From the IMG/VR virus record IMGVR_UViG_2744054962_000001: a DNA stretch of 64,000 bases; one strand, 5' to 3'. Position numbers and translations under genes: made by a program. Positions 1 through 64,000 of this stretch are shown piece after piece. The stretch is from a virus. Taxonomy: Duplodnaviria; Heunggongvirae; Uroviricota; Caudoviricetes. The notes beneath the pieces were generated by a model that was not told where the DNA came from, searched no databases, and was given only the letters and a program-made list of their open reading frames with translations. The stretch's first letter is position 1, and each line of letters opens with the position of its first letter.

Positions 1-14
1 AGTACATCGTAGAC

Positions 15-3000
15 ATGGCGCAAAATGCGCCGTTCGCGATGCAGGCGTTAACAGATTCCTTCGTGAAGTTTCGTTCTGCTGGCTTAGATCCAACCGATGG
101 TTCTCTGAAGGCGCTGGTGGACTCCGTTGCTCGTTTTGGTGGTGATAGTGAGCTGTTGAAACGTGCGGCTGTGGCCGTTCAGCAGATGTCCGGTAAGGGC
201 GTTGTGTCAATGGAAGAGCTACGTCAGCAATTAGGTGAAGCCGTTCCTAACGCGATGCAGGCAATGGCAGACGCCGCAGGCATCACTATGGGGGAACTGA
301 CTAAAGCCGTTGCCAGCGGTACGGTTGAGGCAAAACAGGCGTTGTCTCTGATGTTTGTTGGTCTGCGTGCGGAGAATGAGAACGCAGCGAAAGACATGAT
401 GCAAACCTACACAGGTGCGCTGGCGCAACTTCAGACGTCATTCACGTTATTTGCTGATCGGGTTGGTCAGGCCGGATATCTGGATTCTCTATCGAAGGGG
501 ATGAAAGAACTGGCTTCAATCATGAATAGCGCCGAAGGGATTTCGTTTGCCAATTCTTTAGGCTCGGGGTTAACGACGGCAATCGATGGGTTGCGTCAGC
601 TTGCTCAATGGTTAGCAAAGAACCAAGAGCTGGTGATTAATCTCGGTAAGGTCGTGGCCGCGATGGTTGCGTTCAAACTGATGCGAGCAGGGATCATGGG
701 GGTAGTTGGCGCAGGCAGCCAGATGGTTAGCACCTTTGCCACGATGGCGACCGCCATACAGACTCCATTTAACCTCGGCGCTACAGCAGTAACCCGATTC
801 AATCGTGCGGCACGTATGGGGCTGGCTCCGATCCCCTCTCTTATTTTCGCCATCCGTGGGGCGATTACGGGGCTTAAAGGCGCTTTTGCTGGATTAACGG
901 CGTTCATTGCAGCAAACCCTATAGGGGCAGCATTTACAGTTGCCACTGTAGCTGTTGCTGGCCTAATCACGTACATGACCATGCTCCGCAGCGAAACTTC
1001 AAAGGTCGTTGACGAGATTAGGAAAATACCAGAGGCGATGACGGCGGCCAAACGTGCACAGATGGCGGAGTATAAAGCGCGTCTTGAGCAACAAATCACG
1101 CAAAAGGAACAAGAGTTAAAATCTGGCGAAAAGGTGGTTTATGGGCCGGGTATGGCCGGAACTACAGTAAAGATTAATCAGGATGAACGTAAGCGTATAG
1201 AAAATGAGCTAAATGACCTTCGTAAGAAACGCGATAAAACTACTGGGGCAATTGAACGCGGAGACATTGCTGTAGCCAAACGTCTTGCAAAAGATGCGGC
1301 AGAATCACAGATAGAGAAAATACGGGAAGAGAATAGAGACTTTGCGGCAACATTCGTGAAAGCCCGGCAGGAGGCTCTGGATAAGATCCAGAAAATCAAT
1401 GATGACGGTTCACTTTCAGATGACGAAAAGAACAAGCTATTGGCACCGTTACGTGAAACGGTAAACAAAAGCTATCTGGAGCCTGCGCAAAAACTGGTTG
1501 ATTCACTTTCTTCTCGTAAGAATGCTGTCGAGGGGCAAATAGCCACTCTTAATGATCAGCTTGAAAAAGCGAAAAAGGAAGGAAACACCGAGCAGATCAA
1601 GAAACTGCAAGGCAGTATTCGTGGTTATCAGGAGAATTTGGAAGTCGTCGCTCAGGAACTGACTCAGGCAGAGTTCGAGAGAGATAACGCTGCCAAAACT
1701 GGTAAGGGCGTAATGTCAAACCAGGGGACTGTTCTGGGGTTAGGTACAACTGATAAAGCTGCTCAGAAGGCGCTGGCGCAATATATGCGAAACCAGATGG
1801 ATTCTGCGACTTATCAACGTACTTTGCCTGACGGCACTCCGATGATGGACTTCGAAGGTAAGCCGATTATTGGGCCTAAACAACTCAAGACGCAGCTTAA
1901 TTTGCAGAAAGCATCCAGTGCCAGCTCTCTGGAGAAAATGAGCGATGAAGAGCGTGCCGCAGCCATTGCCGCACTTACTAAAGCTCGTGAACAGGATGCC
2001 GCAGCCGCCGAGAAAGCAGCCCAACGATCAGCTAATGCCTCGCAGCGTGCGGCCAAGAAAGAACAGGCAGCGCAACAGAAACTGGCGGCCGGATATCAGA
2101 AGGCTCTGGATAAAGCCGATCAGCTTATGGGGCAAATGGGTGAAAGCTCTAAGGCTACGGTATCGTTTGATCAGTCTCTTCGCGATACAACAAAATCGCT
2201 AACTGATTTGGCTAATGCGATTCCTAACGAGTTCATCACTCAAGAGATGATCGACAAGGCGAAAAAACGTCTTGAAGACCTCAAAAATGCGACACCTGAA
2301 TATCGCGAGATGTTTAATCGCCGCAATGTTGAGCAGATGATCTCCACTTGGGCACCGAAGGCGGATTCCATTATTAGTGCTGGCTATACGCCGTCTCGCG
2401 AAGATAAAGTTGCTGATTTCGAAGACACCTACAACCGCAATCTCAAAGCGTTGATAGAACTTCGTGATAAGGCGTCTGATCCTAAAGTTGTGGCGCTTTA
2501 TACAAAGAAAATCAATCAACTGATTGCTGCTGGCAATACCGCGCTTATTAAAGAGACGGGGACTGCGACGCAGAAGTTGGCACTGGAATACGAAAACCTG
2601 GCAGAGCAGATCGAAAGCACCTGGACTGATTTGTTTAGTGGCTTAACTGATGTCCTGACTGATTTCGTTATTAACGGGAAGATGAGCTTCTCCAGCCTGT
2701 CTCAGTCCATTTTGAAAGATATCACCAATATGGTCGTGAAGTCGCAAATCACGCTGCCTCTAATGAACATGTTGGGGATGGGAGCCACCGCAGCTGGTAG
2801 TTCACAGAGTGGTAATTTGCTCACCGGGGTTGCTTCCGCAGTTGCCAATCAAGGTGTGCGCATAAGCAACACTGTTAATGGCGACAAGTCGGTAGGAGAA
2901 GCCACGAAGGAGACGTCCAGTTCGGTAACTGGATTGGGGCAAACAACACAGCAGACCACCAGCGCAATTGGCACTGCAACAAATGCGATTGGTAGCTGGG

Positions 3001-3689
3001 TATCAGGGCTATTTGATAGCACTGAAGCCAAAGATGCCGAGACAAAAGCCGTGAAGGACTCCATCTTCTCGATGCAGAACCTCAGCTCTGTTACCGGCGC
3101 TCTGTCTGCCGCGTTTGCAATGCTTGGAGCTAATGCTTCCGGCTCTGGTAATAAGTGGTTGAATTTCGGCGCGACAGTTGCATCTGGTTTGGTTTCAGTA
3201 TGGGCTGGTGGTGGATTCGATGGATTGATGTCCGGTTCTTCTGGCTCAACTTCCGGGTTCAACAATCTGACCAGTTCTGCTGCCGATGGCACGAATGGTA
3301 TTCCTGCAATTCCGAAGTTTGCAAATGGTGGCATATTCGGAAAAGACGGCGTGATCCCGCTCCGGGCATACCAGAAAGGCGGTATCGCCAACTCACCTCA
3401 ATTGGCGTTGTTTGGGGAAGGCGATATGAATGAGGCGTATGTTCCATTGCCTGATGGTCGAACAATCCCTGTAACGCTCAGTACCGATGGTATGAGTGGA
3501 GGAGGAAATGTTCTTTCTCCGGTATCAATTGAGATCAACGTCCATAGTGACGGTAGCACAACTGAATCCGGCGATACAGAAAGCATATGGAACAATGCCG
3601 CTCAACGGATGAAAGCAATCGCGCTTGAGACTATCGCTCAAGAGAAACGCCCTGGCGGATCACTCAACCCAAACACTCAACGTAACTAA
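15..3689 (+). CDS. tail tape measure protein
   Basis: 1224 aa, long alpha-helical/coiled-coil body, hydrophobic segments, lambda gpH-like C-terminal region (GGIFGKDGVIPLRAYQKGGIANSPQLALFGEGDMNEAYVPLPDGRTIPV); sits immediately upstream of gpM/L/K/I/J-like genes. Confidence 0.85.
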   Translation: MAQNAPFAMQALTDSFVKFRSAGLDPTDGSLKALVDSVARFGGDSELLKRAAVAVQQMSGKGVVSMEELRQQLGEAVPNAMQAMADAAGITMGELTKAVASGTVEAKQALSLMFVGLRAENENAAKDMMQTYTGALAQLQTSFTLFADRVGQAGYLDSLSKGMKELASIMNSAEGISFANSLGSGLTTAIDGLRQLAQWLAKNQELVINLGKVVAAMVAFKLMRAGIMGVVGAGSQMVSTFATMATAIQTPFNLGATAVTRFNRAARMGLAPIPSLIFAIRGAITGLKGAFAGLTAFIAANPIGAAFTVATVAVAGLITYMTMLRSETSKVVDEIRKIPEAMTAAKRAQMAEYKARLEQQITQKEQELKSGEKVVYGPGMAGTTVKINQDERKRIENELNDLRKKRDKTTGAIERGDIAVAKRLAKDAAESQIEKIREENRDFAATFVKARQEALDKIQKINDDGSLSDDEKNKLLAPLRETVNKSYLEPAQKLVDSLSSRKNAVEGQIATLNDQLEKAKKEGNTEQIKKLQGSIRGYQENLEVVAQELTQAEFERDNAAKTGKGVMSNQGTVLGLGTTDKAAQKALAQYMRNQMDSATYQRTLPDGTPMMDFEGKPIIGPKQLKTQLNLQKASSASSLEKMSDEERAAAIAALTKAREQDAAAAEKAAQRSANASQRAAKKEQAAQQKLAAGYQKALDKADQLMGQMGESSKATVSFDQSLRDTTKSLTDLANAIPNEFITQEMIDKAKKRLEDLKNATPEYREMFNRRNVEQMISTWAPKADSIISAGYTPSREDKVADFEDTYNRNLKALIELRDKASDPKVVALYTKKINQLIAAGNTALIKETGTATQKLALEYENLAEQIESTWTDLFSGLTDVLTDFVINGKMSFSSLSQSILKDITNMVVKSQITLPLMNMLGMGATAAGSSQSGNLLTGVASAVANQGVRISNTVNGDKSVGEATKETSSSVTGLGQTTQQTTSAIGTATNAIGSWVSGLFDSTEAKDAETKAVKDSIFSMQNLSSVTGALSAAFAMLGANASGSGNKWLNFGATVASGLVSVWAGGGFDGLMSGSSGSTSGFNNLTSSAADGTNGIPAIPKFANGGIFGKDGVIPLRAYQKGGIANSPQLALFGEGDMNEAYVPLPDGRTIPVTLSTDGMSGGGNVLSPVSIEINVHSDGSTTESGDTESIWNNAAQRMKAIALETIAQEKRPGGSLNPNTQRN

Positions 3690-3694
3690 CTATC

Positions 3695-3716
3695 GACTGC
3701 CCCGACCGGGGCAGTC
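3695..3716 (+). terminator. stem-loop after tape measure gene (GACTGCCCC-gacc-GGGGCAGTC), no clear T-run
   Basis: 9-bp perfect inverted repeat read from sequence; could be attenuator or RNA processing site rather than terminator. Confidence 0.3.
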
Positions 3717-3731
3717 TCACAAGGATGTGAG

Positions 3732-4067
3732 ATGGAAAGACAAACGTTTAATTGGTATCCAGATTACGAATCTGAAAAAAGCGTAAAACCGAATGTAACG
3801 GTACTTAATTTTGGTGATGACTACGAGCAGCGACAGGCTCAAGGTCTTAATCGTATTAAAGAAGAATGGTCGTTAACCTTTACCAGATCATACAACGAAA
3901 TTAATGCAATCGATGACTTCCTGACTGAGCGAGCAGGCGTTGAGTCGTTCTATTGGGTTAATCCAAGAGGAAAACGGATTGTAGTTGTATGTGACAGTCA
4001 TACGGTCAAGCGATATCAGGGGTACTGTGTCTTAACTGCTACATTCAGACAAGTATTTGAGGCTTAA
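3732..4067 (+). CDS. minor tail protein (lambda gpM-like)
   Basis: 111 aa, position directly after tape measure and before gpL-like gene; size and synteny as in lambda. Confidence 0.55.
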   Translation: MERQTFNWYPDYESEKSVKPNVTVLNFGDDYEQRQAQGLNRIKEEWSLTFTRSYNEINAIDDFLTERAGVESFYWVNPRGKRIVVVCDSHTVKRYQGYCVLTATFRQVFEA

Positions 4068-4116
4068 GTATCTGGATAAGTAAGTACTAATTTACTATCA
4101 TTGTGGCGCTGACAGG

Positions 4117-4848
4117 ATGCTAGCGCCTACTTATTTCAAGGATGAAACAATGGGAATTAAAGCTGATATTCAGAGCTTATCTCCCTCTGCACTCATTGAG
4201 TTGTTCGTACTGGATATGTCGAACACAACTTCAGGGGGGAAGTTATTCTTCCACGCCGGAACAAACGAACTGATGCAACCGGTCGTCTGGCAAGGAGTGA
4301 CATACGAGCCGTGGCCAATCAAAGCATCAGGCTTTGACAAAACTGGCCAGGGAACGTTGCCACGTCCAAAAATTCAGGTATCGAACTTTGCCGGAACCGT
4401 CTCTGCGGAAGTTCAGGCGAACGACGATCTTGTTGGCTGCCGCATTATTCGCAAGATGACGCTGGCTCGCTTCCTCGATGCCGTTAATTTTAAAGACGGC
4501 AACCCAACAGCAGATCCAAACCAACATTTCCCGGATGAAATGTGGTTTATCGAACAGAAAACTCTCGAAACTCATCAGGTTGTCGAGTTTGAATTGTCCA
4601 GTGTGTTCGATTTGATGGGGGTGCAACTGCCGTATCGTCAGATCATTAAAAACACCTGCCCGTGGAAATACCGAGGGCCAGAATGCGGCTATACCGGTCC
4701 ATATTTCGACAAAAATAACCAGCAGACGTCTATGTCTGGTGCTGATTACTGCACAAAACGTTATGACGCCTGTAATGCGCGTCGGAATTATTTTGCCAAC
4801 GGAGTGATCCATTTTGGCGGGTTTATTGGAGCTACGCGATATGGGTAA
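4117..4848 (+). CDS. minor tail protein L-like
   Basis: 243 aa; C-terminal Cys cluster CPWKYRGPECGY...YCTKRYDAC as in lambda gpL; synteny. Confidence 0.65.
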   Translation: MLAPTYFKDETMGIKADIQSLSPSALIELFVLDMSNTTSGGKLFFHAGTNELMQPVVWQGVTYEPWPIKASGFDKTGQGTLPRPKIQVSNFAGTVSAEVQANDDLVGCRIIRKMTLARFLDAVNFKDGNPTADPNQHFPDEMWFIEQKTLETHQVVEFELSSVFDLMGVQLPYRQIIKNTCPWKYRGPECGYTGPYFDKNNQQTSMSGADYCTKRYDACNARRNYFANGVIHFGGFIGATRYG

Positions 4849-5638
4849 TAAAGCAATCCCTGAGCTTGGCTCTGATGTTATGCAGCAAATCTATCTCTGC
4901 GCCATAAATCGCTACCCTAATGAAGCGTGTGGCTTTCTGGTGAGAACTAATGGCGACAAATATCGCTTTATGGAAGCGCGAAATGTTTCGGAGAACCCGC
5001 AGAACACTTTTGTAATGCACGTTGACGACATTATGGCGGCAGAGGATGCGGGTGATGTTATCGCAATCTGGCATTCACATACTGATGAATCAGCAGAAGC
5101 ATCTGATGCCGATCGTGCAGGCTGCGAAGCGACGGAAGTTCCGTGGATGATTCTGGCTATTCGCAAGAATGTTGAGGGAGATGCCCCTTTCCATTTTAGC
5201 GAGATGAATGTGATCACTCCTGATGGTTTCGAAATGCCATACCTGGGTAGACCGTATGTATTTGGCGTATTCGATTGCTGGATGTTGTGTCGGGACTATT
5301 TGAAGCGTGAGTTTAACGTCGAGCTTAACCCGAACGCACACCTGCATATTCCATCGTGGTACACCGGCGATAACGACATTCTCGACCAGAACTACCGAAA
5401 CGAGGGATTGGTACGGCTTGCGCCTGGAACAAAGCCTCAACGTGGGGACGTCTTCTTTATTCAATACGGGAAAATGCCAGATCACTGCGCGGTTTATATC
5501 GGCGATGGAATGATTCTTCATCACCAGATCGACCGTCTTAGTTGTCGTGCTTATTACGGCGGAATGTATCAGAAACATACGACGCATCACTTGCGTCACA
5601 GAGACTTGCTCAAGGGAGATGAGACGTGTCTGAGTTAG
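4841..5638 (+). CDS. tail assembly protein K-like (MPN/JAMM plus NlpC/P60-like)
   Basis: EACGFLV and WHSHTDE (JAMM-type HxH) motifs, later Cys/His peptidase-like region; ORF track starts at 4814 but the ATG at 4841 overlapping the gpL stop is the likelier start. Confidence 0.6.
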   Translation: MGNKAIPELGSDVMQQIYLCAINRYPNEACGFLVRTNGDKYRFMEARNVSENPQNTFVMHVDDIMAAEDAGDVIAIWHSHTDESAEASDADRAGCEATEVPWMILAIRKNVEGDAPFHFSEMNVITPDGFEMPYLGRPYVFGVFDCWMLCRDYLKREFNVELNPNAHLHIPSWYTGDNDILDQNYRNEGLVRLAPGTKPQRGDVFFIQYGKMPDHCAVYIGDGMILHHQIDRLSCRAYYGGMYQKHTTHHLRHRDLLKGDETCLS

Positions 5639-6219
5639 TTCATGTGCAGCTTGGCGGCCCTATGGCCAAACATTTTGGCCGCCACTGGCATCTAAAGGTG
5701 CGCAATACAAAACAGGCTCTGGATTTAATTGAGGCCAACAAGCCTGGGTTTAAAGCATGGATGAAGCGCAATATCAAAACCTATGACCGTTACCACATCC
5801 AGATCACCAATAAACAGGGCCACAAGTGGTCTGTTGACGAAAGTGAATATCAGATGATGGGGCAGTCTGACAACATTGCCAAAATCCGCATTACACCTGT
5901 TCCGCGAGGAAGCGGTGGATCTGCTTTTGGGTGGTTTCAGACGGTAGTAGGGGCCGCTTTGTTGGTTGTATCGGCGGTAGTGATGCCTGCTTTAGCACCT
6001 CTCGGTTTGTCACTGATGATGGGCGGCATATCACAAATCATATCGCCGCAAGCCACTAACGAAAGTGTGAGACAGGCAGATAACTCGAACTCTTATTATT
6101 TCGACGGCCCTCAAAATACAGAAAACCAGGGCAACCCAGTACAACTTATCTATGGCGAGGAAATTCTGGTTGGCTCACAGGTTGTGAGTTCTTCAATCAC
6201 GATTGACCAGCTAATGTAA
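5626..6219 (+). CDS. tail assembly protein I-like
   Basis: 197 aa with hydrophobic central segment; position between K-like and J-like genes. Confidence 0.45.
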   Translation: MSELVHVQLGGPMAKHFGRHWHLKVRNTKQALDLIEANKPGFKAWMKRNIKTYDRYHIQITNKQGHKWSVDESEYQMMGQSDNIAKIRITPVPRGSGGSAFGWFQTVVGAALLVVSAVVMPALAPLGLSLMMGGISQIISPQATNESVRQADNSNSYYFDGPQNTENQGNPVQLIYGEEILVGSQVVSSSITIDQLM

Positions 6220-6230
6220 ACAAGGATTTT

Positions 6231-9200
6231 TTGAACATGGAACAGTTCAAGAAGAAAAAGCTACCGCTGTTTATTGCCGGTGCGGGTGGTAAAAAAAGCA
6301 GCAAAAGCTCCAGCCGTACACCGGTTGAAGCCGACGATACCGTAAATTCTCGTGCAATGGCCGCTATCCTCGATCTTCTTGGGGAAGGGGTAATTGGCGG
6401 CTTAGTAAATGGCGCAAGATCTATTTTTATCGACGATCTGCCGATTGTAAATGAAGACGGTTCCTCCAACTTCAGCGGAATCACATGGGATTTTCGCGAC
6501 GGTTCACAAGACCAGACTCCAATGTCTGGCTTTGATTTCGTTGAAACGCCTAAATCCGTCAATATCCAGTTAAAAAAAACACATTATGTAACGGTTTCAA
6601 TCGATAACGATGAAGCTGATCGGGTTCGTGTCATCATGAAGTTTCCTTCTTTGCGAAGCATAGATAAAAAAACTGGTGACACGAACGGTACGACTGTTGA
6701 GTACAAGTTCCAGATAGCAAATGGCGACTCAACATTTGTAGATGTGGTCGCTGAAGGTGAAAAAAGCGTTGGCATTAAGCTAACAGCAAAGAAGACCGGC
6801 GTTTATTACCGTAGCTATGAGCTGAAGCTGCCTAAGCCTGGACGAGCATACAAGGTTCGTGTGGTCCGTATTACCGATGATAACAGCAGCCAGTATCTCT
6901 ATAACGATACATGGGTGGACTCAATAGGTGAGATTGTAGATACACCGATGAACTACCCAAACTCTGTGCTGGTGGGTCTGAAGGTTAATTCTGAGCAGTT
7001 TGGTAGCACCATGCCATCTCGTTCGTATTTGGTACGTGGATTAAAAATTCGCGTGCCGTCAAACTACAACGAGGCCAGCAACACTTATGATGGTGTATGG
7101 GATGGCACTTTTAAGCTGTTGTCTTCTTCAAACCCCGCGTGGATTCTCTTTGATTTGCTGACCAATGCTCGATATGGCCTTGGTCAGTATGTGTCGGAAT
7201 CTATGATTGACCTTGGCCAGTTGTACCAGATTGGTCGATATTGTGACGAAGAGGTCGATGATGGCTTTGGTGGCAAAGAGAAACGCTTTGCAATCAATAC
7301 GCAGATCACCAGTCGACAGGACGCATACCGGCTAATTCAGGATATTGCCGGAGCATTCCGCGGCATGGTGTTTTGGGCTGGTGGGATGGTTAACATCATG
7401 CAGGATAGCCCATCAGATCCGGTAATGATGTTTACCAACTCTAACGTCAAAGATGGATTGTTTACCTATAAAGGTTCTGCGCGTAAAGATCGCCCATCCG
7501 TTGCGCTCGTAACCTACAACAACAAGGAGGACGGTTATAAGCAAAACATCGAGTACGTTGAAGATCAGGACGCAATGCGCCGTTATGGTGAGCGTAAGAC
7601 AGAAGTCGTAGCATTTGGCTGTACAAGCCGAGGCCAGGCCCACCGAGTTGGTTTATGGCTTTTGTATACAGCCAGAATGGAGTCGGATGTAATTACATTT
7701 ACTGCCGGCTTAGATGCGTCATTCCTGATGCCTGGTGAAACCGTTCTGATTCAGAACAAATATCGCGCAGGCAAACGTAACTCAGGTCGAATTGTGGCGT
7801 TTACCAAAAACAGCGTCACACTCGATGCGCCTGTGTCGTTAGCCAAAGGCGGCTGCTTTATTCGAATACTGAATCAGGAAGGCAAAATCGTTGAACGCGA
7901 TGTTCTTGAAACTGGCGAAAATATAACAAAAGTTACGTTTTCAAAAGCCCTGTCTTCTGCTGAAACGCCTGTTTTGAACGGCGTCTGGACTATTACAGAA
8001 CCAGATCTCGAACCTATGCGCGTTCGCATTGTTAACATAGCACAGGGGGAAACGCCGGGTAGCTTTGACATCACCGCTGTTGAGAACAATCCGTCTAAAT
8101 ATGAGGCGATCGATAATGGTGCAACGCTTATCCCGCAGAATACGACGGTATTGGACCCGACTTATTCCAAGCCGTCTAATTTGCAAATCACTGAAGGGAC
8201 TTATCTCTCAAGCCCGGGCAACCTGTCAGTAAAACTGACTGCAACATGGGAAGGGAAATCTCCAGAGTATTGGATCAGTTGGCGACGTTCTGATGCAAAC
8301 AATGTATCGAACTGGCAATCGGCGCGTGTAACCGAAGAGCAATACGAAATCGTTAATGTCGCGGAGAATGGACGCTACGACTTCCAGCTGTATGCGGTTT
8401 CATTCAACGGTAAAAAAACAGAGATTATCAGTACCGTTTATCAGGTGCTGGGCACAATGACACCGCCAGATGCCCCAACGTCATTAACGGCCGTTGGAGA
8501 CTATCGTAATGTGATACTGAATTGGGTTAATCCAGATTCGGTAGACCTTGATCACATTAATGTTTACGCATCCCAGACCAACAATCTGGATACAGCGAAA
8601 CTGATCGCAGAGTCTGCAAGCACCACCTTTACACATGCTGGTCTTGGGGATAGCGAAACGTGGTATTACTGGGTTCGTGCGTCAAACAAGCGCGGTATGT
8701 TGAGTCCTCCGAACTCAAACTTGGGTACAGAGGCGACGACTCGCGATGTGCTGTCGTTCCTGACAGGCAAAATTACGTCTTCTGAACTTGGCCAGACTTT
8801 ACTTGAGGAAATCGACTCAAAAGTATCTCAGGAGGCGGTGGATTCCATCTATCAACAGATGGAAGAAAGTCTGAAAATCCTCGATGACAAATTTACAGAT
8901 GCCGATCAGCGGCTTGAAGAAGCTCAAAACAATCTTAAAACGGAAGTTTCCGGTACTGTCAGCAAGGTGGAAGACGCACTTAAGGAGGTTGCAAACTCTA
9001 ACGCTGCCTTAATTCAGTTGCAGGAAACTGTATCAGAGCAGGGTAAAGCTGTAGCTGGAGCTGTTGAGGCGGCAAATGCAGCACTTGACAATTCATCGGC
9101 TTTAATTGCGGAGGAGCGTGAAGCACGAGTTGAGGGTGACTTGGCAAACGCGAAAGAAATCGAGGCGATGAAGTCAACTGTAGATAGCAGTTTAGCCACC

Positions 9201-10397
9201 ATTGAAGAAATGAAAAAAACCGTGGCTGAAGTTGAACGTTCTAGTGCCGAAGTTACGACAAACATTGAGGCATTGGCTAAAACAAACATCGATCTTGCTT
9301 TGCGTCAGGATGAAGATCAGCACAAGCAGATGGTGAGTAATGCGAAGATCACCACAACTCAGAAGGCTTTTGCAGACGATATATCTGCAATGGCTACGAA
9401 AATGGAGGAAATTCGCGCTGAAATAAATGAGGATATCAGAGCTTCAATCACTGAAGAAACAACGGCTCGTGTAGATGCTGATAATGCTATTGCAAGCAGA
9501 ATCACCAAACTTGAATCAAAGATTAACGATGATATTTCTGCCGCAATTGTGAGTGAACAAGAGGCACGAGCTAGTGCCGATGAAGCACTTTCAAAAGAAA
9601 TACTATCGTTACAAGCCAAAATTGAAGGCGATATTAGTGCAGCTATATCTGAAGAAAAAATTGCCCGAGCAACTGCTGATGAATCTTTAGCACAACAGAT
9701 AACCACATTGAAGAGCCAGACGGGTAAAGATATTAAGGCGGCTGTAGCAGAAGAGACGAAAGCCAGAACTGACGCTGATTCGGCTTTGGCTTCTAGCATC
9801 ACTAATCTACAGGCGCAAACGAGCAAAGATATTAATGCCGCGATTACGTCTGAGGCGACTGTGCGCACAAACGCCGACAATGCTCTAAGTGGACGAATTG
9901 ACACCTTAAAAGCATCAGTTGATGGAAATACAGCGACAATTCAAGAGCAGGCAACTGCTATTGCTGATACTAACAAAAAGGTTTCAACCGCGTGGACGTT
10001 GAAGATGGAAACGTCAACAAGTGGTGGGCAAAAATATGTCGCAGGTATTGCGCTTGGAATTGACACCACGGGGCTTTCCCAGTTTTTGGTGCAAGCAGAT
10101 CGATTTGGTCTAGTTAACTCAGTTAACGGAAAGATCACCACACCATTTGTTATCGAAAACAGCGTTGCATACATGAATGGTGCGTATATTAAGGATGGTA
10201 CTATCACAAATGCAAAGGTAGGTGACTTGCAATCAACAAACTTCGTAAGCGGACGAGCCGGATGGCGATTTGGTAAAAATGGAACGCTTGAGATCAACGG
10301 CAATAGTGGCGGCAATGGGAGATTGGTTATAAATGGTCAGAGGATTGACGTTTATGATGACAATAATGTCCTTCGAGTGAGGATTGGTCGGCTTTGA
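6231..10397 (+). CDS. host specificity protein J-like central tail fibre
   Basis: 1388 aa; long stretches recognisably similar to lambda J (e.g. NSVLVGLKVNSEQFGS, VPSNYN...GVWDGTFK, FGCTSRGQAHRVGLWLLYT, KYVAGIALGIDT); contains an inserted coiled-coil repeat block not present in lambda J. Confidence 0.8.
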   Translation: MNMEQFKKKKLPLFIAGAGGKKSSKSSSRTPVEADDTVNSRAMAAILDLLGEGVIGGLVNGARSIFIDDLPIVNEDGSSNFSGITWDFRDGSQDQTPMSGFDFVETPKSVNIQLKKTHYVTVSIDNDEADRVRVIMKFPSLRSIDKKTGDTNGTTVEYKFQIANGDSTFVDVVAEGEKSVGIKLTAKKTGVYYRSYELKLPKPGRAYKVRVVRITDDNSSQYLYNDTWVDSIGEIVDTPMNYPNSVLVGLKVNSEQFGSTMPSRSYLVRGLKIRVPSNYNEASNTYDGVWDGTFKLLSSSNPAWILFDLLTNARYGLGQYVSESMIDLGQLYQIGRYCDEEVDDGFGGKEKRFAINTQITSRQDAYRLIQDIAGAFRGMVFWAGGMVNIMQDSPSDPVMMFTNSNVKDGLFTYKGSARKDRPSVALVTYNNKEDGYKQNIEYVEDQDAMRRYGERKTEVVAFGCTSRGQAHRVGLWLLYTARMESDVITFTAGLDASFLMPGETVLIQNKYRAGKRNSGRIVAFTKNSVTLDAPVSLAKGGCFIRILNQEGKIVERDVLETGENITKVTFSKALSSAETPVLNGVWTITEPDLEPMRVRIVNIAQGETPGSFDITAVENNPSKYEAIDNGATLIPQNTTVLDPTYSKPSNLQITEGTYLSSPGNLSVKLTATWEGKSPEYWISWRRSDANNVSNWQSARVTEEQYEIVNVAENGRYDFQLYAVSFNGKKTEIISTVYQVLGTMTPPDAPTSLTAVGDYRNVILNWVNPDSVDLDHINVYASQTNNLDTAKLIAESASTTFTHAGLGDSETWYYWVRASNKRGMLSPPNSNLGTEATTRDVLSFLTGKITSSELGQTLLEEIDSKVSQEAVDSIYQQMEESLKILDDKFTDADQRLEEAQNNLKTEVSGTVSKVEDALKEVANSNAALIQLQETVSEQGKAVAGAVEAANAALDNSSALIAEEREARVEGDLANAKEIEAMKSTVDSSLATIEEMKKTVAEVERSSAEVTTNIEALAKTNIDLALRQDEDQHKQMVSNAKITTTQKAFADDISAMATKMEEIRAEINEDIRASITEETTARVDADNAIASRITKLESKINDDISAAIVSEQEARASADEALSKEILSLQAKIEGDISAAISEEKIARATADESLAQQITTLKSQTGKDIKAAVAEETKARTDADSALASSITNLQAQTSKDINAAITSEATVRTNADNALSGRIDTLKASVDGNTATIQEQATAIADTNKKVSTAWTLKMETSTSGGQKYVAGIALGIDTTGLSQFLVQADRFGLVNSVNGKITTPFVIENSVAYMNGAYIKDGTITNAKVGDLQSTNFVSGRAGWRFGKNGTLEINGNSGGNGRLVINGQRIDVYDDNNVLRVRIGRL

Positions 10398-10490
10398 TTG
10401 TGGAAAAAAATAATCATTTCTGTAAAAATAGGTAGGTACTAACTTAATGGTGGGCATGGAACGCCCACCATATCTAGGAGCAAAGGATAA

Positions 10491-12878
10491 ATGTGGTACA
10501 GAGAAGGTACAATAAATCTCACTAAAGGAAATAAAACTGTAGTGGGAACAGGCACAGCCTGGGGAGTGACGGCGAACGGCGTCCTTCCAGGTATGATATT
10601 GATTGGCCCCGATAATAAGTTATATGAAATAAAATCAATCGAGAGTGACACTTCGTTAACTCTTGTTGAAGCCTACGGTGGCAGCACCCAAACAAATGTT
10701 CCGTGCAGAATAATTACGACCTATGAAGGTGATTTGACCCAATTTAGTGCTCGTTTTACTGCGCTTATGTCTCGCATGTCAGCCGATTCAAAAATGATGC
10801 GTAGTTGGCTGACTGCTGTGGATGAAATAACAATTGAGCGTGAAGATGGCACGGAATTAACCGTAAAATCCCTTACGCAGATCGTTAATGAGCACAATGA
10901 GAACCTAGAATGGTATAAAGAAAATACTCCCATAATTAACACCGCTGCACAAAAAGCTAAAGAGGCGGCAGCGAGCGCAACAGCGGCCAAAAAATCAGAA
11001 ACTAACTCAAAAGCGAGTGAGACAGCTTCAAAGACTAGCGAAACTAATGCGAAAAATAGCGAGGTAGCTGCAAAATCGAGTCAGAGTGCTGCCGCAAACT
11101 CCGCTACCGCAGCAAAAAACAGCCAGGATGCAGCAGCCGAAAGCGAGAGTGCTGCAGCTGGTTCTGCGACTTCAGCAGCTGGATCAGCAACTGCTGCGGC
11201 TAACAGCCAGAAAGCCGCGAAGACGAGCGAAACTAACGCAAAGTCCAGCCAGACGGCAGCGAAGACCAGCGAAACAAATGCCAAAGCCAGCGAAACTGCG
11301 GCGAAAAACAGTCAGGATGCAGCAGCCCAAAGCGAGAGTGCCGCAGCTGGTTCTGCAAGTGCGGCGGCTTCTTCTGCCTCTGCATCAGCCAACAGTCAAA
11401 AAGCTGCAAAAACCAGTGAAACCAACGCAAAGGCGAGCGAGACTGCGGCGGCTAACTCAGCGAAAGCATCGGCAGCAAGCCAGACGGCTGCAAAAGCAAG
11501 TGAAGACGCAGCCAGAGAGTATGCAAGCCAGGCTGCGGAGCCGTATAAACAAGTTTTGCAGCCGCTTCCCGATGTGTGGATACCGTTTAACGATTCACTG
11601 GATATGATTACGGGCTTTTCGCCGTCATATAAAAAGATTGTTATTGGTGATGATGAAATAACGATGCCTGGCGATAAGGTTGTAAAGTTTAAACGCGCAT
11701 CAACTGCCACATATATCAATAAATCAGGCGTATTTAGTGTTGCTAAAATTGATGAGCCACGATTTGAAAAAGAAGGTTTATTGATTGAAGGACAGCGCAC
11801 TAACTATTTTGTTAAATCCAATATCCCCGCTGAATGGACGAGTACCAGCAATATCGATAAAACTAATAATGGTGTTGATGAATTTGGTTTTTCATATGCC
11901 AAAATGCGAACAAAAGATAATATGACAGGACAATCATCTGCACTTAGTCTGCATACATGCAGTGCATCCCGGGGGATTGATGTTAGTGGCGATAATAAGT
12001 ATTGCACTGTTTCATGCAGGGTTAAAGCTCCTGATGGTCTTCGTTGTCGTTTGCGTTTTGAAAAATACGATGGGTCGGTTTATACATTTTTAGGAGATGC
12101 TTATTTAACTTTCGGAACTCTGATAATAGAAAAAACTGGCGGAGCAGCCAATAGAATAGCAGCTACTGCAACTAAAGATCCGGTTACAGGGTGGATTTTC
12201 TATGAGGCAACTATAGAAGCTGTTGAAGGTGAAACCTTAATTGGCGCAATGATTCAGTATGCGCCGAAAAAAGGTGGTGTAACTGAAGCGGGAGATTATA
12301 TTTACCTTGCAACACCACAATTTGAAAACGGCGGATGTGCTTCATCTTTTGTTATTACGACAACTGTACCCGCAACCCGCTCCAGTGATATGGTGACGAT
12401 CCCAACTGAAAATAATATCTATAATAGACCGCTTACGTGCCTGGTCGAGGTTAATAGAAATTGGGGCGATATTCCTCCTAATGTAGCACCGCGTATTTTT
12501 GATTTTTCTGGTGTGCCACCTATTGAGTCAATTACATACGCTTTTAACACAACTGAGAAATATTACGGTCAGCTTTATATGCAAACTTATAAAGCGTCGA
12601 CAAGTACTTACGTTTCTAGTGTGTTTGCTGGTCGAACTGATGTTCGAAAATTCATTGGTGGTTTTAATATTTATTCTGATGGTACTAAACGAGTAGTTTC
12701 TAACGGTGAGGCTACTAAAACCATGAAAACGGAGTGGACGGGCGTAAAAACACGGACCTTTATTCGAATTGGAGGTCAAGCCACATCGGGAACTCGTCAT
12801 CTATTCGGCCATTTGAGAAATCTTCGTCTCTGGCATAAAGAATTAACTGATGCGCAAATGGGGGAGAGTATTAAATGA
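10491..12878 (+). CDS. side tail fibre protein (Stf-like)
   Basis: 795 aa; long degenerate tandem repeats AAKxSETNAKxSExAA resembling the lambda Stf repeat region; distinct C-terminal domain. Confidence 0.65.
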   Translation: MWYREGTINLTKGNKTVVGTGTAWGVTANGVLPGMILIGPDNKLYEIKSIESDTSLTLVEAYGGSTQTNVPCRIITTYEGDLTQFSARFTALMSRMSADSKMMRSWLTAVDEITIEREDGTELTVKSLTQIVNEHNENLEWYKENTPIINTAAQKAKEAAASATAAKKSETNSKASETASKTSETNAKNSEVAAKSSQSAAANSATAAKNSQDAAAESESAAAGSATSAAGSATAAANSQKAAKTSETNAKSSQTAAKTSETNAKASETAAKNSQDAAAQSESAAAGSASAAASSASASANSQKAAKTSETNAKASETAAANSAKASAASQTAAKASEDAAREYASQAAEPYKQVLQPLPDVWIPFNDSLDMITGFSPSYKKIVIGDDEITMPGDKVVKFKRASTATYINKSGVFSVAKIDEPRFEKEGLLIEGQRTNYFVKSNIPAEWTSTSNIDKTNNGVDEFGFSYAKMRTKDNMTGQSSALSLHTCSASRGIDVSGDNKYCTVSCRVKAPDGLRCRLRFEKYDGSVYTFLGDAYLTFGTLIIEKTGGAANRIAATATKDPVTGWIFYEATIEAVEGETLIGAMIQYAPKKGGVTEAGDYIYLATPQFENGGCASSFVITTTVPATRSSDMVTIPTENNIYNRPLTCLVEVNRNWGDIPPNVAPRIFDFSGVPPIESITYAFNTTEKYYGQLYMQTYKASTSTYVSSVFAGRTDVRKFIGGFNIYSDGTKRVVSNGEATKTMKTEWTGVKTRTFIRIGGQATSGTRHLFGHLRNLRLWHKELTDAQMGESIK

Positions 12879-13156
12879 AAGATTTAACGCTCAAATTTGC
12901 AGACAGGGCCGACTTTTCGGCCTTTATGGAGAGTATTGGCTATTATGATGACGAGTCGATGCAGGGTGATATTCTTATTGACGTGATAGGTAACGTGTAC
13001 AAAGAAACCGGAGAACTGACTGAAGATGGCGAACCGGTATGTGTTAAGGAGGACGGATATTTTGTAAACGTGCGCATCATTAATGATGCAAAAAAATCGT
13101 CAATATTCGATAAATACGCGATTGTTGTTGAGCATCAACTTCGTGGCTGGATGTGA
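12875..13156 (+). CDS. hypothetical protein (possible tail fibre assembly/accessory)
   Basis: 93 aa acidic ORF translationally coupled to Stf-like gene; no recognisable motif. Confidence 0.3.
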   Translation: MKDLTLKFADRADFSAFMESIGYYDDESMQGDILIDVIGNVYKETGELTEDGEPVCVKEDGYFVNVRIINDAKKSSIFDKYAIVVEHQLRGWM

Positions 13157-13165
13157 GGGAGACAA

Positions 13166-13870
13166 ATGGCTACATCGACAGTAATTCCAGGAGACATCAC
13201 CACGTTAAAGGGAGATGTCAGTAAAGCCAAGGAAGATATTTCCTCAATTAACGGAAAAGTATCAACGCTTCAGACTGATATGACCAGTGCAAAGCAGGAT
13301 ATCAGCACCAGATACACAAAAACTGAAGTTGATAATAAGCTGAAAAACAAAGTGGAAGTGAACGATCTGGAAAGTGGTCGTTATGGTGGAGATTTTTACC
13401 CGCTGACTGGTCGTGAAGCGTTTTATTTGTGGGGATTGGGCACGACTACAGCGGCGGCAAACCTTTATCTTAATCCTGACCCCGCAATTTCGTCTGTACT
13501 GCGGTCCACATCGTCTATCCGCTATAAACATTCAGTAGAGACGATAGATTCGGAGCACGCCGATCTCATTTTCAAGATGCGCCCTGTGTGGTACAGGTCG
13601 CAATGCGAAAATGACAGGCGCGATTGGGGATTCTATGGATTGATTGCCGAGGAAGTAGGAGAAATTGCCCCTCAGTTTGTTCACTGGCGACCAGCTAACG
13701 AGAATGATGCTCCTGAAGCTATTTCCAGCAATGGCCTTGTTGCCGAAGGTGTAATGTACGAACGTCTGGTTGTTCCACTGATTCACCATATCCAGAAACT
13801 GACTGAAAGAGTTGATGAACTTGAGTCAGAATTAAAGTTGTTATCAACTTCCCGAAGCGATATTGGATAA
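13166..13870 (+). CDS. tail fibre protein with C-terminal intramolecular chaperone (peptidase S74-like) domain
   Basis: C-terminal region (IRYKHSVETIDSEHADLIFKMRPVWYRSQ...GFYGLIAEEV...YERLVVPLIHHIQKLTERVDELESEL) matches the auto-processing chaperone domain pattern of endosialidase-type fibres. Confidence 0.5.
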   Translation: MATSTVIPGDITTLKGDVSKAKEDISSINGKVSTLQTDMTSAKQDISTRYTKTEVDNKLKNKVEVNDLESGRYGGDFYPLTGREAFYLWGLGTTTAAANLYLNPDPAISSVLRSTSSIRYKHSVETIDSEHADLIFKMRPVWYRSQCENDRRDWGFYGLIAEEVGEIAPQFVHWRPANENDAPEAISSNGLVAEGVMYERLVVPLIHHIQKLTERVDELESELKLLSTSRSDIG

Positions 13871-14165
13871 AGGAGGAGTAATGGATATAACACCTTTCCT
13901 TCATGCACTTTGTGCTGTGGCTGCGCAGGTACTGGTTGGTCTTTTTACCGGAAACTGGGCTTACGGGGCGATAGCCGGTTGTACGTTCTTCATTGCTCGT
14001 GAACATACCCAGGCAGAATATCGCTGGATTGAAATATTCGGGCATGGCAAGCGAATGAATATGCCGTGGTGGGGCGGTTTTGATCCGCGCGCGTGGGATG
14101 TAGCAAGTCTGATGGATTTTGCGATTCCACTTTTAGCGTGCACATTATTATATATTTTTATTTAA
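13863..14165 (+). CDS. hypothetical membrane protein (three predicted TM segments)
   Basis: 100 aa, hydrophobic segments FLHALCAVAAQVLVGLF / AYGAIAGCTFFIA / LMDFAIPLLACTLLYIFI; function unknown. Confidence 0.3.
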   Translation: MDKGGVMDITPFLHALCAVAAQVLVGLFTGNWAYGAIAGCTFFIAREHTQAEYRWIEIFGHGKRMNMPWWGGFDPRAWDVASLMDFAIPLLACTLLYIFI

Positions 14166-14264
14166 TATAAGATTAACTGAGATATAGCTTACGCAAAGAA
14201 GGTAATAAATATAAAGAGAGATGTTCTGAGGTAATTTATTGTTGGTGTTTAAGGTTATTTACAG

Positions 14265-14284
14265 ATAGGTAAGTGCATACCTAT
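14265..14284. promoter_or_regulatory. palindromic element ATAGGTAAGTGCATACCTAT upstream of lysis cassette (member of a recurrent family)
   Basis: 7-bp perfect inverted arms ATAGGTA/TACCTAT; the same architecture recurs upstream of many genes in this window. Confidence 0.5.
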
Positions 14285-14334
14285 ATAAAAAAGATAAAAT
14301 GTGATATAAATCCGCCATCCCGATTTGACTTTTC

Positions 14335-14670
14335 ATGGAGGAAAATATGTCGAACGAGATGGCGGGCGTAACAACAGAGCAAGTTGAGCGCATTGCCGCG
14401 ATCGTTGCTCGGGAGGTTGTCGGCAAATTAGGTAAAGAGCTACGTGAAGAAATTGGCCAGGAGGTCAACGATCAGCTGAAAACCTACTTTGGTGATATGA
14501 CCCCGGCGCAACATAGTATTCAACACTCCAACCTGGACAAACTCCTTAACCGGTTAGATTCCATCTCCAGTGGGTTCTTTGGCGGCATTGTTTCTAAAAT
14601 AACGTCGTTCATTATTACCGCACTGCTTTTGGGGTTAGCCGCGTATGGCGTGAAAAATGGACTGCAATAA
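14335..14670 (+). CDS. putative holin / lysis membrane protein
   Basis: 111 aa, single C-terminal TM (ITSFIITALLLGLAAYGV), first gene of lysis cassette; assignment is positional. Confidence 0.35.
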   Translation: MEENMSNEMAGVTTEQVERIAAIVAREVVGKLGKELREEIGQEVNDQLKTYFGDMTPAQHSIQHSNLDKLLNRLDSISSGFFGGIVSKITSFIITALLLGLAAYGVKNGLQ

Positions 14671-15376
14671 CAGGAGATCAAGGATGAAGACTCCGAGAGG
14701 CATTCGTAACAATAACCCCGGTAATCTTGATAAAGGATCGCCGTGGCAAGGTCTGGTTGCTAATCCAGACGAACCCCGCTTTTGCACGTTTAAAGACCCT
14801 GTTTGGGGGATTCGTGCGCTGGCGGTGACTCTAATTACCTACCACGACAAACGTCGCGCAAAAGACGGCTCAAGTATCGATACCATTCGTGAAGTTATTG
14901 AACGCTGGGCACCGCCGAACGAAAATAACACTGACGCCTATATTAATGAGGTGTCCAAAGCAGTTGGTGTAACCGCAGACATGATTATCGATCTGCATGA
15001 TTACGACATCCTTCGACCTTTAGTTGAGGCAATCATTCGCCACGAGAATGGCCGAGGCCCGCTAAAAACGCTGAACACCTGGTATGCGGCAGAAGTTATT
15101 GAGGAAGGTCTGCGTCGAGCTGGCGTCGTTAAGCCGGTGAAAACGGTGAAGGCTGTTCCTGTAACGAAAGAAACCGCAGGCGCAACTGTTACAGCAGGTA
15201 TTGGTCTGGCGCAGCTTGCCGATGTTATGCCGCAGATTTCCGCTGCTATGGATAAAGCACAAGGTCATATCTCTAGCGGGGATACAGTACGCATCATCTT
15301 CGGTATTGCCACTATTGTTGTGGCAGGATTCATTGCCTGGTCGCAGGTAAGAAAACACCAGAAAGGGATGGTCTAA
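14657..15376 (+). CDS. putative endolysin / peptidoglycan hydrolase with C-terminal membrane anchor
   Basis: 239 aa, N-terminal GIRNNNPGNL motif region, C-terminal TM (IIFGIATIVVAGFIAWSQ); directly followed by spanin genes. Confidence 0.4.
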   Translation: MDCNNRRSRMKTPRGIRNNNPGNLDKGSPWQGLVANPDEPRFCTFKDPVWGIRALAVTLITYHDKRRAKDGSSIDTIREVIERWAPPNENNTDAYINEVSKAVGVTADMIIDLHDYDILRPLVEAIIRHENGRGPLKTLNTWYAAEVIEEGLRRAGVVKPVKTVKAVPVTKETAGATVTAGIGLAQLADVMPQISAAMDKAQGHISSGDTVRIIFGIATIVVAGFIAWSQVRKHQKGMV

Positions 15377-15377
15377 T

Positions 15378-15629
15378 ATGCTAGGCAGCCTGATGACAAA
15401 GCTAAAAGTTGCTTTGATTACGCTGGCTGCCGTTCTTTTCGTTCTTGTCGGCGCTTACACGATGGGCGGGAATGCGGCGCGACGAGCAATGGAAGAGAAG
15501 GCAAAACAGGAAGACAGAAAACGACTTCAAAACACAGTGAAAGTGGTGAATGAGACGAGCAGTAAAATACGTCAGAAAGATGCTTCTGCCGTTCATCGTG
15601 AGTTGTATGATAAGTGGGTGCGTCATTAA
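15378..15629 (+). CDS. i-spanin (Rz-like)
   Basis: 83 aa, N-terminal TM followed by charged coiled-coil; overlapped by an out-of-frame lipoprotein ORF. Confidence 0.55.
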   Translation: MLGSLMTKLKVALITLAAVLFVLVGAYTMGGNAARRAMEEKAKQEDRKRLQNTVKVVNETSSKIRQKDASAVHRELYDKWVRH

Positions 15630-15765
15630 ACCACAAACAGCCAGCGTGTTGTTCTGCGATGGGGCTGAGCCTATCTATATCAGCAATAATGATGTAATGA
15701 CTGAAGAAACCGAACGCCAAATCCTTTTTCACAATACGATGGGAGAGAGGGTTTGTGGTTGGTGA
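15550..15765 (+). CDS. o-spanin (Rz1-like lipoprotein), overlapping Rz-like gene
   Basis: lipobox MLLPFIVSCMISGC; embedded/overlapping arrangement typical of Rz/Rz1; true start probably at internal Met. Confidence 0.5.
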   Translation: MRRAVKYVRKMLLPFIVSCMISGCVIKPQTASVLFCDGAEPIYISNNDVMTEETERQILFHNTMGERVCGW

Positions 15766-15772
15766 TGTCGAA

Positions 15773-15794
15773 GTTCCCCTCAAATGAGGGGAAC
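15773..15794. terminator. bidirectional hairpin between convergent spanin and toxin genes
   Basis: GTTCCCCTCA-aa-TGAGGGGAAC perfect 10-bp stem. Confidence 0.5.
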
Positions 15795-15797
15795 ACA

Positions 15798-16319
15798 TTA
15801 TTCTTCGAACAATTTTTCGATAGATTTTGTAGGATAGAACAAAGAACGCTCGTTGTTACCAACCAGCTGGATAAAGCCTAAACTTTTATAAAACGCCTTG
15901 GCTTTGTCATTTAACGCCTCAACGAAAAGTCCATGAATGCCTACAGCAAGAGATGCATTGTACACAACGCGCATTGCATGTGTTACAAGCATTGAGCCAA
16001 ATCCTTGACCTTGAAGGGACTTGTCCAAAGCCAGCCTACCCAAAGTAACACTTGGAACATTCCGATAAGGAACCTTCTTTTGTTTGCTTCTTGAAGGTAA
16101 GGACTCCTTTTCAAAACAACTACCTGACAAAGTGTAATATCCTAACACTTTTGGCCTTTCTTCTTGAGTGCAAAGCACATAAGCACGAAGAATTTTTCCC
16201 TCATGCTGCCTTTTTAAGTGGTTGGCTAAAAAGGCGTTTAGTGACTCTTCGCCGCAATCAAAACCGTTTAGATCATAATCTTTCTCTCCAGAGAAAATCT
16301 CTATCGTTGTATTGCTCAC
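15798..16319 (-). CDS. GNAT-family acetyltransferase toxin (TacT/KacT-like)
   Basis: 173 aa, GNAT motif A (QGQGFGSMLV) and paired with upstream DUF1778-like RHH antitoxin. Confidence 0.7.
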   Translation of the reverse strand: MSNTTIEIFSGEKDYDLNGFDCGEESLNAFLANHLKRQHEGKILRAYVLCTQEERPKVLGYYTLSGSCFEKESLPSRSKQKKVPYRNVPSVTLGRLALDKSLQGQGFGSMLVTHAMRVVYNASLAVGIHGLFVEALNDKAKAFYKSLGFIQLVGNNERSLFYPTKSIEKLFEE

Positions 16320-16326
16320 GAGTAAA

Positions 16327-16596
16327 CTACTCCATGCTTTTCAGACGATCAGCAGCTCGTTTCAGCTTGTCGTTCGGTGCCGGAGGATTGCTTATAGCGT
16401 CCATAACCAGATTCCAGGATTCTTCATTCAGAACTAGTCTACGGTGTTGCTCTATAACTTTCACGGCACGTTCAGATGCACTGCTAACCATAAACTGAGT
16501 AATGCTCTGGTTAGACATTGCGGCAGCTTCCTCGATGATGCTTTTATCGTCATCGGTTAATCTCAAATCGATGCGCTGCTTTTTTAGTGCTGACAT
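16327..16596 (-). CDS. RHH antitoxin (DUF1778/TacA-like)
   Basis: MSALKKQRIDLRLTDDDKSIIEEAAA... pattern; AGGAGG 7 nt upstream of this Met; ORF track extends to 16635 but internal start preferred. Confidence 0.7.
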   Translation of the reverse strand: MSALKKQRIDLRLTDDDKSIIEEAAAMSNQSITQFMVSSASERAVKVIEQHRRLVLNEESWNLVMDAISNPPAPNDKLKRAADRLKSME

Positions 16597-16914
16597 GTAT
16601 TCCTCCTGATGGCCGTGATGTAGGAAGGCCATCAATCTCCTCTGTTCAAACTGAGTTTTCGACTCAAAAATTACTTTAAAAGGCTATAGCCCATTACGTG
16701 TGCATTATCAAATTGTGTACGGCATATCACCGTACTTGTAATATAGAGGTCATTGTTACTTTTTTCAACAGACAAATACAAGCTATGATTGCCAATTGTT
16801 AATCACAACCTACCATTTAACCTTTACACCGCAGCCGTAGGCATTTAGGCTATATCACATATAAGAAAACAAGTTGTTTCAGACGATAATTATATACGCA
16901 AAGGGAACTCTCCA

Positions 16915-17583
16915 ATGACCAAGATCTTTGTGGTTGGCGGCACAAAGGGCGGGCCTGGCAAATCCACCGTTGCCCAGCAAATTGCCGTTTGCCTGAAAGT
17001 CAAAAAGAAGAAGAAGGTTTATATTACCGATATAGATATTCAGCGCACGACAACGAGCTGGTGTGAAGACCGTCGACAGAACGAAGACCTTGAGCTGATT
17101 CCTTTTGCATACGTTCAGGATGACATCATTAAGCACCTAAAATCGCTTCAGGGTAGAGCTGAGTTTGTAGTGGTAGATGCTGGTGGCTTCGACTCCGAAA
17201 TTCAGCGACAAGCGATGCTGATGGCTGACGTTATCATTATCCCGCTGCGTCCTAAGCGTCGTGATTTGAAATCTTTACGTGACATCGATCCTATTATCGA
17301 CAATGTTCGCAATGTAAACGATAAAGTGAAGGTCCGCGCGGTCATGAACCAGTGCCCGGCTTTGCCATCACAAGTGTCTCGCATTCTGGCGGCTAAAGAG
17401 ATTGTTGAGACGTTTGGAATCGAGTCTGCGCCAGTCAATCTATATAACCGCAACGTCTATGATGATGCGGAAGAGTCTGGTCGTTCTATCTTTGAAATGA
17501 CCGGTAGCGAGCGCGACAAAAAGGCGGAAGCCGAGTTTGAAGAATTTGTAGATTATCTGTTGAGTCTGGAGGAAGAAGAATAA
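16915..17583 (+). CDS. parA: ParA-type partition ATPase
   Basis: deviant Walker A GGTKGGPGKST; 222 aa; followed by small RHH protein. Confidence 0.8.
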   Translation: MTKIFVVGGTKGGPGKSTVAQQIAVCLKVKKKKKVYITDIDIQRTTTSWCEDRRQNEDLELIPFAYVQDDIIKHLKSLQGRAEFVVVDAGGFDSEIQRQAMLMADVIIIPLRPKRRDLKSLRDIDPIIDNVRNVNDKVKVRAVMNQCPALPSQVSRILAAKEIVETFGIESAPVNLYNRNVYDDAEESGRSIFEMTGSERDKKAEAEFEEFVDYLLSLEEEE

Positions 17584-17942
17584 TGTCCATGAAAATGGGT
17601 GACCTAGCAAAGCGCAAAGAGCCTGATGCACCGGCTAAGAACACAACTCCTTTGCGCCAACCAGTCAGACCACAAGGACGCCCGACTCGTGGCAAAGAGA
17701 AAATTAAAAGCCGCACTATGTCACTGGAAGACGAATACTTCGAGCTTCTGGAAATGATGAAGTTTATCCCTCGTTTCGAGAAGTTCACCCGCTCTGATGT
17801 GATTCGTGCTGCTATTTTCCATCTGGCAGAGAAGTCACCGCAGGAAATCGAGGACATCGTAAAGCTGAACGAGGCGATCACAGCTGCCGATGTCACGATG
17901 CGTACCGATGAAATTAAACGCGAGTTGATGAAGAAAGGTTAA
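17583..17942 (+). CDS. small RHH partition protein (ParG/omega-like)
   Basis: 119 aa, basic disordered N-terminus then predicted strand-helix-helix; translationally coupled to parA. Confidence 0.45.
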   Translation: MSMKMGDLAKRKEPDAPAKNTTPLRQPVRPQGRPTRGKEKIKSRTMSLEDEYFELLEMMKFIPRFEKFTRSDVIRAAIFHLAEKSPQEIEDIVKLNEAITAADVTMRTDEIKRELMKKG

Positions 17943-17945
17943 TAA

Positions 17946-17973
17946 TGTGGGCTGTCTAGCCCACATTATTTTA
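17946..17973 (+). terminator. rho-independent terminator after partition operon
   Basis: ATGTGGGCT-gtct-AGCCCACAT followed by TATTTT. Confidence 0.6.
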
Positions 17974-17984
17974 ATTAAAGTGGA

Positions 17985-18746
17985 GTGATAATTATGCATT
18001 CGTTAGTATTTGCATTTAAAAACATACTCAAGAATGTTATAAACATACTAGGGATGTTAAATATTTTTTTGTCTGTGAGGGTGAGGAGAAAAGATATAAA
18101 AGATAAATTAAAGGAACTTAACAAAGAAAAAGAACAATTAAAAAGCGAAGAAATTATTATTGATTTATACAAGAAAAAACTCGCATCTAGCAAGGGGAAA
18201 GCTAATGATAAAATCAAAGGAAAAATAATTCACTATATTATTGCTAGAGAGTTGGGGAATGATCCTGATAATGAAGATTTGCGACATAATCTTTTTACAA
18301 AGATAAAAGAATCAGAAGAACAGGTTGAAGTTCTGGTTCATCAAAGAGAAGTAAGTGAGCAGGCGAACAAAAAAGAAACGGTTGTCAATTTGTTTTTATT
18401 GTATGAAAAAAATAAATTGTTTAAAGCTAAGGGGTTGGCTGTGTTTCTTATAGTTATAAACTTAATTATAGTTGCGACTCTCGATCTTCCAGCTTGGTCA
18501 TTGATTATAAGTTTTTTTATTCTCTCTTTGATTATGTTGAAAGATCAGATACTTACTATTCGTGTCTCTAAAGGATATTTTGGCACAAGTGCGTATGAAG
18601 CGGTTCAATTGCTTAAATTCATCAGAGAAAATTCAGACAAATTTGACTCAGATGATAATGACGGTAGCCCACGACGGATATTGAATCCGAAGGGAACAAC
18701 AAAAAAATCAGACAACCTATTCGATAAAGGGTGGCAAAATGTTTGA
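17985..18746 (+). CDS. hypothetical membrane protein, AT-rich accessory gene
   Basis: 253 aa; N-terminal and central hydrophobic segments separated by Lys/Glu-rich coiled-coil; markedly lower GC than flanking genes. Confidence 0.4.
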   Translation: MIIMHSLVFAFKNILKNVINILGMLNIFLSVRVRRKDIKDKLKELNKEKEQLKSEEIIIDLYKKKLASSKGKANDKIKGKIIHYIIARELGNDPDNEDLRHNLFTKIKESEEQVEVLVHQREVSEQANKKETVVNLFLLYEKNKLFKAKGLAVFLIVINLIIVATLDLPAWSLIISFFILSLIMLKDQILTIRVSKGYFGTSAYEAVQLLKFIRENSDKFDSDDNDGSPRRILNPKGTTKKSDNLFDKGWQNV

Positions 18747-19161
18747 CCTTGACGCCATCACTAAGTTCTTAAATCAGTGTTTTGATCTACTTTTGCTCAA
18801 GCAGCCTTTAAGAACTGTTTTCGGAATACTGATTGGTTTCATTATTTTTGTTTTTGTTTACACGTTTAGGTTTGCGATAGCTCAAGATTTTTATGAAATA
18901 GATGGTGTGCATTACGCTGCATGTTTCGTCATCGGTGTTTTAGTTGTTCACACAAGAACATTTTTTGACGTTATCAAGGGCACCGCAGTTGATGAAGAAA
19001 TAGATAGTATGATCAGAGTTATTACGAAGCAGCCACACCTATCTAACCATCAAAAAAACATAATGATTGCTGAAATACTTCAAAAAGAAATTGCAGCCAT
19101 AAGTCAAAAGAGATTGGATAAAGTTGCACAAGAAATAACGGAGAAAAAGACAACTGATTAA
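18739..19161 (+). CDS. hypothetical membrane protein, AT-rich accessory gene
   Basis: 140 aa; two hydrophobic segments; start overlaps stop of upstream ORF (coupled). Confidence 0.4.
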   Translation: MFDLDAITKFLNQCFDLLLLKQPLRTVFGILIGFIIFVFVYTFRFAIAQDFYEIDGVHYAACFVIGVLVVHTRTFFDVIKGTAVDEEIDSMIRVITKQPHLSNHQKNIMIAEILQKEIAAISQKRLDKVAQEITEKKTTD

Positions 19162-19332
19162 TTTAATTACCTGTTTCTGTATATAAATAATAAGTAACTT
19201 ATTAAATATATATACGGAAGCAGGTCTTTTAAAAGACACCCACCAGAACAACTCCCTTCCGTTTCCACTTCCAAAAACTGCCACCAGTCGCTATCATCCG
19301 CTCATTGTGATAAGTAAGTAACTACCTACCAG

Positions 19333-20082
19333 GTGAGCCACATGAGCCAAATCTTTTTCGATACCATCGACAACAACCAGTACGACTTCATGACAGAGTG
19401 GAATACCGCTGTTATGGACAAGTGGGTTGCTGAAAACATTGGTTTGTCGCGCTGTAAAGACGAGGCTGAACTCTTCGAGACGAAGTGGTTTGATTATCGC
19501 GACATGCATCCTCTCATGGCCACCTGTCTTTTTACGGAGGCATACAAACGTCAGTACTCAAATATCATGCTGACGCACGGTCGCGAACACTTTGAAACAG
19601 CTCCGTTCACCACCGGGTTAAAACGTCTGCCTTATCAGGAGTTGTCGACTGCCAACAAAACGTCGCTATGGAAAGCACGCCAGTTTGCGGATCGCTATTG
19701 CTGCTCATACGACTACTTTATCTCCACCGTTCTTTCCGCAGCTGCACGACGGCTGTGGGACAAGCTGCCGCGCCCACAGCATTTGTGGCAGCCAGAACTG
19801 ATTGAGATATTTGAAGAGAAATTAGCCAGACGCGCAACAACCCGTCTGGATGACTCTCTGGTTAGCTTTAAGCATATGGGAGACATGCAGTTCAACCCGA
19901 TTCAGGAAAGCTATTTTGAGTGGATTCTGGAGCGTTTGCGCACCATCCCTCGCAGTAAGCGCATACGCGCAATTTTCTCCGCTATCTGGCTAATGGAAAT
20001 CGTTCCAGAGCGCCTTATTTCCGCCCACTTTCCAGAAGAACTGGAAGAAGCACGGCGGTTTATTGATCCCCTATCTAATTAA
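19333..20082 (+). CDS. hypothetical protein upstream of helicase (possible helicase loader/replication accessory)
   Basis: 249 aa, no recognisable motif; function guessed from position only. Confidence 0.3.
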   Translation: MSHMSQIFFDTIDNNQYDFMTEWNTAVMDKWVAENIGLSRCKDEAELFETKWFDYRDMHPLMATCLFTEAYKRQYSNIMLTHGREHFETAPFTTGLKRLPYQELSTANKTSLWKARQFADRYCCSYDYFISTVLSAAARRLWDKLPRPQHLWQPELIEIFEEKLARRATTRLDDSLVSFKHMGDMQFNPIQESYFEWILERLRTIPRSKRIRAIFSAIWLMEIVPERLISAHFPEELEEARRFIDPLSN

Positions 20083-20125
20083 CTAATACTAGAAAACAAT
20101 TTGTTTAAAAAACAAAGGAAAGCAC

Positions 20126-21466
20126 ATGACCGAACTTTGCCATACAGGACGCGGGCTGTCCGAAGAGTTTGATGAAGATTTCCAGAACAGACTGACGGCA
20201 TATTTTTGTCGTGATCACGAGTTTCTTACTCGTGCGGGAGATCTGGTTGTGCCTAGCCAATTTGCCAATGCGGCCAATGCCATATTGGTTAATATGGTTT
20301 CGGGCTATTACCGTATGTACAAGAGCGCGCCCTCTTCATCTGCAATTCTGGATATGCTTAAGCGTGCGAAACGCGATAAGACTATCCGTGAGGAACTATT
20401 CGCCGATGTTGTTGCTGCGTTTAAGCGCATCCTTGCAGAAAAATTGTCCGATACCTCGTACATGGTTGACCAGGTATCAACCTTCGCAAAAAGCGTAGCG
20501 TTTGATGATGCTCTGATTAAGGCTGCTGAACTGAAAGAGAAAGGCGACTTTCAGGGGGCGATGGCAATCATGGCCAAGGTTCAGCAGATTGGATCGAACG
20601 AAGCGACCGGAATCTATGACTACTACACCTCCGCAAGTGAGCGATTGAAAGCGCGTGAATATGAGGCTTCAGAGGAGTATGTACCAAACAGTATTACAAC
20701 TGGACTCCCTCTTCTCGATAGGTTGCTGTACCAAAAAGGCTGGGCAAAGCGCGAAATGGTGCTCTTCATGGGGTTCGCTAAATCCGGTAAATCGACCGCA
20801 ATGGGTGAGTTTTCCATAAACGCAACGCTTGCTGGCTACAATGTTCTGTATCTCTCGCTGGAGGTTCACACCACCATTTTATCCGACCGTTTTGATGCAA
20901 GATTGTCGGAGACGGAAATGTCCAAGCTGGTGGAACGGCGCGATGAGGTTCATCGTAAGTTGGCAGAGTTGGGAGCCACGAAGGGGATTGGTAGTTTGTG
21001 GGTTGTTGAGCGTCCGTCAGGAAGTATGTCACCGGCAGACCTGGATCGTATGCTTAACAGCATGAAAGCCAATGGCATGGTGCCTGACATGGTTGTTGTC
21101 GACTACGCAGATTTGATGCGTGCCAGTTATGACCTTCGTGATGATCGCGCCAACATTCGTAGTATCTACACCGATTTACGTGCTCTTTATGACAAGCATA
21201 ACGTTGCTGGTATCACGGCGTCGCAAACAAACCGTGAAGGTGGCGCGTCAGAAGTTGCCACAATGATGCACGCTGCCGACAACATCGAAAAAGTACGTAT
21301 TGCTGACCTGGTAATAACGATCAACAAAACCGAAGAAGAAGAAGCGAAAGGAGAGGCTCGTCTCTACTTTGCTGGTTCGCGTAACCAGCAGGGAGGGATC
21401 AGCATTCGCGTTAAACAAAACCTCGAACAAATGCGCTTCATTGAGCGAATCTTAGACGTTACCTAA
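20126..21466 (+). CDS. DnaB-like replicative helicase
   Basis: RecA-fold C-terminal domain with Walker A GFAKSGKSTAM and DnaB-like following motifs (VLYLSLEV, VVVDYADLM, ASQTNREG). Confidence 0.75.
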   Translation: MTELCHTGRGLSEEFDEDFQNRLTAYFCRDHEFLTRAGDLVVPSQFANAANAILVNMVSGYYRMYKSAPSSSAILDMLKRAKRDKTIREELFADVVAAFKRILAEKLSDTSYMVDQVSTFAKSVAFDDALIKAAELKEKGDFQGAMAIMAKVQQIGSNEATGIYDYYTSASERLKAREYEASEEYVPNSITTGLPLLDRLLYQKGWAKREMVLFMGFAKSGKSTAMGEFSINATLAGYNVLYLSLEVHTTILSDRFDARLSETEMSKLVERRDEVHRKLAELGATKGIGSLWVVERPSGSMSPADLDRMLNSMKANGMVPDMVVVDYADLMRASYDLRDDRANIRSIYTDLRALYDKHNVAGITASQTNREGGASEVATMMHAADNIEKVRIADLVITINKTEEEEAKGEARLYFAGSRNQQGGISIRVKQNLEQMRFIERILDVT

Positions 21467-21547
21467 AAAATAAGCGTGGAGAACACCTCCACGCTTGATT
21501 CATTGGTGAAACAACTTTTCTTTTGCCAAACCACAAAAGAAAAACAC

Positions 21548-22729
21548 ATGAGCCTTTATGTTATATCAACATTTAGGTTGGTCACAATATTGCCTGTTAA
21601 AAGTGGAATTATCGTGAGCGAGCTGAAAGAGCTAATTACCGAATTAGATTTTGAACAATGGTTGGATACTGAAGGTATCGTTTATCGACGTGGAGGCGTG
21701 AGTACTCGCGGTCGTGAAGTGAATATCAAGGAGTGTCCGGTATGCGGCAGCTCCAACTGGAAGGTATATTTCAATCTGACCAGTGGCGTCGGTAAATGCT
21801 TCGCTGGTGATCATCCCGAAGAGATTCAGTTCAATAAGCTGGTCTTCCTCAAGCACTACAGCGGTAAATCACGACGACAGTTCGAGGAATATGTGCAGAA
21901 CGCTCTTCTTTCCCAGGGGTGGGCACCAAAGAAAGAAGAGATAGTGCTTGCAAGCACAGTCGAGTTAGAGGGACCAGTTGCACTCCCTCGTCATTACGAT
22001 CTTCCTATAGATGGCCATCTTCCAGACTATCTGGTTGAACGAAATATATCGCCTGAAATGGCAAAGTATTTTGACCTACGATACTGCGTCGAAGGCAAGC
22101 ACGCTTATGTAGATCCGTATACAGATCAGGTTAAAGGACAGATTTTCGATATGCGAATACTGATACCGGTTTACGATCTGGATGGGGTAATGAAGACATT
22201 TCAAGGACGAGACATTACCGGTACAGCAGAACGCCGCTACCTCTTCCCTATGCAGCTGCCGGCGTCGGGTAAGTTTCTCTACAACGGCCACAACGCAGTC
22301 GGGAAACAAACAGTCGTTGTGTGTGAAGGGGCATTTGACGTAATGGGCGTGAAGCGAGCCATCTTCGACGAAAAGACGCTGAGGGATTATGTAGAGCCAA
22401 TTGGCACGTTCGGGATGCACTTGTCCGGAAATATGAATGAGGACGCTGAAGATCAGTTGGGCGCGTTCCTGACGCTCAAGGCGCGTGGATTACGCAACGT
22501 CATCATGATGTGGGATAGCGAGAAGCAAGCGATCCGCAACACCATGTCGGCGGCCAAACGCCTCACCAGCATCGGACTAAATGTCAAAGTGGCCTGTCTG
22601 GGCGAAGAAGGTCTCGACCCCGGCGACGCGACGCCAGAGCAGATCCTCAAAGCCTATTATCGTGCCAAGCCTTACTCCAAACAGCTGGAGTTAAAATGCA
22701 AAGTGCTCGGTATCAAGTCACTCGTGTAG
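21548..22729 (+). CDS. DNA primase (zinc-finger plus TOPRIM)
   Basis: CPVCGSSNW...CFAGDH zinc-binding motif, TOPRIM-like VVVCEGAFDVMG; start chosen at Met preceded by the conserved AAAGAAAAACACATG motif (track ORF starts 21476). Confidence 0.6.
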   Translation: MSLYVISTFRLVTILPVKSGIIVSELKELITELDFEQWLDTEGIVYRRGGVSTRGREVNIKECPVCGSSNWKVYFNLTSGVGKCFAGDHPEEIQFNKLVFLKHYSGKSRRQFEEYVQNALLSQGWAPKKEEIVLASTVELEGPVALPRHYDLPIDGHLPDYLVERNISPEMAKYFDLRYCVEGKHAYVDPYTDQVKGQIFDMRILIPVYDLDGVMKTFQGRDITGTAERRYLFPMQLPASGKFLYNGHNAVGKQTVVVCEGAFDVMGVKRAIFDEKTLRDYVEPIGTFGMHLSGNMNEDAEDQLGAFLTLKARGLRNVIMMWDSEKQAIRNTMSAAKRLTSIGLNVKVACLGEEGLDPGDATPEQILKAYYRAKPYSKQLELKCKVLGIKSLV

Positions 22730-22730
22730 T

Positions 22731-23828
22731 TTAAGTTGTGGGAGACAGACGGTTCAGGACAAACGCTGCGATATTATTTAGTGCTATATTTAGCAAACTT
22801 GCATCATATGTTTGGTCGTTATCCTTAGGTTTAAAATTGCTGATACTGACTGTCTCACTGTGCTCATTTTCATAGAAACGTTTACTGCTTGAATCTAGGC
22901 GTTTGAGGACGTAAATTTGCCCAAATTCAATCCACTCACCTTCACCATTGAGTCCGCTCCCTGTTTTGACTGAGATGAAGTACTTTGCCAGCTTGGTTGT
23001 AATGCAGTCTTCATTTTTTTCTATGCAAACCTTAATGCCGGCGGCTTTCAAACTACGATAAATGCTGTTTGGATATGCCCCACTATAGATTTCGCTGCTT
23101 TCAATGATAATGACGTCGTATTCTTCCTTTGGCTCAATAGATAAAGCTTCAGGCTCCAAATCATCCTTGTGAAAAATAAATCCTAAAAGACGCTCAAGTT
23201 CATCTGTTAATTTGAACATGGGGTTCGCTTGGATCTCGCCAGCCCTGTCTTCGTAGACGAGCCCCGAGGTTATGAGCTTATTTAGCGATCTCAGAGCCAT
23301 TCCACTTTTTTGTGATGTGAGGCTAACTTGGGCTAATACAGTTGATTTATAGCCTTTTATTGGCGAGCTTGTTGTGATGTAAAGTTTGCGCGCATATTCA
23401 ATATCAAAGCAGGTTAACCCACTCAGTATGTGGATAAAAAATAGTTTTTCATCGTCGTTAAGGCTGCTGCGGGCTAGGCTTACCGTCAAGCGAATGTAGT
23501 ATTCTGTTTTCTTGTCTTCATCATCAAGCACGAGCTTTTTGACTAACGCCGAAAAGTGTTCTCTTGAGATATCGACCTCATCGTCGCAAATTTCACCAAT
23601 GCCCATAATGTAACGGTTGAATCGATCACGACAAGTCGTCGCATTTATCTCTGAGAACAACGTGAACATTTTTTCCGCTGCCTCAATATGAGGTCCAACA
23701 AGCGGTATAGATTTGGCAAACGCCAAACCAGTTTCTTTCAATACCTTCCTGTGTTGCATCACGTTTTTGGACAACGTTGTCATAGACCTAAGCCTTGTGT
23801 GTTTAACGTATGAGTTAAGTGAAATCAT
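22731..23828 (-). CDS. hypothetical protein, reverse-strand AT-rich orphan
   Basis: 365 aa ORF convergent with primase gene; no recognisable catalytic motif by eye. Confidence 0.45.
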   Translation of the reverse strand: MISLNSYVKHTRLRSMTTLSKNVMQHRKVLKETGLAFAKSIPLVGPHIEAAEKMFTLFSEINATTCRDRFNRYIMGIGEICDDEVDISREHFSALVKKLVLDDEDKKTEYYIRLTVSLARSSLNDDEKLFFIHILSGLTCFDIEYARKLYITTSSPIKGYKSTVLAQVSLTSQKSGMALRSLNKLITSGLVYEDRAGEIQANPMFKLTDELERLLGFIFHKDDLEPEALSIEPKEEYDVIIIESSEIYSGAYPNSIYRSLKAAGIKVCIEKNEDCITTKLAKYFISVKTGSGLNGEGEWIEFGQIYVLKRLDSSSKRFYENEHSETVSISNFKPKDNDQTYDASLLNIALNNIAAFVLNRLSPTT

Positions 23829-23966
23829 ATAGAAGTGACCTGACAGCTACAACTGGACAAGATTAAGAGCATTTTTTATAAACGAAAATAAACGCCTACA
23901 TTGATAAGTAGATACATACTTATATTTCTGTAAGAATATGCTCGACGAAGGAATTGAGGAACCTTT

Positions 23967-24761
23967 ATGAAAGCAGATATTCAGAAGTCCGTTACCGAAA
24001 TCATCGACAAATCAGGCGTAGAAATTGATACAGAAGAGCGCCAGAAGATTATCGATGAGGCGATCCAGACTGCGCTGGAGCACATCGCCACGTCTGTGAG
24101 CACCGCACCTCTTTCGGAAGGCTCGAAATACATGCGGGTCTGGGTTCGTTTTGGGGAGTCCCCGGAGCTGCCTGGTGTTAAACAGAAACGCGCGGCACTC
24201 GTGGCGTTCACTCGCAAAATGAAGGACGCAACGGTCGAAGTACGCGCCGGTGCATGGTACGACGGTCGCGTTGTCTACACCAATCAGGCAGTGTGCGATG
24301 AAGGTGAACGGTTTGAGGAAATTGTCGACGCGACTCTTCGCGCGATCAAAGGCAGGGCTGGCGTAGAGGATGATCCTTCTATCGCGGCGTTCCTGAGCAT
24401 TGTCGAACTGCCTGAAGTTACCGAACGCGTTACAGATCTGACAACCCCACCTGGTTTGCTGGAGTTGGTGGTCAGTGGCGATACCAAAAAAGCCGTTGAG
24501 CGCATTCGTGAGGTGGAATACGGCATCATCTGCGATATGTGCCGCAGCGACTTAGACCTGGTGCGCATCATTGTCGACGCGGGTCAGACATGTGACGGTG
24601 TGCTCGCCAGTTTTGCAGGGCAGGTGGCACGCCTGGCCAACGAGCTGCCGATGATTAAACAGGAGGCAAAATCCTACGCCGTCCACCATGCCAACGATTT
24701 ACTGGAACCATACCGGTTCGAAGCCGCTCAGGACAAAATGACTGGCTGGGCTACCTGGTAA
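23967..24761 (+). CDS. hypothetical protein
   Basis: 264 aa acidic protein, good codon usage, followed by terminator. Confidence 0.4.
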   Translation: MKADIQKSVTEIIDKSGVEIDTEERQKIIDEAIQTALEHIATSVSTAPLSEGSKYMRVWVRFGESPELPGVKQKRAALVAFTRKMKDATVEVRAGAWYDGRVVYTNQAVCDEGERFEEIVDATLRAIKGRAGVEDDPSIAAFLSIVELPEVTERVTDLTTPPGLLELVVSGDTKKAVERIREVEYGIICDMCRSDLDLVRIIVDAGQTCDGVLASFAGQVARLANELPMIKQEAKSYAVHHANDLLEPYRFEAAQDKMTGWATW

Positions 24762-24764
24762 GCC

Positions 24765-25307
24765 TTGATAAACCATTTAGCCCCCTGGTGGGGCTTTTTT
24801 AAACTGCGCTCAATAAGTAAGTACACGACTACGGTTAGAAGCATGTCCACAAAAACAGATTTGTCGAAAATCCCGTCTATCTCCGGAAACAACGGTTATT
24901 CGCTGCGCTGTCAGGAAGTGAAGATCAACGGCCATGAGGCCCATTGCAGCTATACAGTCTGCCAGCACACCATCCTCGCCTACAAAGAGAAGCGTCTCCC
25001 AGCGACATCGTTCCAGTCCTGCGCTGCGGCCATTGCTGCTGGAAAATGCCAGGCGCTGAAGATGATGGTCGAAGAGATCCGCAAAGGCGAACAGCTCTAC
25101 TTCATCGATATGGCTACGCTTATCAAAGAAGTGGAAGAGCAAAACGACCACGCCAGAACGCTTACCCGGAAGCGCAACACCATGACGATTCAACGCACGA
25201 AGAAAACAGAACCAGCCAAACCCGAAACCACGTCCACCGATTCACTGGCGCCTGTCACTGACGTGTACGCGGCACTCATTGAAGAAGCAACCAAAGAAAA
25301 CACATGA
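24765..25307 (+). CDS. hypothetical protein (Cys/His-rich)
   Basis: 180 aa; overlaps the upstream terminator so the true start is probably the internal Met (MSTKTDL). Confidence 0.3.
   Translation: MINHLAPWWGFFKLRSISKYTTTVRSMSTKTDLSKIPSISGNNGYSLRCQEVKINGHEAHCSYTVCQHTILAYKEKRLPATSFQSCAAAIAAGKCQALKMMVEEIRKGEQLYFIDMATLIKEVEEQNDHARTLTRKRNTMTIQRTKKTEPAKPETTSTDSLAPVTDVYAALIEEATKENT
24779..24800 (+). terminator. rho-independent terminator
   Basis: AGCCCC-ctggt-GGGGCT followed by TTTTTT. Confidence 0.65.
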
Positions 25308-25341
25308 AAACTCCCGAGCGACCGATGGAGGTTAAACACTA

Positions 25342-26664
25342 ATGGAAAAACTGATCGCCCTAAAGCACAAGCTGGATGCCATAAAAACGATGGGAACCAA
25401 CGCCAAAAAAGAGGCGCTGGCCAACCTTGATAAATTTGAGCAGAGCATGGTCTCGCTAATGCTCAACCCATTCATTCGATTCGGTGTGAAGAAGTACAAA
25501 GTGGTCGAGCCACTCGATACTTCCGTACCCATCGACCAGAAGGTAGTCGAGCTGCTGGAGAAGCTGGCGGCGCGCGAACTGACCGGGAACGCGGCCATTA
25601 CTGCTGTTGAGTCTATCGTGGCGTCAATGTGCGCCGATGGGCAGGACGTGTTCCGTCGTTTCCTCTTAAAAGACCCAAAAGCGGGTGTTGGGATTAGCCT
25701 ATGCAACAAGGTTTTTGAAAATCCCATTCCGAAATTCGAGGTGCAGCTGGCGTCACCGTATAAAGAAAAAGGCGACAAATACCCCTTCAAGCCAAACCCT
25801 AAAGCAAAATGGCCTATGATTGGCAGCCTTAAGCTCGATGGTTTGCGAGTAATTTGCGAGGTTATTGTTGACGAAGAAGAGGTTAACTTCCTTTCTCGTA
25901 CTGGTAATCCAATCACGTCTCTCGATCACCTAAAGCCAGCCATGCTCGAATTAGGCAAACTTTCAGGCCACAAACACATCTTCTTCGATGGTGAAGGAAC
26001 TGCCGGTTCATTTAACCAGTCCGTATCTGCATTGCGCAAAAAGAACGTGCAGGCAATTGGCGCTATTTATCATGTTTTCGACTTCTTCCTACCGGAATGG
26101 CGGGCACAGGCTAAATCCAAAGAGTATGCAAAGACAGGTATGAAGCTGAAAGAGCGCCTGGCTATTCTCGTGGCGTTGTTCAAAAACGATCGCAGTGAAG
26201 GCTACGCACAAGACATTCACCTGCATCCGTTCTATATCATCCATAGCCACGAAGACTTCATCGAACGCTTCATGAAACGCCTGGACGATAACGAAGAAGG
26301 GGAGATGGGCAAAGATCCGAACTCTGTTTACGAGTTTAAACGTACCCGCAGCTGGTGGAAGTTAAAAGACGAAGATTCAGAAGATGGTGAAATTATCGAT
26401 TTTGAGCCGGGCGATCCGGACTCTGGTTTTGCCAACACGCTTGGAAAAATTGTTATTCGTCTTGAAAACGGCGTCATCGTTCGTGCGAGCGGTATTAAGC
26501 ATAAATATCTGGACGAGATCTGGAACAACAAAGAGAAGTACCGTGGTCGTATTGTTGAGGTTCATTGTCACGAGAAAACACTGGATGGCAGCTTACGCCA
26601 CCCCCGACTGAAATGGCCGCGTTGCTTACGCGATACAGAAGATCGAATCGGAGATAAAGAATGA
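25342..26664 (+). CDS. ATP-dependent DNA ligase
   Basis: adenylation motif I KLDGLR (GSLKLDGLRV), size 440 aa. Confidence 0.7.
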   Translation: MEKLIALKHKLDAIKTMGTNAKKEALANLDKFEQSMVSLMLNPFIRFGVKKYKVVEPLDTSVPIDQKVVELLEKLAARELTGNAAITAVESIVASMCADGQDVFRRFLLKDPKAGVGISLCNKVFENPIPKFEVQLASPYKEKGDKYPFKPNPKAKWPMIGSLKLDGLRVICEVIVDEEEVNFLSRTGNPITSLDHLKPAMLELGKLSGHKHIFFDGEGTAGSFNQSVSALRKKNVQAIGAIYHVFDFFLPEWRAQAKSKEYAKTGMKLKERLAILVALFKNDRSEGYAQDIHLHPFYIIHSHEDFIERFMKRLDDNEEGEMGKDPNSVYEFKRTRSWWKLKDEDSEDGEIIDFEPGDPDSGFANTLGKIVIRLENGVIVRASGIKHKYLDEIWNNKEKYRGRIVEVHCHEKTLDGSLRHPRLKWPRCLRDTEDRIGDKE

Positions 26665-26823
26665 TGCTCGGCTGGATGATTGCATTTTTAGCAGTTGGTT
26701 TTTTCATAGGTATTGTGGTGATGTCCAGTTGCATTAATGACTACATTAAAAACGGTGTTATAGAAAGACGCGGTCGCATTTATCGCATTGTAGAAATAAC
26801 CAACACCGTGAAGGAGATTAAGG

Positions 26824-27039
26824 ATGATCGTATTAAGTAAACGGGAGAAGGAAACGCTTCATGAAATCAGTAAGTGGCCGGAGTTCCCTGAGTACTGGAA
26901 GCCTAAAACGCGAGCTAAGTTAGAGCGGTTAGGGTTGGTTGCAAACGTTTCTGAAACGAAGTGTTCGGCCAACTACCAGTTAACTGATAAAGGGAAAGTA
27001 TTGCTACAGCAATTAGTAGAATCAGGAGTGTTAAAATGA
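26824..27039 (+). CDS. hypothetical protein
   Basis: 71 aa, AAGGAG RBS upstream. Confidence 0.3.
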   Translation: MIVLSKREKETLHEISKWPEFPEYWKPKTRAKLERLGLVANVSETKCSANYQLTDKGKVLLQQLVESGVLK

Positions 27040-27184
27040 TTCCATACATCTCATTAGCTTTTATGGGTGGCTTCCTTATCGGCTTCGGCATCTGTCGTGA
27101 TTTAATTAAGCAGGAACTTAAAACCAAAACACTGTGCATCGGAAAGCGTGTGTATCGGGTAGTTCATGAAACAAAGGTTAGAAA

Positions 27185-27475
27185 ATGAGCAATTTAACTT
27201 CTTGGGACTGGTGGTTGGCCACCTATTTCTTAGCGGCCGGAGTCGCATTCGCCTTTTACGTAGGTCAGTTAGTCGTAAAACTGTTGCTGATTAAATTTGC
27301 CAGTCATAAACGTATCGATGATGGTCTGTGGCGTCTTGGCACCCTGGTGGAAACTCGCTACGGGCAACTTAAGGAGAACGAAACCATTACTATCCAAGCG
27401 AAACGATTCACTGCCACCATCACAAGAACACCTAGTCGTAGAGTGGCCTTGATCAAAAAAGTCACAACCGAATAA
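27185..27475 (+). CDS. hypothetical membrane protein
   Basis: 96 aa, N-terminal TM. Confidence 0.3.
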   Translation: MSNLTSWDWWLATYFLAAGVAFAFYVGQLVVKLLLIKFASHKRIDDGLWRLGTLVETRYGQLKENETITIQAKRFTATITRTPSRRVALIKKVTTE

Positions 27476-28253
27476 AAACATATCGATAAGTATTTACTTA
27501 CTTATCCTTTGTGTATAAGATGACTTTGTTTTCGTTGAGACGCGACTGTTTGAACTTAAATACAAGTGCAAACGAAGAAGTCTATCTGGCAGTAGCCTAA
27601 TAAGCCAAACACCAGCGAGGTCAGTTTCCAGCCTCGTTACCGAAATGGGACACACTGAGCGAGTGTGATTGCAGAACGCAGGAGGGAACATTCATGTTCC
27701 CTCCGATGAAGTAACAGAATGGGCGGTTGGTATATTTTCAACTCCATATGACTCCCGGATTCTTAGCCACTGACCGCCCATCCTGTTACGTCATTTTGTT
27801 CAATTATGTCGTTTATACTGGGTTAAAAAGCGGCGACGTAGCCCGGCTGGTATGGTTAGCCAGCACACAACGTTGAGGCCATTACATTTTTATCAATTCT
27901 AAGGTTCTATTCACAGAGATACCGGCGAGCGTTGATATGTAACATGTTGGGCAAACATTCAATCGGAGTAGTGGCCTCAACGTTGTGAAGACGGGATTGT
28001 TGTGTAGGTTTAACCACTGTTGCCATTGGTGCCTGTTTTCACAACAAATGATTCCATACATCACATTGTATAAATTACAAAGTAGGTGCTGTCCTCAGAA
28101 ACATCATCTACTTAAAGATTTTGCCTTCTACTATTGAGCGAAGTCGAAAGCGTCTGGCACTAACGAAAAGTGCAAGTAGCGGTGCGTTTCATGGCAGAAA
28201 CTAAACCGTCGCGATTGGCACTGTTGAGTAATAAATACTGGCAGTGCTGAATT

Positions 28254-28328
28254 GATGGTGTAGCTCAGCGGTAGAGCAGTTGGCTGTTAACCAACTGGTC
28301 GGTGGTTCGAATCCACCCACCATCGCCA
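28254..28328 (+). tRNA. tRNA-Asn (anticodon GTT)
   Basis: cloverleaf read by hand: acceptor GATGGTG/CACCATC, D-arm GCTC-AGCGGTA-GAGC, anticodon loop CTGTTAA, T-arm GGTGG-TTCGAAT-CCACC, encoded CCA. Confidence 0.8.
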
Positions 28329-28330
28329 AT

Positions 28331-28406
28331 GCCGGTTTAGCTCAGTTGGTAGAGCACCTGCCTTGTAAGCAGGATGTCAGCGGTTCGAATCCGTTAACCG
28401 GCACCA
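28331..28406 (+). tRNA. tRNA-Thr (anticodon TGT)
   Basis: acceptor GCCGGTT/AACCGGC, anticodon stem CCTGC/GCAGG with loop CTTGTAA, T-loop TTCGAAT, encoded CCA. Confidence 0.8.
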
Positions 28407-28414
28407 ACACAATT

Positions 28415-28501
28415 GGAGAGTAGAGAGCATGGTGCTCAAGCGGTCTTGAAAGCCGTCCCATTGCGCAAGCGATGATGGTTCGATTCCATTACTCTCCGCC
28501 A
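28415..28501 (+). tRNA. tRNA-Ser (anticodon TGA), type II with long variable arm
   Basis: acceptor GGAGAGT/ACTCTCC, anticodon loop CTTGAAA, variable-arm hairpin CATTGC-gcaa-GCGATG, T-loop TTCGATT, encoded CCA. Confidence 0.7.
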
Positions 28502-28656
28502 GACACAGCGTTGAGCGGTTTGGCCTATTAATCAACTCGATTAAGACTCCGCTAACATAAACCAGACCGCTCAACGCTGTGATAGACAATTACGGCAGAC
28601 GTTCTTAACCATAGCTTGCTAACATCATAGCAACACTTTTTTTCAGCGCAAAATTC

Positions 28657-28680
28657 AAAGGGGCTTCGGCCCCTTTTTTG
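28657..28680 (+). terminator. rho-independent terminator downstream of tRNA cluster
   Basis: AGGGGC-ttcg-GCCCCT followed by TTTTTT. Confidence 0.7.
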
Positions 28681-28722
28681 CAACTGAAAGAGTCAAGTCT
28701 ACGAACTTTGTAGGAAGAAATA

Positions 28723-29073
28723 ATGACCAGCAAAGAGAACACACCACTAAAAGTCACCTCTGAACACATTGAACAACTCATTCAAAGTGAACATTATTTC
28801 ACTGCATATGATGCCAGCCACGGGGATAACTTCATCTCTGTTTACAATTCAAAAACAGATATCGACAAAGGTCATGAGTCGTTAAAACTCTTAACGTTCT
28901 GCGTTATGGTTCTCAAAAATGGATATACCGTAACGGGAAAATCTGCGTGCGTAAGACCAGAAATCTTCAACTTTGATGTTGGTCGCGAGTACGCTCGAAA
29001 AGATGCTATCGATCAAATCTGGCCCCTGGAAGGCTATCTCCTGAAGCAAAAGTGGCATGAGGCAAAGCAATGA
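28723..29073 (+). CDS. hypothetical protein
   Basis: 116 aa; translationally coupled to downstream glutaredoxin-like gene. Confidence 0.3.
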   Translation: MTSKENTPLKVTSEHIEQLIQSEHYFTAYDASHGDNFISVYNSKTDIDKGHESLKLLTFCVMVLKNGYTVTGKSACVRPEIFNFDVGREYARKDAIDQIWPLEGYLLKQKWHEAKQ

Positions 29074-29315
29074 CGATCACTATCTACGGACGAGATAACT
29101 GCTCATACTGCAAACGTGCGGTCGAGCTGGCGAAGCAACTAAAGGGACATGGCTACGGTGATTATGAGTACATCGACATCACCACTGCCGGTATCGATAA
29201 GGAAAAACTTAGCGAAATTGTTGGAAAACCGGTAGAGACTATCCCCCAGGTGCTGATCGATGGCCAGCCGATTGGCGGATACACAGAGATGGCATCTTTC
29301 GTAAGTTTCTTATAA
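29070..29315 (+). CDS. glutaredoxin/NrdH-like redoxin
   Basis: 81 aa, active-site CSYC near N-terminus, thioredoxin-fold size. Confidence 0.7.
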   Translation: MTITIYGRDNCSYCKRAVELAKQLKGHGYGDYEYIDITTAGIDKEKLSEIVGKPVETIPQVLIDGQPIGGYTEMASFVSFL

Positions 29316-29352
29316 GTAAAGGCCACATCTTTGTATATATAGTACATATAAC

Positions 29353-29377
29353 AAAAAAGGCCCATATGGGCCTTTTT
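29353..29377. terminator. bidirectional rho-independent terminator
   Basis: AAAAAA-GGCCCA-ta-TGGGCC-TTTTT. Confidence 0.7.
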
Positions 29378-29499
29378 CATAACTTCTAGCTAATCACTAC
29401 AGAGGCTTAAAGACCACTTCACCCTTGCGTTCAGCTTCAGCTTTAGCAGTCATGAATCGTTTGATCATTTCGACTTTGCTAGCATGGATAGTTTTAAAA

Positions 29500-30054
29500 T
29501 CAATCTTCCCTTTGTTTTGGGTAGTGTTGTGTTCGTATCGCATAGGAAGCTCCGTCATTTAAATAAGTTAGGCCACGCTCTTGTGTAAATCTCTTCACAT
29601 ATCTCTTGTATGTGGCCATCAGTTCTTCGCGTTCTGCCGCAAAGAATAAAATCTGTATGCCTTCATTGTCGGCAACTTTGAGCATTAAGTCAACTAAAGT
29701 ACCGTAAAGGTATTGAAGTTCACCTAAAGTAAGATTAAAAGACCCTTCGGGTTTGGCAAATACGTTAATTGGCTCTTCCGCTCCAAGAGCAGCATTCTGG
29801 AGCTGTTCTTGCTGCCTGTCAAGTTGAATCATGTCCACAAAACTAACGACAGATACACACAACCCATAAACATCAGCACCTAACATATTATGCATAGTTT
29901 CTGCGGCAACAGGATCTAAAGAAGGAGGGCAAAAGACTAAACGGTATCTAGCCTTACGAGCTTCATTGCCAGAGAAAACAAAGTCTATATCTAAATATGA
30001 CAGATCACCCGGCAATGAAGCCAAACCAGGTGTAACCAACTTATGCAAGTGCAT
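29500..30054 (-). CDS. hypothetical protein (reverse-strand orphan upstream of recombinase)
   Basis: 184 aa, no recognisable motif. Confidence 0.3.
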   Translation of the reverse strand: MHLHKLVTPGLASLPGDLSYLDIDFVFSGNEARKARYRLVFCPPSLDPVAAETMHNMLGADVYGLCVSVVSFVDMIQLDRQQEQLQNAALGAEEPINVFAKPEGSFNLTLGELQYLYGTLVDLMLKVADNEGIQILFFAAEREELMATYKRYVKRFTQERGLTYLNDGASYAIRTQHYPKQRED

Positions 30055-30193
30055 CTGTCTCGAATCCCTCTTTATTAGTATAAGTTGTCTTATTGTACCC
30101 TACCAAACGTTTATATGCATTGTTATGTATTATTTTGATTTTCAATATTACCTCCTAGAACGAAGGGTAGATTTCAAAAAACGCATCCTTAAT

Positions 30194-30220
30194 GATTCCA
30201 TACCTACTATGTATGGAATC
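30194..30220. promoter_or_regulatory. candidate tyrosine-recombinase core site (lox/dif-like)
   Basis: GATTCCATAC-ctactat-GTATGGAATC: perfect 10-bp inverted arms around 7-bp spacer, about 100 bp upstream of recombinase gene. Confidence 0.4.
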
Positions 30221-30321
30221 ATTGCCGAAAATGAGTTACTTTTACTCTTGATCCTATAAGAATCTATGCCTAATATACTGTTTACTTATACAGTACATCG
30301 GCGTAACTCGGTGATTGTCAT

Positions 30322-31425
30322 ATGAAAAATAGCTTTGACAGAGCACGCGCTGCGGAGAACACCTCAAAAGAGGCGATTGAGTATCTCGAAAGAGCATCTC
30401 AAATGCAGGCCGTTATGATCTCCCAGGTCAGCAATGACATGAGATTCTCGGACGCATTCATGTTATTCACTCGCTTATCTCTGCTGATAACCAGACGTCG
30501 GCCAGAGATCGCTGTTCATTGTATTTTGATACATGTTTTGCCGCACATTGCCGATGTAAAAGTAAGTGACATTAATAGGTTCATGGTGAACCAACTGGTC
30601 AACCCACTAATACTGGATGGCAAAATTGTTATGGGCCGCCGCGTTTTCTCTCTGATGAAGCAGTTCCTTAGCTGGTGCGCCTTCCAGGGGATGATAGACG
30701 TGTCACCGTTAAACGATATGTCACTTAACAAAGTTGCCGGTGGCGCAAAGCCCACACCTCGCGAGCGGAAGCTGACCGACGCAGAGGTATGGGTGTTCTG
30801 GAATATATGGGACTACTTCAATGTGTGTGCTGGTACAAAATGGGCGGCCAGGCTATGTCTTGTATCCGCAAGACGACCTGACGAAGTACTGCGGGCTAAA
30901 AAAAGTGAGTTCAATCTTAAGCGTGGGGTTTGGAATCAAGGCAAGAGGAACAAATCTGCCCGTGAGCATTCTCTGCCTTTAAGCTCATTAATGCGCACTT
31001 GTATTGAAGAGTTGTTCGAATATGGTAAAGACAGCCAGTGGCTCGTGCCTTCGAATAAAAAAATCGGGAAAGACCTTCCTATGTCTAAAGTGGCAATAGC
31101 CCAGGCATTACGTCGTATTCTGGAACGACCAGAACTGATGGAGCTTGAGCCATTTACACCCCGAGATTTGCGCCGTACTGCGCGTAGTTACTTCCCAGCA
31201 TTAGGCATAAGCCAGGAGGTATCACGTAAAATCATGAACCACAGTCTTGAGGGGATAGATCGGGTCTACGACCGGCACGATTATATGGACGAGATGCGAG
31301 ACGCCTTAGAAAGTTTCTCGACGTACATCGCATCAATCGTAGAGCAACCGGATTTAGACGAAATTGACCACAAATTCAAGGGAGATCGTCTATCAACAGA
31401 GCTTATTCGTGTAAATTTTTCATAG
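30322..31425 (+). CDS. tyrosine site-specific recombinase (Cre-like, no arm-binding domain evident)
   Basis: catalytic-domain pattern: ...SARRPDEVLRAKKSEF...HSLPLS...RDLRRTARSY...MNHSLEGIDRVYDRHDY (R, H-x-x-R, terminal Tyr region). Confidence 0.75.
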   Translation: MKNSFDRARAAENTSKEAIEYLERASQMQAVMISQVSNDMRFSDAFMLFTRLSLLITRRRPEIAVHCILIHVLPHIADVKVSDINRFMVNQLVNPLILDGKIVMGRRVFSLMKQFLSWCAFQGMIDVSPLNDMSLNKVAGGAKPTPRERKLTDAEVWVFWNIWDYFNVCAGTKWAARLCLVSARRPDEVLRAKKSEFNLKRGVWNQGKRNKSAREHSLPLSSLMRTCIEELFEYGKDSQWLVPSNKKIGKDLPMSKVAIAQALRRILERPELMELEPFTPRDLRRTARSYFPALGISQEVSRKIMNHSLEGIDRVYDRHDYMDEMRDALESFSTYIASIVEQPDLDEIDHKFKGDRLSTELIRVNFS

Positions 31426-31806
31426 AGACTTTATGGCCTCAACAACCTTTTGTGATGCGCCTTTCTCTTTACCGAATCGCTCGTTATATGCAGCAAGAAC
31501 CTGTTTTTCGTCCTCGTTAAGAGGAGCAGTGCCTTCTTTGTATAAAAATGCTGCGAGTTCGGGTTGGCGTTCTTCCAGCACCATCATCATAAGACGACTT
31601 GGCTCAATACCCAGTGCCAGCGCCAGCGGACGAACCTTATCGATAGGCAAAGGAATTTTGCCGCTTTTAATTAAAGAAAGGTTGTTGGCGTTTTTATACC
31701 CAATTGTTTTGGCTATCTGGGCCTGGCTCATAGGTGAGGATTCAATCAACCCTGCGATAAAAGCAGCGTAGCGACTTTCTATAAATTCAATCTTGTTATC
31801 AGACAT
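31420..31806 (-). CDS. HTH (XRE-like) transcriptional regulator, candidate repressor
   Basis: 128 aa, helix-turn-helix at MSQAQIAKTIGYKNANNLSLIKSGK; convergent with recombinase. Confidence 0.55.
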   Translation of the reverse strand: MSDNKIEFIESRYAAFIAGLIESSPMSQAQIAKTIGYKNANNLSLIKSGKIPLPIDKVRPLALALGIEPSRLMMMVLEERQPELAAFLYKEGTAPLNEDEKQVLAAYNERFGKEKGASQKVVEAIKSL

Positions 31807-32057
31807 GGTTACAACCTTTGCGCGTTCAATTCTCTCTGGTAAGTGCTTACCGATATTACATCAAAGGTTATGGTTGTAAAGCTATTATCATTTTTTTCGA
31901 TAGGCACTTAAAAGACCGGTTAAAGGCCATTGCACGGAGAAAAATTAGCCAAAAATAGGTAAGAAAATCAACTTGCATATGATATGAATGTATTCAGTAT
32001 TGATACAAATTTTAGTAGTATTCCTTACCATAGTATAAGTTAGAATGGATTGATTGA

Positions 32058-32270
32058 ATGAACACCACTATTTCCAGCCTAATCGCTCTTGAGATCGGAC
32101 ACGTACAGAAATTAGTTGATGAGTGTGTAGCTGACATCCTCACCGATCTACCGAATGAGCAGATTCAGGTTGGTGTGAATGACACAACTGGATTTATATT
32201 CGAACTTAACAACAAACGCTTCACGCTTCTCAATACCGGCTCCGGGTCTTTAGCCGTCAGAATCTGTTAA
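32058..32270 (+). CDS. hypothetical protein
   Basis: 70 aa ORF followed by stem-loop CTGCGCGAA...TTCGCGCAG. Confidence 0.25.
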   Translation: MNTTISSLIALEIGHVQKLVDECVADILTDLPNEQIQVGVNDTTGFIFELNNKRFTLLNTGSGSLAVRIC

Positions 32271-32368
32271 CCCCTCTTCTCCCTGCGCGAATGGCTTAGT
32301 TCCCTGTTCGCGCAGTGCTACATTAAACACACTAGTAAATAATTTGTTTTCATAACAAAGGATTAGCC

Positions 32369-34477
32369 ATGTCTAAAAAACGTTCCATCAAAGAGGTTCA
32401 GGACTTCCGTGACAGTGTAAAACGAGTAGTCGCTCTCCTTTCAGGTAAAAACATCCCTGTTGCAGAACGAGGGGACGACGCTTATGTACGCTATAACGAT
32501 GATGGAGAGCCAATTCTCGTAAACATCCCATCAATCCCGGATAACGCAACACCGGCATTGATGAATGCTGTGCGCGGATTTCTCGATCATGAGGTTGCTC
32601 ACATTTTGTTTACCGATATTCGTGTGTCCAACAAAATGAGAGAAAAAGGACGCGTTCCTTCCTGGTCGCTATGGAATGCCTTAGAAGACGTGTTCATCGA
32701 GCGAAAAATGGGTCAGGTCTTTAACGGAACAAGACGTAATCTGATGGCAACTCAGCGCCTTATAATCGAAAAAGTCTTTAAACCAAAGGCTTCAGAGGCT
32801 ATTGCTTATTGTGGCAAAGATCAGCGCGCGCTTTTTCTAAACTTCTTTCTCTGTCCGGTTGTAAGAGCCTGGGATGGCCAAGCACCGTTCGTAGATTTCA
32901 TGGATGAATATTGGCCTGTCATTGAGAAACCAATTTCATTATTAAAAGAACATGGTATCGATGTGGCCGTGCGTAACATGTCTTGCACCGAGGATTGTGT
33001 AAAGGTGGCTGCGACCATAGCTAAGATCCTCAAAGACACTGAAAGTGAAAGCAAAGGTAAGGAGTCAGCTCCGGGAAAAACTTCCGATCCTTCAGACGCT
33101 GACCAGACGGATGCCTCTGGAGAAAACAATGAAGATAACGAAGATCATGAGACACCCTCAGCGTTAGATAATCACAAATCTATCAAATCAGAATCACACA
33201 GTAAGCACAAACATGATAATAATGACAGTGATGATTTAGATAATTCTGAATCATCAGAAACAATATTCGATGATACAGAAAATGATAAAGAGGTATCAGA
33301 TTCTGATGCTTCTGATAACGCGGCGTCAGAATCATTAACCGCTGACCACGAAAAAAGAAAAACGACAGAAGACGGCTCTTCAGATATTCCAACTCCGTCA
33401 AAAATGAGTCTGGAAGAGGCTTTAGAGGAGCTGGATAGCATAGAAGATGAAGTCGGAGGCATGACAGAAGATGCTCTATCCGAAACGATTAAAAGCGAGT
33501 TAACAGAAAGCTCGAAAAGCGAATACAGGCCATACAATCGCTCATACGACTTCATCGGCTCGATTGATCAGGCAGAAGCCCATATCAAACGGCTTATTAA
33601 AACATTCTCCGATATTGATTTAGGAGGATGTCCAATCAGCCGCTATCGCATCGTTCCTGAAGGCAACCAGCTCTTCGACAAATATATTGAAAAGCATCTT
33701 TCGTCAGGTGTTTCGTCGACGCTGGCAAAAGACCTGGAGCGAGCAATAGCAAGCAGAAACAGAGTTCAGTTTATACCGGGCCAGCGTCGGGGGCGCATTC
33801 ATGGTTCTAGTATCTACAGATTAGCAATGAATGATGATCGCGTGTTTCGTAAAAAAGAAGAATCTAAAGCCGTTAACGCCTGTGTTCAACAAGTGATTGA
33901 TTTATCAGGTTCAATGAGGGGTATAACGATACAATTGGCTCTTGCAAGTGCATATACCATCGCCGATGCCCTTGATCGAATAAATGTTCCCAACATTATC
34001 ACCGGCTTCACTACATTTGGTAGTCATATGGCGGCAGGAGAACTTAAGGCTGTCAAGTATGAGTTCTCTCGCTTTGAATCTTTAATGCTACCTATCATCA
34101 AAAATTGGAATGAAAAGGTAAATTCTCGCGAAGTTCGCTCACGTATGGGGTGCGTAGGCTACACATTCCCACTTCTTAATAACGTGGATGGTGAAAGCAT
34201 AGCCAGCCTTGCATCGTTATTTTCCGGTCGCATGGAGGACAGGAAGATCATGCTTGTTCTGAGCGATGGCGAGCCGTGGGCTGTTGGGAGAGGTTTTGAC
34301 GCTCATTTGCGTTCGGTTGCGAAGCAAATTGAAACGCAGACTGACATTGATTTGATGGCAATTGGCATCATGACTGACGCACCGGAGAGATTTTACTCAA
34401 ATCATGCCCTGGTAACGAGCGTTGATAGTCTTGGTTCATCTGTAGTTACTGAACTATCTCGTATCATTTTAAAGTGA
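32369..34477 (+). CDS. CobT-like vWA-domain protein with hyper-acidic linker
   Basis: 702 aa; central Asp/Glu/Ser-rich low-complexity region; C-terminal vWA-like region (DLSGSM); paired with downstream MoxR/CobS-like ATPase. Confidence 0.55.
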   Translation: MSKKRSIKEVQDFRDSVKRVVALLSGKNIPVAERGDDAYVRYNDDGEPILVNIPSIPDNATPALMNAVRGFLDHEVAHILFTDIRVSNKMREKGRVPSWSLWNALEDVFIERKMGQVFNGTRRNLMATQRLIIEKVFKPKASEAIAYCGKDQRALFLNFFLCPVVRAWDGQAPFVDFMDEYWPVIEKPISLLKEHGIDVAVRNMSCTEDCVKVAATIAKILKDTESESKGKESAPGKTSDPSDADQTDASGENNEDNEDHETPSALDNHKSIKSESHSKHKHDNNDSDDLDNSESSETIFDDTENDKEVSDSDASDNAASESLTADHEKRKTTEDGSSDIPTPSKMSLEEALEELDSIEDEVGGMTEDALSETIKSELTESSKSEYRPYNRSYDFIGSIDQAEAHIKRLIKTFSDIDLGGCPISRYRIVPEGNQLFDKYIEKHLSSGVSSTLAKDLERAIASRNRVQFIPGQRRGRIHGSSIYRLAMNDDRVFRKKEESKAVNACVQQVIDLSGSMRGITIQLALASAYTIADALDRINVPNIITGFTTFGSHMAAGELKAVKYEFSRFESLMLPIIKNWNEKVNSREVRSRMGCVGYTFPLLNNVDGESIASLASLFSGRMEDRKIMLVLSDGEPWAVGRGFDAHLRSVAKQIETQTDIDLMAIGIMTDAPERFYSNHALVTSVDSLGSSVVTELSRIILK

Positions 34478-34572
34478 ACAAAACAGCCTTAACGATAAGT
34501 AACCACTTACGATAGATAATGATATATTTATATAAGAAGTTGAACGCTCATTAGAAAACAAAGGAAAAACGC

Positions 34573-35808
34573 ATGACTACTACTGCACTGCAAAATGAAA
34601 AAAATCCTTCTGATTACCTTGTTTGCAAATGGTGCGGAAAATCATTTCACTATTTTAAGTCCCATGTAGCCAATGGTAATTGCGAGGGCATTCCTGAGTC
34701 AGTAAAAGATGCCGATCCTGACACCGTACTGAAAATGTACACAACACAGTTTCCAGATGAGCCAACGCTATCGAAAAAGGCACTTGATGCAATTCAAGCT
34801 AAACGTGCCGAGCAAAAAAGCGAAATGACCAAATCATCTGGCGTGACCAGTAGCCCAGGCTACACAGGCACAGTTGAGTACAAGACAGATCTGGTCGCAG
34901 CTCACGAACTGCTAAATGTAACGGTGAAAGAACTCGGAACAAAACGTGGGACGCCGCTCATGGTTAGCGTCAACGTCAATACGCCGTTTCCAGAGTTCGT
35001 TCCAGAAGTGAAGAAGGGCTACGTATATGGCGACTTCGAACTGATCAAAGACATTTTCATGATGCTTGAACTTGGCATACCTGGCTATTTGTGGGGTCAT
35101 GCAGGAACAGGCAAATCTTCATTGCCTACACAACTATGTGCTTTGCTCAATCGTCCGTTAATCCGTGCCCAACATACAGCATCAATGGAAGAGGCTCATG
35201 TTACGGGACAAATTCTGGCGCGTGATGGCTCTACGTATTTCGAGCCTGGCTTGCTTGCGCTCGCAATGAAGCATGGCTGGGTTTACCTCGCGGATGAATA
35301 CGACTTTGCGTTTCCACAAATTCTTGGCGTGTATCAGCCAGTGCTGGAAGGTGAAGCGTTAGTCATCAAAGAGGCAACTCCAGAATGGCGTCGCATTACT
35401 CCGCATGAACGGTTTGCTTTCATTGGCACTGGCAACACGAACGGATCTGGTGATGAAACCGGCTTGTACCAGGGTACAAACATCCAGAACGCCGCGAACT
35501 TTTCGCGTTTTGGCATCGTTTCGAATGTGAAATACATGAGCAAAGAGGCAGAGATCAACATGTTGATAAATGCCGGTATCGTGGATGAATACGCAGAAAA
35601 GATGGTTAAGTTTGCCGGTATCGTTCGCGATGGATACGAAGAACACCTTATCAGTCAGCCAATTGGCCCTCGTGAACTTTTGTTGTCGGCCAAGATTGGA
35701 ATGATGCGAGGCGACTTTGTGACAGGTATTGAGCGTTCTTTCATTAACAAACTCCCTTCAGCTTCTGCACAAGCGGCTCGTGAAGTTGTTCAAAAAATAT
35801 TTGGTTGA
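34573..35808 (+). CDS. CobS/MoxR-like AAA+ ATPase
   Basis: Walker A GHAGTGKSS, Walker B VYLADEYD; N-terminal Cys/His cluster. Confidence 0.65.
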   Translation: MTTTALQNEKNPSDYLVCKWCGKSFHYFKSHVANGNCEGIPESVKDADPDTVLKMYTTQFPDEPTLSKKALDAIQAKRAEQKSEMTKSSGVTSSPGYTGTVEYKTDLVAAHELLNVTVKELGTKRGTPLMVSVNVNTPFPEFVPEVKKGYVYGDFELIKDIFMMLELGIPGYLWGHAGTGKSSLPTQLCALLNRPLIRAQHTASMEEAHVTGQILARDGSTYFEPGLLALAMKHGWVYLADEYDFAFPQILGVYQPVLEGEALVIKEATPEWRRITPHERFAFIGTGNTNGSGDETGLYQGTNIQNAANFSRFGIVSNVKYMSKEAEINMLINAGIVDEYAEKMVKFAGIVRDGYEEHLISQPIGPRELLLSAKIGMMRGDFVTGIERSFINKLPSASAQAAREVVQKIFG

Positions 35809-35988
35809 TCGTGCGTAAAGGATGTTTCGGCTCTCTTATCGCTGCTTCTGAAACTGGTAAGGCTTGTCTGGTATGTCCAGACAAGCCCGATTGTCACCAA
35901 TCAGCAAAAGAAGTTGCGATTTCGATGTATGGGAAGTTCGTAGGCTTCCCCAATGACAAAATCAAAAAAACCATAAAGGTAAAAACAC

Positions 35989-38900
35989 ATGAAAGCACTG
36001 ATGGTTCGAACTGACTTCTCACTTGGGGAGTCGGCTCTAAAAGCAGAAAACGCGGTGAAGATTGCCAGAGAAGCTGGCTACACCGCTGTAATTTCAGCAG
36101 ATAGCATGAATATTGCGAGTGTTATTCCACTACAACGTGCCGCTGGTGACGACATGGCGGTTATTTGTGGTGTGAAACTAAATATCGTTGATGATCCTAC
36201 ATACGAGCACCGGGCTAAACTTGCTAAAGAATCTATGAGATGTATGGAATCATTAGAGCGGGGACGTAACTACTCGTTTACCGCTCTAATTAAAAATGAG
36301 CAAGGATATCGCGACATCTGCGAACTAATGACGGTGGCCAACACACGAGAACAGTTCTACTTTGTACCGCGTCTCTCGCTCGAACAGTTGGTTTCTACAT
36401 ATGCCAAAGGCAACATCATCCTGCTCACTTCCGACATCGGTAGCGTGTTCCAACGCAACGATTTTGCAAAAATCATAAGCTCACTGATTACAGCGGGCGG
36501 GAAAGACAACTTCTATAGCGTGGTTTATCCGCACCCTACCCCATTCTACGACCAGATTAACGTCCGAGCGATGAAAGTAGCCAGCGCACTGAAAATAGAG
36601 CCAGTAGCGTTCTATCCCGCTTATTACGAATCGATCGACGATGCAGACATTAAAGACATTGCGCACATGGTTACGAACAACATAAAAATCGACCAGCCGC
36701 ATCGTCTGCGTATCCCCCACCAGCGAGATAACGCCATCAATGGTCGTCGCCATCTCCTTGAGGCGCTTAAAGCCTTCTCCGTTCGCATGGATGTGCCGGT
36801 AACAGCTGCAATGGCCTCAACAACGCAGGACTCCATTATCGATGCCTGCACATGGCGCTGGCATGAATTGCCACCAGCACTGCCCAAGATGGCAGACGAC
36901 GAACCTGCAACGCTGATGAAACTGGCTGTTGCAGGGCTGCGTAAACGTCTTACCACAAAAGAGTTTGGATACACACCACCTGCTTCTGAGAACAGGGTTT
37001 ATGTTGAGCGGCTAAAGTACGAAATGAACACGCTGACTCGCCTGGGATTTTGTGGTTACTTCCTGATGGTACGCGATCTGATGAATCACAGCCGTGAAAC
37101 TGGCATTCCTGTCGGGCCTGGTCGTGGTTCCTCTGCCGGTTCTCTGGTGGCGTGGTGCATAGGCATAACCAACGTCGACCCAATCCGTCACGGTCTTCTG
37201 TTTGAGCGTTTCATCAACCCTGAGCGTCTCGACTTGCCGGATGCGGACTTGGACTTCAGCCAGGCACGTCGCCATGAGGTGATCGAGTATCTGAATGAAC
37301 GCTACGGCGAAGATTACGTTGCAGGCATTCCGAACTTCACCTACCTGGGCGCAGCCTCTGCACTACGTGACACCGCTCGTATTTATGGTGTGGAGTCCGC
37401 AGATATGGCGGTATCAAAAGAACTGAAGAACGTCGAGGATGATAGCCTTCCATTGGAAGAGCTGCGCGAACAACTGGCAAGTCTCGACAAATACGCAACA
37501 AAATATCCTGATGCATTCAATGCAGCCTGCAAGTTACAAAGCCTTATGCGTGGCTTTGGTAGACATGCGGCAGGGATGATTGTAGCAGGTGTTCCTCTGA
37601 CAGAACGTACACCGGTTGAGCGCCGTGGTGACGCGCGTTGTATCGCATTTGACAAGCGTTACTGCGAGGCTATGGGCCTAATTAAGCTGGACGTGCTTGG
37701 CCTGGCAACTCTCGATTTGCTCGATAGTGCAAAACGCTACATAAAAGAGAACACAGGTGAAGATATCAATCTTGATGCCATTTCTCTTGAAGATCGCAAG
37801 GTGCTGGATGGTTTTGCTGCAGGGTATACACAGGGCGTATTCCAGCTGGAGTCCGGCCCCATGCGCAAGCTGCTTAAAGATCTAGGCGGTGGCATTGAGC
37901 CAATGAGCTTTAAAACCGTTGTCGCCACGACCGCACTCTTCCGACCTGGCCCGATCCAATCCGGCATGTTGGACGACTATGTCTCCGTGGCCAAAGGCTT
38001 CATGGCTCCACATTCAATTCATCCGCGTCTTGAGGAAGTCACCCGGGAGACTAATGGTGTTTTGCTCTATCAGGAACAAATCATGCAAAGTTCCCGAGTA
38101 CTTGCCGGGTTCTCTATGGCCGAAGCAGACGCTCTGCGTTCCGCTATCGGTAAAAAGAACATGGATAAGATGAAAGCGATCGGCAGCGATTTTGTAGAAC
38201 GAGCACAAGCAGGCTGGGTGACACTGTCACTCAAAAATGGAGGCACTGTAGAGGTTCACAAACACGCAAAACTGGATTGCTCAGACGGTAAGCGTAGAAG
38301 CTACAGCGAGGCTATTAGTGACGGCATAGACTACGTGGAGATCGTCTCTGAACAAGAAGGTCTCAGTAAGGAAAAAGCCCAAGAAATATGGGACGCCTTT
38401 GAGAAGTTCGGTGGATATGCCTTCAATAAATCACACTCCGTTGCTTATTCTTTAATCAGTTATCAGTCTATGTGGTTAAAGACACATTACCCTGCTGAGT
38501 TCTTCGCTGCTGCGCTCACCATTCTGGGCGAGGATAAGCACCAGGGGCTGGTTAAGGATGCGCTGACCTATGGCATTCGCGTATTGCCACCAGACGTTAA
38601 CGTGTCATCTAACCGAATCGAGATCCGCACGCTTGAAGATGGCAGCCAGGTGCTGTATGCGCCATTCTCTGCTGTGAAAGGCTGTTCTGAAAATGGTTGT
38701 CAGGCAATTATGCGTGCGCGTGAGAAAGTTGGTGGCAAATTCGAGTCAGTGGCACAATTCGATGAAGCGGTCGAGAAGCGTGCATGTAACAGTCGTGTAC
38801 GCGAGTCGCTTCATAAAGTAGGGGCTTTTGCGTCAATTGAGCCAGGCAGTCTGCCAGCAACTGATCCTGAACGACTGCGCGACCAGGCTGAGCTGATGGG

Positions 38901-39495
38901 CAATCTCATCATTGACGCTGTTAAAGCATCACGTCCGTTCGAAATGAATCCTAAGCGTTCTGCCGAAATCAACGTACTCATGACACGTATGGCGGCTGAA
39001 ATGGGCTTGGGTGAGGAGTTGATACGCCCGACTATTGGTATTAAACCCAAAATCATGATCATTCTGGACAATGCGAACGGCAATGACGCTCGTACCGGCT
39101 ACTTCATGGAGAACGGATACGACGACTTTAAGGCAAAACTACTGACAGTTGGAGATCTGCGCATGGGCGATCTTTATGTCACGGGTGTTTGTAAGAAGGT
39201 TAAGGACAAAGAGAAAGACTATACCAAAGACGAGATAGGCCAGTTCACAGACTTTATGCGGGAAGAAATTAATCTTGTACGACCAACCTACATTTTGACG
39301 TGTGGTAGTCGTTCAACCGCACTATTTAACAATAAGAGTAAACCATCAGATCTGATTGGTCGTAAGGAGTACTTCCCAGAGCTTGATGCAACCGTCTTCT
39401 ACGGATTTAACCCGAATATCCTGTACTTCCGACCGGAAGAAGGAGAGCGACTGGAGGCCATTCTGGCTGATATCGCGGAGACAATAAATAAGTAA
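35989..39495 (+). CDS. DNA polymerase III alpha-type (DnaE-like) replicative polymerase with N-terminal PHP domain
   Basis: 1168 aa; N-terminal PHP-like region, polymerase core motifs (GPGRGSSAGSLVAWCIGITNVDP; LGLIKLDVLGL; LFRPGP). Confidence 0.85.
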   Translation: MKALMVRTDFSLGESALKAENAVKIAREAGYTAVISADSMNIASVIPLQRAAGDDMAVICGVKLNIVDDPTYEHRAKLAKESMRCMESLERGRNYSFTALIKNEQGYRDICELMTVANTREQFYFVPRLSLEQLVSTYAKGNIILLTSDIGSVFQRNDFAKIISSLITAGGKDNFYSVVYPHPTPFYDQINVRAMKVASALKIEPVAFYPAYYESIDDADIKDIAHMVTNNIKIDQPHRLRIPHQRDNAINGRRHLLEALKAFSVRMDVPVTAAMASTTQDSIIDACTWRWHELPPALPKMADDEPATLMKLAVAGLRKRLTTKEFGYTPPASENRVYVERLKYEMNTLTRLGFCGYFLMVRDLMNHSRETGIPVGPGRGSSAGSLVAWCIGITNVDPIRHGLLFERFINPERLDLPDADLDFSQARRHEVIEYLNERYGEDYVAGIPNFTYLGAASALRDTARIYGVESADMAVSKELKNVEDDSLPLEELREQLASLDKYATKYPDAFNAACKLQSLMRGFGRHAAGMIVAGVPLTERTPVERRGDARCIAFDKRYCEAMGLIKLDVLGLATLDLLDSAKRYIKENTGEDINLDAISLEDRKVLDGFAAGYTQGVFQLESGPMRKLLKDLGGGIEPMSFKTVVATTALFRPGPIQSGMLDDYVSVAKGFMAPHSIHPRLEEVTRETNGVLLYQEQIMQSSRVLAGFSMAEADALRSAIGKKNMDKMKAIGSDFVERAQAGWVTLSLKNGGTVEVHKHAKLDCSDGKRRSYSEAISDGIDYVEIVSEQEGLSKEKAQEIWDAFEKFGGYAFNKSHSVAYSLISYQSMWLKTHYPAEFFAAALTILGEDKHQGLVKDALTYGIRVLPPDVNVSSNRIEIRTLEDGSQVLYAPFSAVKGCSENGCQAIMRAREKVGGKFESVAQFDEAVEKRACNSRVRESLHKVGAFASIEPGSLPATDPERLRDQAELMGNLIIDAVKASRPFEMNPKRSAEINVLMTRMAAEMGLGEELIRPTIGIKPKIMIILDNANGNDARTGYFMENGYDDFKAKLLTVGDLRMGDLYVTGVCKKVKDKEKDYTKDEIGQFTDFMREEINLVRPTYILTCGSRSTALFNNKSKPSDLIGRKEYFPELDATVFYGFNPNILYFRPEEGERLEAILADIAETINK

Positions 39496-39500
39496 TAAAG

Positions 39501-39525
39501 AAAACCCGCCTGTTGGCGGGTTTAT
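39501..39525 (+). terminator. rho-independent terminator after polymerase gene
   Basis: CCCGCC-tgtt-GGCGGG then TTTAT. Confidence 0.6.
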
Positions 39526-39798
39526 AAAGAATTATGGCGCTTGTTGAGGAAGTCACTCCTCTTACGCACTTTGTTTTGCCATGCCGGCAGTTAGCTTCTG
39601 CCTTTGACTATTCATGCGGCAACCCCGCATTTCGCCACAATGGGCAATTCACTTTTATGGAATAAACTGGCCGTTGTGTCGATTTAATTAGCATGGCCTT
39701 ACCATGCTAATTTATTCAACTTGTACAATCCTACAAATCTATCCACTCAGGCTTACACCGTCTTCGTTATTGTAGAAATGAGGATCATCAGCGTTGAA

Positions 39799-40014
39799 TC
39801 AGCTTAGAGCAACGACATTTGCTGCTGCTGGGCCTTTAGCACCATTCTCGATAGAGAATTCGACCTGCTGGCCTTCTTCCAAAGTGCGGAAATTATTACT
39901 CTGAATTGCCGAAAAATGTACAAAAACATCTTTACTGCCATCAGCAGGAGAAATAAAGCCAAAGCCTTTATCAGAGTTAAACCATTTTACTAAACCAGTC
40001 ATTTTATTAGACAT
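39799..40014 (-). CDS. cold-shock protein (CspA family)
   Basis: [23 protein letters not shown]...[12 protein letters not shown]1/RNP2-type cold-shock domain; start at internal Met of the track ORF. Confidence 0.8.
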
Positions 40015-40343
40015 AGATATTACCTTCTTAATTTTGTGAGCCACATAGTGCGGCGAGAATTTGATCTGTATAGATTGGGACTTACTTAGGCACTTAAGGA
40101 GGAGGCTCACGAAGAAGGGAAATCAGAAGATAACACTGAACTGAGACTGCTTTACTAAAACTGCTTACATAAGGTCTGTCTTGCAAACCAACGATGCTAT
40201 TAACGCATACCCCTTCTTTTCATGCAACCTTTATTTTTCAAAGATAACTAATTTTTGTCACCATTGGTTTAGTAAACGTTAACGAACCAGACGATGCCAG
40301 ACACCTTTACAGAGAACAGATGCCCGCCAATTGGCGGGCATCA

Positions 40344-40943
40344 TTATGCGCATTTCGCAATATCTTTGCGGCGTTTAATCAGTTTCTCCGCAATTTGCTC
40401 TATTTCGTTGAAATCTTTCGAGACGCTGTTTCGAAGCGCCAGATTCCATTTACTCAAAGTTCGGGCATTTTGGACAATTTGATCGCCCTCTTTAAGTCGT
40501 CCGTTATTCATGAGCCATTCAGCCACATCAGCCCAATCCCAGAGAGGAGACTGGCCTTTTATGCGTTGTACAGGGCTAGGGAAGTCGCCGCTTCCGCGCT
40601 TACCGTCTTTGAGCAACGCCACTGCCTGGCGAGACAGGTCTGTCAGTTCCGCGATATCGCTTAAGCCCACAAGAGCCGAGTCGACGGATTCAACAATTGC
40701 ACCGATACCGGCTGATTCAATATTGTCGACCGCAGATGCGATAGCTGCATCAAGTGATTGTGCTTCGCGGTCAAATTCTACATAGACGGAGTTTCCATAT
40801 GCGCAAATTAGCGCATCGTCACAGCCGTTTTGGTACAGCGCGTCTTCCAGTCCTTCCGTCTCATACGATACGCCTGAGAGCGTCAGAGTGAAGTTATAAA
40901 GCGCCATAGTTTTCCTTTGAAGATAGTTGGACAGTTTCTGCAA
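40344..40943 (-). CDS. HTH-containing protein, second gene of reverse-strand two-gene operon (candidate antitoxin/regulator)
   Basis: probable start at MALYNF (about 40907) preceded by AAAGGAAAAC; predicted HTH around GLSDIAELTDLSRQAVALL. Confidence 0.4.
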   Translation of the reverse strand: MQKLSNYLQRKTMALYNFTLTLSGVSYETEGLEDALYQNGCDDALICAYGNSVYVEFDREAQSLDAAIASAVDNIESAGIGAIVESVDSALVGLSDIAELTDLSRQAVALLKDGKRGSGDFPSPVQRIKGQSPLWDWADVAEWLMNNGRLKEGDQIVQNARTLSKWNLALRNSVSKDFNEIEQIAEKLIKRRKDIAKCA

Positions 40944-40967
40944 AAGGCGGCTAATGCCGCCTTGAAA

Positions 40968-41192
40968 TCATTTACAACGATCAACCATTCGTTTGATCTG
41001 TTTGGCATGGTTTTCGGGATTACCCGGAGTCGACCATACGCTCATTTGGTGAGTTTTGTGTTCACCTTCTGGATTACCGCATCGCAGTCTGCAAAAACAA
41101 TGTGCAGCACCACCAGCAGCTACCCAGATCCAGCCTTTACTTAATGCATAGTCAATGGCTGCTTGAATATGCTTATTCGGATGTTGCTTCAT
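40968..41192 (-). CDS. small Cys/His-rich protein, first gene of reverse-strand operon (weakly HicA-like)
   Basis: 74 aa; GW...GAAHCF...STPGNPEN...IKRMV spacing loosely resembles HicA/YcfA pattern; not verified. Confidence 0.3.
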   Translation of the reverse strand: MKQHPNKHIQAAIDYALSKGWIWVAAGGAAHCFCRLRCGNPEGEHKTHQMSVWSTPGNPENHAKQIKRMVDRCK

Positions 41193-41223
41193 TCGCCTCC
41201 GATAATAGTATTCTATTCACAGT

Positions 41224-41239
41224 GTTGACATCTGTCAAC
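41224..41239. promoter_or_regulatory. perfect palindromic operator GTTGACAtcTGTCAAC upstream of reverse-strand operon
   Basis: 7-bp perfect inverted arms, each arm contains a TTGACA -35-like hexamer; located about 30 bp upstream of ORF 40968-41192. Confidence 0.5.
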
Positions 41240-41446
41240 GGCGACTGAATTTCATCCGTTCATGCCACACCCCCATCCATCTCATGTATGTGACCTAAAG
41301 ATGGTCAGCACAGCTTACCAAAATAAGACAACTAATTATCTTCGGTGATCTCAATATCTTCCCCTGAACAAAGTTGACATGACGCCATAAACCCGTTCTC
41401 TGTTTGATATAATTGATACAGATTTTATAAGTAGGAACCTATTAGA

Positions 41447-41878
41447 GTGAACACTGATATTTTTTCTAAAATCATGGCCGATCTGGAGTTCGACCGCGAC
41501 AACCTTGAGGAAGTATGGCGTAAACAGCCACGGCTTTTAATGGAGTATGGGTCAAAACTAGCGCAGGCAGATCGAGATGTCGCAGAGGCAAAACTTAACC
41601 TTGAAGCTGTTGAAGCAAAGCTATACGACACAGAGCGTAAGAACTTGAGTATGAACGGCATTAAGTTCAACGAGTCTGTACTGGACGCTAAGGTTAAAAC
41701 AAACCCACAGTATCTGTCTAAACGGCAGAAGTTGGATGAAGCACGGCACATCGCAGACATATACAAACATGCTGTCGCCGCCTTTTCGCATCGCCGAGAC
41801 ATGATCGTTCAGGCGTCGAAGATGGCTATCGTTGAATTAGAGCGATTAGGCTCTGAACGCTTTATTACTCCCCGTTGA
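41447..41878 (+). CDS. hypothetical coiled-coil protein
   Basis: 143 aa, no recognisable motif. Confidence 0.3.
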   Translation: MNTDIFSKIMADLEFDRDNLEEVWRKQPRLLMEYGSKLAQADRDVAEAKLNLEAVEAKLYDTERKNLSMNGIKFNESVLDAKVKTNPQYLSKRQKLDEARHIADIYKHAVAAFSHRRDMIVQASKMAIVELERLGSERFITPR

Positions 41879-41995
41879 TTTTTGATAGATAATAAGTAAG
41901 TACTGATCTATCATTTAACAGCTCGAAAGAGCCACGAATGAACGAAAGCCCAACGCGCATAGCGCCATCGGCCAAATCACAACAAGGAGAAACAC

Positions 41996-43024
41996 ATGTC
42001 TAAGACATTACTTGATTTGCTTAACAAAACTCGTGAAGACATTGCCGCCAAACGTGGTAACAACGTTGATCTGACTCGCTTAAAAGACGGCGTCAACTAT
42101 ATCCGCATCTTCCCGAATAAAGACGACCCAAACGGTAAGTTCTTCCAGACTTTCGGTATGCACTACGTTAAGTATCAGAACGAGGAAGGTAAAGAAGCAA
42201 CCAACGCTTATATTTGTGAGCAACATACTCACGGTCGCGCTTGTCAGCTATGCGAAATGGTGATGGAAGGTCGCGCTCGTCACAAGGGTAACAAAGCAAT
42301 GGAAGAACGCATCGGTCAAATGCGTGCCACTCCTCGCTACCTGGTCAACGGCATTCTTTCTGCTCGTGAGGATTTCGCAGATGCTGAGAAATGCCAGTTA
42401 ATCGAGCTGCCGTCTACTGTATTCGATGATATCTGCAAAGCAATCACCGAAGACATCGCTGATGATATCGGCAATCCACTGAGCAAAGAGGAAGGCTACG
42501 CATTCCTGATTAAACGTACTGGCTCTGGTCGCGATACCAAATATGACGTCTCGCCTAAGCGTAAAGTCTACAAAGGCGATATCGAAGATAAATTCTGGAA
42601 CACCCAGCATGATCTGATCGCATACGCAAATCAGGCTGATGAAACTCGTCTTCTGTCGACAGTTCGCACTATGGGTCGTCTGATTGGCATCGCTGCACCA
42701 ACTGCCGCAGCATCTGCACCAGCAATTTCCTCAACCGCGAAAACATCGGCTGCGGCACTACCTGGATTTGGCTCTGTCACTGGTCATACAGAAGGAGCGA
42801 CGGCTGTAGCAACCGCGCACACACCGGCTTCTGAACCAACCAGTCTGGTTGATGAAGAAATCCTCCGTGCCGTTGAAACTGAATTTAAACCAGAGGCAAG
42901 TTCCGCTGCCGTTGCCGTATCAGTCAAAGAGTCTGAAGCAGTCGCAGCGACATCTGTAGCAACCGCATCTGCGACGGAAGATGAAGGTCTGGATGACCTA
43001 CTGAGAGAGCTGGACTCTCTGTAA
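41996..43024 (+). CDS. ssDNA-binding protein (T4 gp32-like)
   Basis: NYIRIFPNKDDPNGKFFQTFGMHYV and CEQHTHGRACQLC resemble gp32 core and zinc-site pattern; acidic Ala/Ser-rich C-terminal tail. Confidence 0.5.
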   Translation: MSKTLLDLLNKTREDIAAKRGNNVDLTRLKDGVNYIRIFPNKDDPNGKFFQTFGMHYVKYQNEEGKEATNAYICEQHTHGRACQLCEMVMEGRARHKGNKAMEERIGQMRATPRYLVNGILSAREDFADAEKCQLIELPSTVFDDICKAITEDIADDIGNPLSKEEGYAFLIKRTGSGRDTKYDVSPKRKVYKGDIEDKFWNTQHDLIAYANQADETRLLSTVRTMGRLIGIAAPTAAASAPAISSTAKTSAAALPGFGSVTGHTEGATAVATAHTPASEPTSLVDEEILRAVETEFKPEASSAAVAVSVKESEAVAATSVATASATEDEGLDDLLRELDSL

Positions 43025-43033
43025 TCCCATTAC

Positions 43034-44029
43034 GTGACCAGTAAGGCGTCTACGGACGCCTTACTTTTTGGAAGGAATGTACCGGTGAATTATCTCTTCG
43101 TAGATGGCAATAGCCTGGGTTATTACCACCAACAATCTGACAAATTGCACAACGGCGAAATGGAAGTACAGGCTGCTTTCGGCTTTGTTAAGAACGTCCG
43201 TCGTTATGCCTCCATCCTCCATGCCCGACCTATGATTCTTTGGGATGGATTTAGTGACAAGCGTCGCGACTTTTACCCGGACTACAAAGCAAATCGCGAC
43301 GACGATCCTGATATGAAAAAGATGAAGGAAGGCTTTGCTATCCAGAAGCCATACATCCTCAAAATGATGACCGCGCTTGGAGTTACCCAACTCATTGCAA
43401 AAGATGCAGAAGCGGATGATCTGGCCGGGCTGCTGGTATCCCGCATGGCACCGCAGCCAACCGTTGAACACATCTATCTGTTAACAGGCGATAGCGACTG
43501 GCTTCAGTTAGTTCGTGAAAACGTAAGCTGGGTAAGCCTGCGTGAAGACGCCAAAAACAAGCAGGTTAATTTTGAGCAATTTGCGGAGCTGACAGGATTC
43601 GCCACGCCTCGCGCATTTTTGGAAGCAAAAGCATTACAAGGCGATAACTCGGACAACATTAGCGGTGTTGGTGGCATTGGTGCTGGCGGTGCGAAAGAGC
43701 TGCTGCATGAATGGGGAAGTGTCGCAACGATGGTACGCGGCATCAACGACGGCTCAATCGTGGTTAATAAAGGGCGTCATAAGACCGCCTTCAACAAACT
43801 AGCGAAGAATGCCTTCAACGAGAAAACAGGCTGTCGAATGCTCGAAGCGTTCAAGAGAAACATCACGCTAATGAACCTGATTGAGACGAAGTTTCCGCCT
43901 ACCGAAATCGAAACAATCAAAGGCAATCGTGACGTGAAAGCATTCGAGCAACTGTGCTACGAGCTGAATTTCCGTTCGTTCCTTGAAGACCTTGAAGTGT
44001 TTGTTCTTCCATTCGAAAGGTATTGCTAA
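43034..44029 (+). CDS. 5'-3' exonuclease / flap endonuclease (PIN-like)
   Basis: YLFVDGNSLGYY, AKDAEADDLAG, helix-hairpin-helix region; track ATG at 43034 lies inside the upstream terminator, true start likely GTG near 43085. Confidence 0.7.
   Translation: MTSKASTDALLFGRNVPVNYLFVDGNSLGYYHQQSDKLHNGEMEVQAAFGFVKNVRRYASILHARPMILWDGFSDKRRDFYPDYKANRDDDPDMKKMKEGFAIQKPYILKMMTALGVTQLIAKDAEADDLAGLLVSRMAPQPTVEHIYLLTGDSDWLQLVRENVSWVSLREDAKNKQVNFEQFAELTGFATPRAFLEAKALQGDNSDNISGVGGIGAGGAKELLHEWGSVATMVRGINDGSIVVNKGRHKTAFNKLAKNAFNEKTGCRMLEAFKRNITLMNLIETKFPPTEIETIKGNRDVKAFEQLCYELNFRSFLEDLEVFVLPFERYC
43041..43069 (+). terminator. rho-independent terminator (AGGCGTC hairpin family)
   Basis: GTAAGGCGTC-tacg-GACGCCTTAC then TTTTT. 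Confidence 0.7.
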
Positions 44030-44295
44030 TGCTTAAATCGATTATTAATGGCGCTACAACCACCCCTACCCAACTGGCAAAAGAGATTGTCTTTTATCAC
44101 GGTGAGTACGCTGTCATCGCACTGCCGTCAATTCTGGGCGCTGCCGGAATGAAAGCGACAGATCGCGAGTTTGGATTAGTCAGCGAGCAGGTCGTAAAAA
44201 TCCTCGCTCGTGTATCCAGACTCCTTAACCACGATGCGATTGTATTCGACGAATCCGCCGCTTTAAAACGAATCAACGAAACAAAAGGAGCCTGA
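44023..44295 (+). CDS. hypothetical protein
   Basis: 90 aa, coupled between exonuclease and recombinase genes. Confidence 0.3.
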   Translation: MLMLKSIINGATTTPTQLAKEIVFYHGEYAVIALPSILGAAGMKATDREFGLVSEQVVKILARVSRLLNHDAIVFDESAALKRINETKGA

Positions 44296-44297
44296 TC

Positions 44298-46637
44298 ATG
44301 GCAAAAGGAAAATCCGCACTGGCACTTGCTCTGAAAAAGAAAATCGGTAGCAACGACGAAATTCAGAAAGTAACTCATTGGATTGATACAGGCTTTCCAC
44401 CGTTAAACAAAGCTATTTCTGGTCGTTACGATGGCGGCTTCCCATGTGGTCGTATCGTCGAAGTATTCGGTCCTCCAAGCGCGGGGAAATGTGTTACCGC
44501 AGACACCATGCTGCTGACGGAGCGTGGAATGGTAACAGTGAAAGAGTTGTTTGAGATTGAAGGGTACAAAGCGACATGCACTACTCGCGATGTAGAGCAT
44601 AACGTTGGACTCATCAATGAAAATGGCGTGATAGAGAAGACCTCACACCTGACATGGAACAACCGTCGCAAATTCAAGCGTATTAAGCTGGCATCAGGCG
44701 GTTATATCGAGGCTACGTTCCGTCACCCAATCCGTGTGGTTGACGACTTAGGTAATGTCGTCTGGCGACATGCTGAAAAAATCAGTGTAGGCGACACGAT
44801 TCCTTCAATGGTTGGCACACATCAATTCGGCGATCAGCACCTGGATGCCAATATCGCAAAACTGATGGGCTATTTAATTGCTGACGGATACGTGGCCTCT
44901 GAAAATTCAGTGAATTTTTCTAACACAGATCCTTTCATCAAGGATGAGTACTACCGCCTCATTTCGCTGGTATCAGACAAGATGCCAGTTACGAGAAAAC
45001 ATAACGGCTCGGAAGACCATGTGCTGTTTAGCAAAGAGGTGCGTTCGCTGCTTTTTAAAGAATATGGTCTGGAGTATGAGAAAGCTGCTGGCAAGCAGGT
45101 TCCGTTGAGTGTGCGTCGCGCCAATAGCGAGGCTCAAATTGCATTCCTTCGCGGCTACTTTGAGCTGGAATGCCACGTCAATGATGGTCGCTGCATTGAG
45201 GTTGTGAGCGCGAGTGGGCTGCTGCTACAGCAAATTCGCCTCATGCTCCTGAATCTGGGGATTACGTCAACTATCTCTGAAAAACACGTCGCGGGTTATG
45301 AAAATACATATTACCGGCTGTCATTCAGTGGCTCTAATTACGACCTTTTTCTGTCAACGATTGGTTTCGAATCTCCGGCACGTTTATCAGTGGCAACCAA
45401 ACGGGACATTGGTTTTGACCGCACTTACTCAGGCTATGTTCCGCACATCAGCGGCTTAGTGAAATCACTCTACGAGTCGCTCACCAAGACCACCCGTGAA
45501 GACTACGCTCTGGTAGACCACGTTATTGGCCGCGGCGATCGTGTCGGAATAGACAAACTGCGAGAAATCTATGTCTCCTTCATTGGCAGAAAGAATCGTT
45601 TTAACGAGCATCTGTTTGCACAACTGGCAGCGGTAATTGGCTCTAACTTGTTCTACGACGAAGTCGTGGCTATTGAGGAAGGTGAAGCACCAACGTTCGA
45701 CGTAGCGATGCCGGAAACACACTCTTTCTGGTCTAACGGGATTATCAGCCACAACACATTCCTTGCAACAGCAGCGATGATCTCCGCTCAAAAACAAGAT
45801 GGTCTGGCGGTATTCCTCGATCATGAAAACAGTTTTGACGTTGGCCTGGCTGTAGCCAATGGCCTGAACGCAGATGAGGATGACGGTCAGTGGGTATACA
45901 AGCAGCCTGATACCTTCGAAGACTCTGTAGAGTTGATCGGCACAATACTTAAATTGGTACGTGATGAAGAGCTTATCCCCGAATCAGCACCTATCTGTAT
46001 CGTGGCTGACTCTCTTGCGTCTATGGTTCCGAACTCCAAAGCCGAGAAGTTCGAAAAGATGGCTGAAGGCACTGCCAAAGACAAAGATCAGCTAAACATG
46101 AACGACAATACGGCACTGGCTCGTGCGACGAGTGCGAACTTCCCTACTCTGGCTTTGTGGGCACGCAAATACAACGCCTGCATCATCTTCTTGAATCAGG
46201 TTCGCACAAAAATCGGTGTAATGTTTGGCGACCCTACTACGTCGCCAGGTGGAGATTCACCGAAGTTCTACGCATCTGTACGTATCCGTCTTGGTGCATC
46301 GGTGATGAAGGATGGTAAAGAGAAGATCGGTCAGGACGTAGGCGCAGAATGCATCAAAAACAAAGTTGCACCACCGTATGGCAAATGCACCTGGAAATTC
46401 TACTTCGATCCTACTCGTGGCCTCGACGTTATCGAGTCGCTCGTCGAGTACATGCTGGAAGAAGGATACCTGCCAAAGAACGCCAGCGGTCGAGTAGAAA
46501 TTGGTGACAAGAAATACACCAAATCACAGATCGTCGAGATGTATCGGGAGAAGCCACTGGCTGAAATCATTGCGGCTTTGCAGGCAATCGACGACCGAAG
46601 AGCAAAAGACAACCCCACCGAGTCAGTAGAAGAGTAA
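44298..46637 (+). CDS. RecA-family recombinase interrupted by an intein
   Basis: exteins join as GPPSAGK|TFLATAAM (P-loop) with RecA-like L2 region GGDSPKFYASVRIRLG; combined exteins about 357 aa. Confidence 0.8.
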   Translation: MAKGKSALALALKKKIGSNDEIQKVTHWIDTGFPPLNKAISGRYDGGFPCGRIVEVFGPPSAGKCVTADTMLLTERGMVTVKELFEIEGYKATCTTRDVEHNVGLINENGVIEKTSHLTWNNRRKFKRIKLASGGYIEATFRHPIRVVDDLGNVVWRHAEKISVGDTIPSMVGTHQFGDQHLDANIAKLMGYLIADGYVASENSVNFSNTDPFIKDEYYRLISLVSDKMPVTRKHNGSEDHVLFSKEVRSLLFKEYGLEYEKAAGKQVPLSVRRANSEAQIAFLRGYFELECHVNDGRCIEVVSASGLLLQQIRLMLLNLGITSTISEKHVAGYENTYYRLSFSGSNYDLFLSTIGFESPARLSVATKRDIGFDRTYSGYVPHISGLVKSLYESLTKTTREDYALVDHVIGRGDRVGIDKLREIYVSFIGRKNRFNEHLFAQLAAVIGSNLFYDEVVAIEEGEAPTFDVAMPETHSFWSNGIISHNTFLATAAMISAQKQDGLAVFLDHENSFDVGLAVANGLNADEDDGQWVYKQPDTFEDSVELIGTILKLVRDEELIPESAPICIVADSLASMVPNSKAEKFEKMAEGTAKDKDQLNMNDNTALARATSANFPTLALWARKYNACIIFLNQVRTKIGVMFGDPTTSPGGDSPKFYASVRIRLGASVMKDGKEKIGQDVGAECIKNKVAPPYGKCTWKFYFDPTRGLDVIESLVEYMLEEGYLPKNASGRVEIGDKKYTKSQIVEMYREKPLAEIIAALQAIDDRRAKDNPTESVEE
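44490..45755 (+). mobile_element. intein with LAGLIDADG-type homing endonuclease domain inside recA-like gene
   Basis: begins with Cys directly after SAGK, ends ...IISHN followed by Thr; internal LAGLIDADG-like motifs (LMGYLIADGYV, FLRGYFELECHV); 422 aa. Confidence 0.75.
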
Positions 46638-46642
46638 ACACA

Positions 46643-46666
46643 AGGCGTCCACAGGACGCCTTTTTT
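46643..46666 (+). terminator. rho-independent terminator (AGGCGTCC hairpin family)
   Basis: AGGCGTCC-aca-GGACGCCT then TTTTTT. Confidence 0.7.
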
Positions 46667-46729
46667 ATCTCTTGAAAATATATAAGTGCTTACTTATTAT
46701 TTTCACATAACAACCACATAGGAAAACAC

Positions 46730-46930
46730 ATGATCAAAATCTATCTATTGGCAGTAGCCACAGGCCTTTCAGTGGCTCTCATCTACGGTTTACTGGTTCC
46801 GTCGCTGATTTCTACCAAGAGTGATTTAGCCGTCATGTTTGGAGTTATCGTTGGTTTTGGTGCTCCTGTAATCGGTCTTATTGCTGGTCGTAAGTTTATC
46901 AACTCATTAATCAAAGCAAAGGGGAAATAA
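46730..46930 (+). CDS. small membrane protein (two TM), possible partner of SPFH protein
   Basis: 66 aa, two hydrophobic helices; immediately precedes band-7 lipoprotein gene. Confidence 0.3.
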   Translation: MIKIYLLAVATGLSVALIYGLLVPSLISTKSDLAVMFGVIVGFGAPVIGLIAGRKFINSLIKAKGK

Positions 46931-46933
46931 GTA

Positions 46934-47764
46934 ATGAAGAAAGGTTTACTTGCAGTTGCTCTGGCGGCTATTTGCACAATGGGTCTTACTGGCTGCGATC
47001 GCGTGGAGCCTGGATACGTTGGCATCAAAGTAAACAAATTAGGTGAAGACAAAGGGATTGGTGAAGTGGTTGGCGTTGGTCGCCAATGGACAGGTCTTAA
47101 CACCGAACTTTACGTATTCCCGACCTTCAAACAAATGAAGACCTACGACGAGCCGTTCACATTCCAGATGAGTGACGGTACTGCTATTGGTCACAAAATT
47201 GGCGTTGCGTATCTGGTTAATCGTGACAAGGTAACGACGGTGTTCCAGACCTATCGCAAAGGCGTAGACGATATCACCGAATCAGATCTGCGTCAGAAAA
47301 TTGCCGACTCTCTAAACCGTTTGGCCAGCCGTATGACCACTGACTCATTTATCGACGGTGGTAAGGCACAATTGCTGGACAACGCACTGAAAGATATTCA
47401 GAAAGAGATGTCTCCGGTTGGTATTGAGGTACTGAGCCTGTCATGGGTTGGAAAGCCTGATTACCCAAAAACTGTCATTGAATCTATTAACGCCAAAGTA
47501 ACGGCTAACCAGCGTACTCTGCAACGTCAGCAGGAAGTTGAACAACGTAAAGCTGAGGCGAATATGCTACGTGAACAGGCTAATGGTGAAGCTGATGCTA
47601 TCCGTGCTCGTGCGCAAGCAGAAGCAGACGCCATTCGTCTGCGCGGTGAAGCTCTGCGTCAAAACCCGAACGTTATGGAACTGGAAGCCATCAATAAATG
47701 GAATGGCCAGTTACCGCAGTACATGACTCAAGGGGCTAACACTCCTTTCATTACAGTGAAATAA
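46934..47764 (+). CDS. SPFH/band-7 (prohibitin-like) lipoprotein
   Basis: lipobox LTGC after signal peptide; SPFH-like core and C-terminal Ala/Glu/Arg coiled-coil. Confidence 0.55.
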   Translation: MKKGLLAVALAAICTMGLTGCDRVEPGYVGIKVNKLGEDKGIGEVVGVGRQWTGLNTELYVFPTFKQMKTYDEPFTFQMSDGTAIGHKIGVAYLVNRDKVTTVFQTYRKGVDDITESDLRQKIADSLNRLASRMTTDSFIDGGKAQLLDNALKDIQKEMSPVGIEVLSLSWVGKPDYPKTVIESINAKVTANQRTLQRQQEVEQRKAEANMLREQANGEADAIRARAQAEADAIRLRGEALRQNPNVMELEAINKWNGQLPQYMTQGANTPFITVK

Positions 47765-47780
47765 CTCCCCTAAAAAGTTC

Positions 47781-47805
47781 AGGCGTCCAGTTGGACGCCT
47801 TTTTT
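47781..47805 (+). terminator. rho-independent terminator (AGGCGTCC hairpin family)
   Basis: AGGCGTCCA-gt-TGGACGCCT then TTTTT. Confidence 0.7.
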
Positions 47806-47855
47806 ATCGCAATTATCTTATTAAGAAAACAATTTGTTTAAAAGGATAAGAAAAC

Positions 47856-48281
47856 ATGACAGCTATTAAGAAACTCTACGATGCCGCAAACGTGGCTCTG
47901 GATGTTATTGATGATGAAGTAGCAAAAGGCTTTCCTGAACCTGATTGGGCGCATCAGCTACGAAACGCTATCGCAGAAATGACCCCACCAGATCCAACCC
48001 CCGACGAGACAGACTGGCAGCGATTCATCCGTATGTACGCTCAGGAAATAGGTCCAACGCCAACGGCAGAGCAGGCAATGCTGCTGAAATACTTCAAAGA
48101 GGCGGGAGAGGATTTACCAATTGATGACTCAGCATATTGGTTCCACTGCGCATGGCGTAAGTATGACGTGATATTCACACAAGGCATGGGAAGCAAAGAT
48201 ATGGTTGTGTGGCATCTACTCCATATAGACACAGCCGTTGACAGAGTTATTGAACAGTTTTTCCCTAAACAAGAAGATTGA
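47856..48281 (+). CDS. hypothetical protein
   Basis: 141 aa, conserved AAAAGGATAAGAAAACATG-type start context. Confidence 0.3.
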   Translation: MTAIKKLYDAANVALDVIDDEVAKGFPEPDWAHQLRNAIAEMTPPDPTPDETDWQRFIRMYAQEIGPTPTAEQAMLLKYFKEAGEDLPIDDSAYWFHCAWRKYDVIFTQGMGSKDMVVWHLLHIDTAVDRVIEQFFPKQED

Positions 48282-48336
48282 TCGCCTATTCATAACTAAC
48301 AAAATAAGTAAACACTAACCACAAAAGGAAAAACAC

Positions 48337-48612
48337 ATGAGAGTTTTAGTTCGAATCGTTACCAGCACTGTCTATGACGTGTTTCCACTTTTTATGATCA
48401 AAGTCGATGGCCTTAACGACGAAGAAACTGACGCGCTGATCCAGCGTACTCTTGTTGAATATACAGGTCATGACGCTGATTCAGTGATGGTTGATGATGA
48501 TGGTGTTTGTTGGCATAACGGCAACTGTTGGTACGTAGAAGAGACTCAACAAATCAGTGATGAAGATGCCGAACATCTTGAGCGTATTTTAAGCATCAGC
48601 ACTTTTGAGTGA
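48337..48612 (+). CDS. hypothetical protein
   Basis: 91 aa, conserved AAAGGAAAAACACATG start context. Confidence 0.3.
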   Translation: MRVLVRIVTSTVYDVFPLFMIKVDGLNDEETDALIQRTLVEYTGHDADSVMVDDDGVCWHNGNCWYVEETQQISDEDAEHLERILSISTFE

Positions 48613-48827
48613 GTTTACAGTAAAATTTATATAAGTTGGTATCTACCTATCATGAAGATTTTTATTGAATACTTGTTACTCATCGTTTCAATAGCTTTTG
48701 TCATCGACTGCATTTTCACTGGTGTCATTCGTAAAGTCTTTTCCCCGGTGCACGACGTAGTCATAAACGCTTTGGCTATCGTGCTCGTATTTAATTCAGC
48801 ATTTGATGTAATCAAAGAGGTGGCAGC

Positions 48828-49163
48828 ATGAAGGCCATCCCATTCGCGCTGTTGTTCCTTTCTTCGATCGTTGTGGCCGACACCACTGTTTATCAGTGTG
48901 AAATGTCTGTAGCCGACGTTAAGAATGGCGCTCTTACCGACGTCATAAAAGCACCATATGGAGCGATGGTCGTAGACAGCGGCGACCAGTTCTATGTTGT
49001 GCGTGACGATCGAGTGTTGTCATCCCCATATCTCACAAATCGTAATGGCAAATTAACCGGCGTCGGAGAAGACCACTTCGTATACAACAAATACAAGGGC
49101 TTCTATGGCGTTCACGCTTCTCAGCAAAGCTACCTTTTCGATGACTGCAAGGAGGTTGGATAA
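48828..49163 (+). CDS. hypothetical secreted protein
   Basis: 111 aa with N-terminal signal peptide MKAIPFALLFLSSIVVA. Confidence 0.3.
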   Translation: MKAIPFALLFLSSIVVADTTVYQCEMSVADVKNGALTDVIKAPYGAMVVDSGDQFYVVRDDRVLSSPYLTNRNGKLTGVGEDHFVYNKYKGFYGVHASQQSYLFDDCKEVG

Positions 49164-49375
49164 TGGCATTAACACTGGCAGGTCTGGAAATCGAGAAAAC
49201 AAGCGGCTACTGGCGTGCTAAGGGTTTCAAGCAGCCTGGCATTCTTGAGCGTCTGGAACGTGAAGATGGGTATATCGTCCACCAGCGGCGTGAATGGCGT
49301 ATGTACAATCCAGAAACAGGAAAACTGACTACAAAAGCCGGAACACTTTGGGGCCTGTTGAAGAAAATACACTAA
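49163..49375 (+). CDS. hypothetical protein
   Basis: 70 aa coupled ORF. Confidence 0.25.
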   Translation: MALTLAGLEIEKTSGYWRAKGFKQPGILERLEREDGYIVHQRREWRMYNPETGKLTTKAGTLWGLLKKIH

Positions 49376-49379
49376 TAGC

Positions 49380-49860
49380 ACCAACCACTGCGGTGAGTAG
49401 CCAGCTCACCGCATTCGTATCAGCTCATTATCCACCGTGGTCTGCAGTCCTCTCTTCCTACATATCTGCTAACCACTGTAGCGAGTAGACAGCCTTTCAT
49501 TCGCATCAAACAACCACTATGGTGAGTATTGGAGTGAGATGTCCAGCTGGTATCCACTATGGTGAGTAAGCCTTTGCTGTTTTCAGTGGATATCCACTCG
49601 CCACAGTGGATACGCTCAAAGATGAGGGCGACAACAACCACTATAGACAGTGAATTTTCCAAGATACCCAGTGACCACTAACCTCGCAGCCCTTGTTTCA
49701 TCAGTGTTAGTGATCACTAACATTTAATTCAGTATTTGCATTCTACTGCCTACAGTGGTTATCAACAGATAACGATACTCACTATAGTGGATAGCGAATT
49801 ACAGATATAAGTAAGGCTCACTACAGTGGATAGTGAGCCTTACTACTAACTACAGTGGTT
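49380..49860. repeat. iteron array downstream of repA (candidate copy-control/incompatibility locus)
   Basis: at least 10 copies in both orientations of a CCACTATAG / CTATAGTGG(AT) core, e.g. CCACTGCGGTGAG, CCACTATGGTGAG, CACTATAGTGGATAG, CTACAGTGGATAG. Confidence 0.6.
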
Positions 49861-49863
49861 GGG

Positions 49864-50919
49864 CTATTTGCGAGTCTTTGCCTTGCGCAACTCTTCGAGA
49901 AGCGCCAGTTCTTCTTTACTCAACATGACCATTTTGCCTTCTTTTTCGTCAGGCACAACGTCGATAATGTCATCTTGATTCTCATCTGGGAGGCTATATT
50001 CCGTCTCATCATTATCGATTTTTGTTGATATTTGTGCCTGGCGTAACTTTGGCCGCCTATAGTGGATGATGAAGTAGACCGAGTTTCCGCGCTTAACTTC
50101 CGTGTAATCGAGATATCCTATCTCTCGCAGCTGTTCCATAGCCTTTCTTACCGTCGCATTCTGAGTAATAGTGCGACTTGTCAGATTAAGTCTGGCGCGT
50201 AAACGAGCTAGTGATATTGGTGCCGGATCAGGCGGCAAACTTTCAATAAAAGTATAAAGCGCCTGAGCGGATTCTTTTCTTGAGAGTTCGTTTATAGCCC
50301 GGAGTTGCAGAAGAACCTTTTTGTCGAACTGGTAGAGTTCGAAAATCTTGGGATCTGCTTTCAGTTCGACCGTATCGTGCTTGACACTATATTTTGCCGT
50401 TTGCACAAGATGCGTTACGTAAAACTCATCAGAGCCTTTGCTACGGAACGAGATGGTATTTGTGGCAATACGGCTTAGCGAACTGTCCAGGCGTTTGCGT
50501 AACTTCGCTGATGACCTGGCGGTCGGAATGCCACACAGCCTTACAAACTCAACGAACGGCAACGTGACAGTATCGCCAACGACCTTGTGTTTGGCAAACG
50601 CGTGGATTATTCCCACCCACGTTTTAAAGTCGTTATCCATATCAAGCCGAAGGCCAGAGATCCTTATGTCTTCGTACCCTTCGGCTTTTGCCAGAGACAG
50701 CTGTTTGAGTTCAGCAGAGGCATCCATAGAGACCATTTGCCCCTTTCTTCCTCTGGATGTCGATTTCAGCGTCGGAACGAAGAGGCCCAGACGCATCAAA
50801 GCAACAGGCTGAACAGTGTTATTAGTGTTAGGAACCAACGTAACAACTTCGCCTGTCTTTTTATCTGTTTCTGAAAATGCTTCAACGATCGCTATGTTTT
50901 TATTGCCGTTTTCGCTCAT
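49864..50919 (-). CDS. repA: plasmid-type replication initiator RepA
   Basis: 351 aa; gene flanked on both sides by iteron arrays and upstream DnaA box, the classic iteron-replicon layout; protein identity not searched. Confidence 0.55.
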
Positions 50920-50939
50920 TCCAAATGTCTCTTGTTATT

Positions 50940-51600
50940 CGACGGCTTTGGTGGCCTTTGCTGATTACAGTGGATAGTAGCACTCATCACAGCGGTTATC
51001 CTACCGTCTATAGTGGTTTTTCTCCTCTCTATAGTGGTTGCTTTGCTCCCTATAGTGGATTATTCGCTCTCTATAGTGGATATCGATCATGTCTGAAGGC
51101 AGATGGCGCAACGGTTTGAGGTGGGCGGGGATCTTATTGGGTCTTTATGGGTCTCTTTGGTTCTCTTTGTGATCTGAATTACTGGATCGGGCCTGTGGAT
51201 AAAATCAGAGGATTTCAAGAACAGGTAACTCTACTCTTCTGTGGATATTTAAGGACATAAGAATCATGACTAAGAGTAGAGTTTAAAATATATCTATGTA
51301 TATCAGTATGTTAATGAAGAATTAAGTCATTAAGTTATCCATAAAAGACAATGTGCTCTACTCTCTACAGTGGATATATACAGCTCTCCAGAGTGGTTGT
51401 TTTACTCTTCATAGCGGTTATTCAGCTCTCTACAGAGGTTTCTTTGCTCTCCATAGTGGATGGCAACACCCTTTCAGACCAGTAACCGCAACGGCTAGAG
51501 GCGATCGGGGATCTCTTTGGATCTTCTATTTGATCTTACTTGGGATCTCTTATTTGGATCTATCCAGTGGATAACTGGGATAAGTAAAACAGGCAAATGC
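50940..51600. other. candidate plasmid origin: iterons at about 21-22 bp spacing, DnaA box, AT-rich segment, GATC cluster
   Basis: repeats CTCTATAGTGGWT at roughly 51006, 51027, 51049, 51069 and 51362-51455; TGTGGATAA (DnaA box) near 51193; GATC-rich stretch 51500-51560; AT-rich 51240-51350. Confidence 0.55.
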
Positions 51601-51661
51601 AGATTAAGGTATGCCTAATGAGTTATCGTAGCATCGGCCAATAACTACTGAAAAAACGATT

Positions 51662-52306
51662 ATGGATCTAAAACGCACGCGCTGGGTTCGTCGTCTTGAG
51701 GACGGCTCCTACACTATCGAATCAAATTCCAACCTGAATAAGCAGAAGTTGCTTTGTGACATCTGCGGTATAGCGGCGAAGTGCCCGATCTACGAAACCA
51801 GAATTAAACTTGATAAGGCTGGTGTGAATTTTCATTTAAACAGTTGCATCAGGTACGTTCCATTGCTCGCATTTCGTAAACCGATCATCGGATTGGATGC
51901 ACCCTACTTCAACACACTCCGTTCAGGTGTGACGTGGCAAGATCGTTTATCACCAGACAAGCTGATTTGCCTTGTATCCGCAGACACAGGGAAAATCATC
52001 CGTTTTGGGAAAGTAGACAAGGTTTACTCAGGCCCAGTAGACGAAATGTTGCGGAAACACAGCCGGTTTAATCATCTCTGTATGGGTGGTGAGAAAATCG
52101 AGAAGGTAGAAGAAGTGATCCGCAAATCCTACGGACACTTCCTGACCAAAGATAGCCTGCTCACCGCAATCTACATCAGACATGTAAAACGTGAGTTCGA
52201 CCTCGAATACCACAGTGAAGAAGAGCTTAACCTTGTTGACCCACGTCCAAAAGCTGGCGTCATAAGCATAAACGCAGCGCGTAAAAAGCCCACTGAGACG
52301 TTTTAA
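51662..52306 (+). CDS. hypothetical protein
   Basis: 214 aa, several Cys, no recognised motif. Confidence 0.3.
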   Translation: MDLKRTRWVRRLEDGSYTIESNSNLNKQKLLCDICGIAAKCPIYETRIKLDKAGVNFHLNSCIRYVPLLAFRKPIIGLDAPYFNTLRSGVTWQDRLSPDKLICLVSADTGKIIRFGKVDKVYSGPVDEMLRKHSRFNHLCMGGEKIEKVEEVIRKSYGHFLTKDSLLTAIYIRHVKREFDLEYHSEEELNLVDPRPKAGVISINAARKKPTETF

Positions 52307-52381
52307 ACGTAATCTCAGGGTTTAACCGAGGCATAAAATATGGTGCATTAGAAAGACACTGAGGGCTTTTAGGATTAATAC

Positions 52382-52822
52382 ATGAGTGAATTTTATTCAA
52401 GGGCAGCAACTGTGACAGACATGCCTTTTATCATGGCTGAGTTCGAGGACGGCGCACGCAAAGGTCACTTCTACGAAGAGATCCTCACATCAAAGGGGGG
52501 GTAAAACCTTTGAGCAGCAGACCAGACTGGCAATCAAGACGAACGAGCGGGGCCAATACTCCGGGCATTTTATCTACATCCTGCTGCATCGTTCTGATGA
52601 CAAAAAGTAGGACTAATCTGGTTCTGTGCCGCACTCGATCCGACTGGCGCACCTTGACTTGAACTCCGTGCCGTCAGTATTGTCAAAGAGCTTCGCGGAA
52701 AAGGCTATGGGTCAATGCTGGTGTCCGACATGATCGCATCAAACCCTAGTCAGCCGATGATGGCAAAGTGCTACGTCAAATCCTCGCAAATGGCCGACAT
52801 GCTGTTTCGCGACCCAAAATAA
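52382..52822 (+). pseudogene. disrupted GNAT acetyltransferase gene (frameshifts, includes poly-G tract)
   Basis: reading across three frames gives MSEFYSRAATVTDMPFIMAEFEDGARKGHFYEEILTSKGG*, ...FIYILLHRSDDKK*, ...VKELRGKGYGSMLVSDMIASNPSQ... (GNAT motif A); no ORF of 60 aa or more on the track; G-run near 52493. Confidence 0.4.
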
Positions 52823-52853
52823 AAAGCACCCCATACGAGGTGCTCCTGAAGAA

Positions 52854-53357
52854 TTAATCACAAGTCGTTTTGCCCGTGCCGTCTGGGTACACGATTGATT
52901 CGCACGACTTGCCATTCAAGAAGCTGTAGCTGCGAATAGTACCGTCCGGATCGCGTTCTGTGTAAGACTCCAGCTTCTTCGGATCAGCGTTCTTACGGCG
53001 CACTTCTTTCAGCTCATATTGGGCCTTGTACATCTCCTTGTAGGCTTCCTCTATGCGTTTCATTTTGATCTCCTTTGCCTCTTTGCTGCCCAGATAAGCG
53101 GCCATTTCAAGATCACAGTTGAACCTGATTTTTGGGAATGAAGGCGCGTATCTACCCATGACTTTGGTTAAATCATTGTCGTTAGAGACATAATAGGCAT
53201 GGCTTCCACACAATTTGTCGGCTCTGTCTTGGGCAATTGCTACGCTTGAAGTGGAGTAAATATCAACGTACCCGCCAGCTGACTTTTCATCTTGAGGTGG
53301 TTTTGGTACGCATCCGATCAGAGCAATGGCCATCGTCCCTATAATTACGCGTTTCAC
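52854..53357 (-). CDS. hypothetical lipoprotein
   Basis: signal peptide with lipobox LIGC; 167 aa. Confidence 0.4.
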   Translation of the reverse strand: MKRVIIGTMAIALIGCVPKPPQDEKSAGGYVDIYSTSSVAIAQDRADKLCGSHAYYVSNDNDLTKVMGRYAPSFPKIRFNCDLEMAAYLGSKEAKEIKMKRIEEAYKEMYKAQYELKEVRRKNADPKKLESYTERDPDGTIRSYSFLNGKSCESIVYPDGTGKTTCD

Positions 53358-53583
53358 CGTCAGTTCTCCTTTTTCGTTTGGTTGTCATCATTAAGTGACT
53401 GCGATTATAGAGTGGCTTGTAACATCTAGAAGTCTTTGCTGTCCATAAAAATAGGTATTCACTTACCTATTAATTTGCCATAATCATGTGTCTGTGAACA
53501 TTCTTAATGGCCGTGTTATCTGGATTGTTCGCCTCTCAAACACACTTAATATCTGTATCAAAATAACCACAAAGGAAAAACAC

Positions 53584-54669
53584 ATGACTTTGCCATACGG
53601 CGTCATTTCTGACTGCCACTACCACAAATGGGATGCGTTCTCCACGACGAACGCTGAGGGGCTTAACTCCAGACTTGAAATACAGTTGGAAGCAACGAAA
53701 GAAGCAGCCATCGCCATGAAGAAGGCCGGTTGTAAGTACATGTTGGTTGCCGGTGATACATTTCACGTCCGAGGAACTGTGTCCCCTTCTGTTTTGCATT
53801 ACGTAACTGAAACGTACAAGTGGATTATCAACGAGCTTGATCTGACAGTAGTAATGCTGGCCGGTAATCACGATCTTGAAACCAACGATTCAGTATATAG
53901 CGCCAACGCAGCAGCATCGCTGAGTTCTATCGGCGTGGTAATCGTATGTGGCAAGCGCCCACACTCAATAAAAATTGGTGATGTGACTGTCCACCTGATT
54001 AGCTGGCGTAACAATCATGCGGAGCTTATCAGCGATCTGAAAGCATTACGTAAGAGCGTAGAAGGTGATAATCATGACGTTGTTATCCATACATCCATTA
54101 ACAAAGCCATTCCAACAATGCCTGACGTCGGTATCGATGCGCAGGAGTTAAAGGATATCGGCTTTCGTCTCGTGCTTAGTGGGCATTACCACAACCACAA
54201 AGAGGTCATTCCTGGAGTTATCAGTGTCGGTGCGCTGACCCATCAAAATTGGGGAGATGTTGGATCTCTGGCTGGTTACATGATCGTAAACCCGGACGGC
54301 TGTTTCAGTCACTACGAAACCAGTGCGCCTAAATTCATTAACCTGGAAGATTATGTTGCCGATGACCAAATTCGCGGCAACTACGTGCGTTTCCGCGCCG
54401 TAATTGAGAACGATGAAGAAGGCATTAAGTACCAGAACATCCTCAAAACAATGGGTGCAAAAGGTGTCGTATGCAACTTCATCCGTAAGTCATCAATGAT
54501 GGAAGGGACAGCAAGCACAACGGAAACCAGCAAAATCGATAGCCTGGGAGAGTCGGTATCTGCTTATTGCAAGATTGTCCACGATACTGACGGCGGATTT
54601 GATCTGAGCAAGTTGGATATTTTGTGTCAGGAAATCCTCACCGAAGCGGAGAGTTCGGAGGCTGTGTGA
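53584..54669 (+). CDS. sbcD: SbcD/Mre11-like metallophosphoesterase nuclease
   Basis: calcineurin-like motifs DCHYH, GDTFH, AGNHD, GHYH; start at internal Met preceded by AAAGGAAAAACACATG (track ORF starts 53488). Confidence 0.7.
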   Translation: MTLPYGVISDCHYHKWDAFSTTNAEGLNSRLEIQLEATKEAAIAMKKAGCKYMLVAGDTFHVRGTVSPSVLHYVTETYKWIINELDLTVVMLAGNHDLETNDSVYSANAAASLSSIGVVIVCGKRPHSIKIGDVTVHLISWRNNHAELISDLKALRKSVEGDNHDVVIHTSINKAIPTMPDVGIDAQELKDIGFRLVLSGHYHNHKEVIPGVISVGALTHQNWGDVGSLAGYMIVNPDGCFSHYETSAPKFINLEDYVADDQIRGNYVRFRAVIENDEEGIKYQNILKTMGAKGVVCNFIRKSSMMEGTASTTETSKIDSLGESVSAYCKIVHDTDGGFDLSKLDILCQEILTEAESSEAV

Positions 54670-54898
54670 GGCAAAGTCGTTATGGGAGCTTTCGAGACTT
54701 TGCCATCACGATGAAAAGACTTGAACGAGGCCAGACGGTGATGTTTCACAAGCCCTACCCGCCACAAGGAAATCCCGTAGCGTTTTATCTTGGAAGGTTA
54801 ACCAGAAAAGGCGTATTGAGACGCAGATCCTTCCCGGCGCATACGGAGTTCAGATTGAAAGAAGGTCAAAAGCTAACACACGGTATCAAAGGTGTTAT

Positions 54899-56815
54899 AT
54901 GAAGTTTTTAAAGCTCCAGGTTGAGAATTTTATGGCTATCGCCAGCGCGGAGGTCGAGTTAGATCAGCGTGGTTTAGTGCTCATTCAGGGTGTTAATAGT
55001 GATGATAGTTCCGCATCAAGTAATGGCTCTGGAAAGTCAACGCTAATGAATAGCCTGATGTGGTGTCTTTATGGCGAAACAGCTCATGGTGTGAAGGGTG
55101 ACGATGTGTTGTCTACCGACCATGAAAAGAACTGTCGTGTTGCAGTAACCATCGAGGATGAAGGCAAGAGATATGCGATCATTCGTCACCGTAAACACAA
55201 AGAGTTCAAAAATCGGCTTATCGTTCGTGGTGAAGACGGCGATATGACGAAAGGCAAAGATGCGCTGACGCAAGAGTTCGTCGAGCGTCTGATCGGTGCA
55301 TCTAAAGAGGTTTTCATGGCTTCCATCTATGCGAGCCAAGAAGCTATGCCAGATTTACCTGGAATGTCCGACAAAAACCTCAAAACCATCGTAGAAGAAG
55401 CCGCTGGCGTTGACAGACTGACACGCGCCTACGCTATTGCTCGTGAGCGAGCTAATGCAGCTGCCGCACGTATGGATGTGGTTAAAACCAAATTGGAGTC
55501 GACAATCTCGACCATTGAGGCAACACAGTCAGAAATTGAGTCAGCGAAAGCCTCCTCTGAATCATGGGAGCAAGAGCGTTCTAAACGTTATGACGATGCC
55601 CTGGCTGGGCTGGCCAGTGCCGAAGTTGAGTTAACGGAAGTTGAACTTGAGATCCGCACTCTTCCCGAACAGATCCGTGATACCGAGAAGGCAATCGAAA
55701 GTGAGCGCAAAAAGTTAGCCTCAAAAGAAGAACATGACGCCAAGTTGCTCAAAGTTCGTGGTGCGATAACTGATATTCGGGCAAGCATCAAAGCTACAGA
55801 AAATAGTCAGGCTGATGCAATGAACCGCGCGCGTAATTTTAAGACCAAAGCAGAAGAGGTTGGTACTAAAGTGGGATCACCATGCCCTACTTGTGGCAAA
55901 GCCTACTGCGAAGAAGATCTATCAACGGTGAAGGAGAATTTCATTGAACAAGCACGTCAGGAAATTGGTCAGGCGAAGACACTTGCAGAGGCAATGGCTA
56001 AACACAAAACGAATCTTGAGAAAGCGTTAAGCATTGAGTCTGCCCTTGTTAAAACGACACCTGATGTAACGGCTATCATTGCCCGGATTGAAGAGCTTAC
56101 GAAACAACTCTCATCTTTGCGTCATCGTGAGAAGGAGGTTGTTGCTATTGAGTCTCTTGTGACTCGTGCTCGTACTGAGGTCGATCGTATATCAAAAGAG
56201 ATTAATCCGTTTATTGCTCTTATCGCCAGACACGAAGATAACCTGGTATCCAGTAAGTCTACCTTCAAGTCCTTAAAAGATGAGTTGAAGGCTATTCAGG
56301 AACAAACGTTGCTATTGGAAAAAGCTCGTCAGGTCTACTCTCCTGCCGGGGTGCGTTCTCATATTTTGACGTCTGTTACGCCTTTCCTGAATACACGCAC
56401 TGCCGAGTATCTCAATACGTTGTCTGACGGGAATATTACTGCTGAGTGGTCGACGATGGATGTCACTAAAAAAGGTGAGTATCGCGACAAATTCAACATT
56501 AGTGTGCAGAAGAAAGGTTCAAGTAAGTCGTTCCAGACCCTCTCTGGTGGTGAGAAGCGGAAGGTTCGCATTGCGTGTTCTTTGGCATTGCAGGATCTGG
56601 TTAGTAACCGGGCGAGTAAAAACATCGATTTGTTTATCGGCGACGAAATTGACGATGCACTCGATACAGCCGGTCTTGAACGCCTCATGGGTATTCTGGA
56701 GTCCAAAGCTCGCGAGCGAGGTACTGTGCTGATTATCTCCCATAAAGAGATGAAGTCATGGTTCCGGGAAACTATTACGCTGGAAGTTAAAGAGGGGCGC
56801 AGCTATGTCGTTTAA
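54899..56815 (+). CDS. sbcC: SbcC/Rad50-like ATPase
   Basis: N-terminal Walker A NGSGKST, long coiled-coil with CPTCGK zinc-hook-like motif, C-terminal signature LSGGEKR and Walker B DEIDD. Confidence 0.75.
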   Translation: MKFLKLQVENFMAIASAEVELDQRGLVLIQGVNSDDSSASSNGSGKSTLMNSLMWCLYGETAHGVKGDDVLSTDHEKNCRVAVTIEDEGKRYAIIRHRKHKEFKNRLIVRGEDGDMTKGKDALTQEFVERLIGASKEVFMASIYASQEAMPDLPGMSDKNLKTIVEEAAGVDRLTRAYAIARERANAAAARMDVVKTKLESTISTIEATQSEIESAKASSESWEQERSKRYDDALAGLASAEVELTEVELEIRTLPEQIRDTEKAIESERKKLASKEEHDAKLLKVRGAITDIRASIKATENSQADAMNRARNFKTKAEEVGTKVGSPCPTCGKAYCEEDLSTVKENFIEQARQEIGQAKTLAEAMAKHKTNLEKALSIESALVKTTPDVTAIIARIEELTKQLSSLRHREKEVVAIESLVTRARTEVDRISKEINPFIALIARHEDNLVSSKSTFKSLKDELKAIQEQTLLLEKARQVYSPAGVRSHILTSVTPFLNTRTAEYLNTLSDGNITAEWSTMDVTKKGEYRDKFNISVQKKGSSKSFQTLSGGEKRKVRIACSLALQDLVSNRASKNIDLFIGDEIDDALDTAGLERLMGILESKARERGTVLIISHKEMKSWFRETITLEVKEGRSYVV

Positions 56816-57548
56816 ATTAAGCCGCTCGCAGTTTTTGCAGGTATTTGCAGTGATGCAGTCGATAAAACTGATCAATGGGCATACTTCCAATGGTGCGGCT
56901 CCACGTATTCTGTGGGGCAGCAACAATATTGACGGAGTACAATTCGCCGCGTTGCTTGGTCTAATATCCGAGACGCCATTGATGCAAAGTTTGAAATCAC
57001 TACCACCTGGATGTATTGCGCCGATCCTGATTAATCCTTTTGTTGAGGGGGGATATCTTCCCAACGTCGGGCCTGGGTTTATTGCATCCCATGAAACTGA
57101 AGATCTTAACATTAATAGCGAAGGGTTCTTTGGGGGAATGGGTGCGCATCACTGTATGGCTTTCACGAACCTTATTCGACTTGCCAATAAGCGGGTGGAT
57201 AGTTTGGCATCGCAAGGTGATGCTTTTACTGGTTTCCTTATCCAAAGGAGGGATAAAAAGTACAGTGCGGACAAACTACAGTTTGTTGGTAAGTATGGAG
57301 AAATGGTAGAAATCGAACTTCAGCTCCCTCATGTTTTAGCAAACGATAGTGCAGACAGTCGGAGGCTATTGGGCATCATGCGTCATTTCATAGCAAGTGG
57401 TGTTAAACATGCCGCAGATAAACGTGTCACGCAGGAAAATGAGTATTCAGACTTTGCAAACTATCCCCAACCAACGTTGCAAACGGCAATAGTAGCCAAT
57501 TCGTTGGAGGCGAGATTATTGGAAAACCCTATATGGGGAACATGGTAA
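56805..57548 (+). CDS. hypothetical protein
   Basis: 247 aa, coupled to sbcC-like gene. Confidence 0.3.
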   Translation: MSFKLSRSQFLQVFAVMQSIKLINGHTSNGAAPRILWGSNNIDGVQFAALLGLISETPLMQSLKSLPPGCIAPILINPFVEGGYLPNVGPGFIASHETEDLNINSEGFFGGMGAHHCMAFTNLIRLANKRVDSLASQGDAFTGFLIQRRDKKYSADKLQFVGKYGEMVEIELQLPHVLANDSADSRRLLGIMRHFIASGVKHAADKRVTQENEYSDFANYPQPTLQTAIVANSLEARLLENPIWGTW

Positions 57549-57557
57549 GGAGACTAT

Positions 57558-58127
57558 ATGAGTAAAAAAATCAGCGTAGTTGGTGTTGATCCCTCAATGA
57601 GCAACTTTGGGCTTGCTGTGGGCACTTTAGACCTTGAGACGGACGAACTTGAGATTCACGGCCTTACTCTTGTTGAGACTAAAGCGGGGAGTAACAAAAA
57701 GACCGTTCGTGTGAACAGTGACGATCTGCGCCGCGCCAGTGAAATATGGCGTGTTGCGAAGCCAATCATTGATAAGGCAAATATGGTTTTTTGTGAGCTA
57801 CCGGTTGGGAGCCAAAACTCTCGTTCGCAGACGTCTTACGGTATTTGTATCGGTGTACTTGCGTGTGTGGATAAGCCATTGATCCAGGTTACTCCAAACG
57901 AAATCAAGCATTTTGTCGGCAATAAACTTACTACATCGAAAGAAGAGATTATCCAGTGGGCTACGAAAAAACACCCTAAAGCACCGTGGCTGCGTCGTAA
58001 GCAATCTGGACAGGATGTTCTCGTGAACAAAAACGAACATTTGGCTGATGCGGTGGCTGCCATCCATACCGGTATGCAAACAGATCAGTTCCGCCAGGTG
58101 CGCGATGTTCTTAAGTCTCTCATTTGA
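57558..58127 (+). CDS. RuvC-like Holliday junction resolvase
   Basis: N-terminal VVGVDPSMSNFGLAVG and later acidic residues consistent with RNase H-fold resolvase. Confidence 0.5.
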   Translation: MSKKISVVGVDPSMSNFGLAVGTLDLETDELEIHGLTLVETKAGSNKKTVRVNSDDLRRASEIWRVAKPIIDKANMVFCELPVGSQNSRSQTSYGICIGVLACVDKPLIQVTPNEIKHFVGNKLTTSKEEIIQWATKKHPKAPWLRRKQSGQDVLVNKNEHLADAVAAIHTGMQTDQFRQVRDVLKSLI

Positions 58128-58200
58128 TTTCATTGATAGGTAAGTGCTTATCTATTAACATGGGCCACTATATTTAGTGGCCCTCTTTATTTGGTGATAC

Positions 58201-60516
58201 ATGATAAGCATCGTAAAACGTAACGGCCAAACAGAGCCGTTATCCGAAGAAAAATACAACCGCGTCGTAATGTATGGCGTAGAAGGCATTCGTGGTGTAA
58301 GCGCATCCGCTGTAGCAATGGGAGCTGCGGCCAGCATTTTTGATGGGATTACCACCAGCCAGTTGCATGAGGCTTTGGTTAAATCTGCCGCTGATTTGAT
58401 CTCACCAGAAGCACCAAATTACTCACAGGTGGCTGCCCGCCTGAACATTTTTAAAATCCGCAAAGATGCCTTCGGTCGTTACGACTATCCGAACTTCTAC
58501 CAACACATTGTCAAGAACGTTAACAAGGGCGTTTATGACAAGGATTTGCTGACACATTATTCGTTTGAAGAGATCGAAGAACTCGGCAATTACATTAAGC
58601 CGAAACGTGACGATCTTTTTGGCTATGCAGCTACGGTGCAGTTGCAAAGCAAATACCTCGTTCAAAACCGTGTTACTGGTGAGATTCATGAGGGGCCGCA
58701 ACATATCTATATGCTGGTAGGCATGTGTCTGTTCCAGAATTGGGAAGACGACTGCGCTGGCAAAACACGTATGGAGATGGTCAAAGGTTTCTATGACGTT
58801 ACAAGTACGTTCAAACTGTCTCTGCCCACACCAATCATGGCCGGCGTCCGTACTCCAACCCGTCAGTTCTCCAGTTGTGTGCTGATTGAGTCTGGCGATA
58901 GTCTGAAAGGGATTAGTGCAGCTTCAGCCGCAATTATCGACTACGTTTCACGTCGTGCTGGAATTGGTATTGGTTTTGGCCGTATCCGTGCGCTGGGCAG
59001 CGAGATCCGCAATGGTGAAGCCACCCATACCGGAGTTATTCCATTCCTGAAGCATTTCCAGACGGCTGTTAAATCTTGTTCGCAAGGTGGTGTTCGTGGT
59101 GGCGCAGCAACAGCGTTTTACCCGATCTGGCATCTTGAAGTTGAAAGTCTGCTGGTGGTGAAAAATAACCGTGGTATTGATGAAAACCGCGTTCGCCATC
59201 TTGATTACGGCGTCATGAGTAACCGTCTAATGTACCGTCGACTCGTCAGAAGCGAGAACATCACTCTGTTCAGCCCGCATGATGTGCCTGATATGTACGA
59301 AGCCTTCTTCACAGACCAGGAGCTGTTTGAAAAGCTGTACCATAAATACGAAGCCGATGATTCAATTCGCAAGAAGTCAGTACCTGCCATTGAGCTGTTC
59401 TCATCTCTGATGCAGGAACGAGCGTCCACGGGCCGAATTTATATTGCGAACGTCGATCATATTAACGAGCATGGCGCTTTCATTCCTGCTCTTGCACCTG
59501 TTCGCCAGTCAAACCTGTGCATGGAGATCACTCTACCCACTCGTCCACTGGCATTTACCGACGACCCGAACGGTGAGATCGCGCTATGCACTTTATCCGC
59601 TTTTAACCTCGGAGCCATCCGTTCACTGGAGTCTCTTAAAGAGGTGGCGTTCTATGCCGTTGCTGCACTGGATTCGTTACTGGATTATCAAGACTATCCG
59701 ATGGAGGCAGCCGAAGTGCCTGCCAAAGCTCGTCGTAGCTTGGGAATTGGTGTAACCAACTTTGCTTATTACCTGGCAAAGAATGGCGTTCGTTATTCTG
59801 ATACCGCTGGCAATAAACTGGTGCATGAAACGTTCGAAGCTATCCAGTATTACCTTCTTGATGCCAGCTGCCGACTTGCTGAAGCAAAAGGTGAGTGTGA
59901 CTGGTTTGAGCAGACCAAGTACGCAATTGGTCAGTTGCCGATCGACCATTACCGTTCTTCATTAGACGAAAGTGGCGAAACCAACTTTGAGTTAAAGATG
60001 CCGTGGGAAGAACTGCGTGAACGTATTGCAAAATACGGCCTTCGCAACTCCACACTGACGGCACAAATGCCATGCGAGACTTCCAGCCAGATCACTAATT
60101 CCACCAACGGCATCGAACCGCCTCGTGGACCGGTGTCGGTGAAATCTTCTAAGGACGGCATCGTTAAGATGGTCGTGCCTGAGTTTGAAAAACTGAAGGA
60201 ACAGTATGAATACCTGTGGGATATGCCGGACAACCGCGGCTATCTGACAAAGGTGGCGATCATCCAGAAGTTCTTTGACCAGGCTATTTCAGCCAATACC
60301 AACTATGACCCTTCTCGCTTTGAAGGCGATAAAGTCCCAATGATGACGCTACTGTCAGATTTGCTTCTCGCCTACAAGATGGGAGTTAAAACGCTTTACT
60401 ACCACAACACCAGAGATGGGGCAGGAAAGCGTGATGACGACGAACCGCAGAATCCACTGACGCAAGCTGTAGCCGTCGAGCCAGAAGATGAGTGCGACGG
60501 AGCCTGCAAAATCTGA
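58201..60516 (+). CDS. nrdA: ribonucleoside-diphosphate reductase alpha subunit (class Ia)
   Basis: 771 aa; N-terminal ATP-cone, conserved active-site region (SNLCMEI) and radical-transfer Tyr pair near C-terminus. Confidence 0.9.
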   Translation: MISIVKRNGQTEPLSEEKYNRVVMYGVEGIRGVSASAVAMGAAASIFDGITTSQLHEALVKSAADLISPEAPNYSQVAARLNIFKIRKDAFGRYDYPNFYQHIVKNVNKGVYDKDLLTHYSFEEIEELGNYIKPKRDDLFGYAATVQLQSKYLVQNRVTGEIHEGPQHIYMLVGMCLFQNWEDDCAGKTRMEMVKGFYDVTSTFKLSLPTPIMAGVRTPTRQFSSCVLIESGDSLKGISAASAAIIDYVSRRAGIGIGFGRIRALGSEIRNGEATHTGVIPFLKHFQTAVKSCSQGGVRGGAATAFYPIWHLEVESLLVVKNNRGIDENRVRHLDYGVMSNRLMYRRLVRSENITLFSPHDVPDMYEAFFTDQELFEKLYHKYEADDSIRKKSVPAIELFSSLMQERASTGRIYIANVDHINEHGAFIPALAPVRQSNLCMEITLPTRPLAFTDDPNGEIALCTLSAFNLGAIRSLESLKEVAFYAVAALDSLLDYQDYPMEAAEVPAKARRSLGIGVTNFAYYLAKNGVRYSDTAGNKLVHETFEAIQYYLLDASCRLAEAKGECDWFEQTKYAIGQLPIDHYRSSLDESGETNFELKMPWEELRERIAKYGLRNSTLTAQMPCETSSQITNSTNGIEPPRGPVSVKSSKDGIVKMVVPEFEKLKEQYEYLWDMPDNRGYLTKVAIIQKFFDQAISANTNYDPSRFEGDKVPMMTLLSDLLLAYKMGVKTLYYHNTRDGAGKRDDDEPQNPLTQAVAVEPEDECDGACKI

Positions 60517-60622
60517 CATATGGTGGGGGATATCCCCACCTTCTCTTTGATTTGTAAGCCTTGTTTAAACACATAAGATAACAACTTGTTTAAACGCACC
60601 AAAAAAGAAAAAGGAAAAACAC

Positions 60623-61765
60623 ATGTCATATTCAACGTTCCGTTTGGGTGCTAATGATGCAACCAAAGAGCCTATGTTCCTCGGACAATCTGTCAACGTG
60701 GCTCGTTACGATCAACAAAAATACCGTGATTTTGAAAAGTTGATTGAACGTCAATTGTCTTTCTTCTGGCGGCCGGAAGAAGTTGATATTTCGAGCGATC
60801 GCATCGACTTCAATACGAAGCTGCGGGACCACGAACGCCACATTTTCCTGAGTAATCTCCGTTATCAAACGTTGCTCGATTCAGTTCAGGGACGTAGCCC
60901 AAACGCAACTCTGCTGCCGCTTATCTCTATTCCTGAACTGGAAACGTGGGTTGAAACGTGGTCTTTCTCTGAGACTATCCATAGCCGCAGCTACACCCAC
61001 ATTATTCGTGGCATGGTGGACGATCCGAGTATTGTTTTTGACGGTATTGTTACGGATGAAGAAATCATCAACCGAGCCATCAGTATCTCTGCTGAATATG
61101 ACAGGCTTTATGGGATGACCTGCGATCGCCAGTCGTTAGGCGAGAAGGAATTTGAGCGTCTGTACGTAAATGAATATGGCTGGGAGCCATATCCTTTGCA
61201 CCGTCAGCTTTTCCGCACGTTAGTGTCCATTAATGCGCTTGAGGCGATCCGTTTCTATGTAAGTTTTGCATGTACGTTTGCCTTTGGCGAACGGAAGTTG
61301 CTTGAGGGTAACACCAAAATTATGCGCTTTATTGCCCGTGATGAAGCTCTGCATTGCGAAGGAACTGAACGCATGATCCGCTTCATGCGTACCGGTCGCG
61401 AAGGTTTATTGTGGAAAGAGATTGCTGCTGATGAAGAAAACGTCATTTACGACACCATGAAATCAGTCGCCGAACAAGAAATGAACTGGGCAGACTATCT
61501 CTTCAAAGACGGTTCGATGATTGGTTTAAACGCGGATATTCTGAAGACCTATGTAAAATACCGAACCAATCTGGCTATGAATCGTCTTGGCCTGAAGGCT
61601 TTATTTCCAGAAGTTACCACTGATCCGCTGGTCTGGATGAACAAGTGGTTGTTAACCGACACACTGCAAATTGCACCACAAGAGGCAGAGCAAAGCACAT
61701 ATCTGGTAGGTCAGATCGATTCTACCGTGGACAAGGCTTCTCTAAGCCAGTTTGCAGACCTGTAA
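60623..61765 (+). CDS. nrdB: ribonucleoside-diphosphate reductase beta subunit
   Basis: 380 aa, di-iron/tyrosyl radical ferritin-like fold motifs ([20 protein letters not shown]). Confidence 0.9.
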
Positions 61766-61842
61766 ACCGATACAAAGCATTATGTGGCCTGGCAACGCTG
61801 GGCCACAATGGATCACAAGAATTAAGAAGGAACAAAACTAGC

Positions 61843-62712
61843 ATGAACTTTACCAAACTGACTGACCACCTGAAACTTGCCACCGATCGACTCATTGGAT
61901 TTAAGCCAGAACCATATGAGTTGCATGAAGGCCATGGTGTAGCCACTGAAAGTATTTACAAGATGGTCGATCAGTTTCATGAACTCTTCCAGCATCCGAG
62001 ACGCGTTATGCCGACACCAGAGCTGCTTCGTCTCCGTGCAAGCCTGATTCATGAAGAAGCTGTAGTGGAAGGTATTCCAGCCGCAATGAATGGGGATATT
62101 GAGCAACTGCTGGATGCAATGGCCGACTTTTTATACGTTGGTGTTGGTACGATGGTCGCCATCAAAGGTGGTATTTCTACCGGCATGACCTATTACACGC
62201 AGGAACAGAGCATTGATCGCTTTATGCAGACAATTTTTGTGCCCGGTAACACTGTTTTCGATGATATGGCAATGCCATTTCAGGAAGCTCGTGAGGCGTC
62301 ATGTATGCTCGAAGAGCTGGCAGATAAACTTGAGAAGAAGACTGTTAAGGATTCTGAGCTGATTCAGGAACTGCGCCGTGTAATGAACAAAATCTATGTG
62401 GCGTGCATGATGACTTATCGACTGGCTGATTTCCTCGGTATCAATGTCGTCGAGCTGGTTGGCGAAATTCATCGGTCTAACATGACAAAATTATGGCCTG
62501 CTGATGTTGAGGAACGTCGCCAGGCTGTGGCCAACTGCAAATACGACTCTTCAGATCTGGGATTCCGCCATGCTGATGGCACCGATAAGATGATCGGTTT
62601 TCGAATTTCCGATGGAAAGATTCTGAAGTCTCCAACCTATAGTGATGTCGATTTATCCTCCTTTGTTGAGCAAGCTAAAGCCTCAGCAATGTACGGAATG
62701 ATCAAAAAATAA
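61843..62712 (+). CDS. MazG-like NTP pyrophosphohydrolase domain protein
   Basis: EEAVVEG...DIEQLLDAMADFLYV pattern (EExxE / D-rich helices); start at internal Met MNFTK with AGGAACAAAACTAGCATG context (track ORF starts 61645 overlapping nrdB). Confidence 0.4.
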   Translation: MNFTKLTDHLKLATDRLIGFKPEPYELHEGHGVATESIYKMVDQFHELFQHPRRVMPTPELLRLRASLIHEEAVVEGIPAAMNGDIEQLLDAMADFLYVGVGTMVAIKGGISTGMTYYTQEQSIDRFMQTIFVPGNTVFDDMAMPFQEAREASCMLEELADKLEKKTVKDSELIQELRRVMNKIYVACMMTYRLADFLGINVVELVGEIHRSNMTKLWPADVEERRQAVANCKYDSSDLGFRHADGTDKMIGFRISDGKILKSPTYSDVDLSSFVEQAKASAMYGMIKK

Positions 62713-62779
62713 TTGTAGGTAGTTATCTATCTGTGTATATTTAACATGCGTAATAAAACTCTGGAATGACTATTCGTTT

Positions 62780-62806
62780 TGGTGGCCTATGGCCACCATT
62801 TTTTTA
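62780..62806 (+). terminator. rho-independent terminator
   Basis: TGGTGGCC-tat-GGCCACCA then TTTTTTT. Confidence 0.7.
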
Positions 62807-62851
62807 TCTGTCTGGTCTTGTTCTCTCAATGAATGTAAACTCACACGATGA

Positions 62852-62867
62852 ATAAGTAATTACTTAT
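62852..62867. promoter_or_regulatory. perfect 16-bp palindrome ATAAGTAATTACTTAT upstream of thyA-like gene (recurrent element family)
   Basis: self-complementary; same arm sequence family as other intergenic palindromes in the window. Confidence 0.5.
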
Positions 62868-62882
62868 CTTTGTGAGGTTTTT

Positions 62883-63986
62883 GTGTCACTCCTTTTGAAT
62901 CGAGAGCATACGAACGGTCAGGTAACAAACGCATCGTATGCAAAAGTTATTGAGACGGTGCTTAAAAGCGGCGTGCAGGCTGATGATCGCACAGGCACTG
63001 GTACTTTAAGCACCTGCTACGTTCCCTCTTACTACATGCTTACTGGTGGGACTGTGCCGCTTATTTCTGGAAAGGCGGTAAATCTTAAGCCACTACTTGT
63101 CGAACTTGAGTGGTATCTGAAAGGCACGGGCAACATCCAATTTCTCAAGGATAACGGCGTTAAGATTTGGGATGCATGGGCCGATGAGAATGGCGATTTG
63201 GGGCCGGTTTACGGTAAGCAGTGGCGTCGATGGGAAGATACCCGCATCGTGAGCCATAGTGAATATCTGAGCAAGATCGCTACTTTCCGTGAACGCGGGT
63301 ACAAAGTCGAGGGATACCTGGGTATCAGTGAAGATCGCGTAGTGCTGTCCCGTGAAATCGATCAGCTACAGCGTATTGTCGATACACTGCGCACGAACCC
63401 TACCGATCGTCGCATCATGCTTAACGCATGGAACGTAGGCGAGCTTGAGGATATGAAACTGCCACCTTGCCACTTTGTCTTCTCTTTGTGGAGTCGTGAG
63501 CTGGATTTTGAAACCCGTTTAACGATGGCAACTGACATTGGTCTTCAACACAGTCGCCTCGGTTACGAGTCTATCTACACCAAGATGCTATACGATCTGG
63601 ATATGGACGGCAGTGTTACTGAAGCTGAACTGGATGAACTTGGAATCCCCAAACGCATCCTCAACTCCTGCCTCGTACAGCGTAGCGTAGACACTTTTGT
63701 TGGTATGCCATTCAATATTGCTGGCTATGGCATTCTCACTCATTTTCTCGCGAAGATTACGGGTCACATGGCCGGTGCATTTGTGCATTTTGGCTTTGAC
63801 GTGCATTTGTACAACAACCACATGGAAGGTGTGTGTGAGCTAATGAAACGACAGGCTCCAGAGCATTCAGATCCGGTCGTTATTTTCCCTCATGAATGGT
63901 CAGAGTTGGATGATTTCAAATGGGACGAGGTTTTAATTCTTGGCTATGACCCTCTACCGTGGATCAAGGTTCCAGTGGCGGTGTGA
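62883..63986 (+). CDS. thyA: thymidylate synthase (ThyA family) with two insertions
   Basis: DRTGTGT, GDLGPVYGKQWR, RRIMLNAWNVGELEDMKLPPCH (catalytic Cys), PFNIAGY, HLYNNH conserved; extra segments after WRRWED and after the catalytic Cys relative to E. coli ThyA; GTG start. Confidence 0.8.
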   Translation: MSLLLNREHTNGQVTNASYAKVIETVLKSGVQADDRTGTGTLSTCYVPSYYMLTGGTVPLISGKAVNLKPLLVELEWYLKGTGNIQFLKDNGVKIWDAWADENGDLGPVYGKQWRRWEDTRIVSHSEYLSKIATFRERGYKVEGYLGISEDRVVLSREIDQLQRIVDTLRTNPTDRRIMLNAWNVGELEDMKLPPCHFVFSLWSRELDFETRLTMATDIGLQHSRLGYESIYTKMLYDLDMDGSVTEAELDELGIPKRILNSCLVQRSVDTFVGMPFNIAGYGILTHFLAKITGHMAGAFVHFGFDVHLYNNHMEGVCELMKRQAPEHSDPVVIFPHEWSELDDFKWDEVLILGYDPLPWIKVPVAV

Positions 63987-64000
63987 TATGGCAAGAGGTA

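Follow-up and report, generated by a model that had tools for sequence, protein, structure and literature searches.

The window, by which we mean the whole stretch of 64,000 nucleotides analysed here, belongs to an SSU5-like phage-plasmid of Escherichia coli with a backbone of the Cyrano/pLF82 type, Escherichia phage Cyrano being pLF82 of the AIEC strain LF82 (OV696614; PMC9928086). The backbone that flanks the locus described here, that is, repA, its iterons, a gene for a 214-aa protein, sbcD and sbcC, is 92-100% identical to that of Cyrano. Between the gene for the 214-aa protein and sbcD lie the remains of a GNAT acetyltransferase gene, a hairpin terminator and a convergent gene for a predicted lipoprotein (Table 1). 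An Rfam scan of the whole window at gathering thresholds placed no known RNA within 51000-53700, and a promoter scan of 51500-53650 was uninformative, as it returned fewer sites than the shuffled control.

Table 1. Features of the locus and of the replicon around it, in coordinates of the window
Feature	Position	Strand	Basis or remark
TacT-like GNAT toxin	15798-16319		With TacA antitoxin; pair 15798-16635
RepA (Rep3_N/Rep3_C)	49864-50919	-	Iterons on both sides, visible in sequence
214-aa backbone gene	51662-52306	+	ORF; full-length match to phrog_2105
GNAT N-acetyltransferase pseudogene	52382-52822	+	Three-frame translations; DNA alignment to intact SSU5 and Enterobacter genes
G7 homopolymer	52495-52501	+	One G more than the G6 of intact alleles
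TAA	52502-52504	+	Met at once by the G7 reading frame
A5 homopolymer	52602-52606	+	-1 A frameshift relative to the A6 of intact alleles
TAG	52608-52610	+	From A5 plus GCA>GTA; in the GNAT frame coming from upstream
Nonsense TGA for CGA	52655-52657	+	Arg92 of the intact protein; directly upstream of motif A
Surviving GNAT motif A segment, VKELRGKGYGSMLV	52682-52723	+	Three-frame translation
Junction of 54-bp in-frame deletion	52799-52803	+	Between two ATGCT direct repeats (microhomology)
Hairpin terminator	52822-52847		Between convergent GNAT remnant and lipoprotein gene
167-aa predicted lipoprotein gene, intact	52854-53357	-	ORF; full-length match to phrog_18989
SbcD-like metallophosphoesterase	start 53584
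SbcC-like ATPase	start 54899

A reading made from the sequence alone had described the locus as an accessory patch that begins with an unknown Cys-rich protein. An accessory segment is indeed present, from 52297 to ~53440, but the gene for the 214-aa protein belongs to the backbone: it is found in SSU5, pMT1 and Cyrano (CYRAN_64, which Cyrano's annotators also labelled ASCH), it is kept in 483 plasmids, and its homologs are confined to SSU5-like replicons of ~100-125 kb. Its dN/dS relative to SSU5 is 0.055. The term Cys-rich is generous because the protein has only six cysteines (2.8%); four of these, C32, C35, C41 and C62, do form an invariant N-terminal cluster in the alignment. Searches with the protein returned no Pfam family (ASCH, PF04266, included) and no NCBIfam family, and a PDB profile search was empty. 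In the AlphaFold2 (AF2) model the core, residues 65-176, reaches a pLDDT of 75-91, whereas the N-terminal 64 residues, which carry the four cysteines, and the C-terminal tail are modelled at low confidence. A Foldseek search of the PDB with this core matched 1t62, 2z0t, 9kyf, 5y6b/5guq and 2kku (E 1.6e-4 to 1e-2, probability 1.0, TMt 0.45-0.78), and the core is accordingly described here as having a predicted ASCH/PUA-like fold.

The next element is an ordinary pseudogene, the remnant of an ortholog of Salmonella phage SSU5 gp71 (SSU5_071, YP_006906703.1), a protein of 164 aa when intact that is annotated as an acetyltransferase or GNAT family N-acetyltransferase. That a decayed GNAT gene with motif A lies here had been recognized before and is confirmed: over its retained part the remnant is 92% identical at the DNA level to the intact SSU5 gene, which places its GNAT identity far beyond chance, and the frame-corrected remnant matches gp71 at 134 of its 145 retained residues (92%). 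Comparison of the locus among relatives, which the sequence-only reading had recommended, revealed an intact GNAT gene at the same place in SSU5 and in plasmids of Enterobacter, Salmonella and Citrobacter, and GNAT sequence over most of its length is present in ~180 plasmids.

The intact protein shows the features of the GNAT family. SSU5 gp71 matches PF00583 marginally (21.0 bits, cut-off 20.7) and the phrog_15387 'acetyltransferase' family at 1.6e-108, and several family members carry precomputed PF00583/PF13508 matches. The acetyl-CoA loop of motif A (Q/R-x-x-G-x-G/A) is present, and in the window it survives as R-G-K-G-Y-G, in a segment that aligns with the acetyl-CoA-binding R-x-x-G-x-G segment of GNATs in the PDB; G106, K107, G108 and G110 are invariant across the family alignment. 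The AF2 model of the intact ortholog (pLDDT 91.4, pTM 0.82) found 628 PDB matches at E<=0.001 with Foldseek, and all of the 50 listed are GNATs. No substrate can be inferred, since NCBIfam yields only a 16-bit partial match to amino-acid N-acetyltransferase, the PDB sequence search gives matches at E>0.3 only, and the fold matches are spread evenly over SpeG, RimL, PAT and Naa60 at 12-18% identity.

Four lesions separate the remnant from its intact relatives, and no uninterrupted ORF in the window covers the whole GNAT domain, given two frameshifts, a nonsense codon and a 54-bp deletion. The frameshift at a G homopolymer that had been noticed near 52493 is the addition of one G to the tract. 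Three frames together had been thought to spell the broken gene; GNAT-like sequence in fact occupies only two, running in frame 1 to the G tract, in frame 2 to the A tract and then again in frame 1, while frame 3 contains nothing GNAT-like anywhere across the remnant. Likewise, the stops and frameshifts reported earlier are present, but one of the stops arose by a genuine nonsense substitution, and the loss of 54 bp from the 3' part had been overlooked. This deletion takes out residues 141-158 (LKRRGFHLFDTSPKGTQM), including the invariant MLKRRGF block, and with them the end of a helix (135-143) and a strand (147-151) in the secondary structure of the AF2 model. In addition, the family-invariant R69 is a histidine in the remnant. 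Each of eight E. coli plasmids, sequenced independently of one another and originating in the UK, China, Korea and Ecuador, has all four lesions, as does ESBL242, and the A5 tract is constant in 8/8 plasmids and in the two additional contigs that were read. In searches of plasmids and E. coli genomes, no intermediate from which the order of the lesions could be read turned up between 92.5% and 99% identity. One metagenome variant of low coverage (ERZ15184976) lacks the TGA, having a ~60-bp SSU5-like patch at that point, and keeps the other lesions; it could be a lesion intermediate or, equally, the result of gene conversion or of chimeric assembly. The locus thus holds a pseudogene of the GNAT family and not a functional member of it. 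RefSeq records of the same allele carry no annotation across the remnant, which deserves the label of a GNAT pseudogene there.

The G tract varies in length among isolates. G7, G8 and G9 are seen directly in the DNA of the eight plasmids, and lengths from G5 to G11 were inferred by looking up the exact truncated products in public assemblies, so that the following numbers count assembled contigs and not reads, and some of the homopolymer calls behind them may be sequencing or assembly errors. G7, with a 40-aa product, is the most common form (547 contigs), followed by G8 (93 aa, 148 contigs), G6 together with A5 (75 aa, 16), G9 (76 aa, 14), G10 (41 aa, 4), G5 (92 aa, 2) and G11 (94 aa, 1). None of the tract lengths found in these assemblies gives a full-length product, and thus the tract controls nothing. 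Intact alleles are stable by comparison: G6, A6 and the 164-aa ORF occur in 9/9 of those read (SSU5, Enterobacter pMS-37c and seven metagenome or virome loci), and pattern scans of viromes and metagenomes for tract variants returned intact G6 alleles only (7/7). In the intact alleles on IncF plasmids the G tract is missing, the corresponding codons spelling SKVG, SEVS or SNVG and not SKGG. We infer that the variation reflects neutral slippage in a dead gene and not phase variation, the tract being free to drift because the GNAT gene is no longer under selection.

The third gene, which had been predicted as a lipoprotein gene on the opposite strand, was borne out as one for a predicted lipoprotein. 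Its product begins with a putative signal peptide, MKRVIIGTMAIALIG, followed by Cys16, and its lipobox LIGC, with Val at the +2 residue, fits the pattern [LVI][ASTVI][GAS]C on the translation and is conserved in SSU5 and Enterobacter. The GTG start codon is preceded by AAGGAG at a distance of 8 nt. The protein shares 99% amino-acid identity with SSU5 gp72 and with the Enterobacter ortholog, and the gene is strongly constrained (dN/dS 0.03); it is the part of the cassette that selection still maintains. Searches of Pfam, NCBIfam and PDB sequences gave no match to it. A PADLOC search for defence systems returned nothing beyond a 13-bit HamB match to this lipoprotein, which we judged meaningless, and membership of the patch in a defence system was rejected. 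The terminator shared with the GNAT remnant has an 11-pair stem with 5 G-C pairs and a T-rich tail on the minus strand. On its plus-strand side there is an A-run, and the hairpin is conserved in SSU5.

The history of the locus is suggested by its contrasting similarities to SSU5 and Cyrano. In Cyrano only a 254-bp spacer separates CYRAN_64 from the SbcD-like gene, with neither GNAT nor lipoprotein gene. Cyrano lacks the segment 52300-53410, which is 89-97% identical to SSU5, whereas the flanks of the patch are 99-100% identical to Cyrano and 65-90% to SSU5; dS follows the same division, being 1.3-4.3 for the flanking genes but 0.27-0.30 for the GNAT gene and 0.22-0.25 for the lipoprotein gene. 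These contrasts argue that the GNAT-lipoprotein pair is a cassette brought in by recombination. The direction could be gain by this lineage, or loss by the Cyrano type and later gene conversion, as this reading draws on dS contrasts in place of a rooted tree. Between the ASCH-fold gene and sbcD there is thus a slot in which exchange recurs: it is empty in Cyrano and filled with the GNAT and lipoprotein genes in SSU5. In pMT1 the same slot holds a gene for an ABC substrate-binding protein.

The frame-corrected GNAT remnant has a dN/dS of 0.105 relative to SSU5, which resembles the value of 0.119 between intact genes; most of the divergence therefore predates inactivation, and the loss would be recent. 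Four lesions and a low dN/dS are a slightly unexpected combination if the death was recent, and this reading assumes that slippage and deletion by microhomology happen quickly. The gene has also been lost or broken independently elsewhere: pMT1 retains only nt 1-39 and a 36-nt piece, the Enterobacter allele P0055 has a frameshift at another site, and P0053 and P0054 are truncated fusions.

Based on these results we propose, with a probability of about 0.9, that the locus combines a core 214-aa gene with a recombined-in cassette in which the GNAT gene is dead by four lesions, its G tract drifts and the lipoprotein gene is under selection. In most E. coli relatives the backbone ASCH-fold gene and sbcD have no more than the 254-bp spacer between them. 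A cassette of ~1.15 kb, consisting of the GNAT gene, the shared terminator and the convergent lipoprotein gene, would have recombined in from a relative of the SSU5/pHCM2 type. The GNAT gene would then have died after acquisition through the gain of a G, the loss of an A that led to TAG, the CGA>TGA substitution and the microhomology deletion of the invariant C-terminal motif, and replication slippage would since have let the tract drift between G5 and G11 around a mode of G7. The 40-aa N-terminal peptide or the remnant transcript might conceivably have a role.

The sequence-only reading had suggested a slippage-controlled gene, that is, a contingency gene in which poly-G slippage toggles expression of the acetyltransferase. 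The position of the tract inside the ORF and its variable length among isolates are what such a gene would display, but for this allele the explanation is extremely improbable, since the A5 tract with its TAG and the 54-bp deletion lie downstream and are fixed in every member read, the TGA lies downstream as well in all eight plasmids (only the ERZ15184976 contig is without it), and even with G6 or G9, which are in frame, translation would break off at 75-76 aa. The stable or missing tract of the intact alleles argues in the same direction. The same reading took a fixed tract and relatives without any intact GNAT to be the marks of a plain pseudogene; the tract varies and intact relatives exist, and the locus is nevertheless a plain pseudogene because several of its lesions are fixed. 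It also allowed that sequencing error had broken a gene that is really a single ORF. Two of the four lesions do fall in homopolymers, where long-read assemblies are prone to error, but a nonsense substitution and a 54-bp deletion are not homopolymer errors, the lesions recur in the eight complete plasmids, which are independent of one another, and in both of the other contigs read (one of them, ERZ15184976, without the TGA), and hundreds of assembled contigs encode products that fit the frameshifts. We therefore give an intact gene hidden by miscalls next to no credence.

A further suggestion was that the remnant is a decaying second toxin; in a fuller form of this idea it would be of the TacT/AtaT/KacT kind and would degenerate because the plasmid already has such a pair. 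Elsewhere the window does encode a genuine GNAT toxin together with its TacA antitoxin, a pair that served as positive control (90 bits on PF08681); the intact protein is near it in size (164 aa vs 173 aa), their motifs A are alike, and the GNAT gene has been lost repeatedly. BLASTP of gp71 against this toxin, however, aligned only the 27 residues of motif A (11/27 identical), no TacA/DUF1778 or other small antitoxin gene lies beside the intact ortholog in SSU5, Enterobacter or three IncF contexts, and the 75-bp gap between the 214-aa gene and the remnant contains no ORF. The upstream 214-aa protein has no Pfam match and an ASCH-like predicted fold, and intact GNAT copies endure without a partner in ~180 plasmids. 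The generic fold of the protein, for which AtaT ranks 44th (TMq 0.58) behind SpeG, RimL and PAT, the absence of toxins among the matches of a PDB phmmer search and the lack of a PADLOC match all point away from a toxin, an identity that we rejected and consider very improbable. More serious, though still unlikely, is the possibility that loss was itself selected, the GNAT being costly or counter-selected in E. coli hosts and the cassette kept for the lipoprotein only. Consistent with this, ~219/241 E. coli SSU5-like plasmids with the 214-aa gene have no GNAT sequence at the locus, the gene was independently lost or truncated in pMT1 and an Enterobacter allele, the pseudogene lineage is common, and the lipoprotein gene is strongly constrained. 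E. coli does, however, have intact alleles of ~90% identity on IncF-type plasmids, and a neutral, dispensable cargo gene would show repeated loss equally. Finally, the PDB describes YqfB (9kyf) as an N4-acetylcytidine amidohydrolase, and one can imagine the ASCH-fold protein and the GNAT as eraser and writer on a nucleoside, RNA or other target, possibly in an enzymatic antidote relationship; death of the GNAT would then have left an orphan eraser in this lineage. We regard this as a long shot, and the evidence leans against it because the two genes do not go together: 483 plasmids keep the ASCH gene vs ~180 for the GNAT, which occurs alone on IncF plasmids.

The preferred reading, a dead GNAT gene in a recombined-in cassette, has little biological weight of its own: it is a textbook example of how cargo turns over in the variable, plasmid-like region of SSU5-supergroup phage-plasmids, the plasticity of which was described earlier (PMC7969092). 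The G5-G11 tract could be used as a fast strain marker for a common E. coli phage-plasmid lineage and warns against trusting homopolymer calls too readily. The two genes here whose functions merit finding are those for the strongly constrained lipoprotein and for the conserved protein with an ASCH-like fold and four cysteines.

Several known systems help to place the locus. Its closest counterpart is SSU5 gp71, which likewise sits upstream of sbcD and is flanked by the 214-aa gene and the convergent 167-aa gene; the remnant differs from it by the four lesions, such that the 164-aa protein can no longer be encoded. The core of the 214-aa protein superposes on that of the E. coli ASCH protein YqfB, an ac4C amidohydrolase (TMt up to 0.78, rmsd 2.6 Å), and other ASCH-domain matches are Zymomonas ZmASCH (5guq), EF3133/DUF984 (1t62) and PH0355 (2z0t). 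Unlike these proteins, to which it is ~11-20% identical, it has an added N-terminal stretch of 64 residues with four invariant cysteines and a C-terminal tail. The intact GNAT resembles the toxins of the TacT-TacA, AtaT-AtaR and KacT-KacA pairs in fold, size and motif A but has no antitoxin partner in the contexts examined, is alike in motif A only and stands alone in many plasmids. Cyrano and the window carry the same KacT-type toxin pair elsewhere in the replicon. Homopolymer-tract contingency genes, which are phase variable, are established in Neisseria, Haemophilus and Campylobacter. The remnant shares with them an intragenic poly-G tract that differs in length between isolates; unlike in contingency genes, no tract length restores a complete ORF, and the functional alleles have a short and stable G6 or no tract at all.

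The broken acetyltransferase gene is genuine but unremarkable: a pseudogene hit several times, derived from an annotated cargo gene of a phage-plasmid, with a homopolymer that drifts neutrally. Megablast with positions 51600-53450 of the window matched 483 plasmids, the best being Escherichia coli plasmid ESBL242 (99.8%), and Salmonella phage SSU5 at 87% identity and 99% coverage. A three-way alignment covering 49800-55500 gives 92-100% identity to Escherichia phage Cyrano, the phage-plasmid pLF82 from AIEC strain LF82 (PMC9928086), and just 65-90% to SSU5, for repA, the iteron regions, the 214-aa gene, sbcD and sbcC. This pattern of backbone identity places the window, judged by its sequence, among the E. 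coli phage-plasmids that belong to the SSU5 supergroup (PMC7969092). Iteron-like repeat arrays with the core CTATAGTGG and variants, read by eye at 50990-51080 and 51350-51465, flank AT-rich DNA that lies downstream of repA, an arrangement like that of RepFIB-type origins. Elsewhere, the window carries a three-tRNA cluster (28254-28501, plus strand: Asn-GTT, Thr-TGT, Ser-TGA) on which ARAGORN and Rfam agree, and at 39774-40192 (minus strand) it matches the Rfam family of the cspA thermoregulator, RF01766, over its full length (187 bits; gathering score 78); this is a cspA-like cold-shock 5'UTR/gene carried by a phage-plasmid.

The sequence-only reading had placed a three-part patch between the origin and sbcCD, and its description proves essentially right: RepA lies on one side and the SbcD-like and SbcC-like genes on the other, and all three elements are present where it had put them. 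The GNAT gene was said to be spelled by three frames together and interrupted by stops and frameshifts, one of them at a G homopolymer. The decay is confirmed; the sequence is, however, shared by two frames only, with the N-terminal part (MSEF...SKGG) in frame 1, the middle (KTFEQQ...SDDKK) in frame 2 and the last part (VGLIWF...VKELRGKGYGSMLV...LFRDPK) in frame 1 again, and frame 3 holds nothing GNAT-like. Lesions were defined by DNA alignment with the intact SSU5 and Enterobacter genes, with coordinates extracted by script, and four independent disabling changes were found. Among the residues taken out by the deletion are the MLKRRGF block, invariant in the family, strand 147-151 and the last part of helix 135-143; in addition, the family-invariant R69 is His in the window copy.

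Features of the patch, its flanks and the toxin pair of the window
Feature	Position	Strand	Basis or remark
GNAT toxin	15798-16319	-	173 aa; PF13508/PF00583
TacA/DUF1778 antitoxin	16327-16635	-	PF08681, 90 bits
RepA (Rep3_N/Rep3_C)	49864-50919	-	domain match
214-aa ORF	51662-52306	+	six Cys
GNAT stretch	52382-52822	+	frame translations
Lesion G6 to G7	52495-52501		frameshift, TAA directly after
Lesion A6 to A5, with GCA>GTA	52602-52606		frameshift, yields TAG at 52608-52610
Lesion CGA to TGA	52655-52657		stop at codon 92
54-bp deletion between ATGCT repeats	junction 52799-52803		residues 141-158 lost
Lipoprotein ORF	52854-53357	-	starts MKRVIIGTMAIALIGC; canonical signal peptide and lipobox
Metallophos protein, SbcD-like	starts 53584		domain match
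638-aa SMC_N/AAA_23 protein	starts 54899		SbcC-like by Cyrano annotation

The intact counterpart is gp71 of SSU5, a 164-aa protein encoded at the same position. It scores marginally against Pfam GNAT (21.0 bits; cut-off 20.7), matches phrog_15387 'acetyltransferase' (1.6e-108) and is modelled with a confident GNAT fold (pLDDT 91). The intact 164-aa ORFs of SSU5, of Enterobacter plasmid pMS-37c and of seven loci from viromes or metagenomes have G6/A6 without exception. Lone intact copies of about 90% identity, without the 214-aa or lipoprotein gene and without any G tract at the tract site, are found on IncF-type E. coli plasmids beside RelE/ParE pairs, IS1 or repA; therefore, the GNAT gene moves between unrelated plasmid backbones. 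Three such alleles (pZ1323CEC0004-2, pJNE21-003_2 and p510016_84; about 90% nucleotide identity) also have some 70 nt of upstream sequence in common, and their neighbours are RelE/ParE pairs, IS1A, repA or a serine acetyltransferase gene; the product of the first is longer by 12 residues at the C-terminus (176 aa).

A sequencing artefact would also produce a broken frame, but we reject this reading, as the identical four lesions recur in eight independently sequenced E. coli plasmids (ESBL242, pAMPD01, pLR-48_2, pEc-JB2-4, pE16EC0562-7, pRHB23-C03_2, pRHB31-C19_2 and the window itself). A slippage-controlled gene had also been proposed, with tract-length heterogeneity as its test, and such heterogeneity is real at the population level, that is, between isolates and contigs. 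Five of the eight plasmids have G7, two have G8 and one has G9, and when the exact truncated product predicted for each tract length was looked up in a 15-billion-protein collection, we found those of G7 (40 aa, 547 contigs), G8 (93 aa, 148 contigs plus minor variants), G6 with A5 (75 aa, 16), G9 (76 aa, 14), G10 (41 aa, 4), G5 (92 aa, 2) and G11 (94 aa, 1). Every variant thus yields a truncated product, the in-frame lengths G6 and G9 ending at the A5/TAG lesion, and intact alleles are G6/A6 or lack the tract; the heterogeneity reflects unconstrained slippage in a dead gene and not regulation.

Nor is the suggestion of a decaying second toxin supported. The window has a genuine GNAT toxin with its antitoxin upstream, which corresponds to the KacT-type pair of Cyrano (PMC9928086); this pair is the first toxin that the suggestion implies. 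With that toxin gp71 shares a 27-residue motif A and nothing more; no antitoxin-like neighbour was seen in the five gp71 contexts examined, PADLOC gave no match for gp71, and its fold search ranked SpeG, RimL, phosphinothricin acetyltransferase and Naa60 ahead of AtaT (rank 44).

The 214-aa protein is confined to SSU5-like replicons and is under purifying selection (dN/dS 0.055). It has an invariant N-terminal cluster of C32, C35, C41 and C62 and no profile matches in Pfam, NCBIfam or PDB sequences. In its AF2 model the four-Cys N-terminus is poor, and the core (residues 65-176, pLDDT 75-91) matches the ASCH/PUA-like structures EF3133, PH0355, the YqfB ac4C amidohydrolase and ZmASCH (probability 1.0, TMt up to 0.78), in agreement with the Cyrano annotation. 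That this protein and the GNAT form a functionally linked eraser and writer is very improbable, and the decoupled distribution of the two genes disfavours it.

The opposite-strand lipoprotein gene noticed after the GNAT is likewise present, as predicted from signal peptide and lipobox, with AAGGAG 8 nt upstream of its GTG start. Its product is 99% identical to the SSU5 and Enterobacter orthologues (dN/dS 0.03), which marks it as the selected part of the cassette, and Pfam, NCBIfam, PHROG and PDB sequence searches detected no relatives of known function. In the 240-kb record of E. coli pEc-JB2-4 (locus L006, 615-711), the annotation gives the gene that follows the pseudogene just 216 nt (record 13514-13729) rather than 504 nt; the lipoprotein gene may be truncated in this plasmid.

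The frame-corrected remnant differs from SSU5 with a dN/dS of 0.105, the same as between intact genes (0.119), which suggests that most divergence accrued while the GNAT was functional, so that inactivation would be comparatively recent. A metagenome contig of low coverage (1.16x; ENA ERZ15184976 NODE_185; locus L023, 2501-2955) has a variant with G8, A5 and the 54-bp deletion, and carries a SSU5-like patch of about 60 bp without the TGA. This is a hint that the TGA arose after the other lesions or was patched over by conversion; the contig may be a decay intermediate, a gene-conversion patch or a chimeric assembly.

The slot is a turnover point and the GNAT is dispensable. Among 241 Escherichia plasmids with a match to the 214-aa gene region, just 22 match the GNAT region; seven records match the latter at 99% identity or more, and all six that were read are E. 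coli plasmids with the pseudogene allele. One Enterobacter allele (P0055) is frameshifted at a different site, and some products (P0053, P0054) are C-terminal fragments fused to other sequences. In the slot of Yersinia pestis CO92 pMT1 (locus L015) the GNAT survives only as nt 1-39 and an internal fragment of 36 nt (2501-2611), the lipoprotein gene is gone, and the opposite strand carries instead a gene for an ABC transporter substrate-binding protein (2827-3849). Across 49800-55500 the window is a sharp mosaic: its flanks are 99-100% identical to Cyrano, and nearer the junction the identity drops within the 214-aa gene, from 100% to 92%, which fits a recombination tract, whereas the 1.15-kb GNAT-lipoprotein cassette (52297 to about 53440) is 89-97% identical to SSU5 and absent from Cyrano, which has only a 254-bp spacer in its place. 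At synonymous sites the GNAT differs from SSU5 with a dS of 0.27-0.30 and the lipoprotein gene with one of 0.22-0.25, against 1.3-4.3 for the adjacent 214-aa and sbcD genes. The low dS of the cassette and the empty Cyrano slot argue that GNAT, terminator and lipoprotein gene form a cassette that backbones of the SSU5 and Cyrano types exchanged through recombination, long after these backbones diverged.

Follow-up and report, generated by a model that had tools for sequence, protein, structure and literature searches.

The gene at positions 62,883 to 63,986 of the DNA stretch analyzed here (the window, 64,000 nucleotides) raises two related questions: which reaction its ThyA-family product catalyzes, and what the two additional segments around its catalytic center represent. 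The initial annotation had described a ThyA-family enzyme with two insertions around the catalytic cysteine and had raised the possibility that it hydroxymethylates dUMP or dCMP for the modification of DNA bases. The family assignment and the insertions were borne out, both by the match to the Pfam Thymidylat_synt profile (PF00303, 263.5 bits against a cutoff of 24.3, E = 2.3e-78) and by a HMMER alignment that separates into three blocks, and the WRRWED, PPCH and PFNIAGY motifs on which the description relied are all found in the 367-aa translation. The suggested hydroxymethylase activity found no support. The gene very probably encodes an ordinary ThyA-type thymidylate synthase making dTMP, carried by an SSU5-like phage-plasmid of E. 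coli, and its two insertions are best explained as two parts of a lineage-specific subdomain that leaves the active site unaltered.

The thyA locus and its gene neighborhood

The features of the locus are given below, with the basis of each assignment in brackets.

Positions 58201-60516, + strand: nrdA, ribonucleotide reductase subunit (open reading frames and collinear Cyrano annotation)
Positions 60623-61765, + strand: nrdB, ribonucleotide reductase subunit (open reading frames and collinear Cyrano annotation)
Positions 61843..62712, + strand: MazG-like nucleoside triphosphate pyrophosphohydrolase, 289 aa, upstream neighbor of thyA (PRA-PH and PHROG 671 matches; start taken from the Cyrano annotation)
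Positions 62780..62805, + strand: terminator-like GC-rich hairpin followed by TTTTTTT, downstream of the MazG-like gene and upstream of thyA (found by a consensus scan; the stem has 8 bp, of which 6 are GC pairs)
Positions 62874..62877, + strand: Shine-Dalgarno-like GAGG, 5 nt 5' of the thyA GTG (direct reading of the sequence)
Positions 62883..63986, + strand: thyA, ThyA-type thymidylate synthase, 367 aa, GTG start (open reading frame list and translation)
Positions 63468..63470, + strand: codon of the catalytic nucleophile Cys196, equivalent to E. coli C146, in the P-P-C-H motif (invariant alignment column and residue signature count)

The thyA reading frame is uninterrupted, and the same sequence recurs in many independent complete plasmids. 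In its DNA sequence it matches CYRAN_72 of Escherichia phage Cyrano at 99.8% identity and its counterpart in Salmonella phage SSU5 at 78%; Cyrano corresponds to pLF82, the SSU5-like phage-plasmid found in E. coli LF82 (PMC9928086). Identical or near-identical copies were found in 230 of 5426 complete E. coli genomes (about 4%), and 232 of the 234 locations lie on plasmids of ~110 kb, where PGAP labels the gene thymidylate synthase. The label 'ThyX Thymidylate synthase' in the Cyrano record is a misnomer, the protein being of the ThyA type.

Upstream of thyA, nrdA and nrdB (58201..61765) belong to the same nucleotide-supply region. They are followed by the MazG-like open reading frame, which matches Pfam PRA-PH (E = 2.3e-8) and PHROG 671 (E = 1e-47), and whose nearest solved relative is DR2231 (a weak match, E = 0.0015). 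We take DR2231 to be a dUTPase-like MazG protein, so that the MazG-like gene may supply dUMP. The presence of a nearby MazG-like pyrophosphohydrolase, as first noted, is therefore correct, but its reading as a sign of nucleotide-pool editing fares poorly: the gene is separated from thyA by the terminator-like hairpin (62780-62805, a pattern match only), and the weak match to DR2231 points to a dUTPase-like activity that would feed thymidylate synthase.

In Cyrano and SSU5, thyA opens a four-gene run with abutting or overlapping stop and start codons, in the order thyA, a 137-aa HAD/PNKP-phosphatase-like protein, dihydrofolate reductase (DHFR) and a 214-aa P-loop NMP-kinase-like protein. The three genes after thyA are known from these two genomes, and their place is just past the end of the window. 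The DHFR, two genes downstream of thyA, matches PF00186 with E = 1.6e-34. Thymidylate synthase oxidizes its folate, as reductive methylation draws on the reducing power of tetrahydrofolate, whereas a hydroxymethylase does not; since this reducing power is consumed, a DHFR in the same gene run fits a thymidylate cycle. The SSU5 enzyme (AFL47010.1) is DfrA51, and its expression has been shown to make E. coli resistant to trimethoprim (PMC12217456). The DHFR adjacency is absent from the two insertion-bearing metagenomic contexts that were examined, both of which are phage-like.

Catalytic core and the hydroxymethylase question

Profile and structure comparisons place the thyA product among the thymidylate synthases. 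Its score of 219 bits exceeds the cutoff (108.35) of TIGR03284, the NCBIfam equivalog for thymidylate synthase, but it stays under the cutoffs of the narrower subfamily equivalogs NF002497, NF002499 and NF010393, as is expected for a divergent, insertion-bearing lineage. The closest solved relatives are bona fide thymidylate synthases (E = 1e-60 to 1e-64), and identity to ordinary 264-aa bacterial ThyA over the core columns is ~50%. When the AlphaFold2 model of the product was compared with E. coli thymidylate synthase using Foldseek, the TM-score was 0.94 normalized to the target and 0.68 normalized to the query.

The conserved thymidylate synthase blocks, already described as intact, withstand inspection residue by residue. 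All 16 catalytic and ligand-binding residues checked are in the E. coli state (R21, E58, W80, W83, Y94, R126, R127, C146, H147, Q165, R166, S167, D169, N177, H207 and Y209 in E. coli numbering), and the P-V-A-V end is kept. In the numbering of the query, the nucleophile and phosphate-binding set (C196, H197, R36, R267, R176, R177 and S268) occupies invariant columns, and the uracil-recognition and proton-relay set (N278, D270, H197, E74, Y110, H308 and Y310) is present. W80 and W83 line the folate site of the enzyme, and the C-terminal residue after P-V-A closes over the cofactor; the corresponding elements of the query are W96 and W99, within I-W-D-A-W-A-D, and the C-terminal P-V-A-V. The retention of R126 and R127 implies an obligate dimer. 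The protein would thus convert dUMP and 5,10-methylene-tetrahydrofolate into dTMP and dihydrofolate, both presumably made for the replication of the element, together with the neighboring reductase. The sequence leaves room for altered kinetics, altered regulation or a side activity beside this reaction; in the literature, no enzymatic or genetic test was located for the thyA product or for any insertion-bearing relative.

An alternative reading would have the product make a non-canonical nucleotide for phage DNA, as a dUMP hydroxymethylase or some other ThyA homologue that modifies pyrimidines at C5, while the MazG-like enzyme removes the canonical dNTP. Hydroxymethylases do exist among phage ThyA homologues (PMC8989533; PMC8670742), and phage ViI builds its hypermodified thymine from 5-hmdU (PMC8989533). 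The dUMP-hydroxymethylase references also exceed the length of plain ThyA (383 aa in SPO1 gp29, 346 aa in the ViI homologue); this extra length, however, lies in a C-terminal extension and not in insertions corresponding to those of the query. The alignment with ThyA and with the dCMP- and dUMP-hydroxymethylases, suggested at the outset as a check, puts the query on the side of ThyA, with identities of 19-24% to the T4, SPO1 and ViI references against the ~50% of the core to ThyA. BLASTP matched SPO1 gp29 with E = 0.023 at 19% identity and the ViI homologue at 24% over 155 aa, and T4 gp42, the dCMP enzyme, is 23-24% identical to the query.

The discriminating positions (N177, H147, W80, W83, Q165, PFNIA and the P-V-A-V end) are all thymidylate synthase-like. 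According to a metagenome-wide study, N177 and H147 separate dUMP-using from cytosine-modifying enzymes, and Asp in place of N177 confers the cytosine specificity of dCMP hydroxymethylases and methylases (PMC8670742); this Asp is absent from the thyA product, which has N278 there. In SPO1 gp29 and the ViI homologue, C-N replaces C-H and N-R-S replaces Q-R-S, both W80 and W83 are lost, PFNIA is missing and the long C-terminal extension takes the place of the P-V-A-[IV] end, a signature derived here from the alignment of these two references and not a published definition. None of its features occurs in the thyA product, which has C-H, Q-R-S, W96, W99, PFNIA and P-V-A-V. T4 gp42, SPO1 gp29 and the ViI homologue are of the same superfamily and overall fold as the query and agree with it in the Cys nucleophile and in R166, S167 and D169, but they have neither insertion, carry N or T at H147, miss PFNIA and end in a different C-terminus. 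A Trp is kept at the W80 column of T4 gp42, in which only W83 is lost.

The gene neighborhood offers the hydroxymethylase a superficial likeness. The MazG-like NTP pyrophosphohydrolase, the HAD phosphatase-like protein and the P-loop kinase-like protein recall the dTMPase, kinase and dTTPase of hmU phages, whose pathway comprises dCMP deaminase, dTMPase, dTTPase, 5-hmU DNA kinase and aGPT-Pplase (PMC8989533). Against this, none of these pathway genes is annotated in Cyrano, where the MazG-like, HAD-like and kinase-like genes are present, and glucosyltransferase is likewise missing from the annotation; many open reading frames there are hypothetical, which is the weak point of the comparison. 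The terminator-like hairpin stands between the MazG-like gene and thyA, and the DHFR in the thyA run fits the production of dihydrofolate. A hydroxymethylase acting in DNA base modification is very improbable, and we retain a canonical thymidylate synthase as the reading of the gene.

Structure, conservation and origin of the two insertions

The two segments that set the product apart from E. coli ThyA map as follows.

Positions 63237..63350, + strand: insertion 1, residues 119-156, a net gain of 34 aa over E. coli ThyA in the interval W101 to D110 (unaligned HMMER block, length count, AlphaFold2 model)
Positions 63492..63662, + strand: insertion 2, residues 204-260, a net gain of 51 aa over E. 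coli ThyA in the interval H147 to R166 (unaligned HMMER block, length count, AlphaFold2 model)

When HMMER aligns the product to solved thymidylate synthases, that of E. coli among them, the matches cover residues 18-118, 157-203 and 262-367 and leave residues 119-156 and 204-260 without a counterpart. Lengths were obtained by counting the residues between anchor columns of a MAFFT alignment of 271 sequences. The insertions lie where they were first placed, while the sizes given then (~40 and ~45 residues) were only roughly right. Compared with the ThyA of E. coli and other bacteria (EC 2.1.1.45; PF00303, TIGR03284), the query therefore has ~85 extra residues in two insertions, and in addition a 17-residue N-terminal extension.

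The AlphaFold2 model has a pLDDT of 94.5 and a pTM of 0.93, with pLDDT mostly >90 in both insertions; on the strength of the whole-chain pTM, both can be argued to be rigidly placed. Insertion 1 and its flanks are modeled as a strand (117-124), two helices (125-130 and 132-137) and two further strands (141-146 and 152-159), which in the prediction turns the surface β-ribbon after W101 into a β-α-α-β-β unit. Insertion 2 starts 7 residues past the catalytic Cys and is modeled as three helices (209-225, 231-242 and 247-253) atop a lengthened core β-hairpin (strands 197-206 and 258-270); it would thus extend the hairpin that follows the nucleophile and furnish it with a three-helix cap. The two insertions probably pack together and would lie far from the catalytic center, the catalytic Cys being at the other end of the core hairpin.

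Conservation patterns indicate that the insertions are maintained. An alignment-anchored count over the 116 top homologues gave 47 with the two long insertions, 58 lacking both and 11 in a mixed state, and this co-occurrence fits a single composite subdomain. Within the SSU5-like clade, mean pairwise identity is 36-39% in the insertions against 60-68% in the core. Invariant or nearly invariant positions in this clade are D119, T120, R121, R138, G139, Y140 and R157 for insertion 1 and S204, R205, R212, A216, H223, S230, D251, P256, R258 and L260 for insertion 2, and the invariant ones hold in relatives down to ~47% overall identity. Retention across a large family, together with the high pLDDT, indicates that the insertions are neither chance additions nor artefacts. 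Searches with each insertion alone against Pfam and PDB sequences returned nothing significant, and in PDB structure searches no solved thymidylate synthase covers insertion 2.

A possible EF-hand in insertion 2 was considered and rejected. Residues 238-249 (DLDMDGSVTEAE) fit the 12-residue loop consensus, with a Pfam EF-hand_5 match of E = 0.062; the motif occurs in 1 of the 271 family sequences, the representative of a 99%-identical cluster reads DLEMDG, and part of the segment belongs to the modeled helix 231-242. The match was therefore attributed to chance.

Instead of being functional parts of the enzyme, the insertions might be left over from a mobile element (a degenerate intein, for example, or the footprint of a homing endonuclease) or stem from an artefact of assembly or annotation. 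The region of the catalytic Cys is indeed a target in relatives: in P0149, P0159, P0201 and P0226, inteins of the LAGLIDADG type are inserted at position ~148 of the thymidylate synthase profile. However, net lengths of 34 and 51 aa are far too short for an intein, neither insertion matches a HINT or endonuclease domain, although the intein-bearing relatives are clear in such searches (for example Intein_splicing, E = 5e-19), and insertion 2 begins downstream of the Cys rather than at it. Further points against these explanations are the uninterrupted reading frame, identical across many independent complete plasmids, the invariant positions, the pLDDT >90 and the presence of the insertions in distant phage lineages. 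The intein or mobile-element remnant was rejected for its size, the absence of HINT motifs and conservation, and this whole class of explanation has next to no plausibility.

The two-insertion architecture is best explained by inheritance in a large ThyA lineage carried mostly by phages, to which SSU5-like phage-plasmids, jumbo phages of the SPN3US, Erwinia and 201phi2-1 types and many metagenomic phage contigs belong. Its taxonomic spread was assessed by BFVD, PDB and sequence searches. The architecture was found in SSU5-like elements of Salmonella, Klebsiella, Enterobacter, Raoultella, Providencia, Morganella and Xenorhabdus, and a search of 1.84 billion representatives with residues 117-262 returned 242 clusters with E <= 1e-10. 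A neighbor-joining tree of 201 leaves, built on the core only, gave 4 state changes for insertion presence; as this tree is crude and its sample biased to hits of the query, no single origin is claimed for the insertions. At the Q165 column, about a fifth of the sampled insertion-bearing relatives have M, C, L or F, and the query has Q.

The jumbo-phage thymidylate synthases (SPN3US gp229; Erwinia phages Machina, Wellington and Asesino; Cronobacter phage CR5; Pseudomonas phage 201phi2-1) have insertions at both sites and are 37-41% identical to the query over 95-98% of its length. The motifs in common are D-T-[RK]...G-Y for insertion 1 and E-R...L-D...[IV]-P-[RK] for insertion 2. Enzymes of jumbo phages, that of 201phi2-1 among them, are also the top viral structural matches, with query-normalized TM-scores of 0.83-0.86 against 0.68 for the E. 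coli enzyme, and their predicted structures cover the inserted parts of the query. They differ in that their phages are virulent, whereas the query belongs to a temperate phage-plasmid, and some carry further additions (457-471 aa). The annotation of SPN3US shows no DHFR within 5 kb of gp229, and no biochemical characterization of these jumbo-phage enzymes was located in the literature.

Beyond phages, the Burkholderia thailandensis enzyme 3v8h (NF010393 / PRK13821 class) has a counterpart of insertion 1 of the same length, matched through in one stretch. Its alignment to the query spans 288 residues against ~247 for plain thymidylate synthases, and the NF010393 profile matches query residues 18-214 without a break, from which it follows that insertion 1 has a solved bacterial counterpart. 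The similarity is too low for 3v8h to be detected with insertion 1 alone; overall identity is 28%, the enzyme is chromosomal and bacterial, and no counterpart of insertion 2 is evident in it. Human thymidylate synthase has a much shorter insertion of 8 residues at position 146, which is the site of insertion 1 (PMC5929524), and bona fide thymidylate synthases hence tolerate insertions there. The other eukaryotic insertion, at position 117, lies elsewhere, and eukaryotic enzymes have nothing at the site of insertion 2.

Possible roles of the inserted subdomain and biological meaning

By analogy with the surface inserts of T4 thymidylate synthase, the role of the insertions is probably structural (stabilization of the dimer or of the fold) or lies in docking partner proteins of nucleotide synthesis, rather than in chemistry. 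A stronger version holds that the enzyme is a true thymidylate synthase whose inserted subdomain has a specific added function, either docking DHFR, ribonucleotide reductase or other phage nucleotide enzymes into a channelling complex for dNTP synthesis, or binding a regulatory ligand or nucleic acid. This version is compatible with the canonical thymidylate synthase reading. Under it, both insertions would form one conserved surface module acting through its conserved Arg, His and Asp residues, which would explain the retention of the module by phages as unrelated as SSU5-like phage-plasmids and jumbo phages.

Several observations accord with an added function. The insertions diverge faster than the core yet keep invariant residues of charged or polar type (D119, R121, R138, R157, R205, R212, H223, D251 and R258), the subdomain is kept across very different phage lineages, and in Cyrano and SSU5 the codons of thyA abut or overlap those of its neighbors in nucleotide metabolism. 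The thymidylate synthase of phage T4 also has surface inserts, for which a role in contacts within the T4 dNTP synthetase complex has been proposed. Set against these points, the conserved Arg and Asp residues may merely form internal salt bridges, an enzyme of housekeeping type (3v8h) also has the insertion 1 counterpart, and DHFR is not adjacent in either metagenomic context. Overall, a specific added function is a possibility that we regard as rather unlikely, and the same holds for a single conserved surface module exerting it through these residues.

As a catalyst the enzyme is ordinary, and the label thymidylate synthase already stands on plasmid and phage records by the hundred. The analysis takes it off the list of candidates for new DNA-modification pathways. 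What is left is a structural question, that of a folded add-on of ~85 residues, formed by two co-occurring insertions in a large, mostly phage-borne ThyA lineage, whose helical half (insertion 2) has no solved counterpart. No study was located in the literature on these insertions or on the thymidylate synthases of SSU5, pHCM2 or jumbo phages. The architecture is a phage-lineage elaboration of a known enzyme, both widespread and undescribed.

For the element itself, the thyA run, nrdAB and the MazG-like gene would together allow it to supply its own thymidylate during replication. Such elements are common in clinical Enterobacterales, with copies in ~4% of complete E. coli genomes, and the DHFR of the run is a demonstrated trimethoprim-resistance gene in relatives. 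Speculatively, a second, plasmid-borne thymidylate cycle could affect the antifolate susceptibility of the host.

Transcriptional setting of thyA

The gap between the MazG-like gene and thyA contains a strong terminator-like hairpin (window 62780-62805), in which the arms TGGTGGCC and GGCCACCA enclose a TAT loop (TGGTGGCC-TAT-GGCCACCA) and are followed by seven T residues. This feature of the sequence suggests that thyA is the first gene of a separate transcription unit. In related elements, three genes lie downstream of thyA in the same order, occupying positions 13106-14636 of the Escherichia phage Cyrano stretch (L001), just past the 3′ end of the window, and positions 4106-5636 of the Salmonella phage SSU5 stretch (L008):

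First after thyA: HAD/PNKP-phosphatase-like protein, 137 aa
Second after thyA: DHFR
Third after thyA: P-loop NMP-kinase-like protein, 214 aa

In both phages, the stop and start codons of thyA and these three genes abut or overlap. The SSU5 DHFR is DfrA51, for which trimethoprim resistance has been demonstrated (PMC12217456). On the upstream side, the MazG-like ORF can be extended 5′ to a GTG at 61645 (window 61645-61842), which would overlap the end of nrdB (61765); the coordinates used here follow the ATG at 61843 annotated in Cyrano and SSU5, giving a protein of 289 aa.

Annotation and cargo of Cyrano

GenBank lists the product of the Cyrano thyA gene, CYRAN_72 (L001 12001-13104), as ‘ThyX Thymidylate synthase’, which is erroneous: the protein is of the ThyA type (PF00303) and not a flavin-dependent ThyX. 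The annotation of Cyrano also includes an unusual cargo for a phage-plasmid, namely CobT-like and CobS-like (‘cobalamin’) genes together with a methionyl-tRNA synthetase, at 43137-46576 and 90996-93029 of its record; by collinearity, 43137-46576 falls within the window, while the methionyl-tRNA synthetase falls outside it.

Insertions in ThyA and its relatives

Within insertion 2, residues 238-249 (DLDMDGSVTEAE, window 63594-63629) match the EF-hand Ca-binding loop consensus D-x-D-x-D-G-x-V-x-x-x-E. This fit is probably due to chance, as the loop occurs in only one of 271 relatives, as this exact variant, and the overlapping residues 231-242 are helical in the AlphaFold2 model. One ThyA relative, P0253, a protein of 455 aa whose sole Pfam match is the ThyA domain, carries 184 inserted residues at the insertion-1 site and lacks insertion 2. 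Four metagenomic relatives (P0149, P0159, P0201, and P0226) harbor LAGLIDADG-type inteins at about position 148 of the thymidylate synthase profile, corresponding to the catalytic Cys; mobile elements thus target the catalytic-Cys region in this ThyA lineage.
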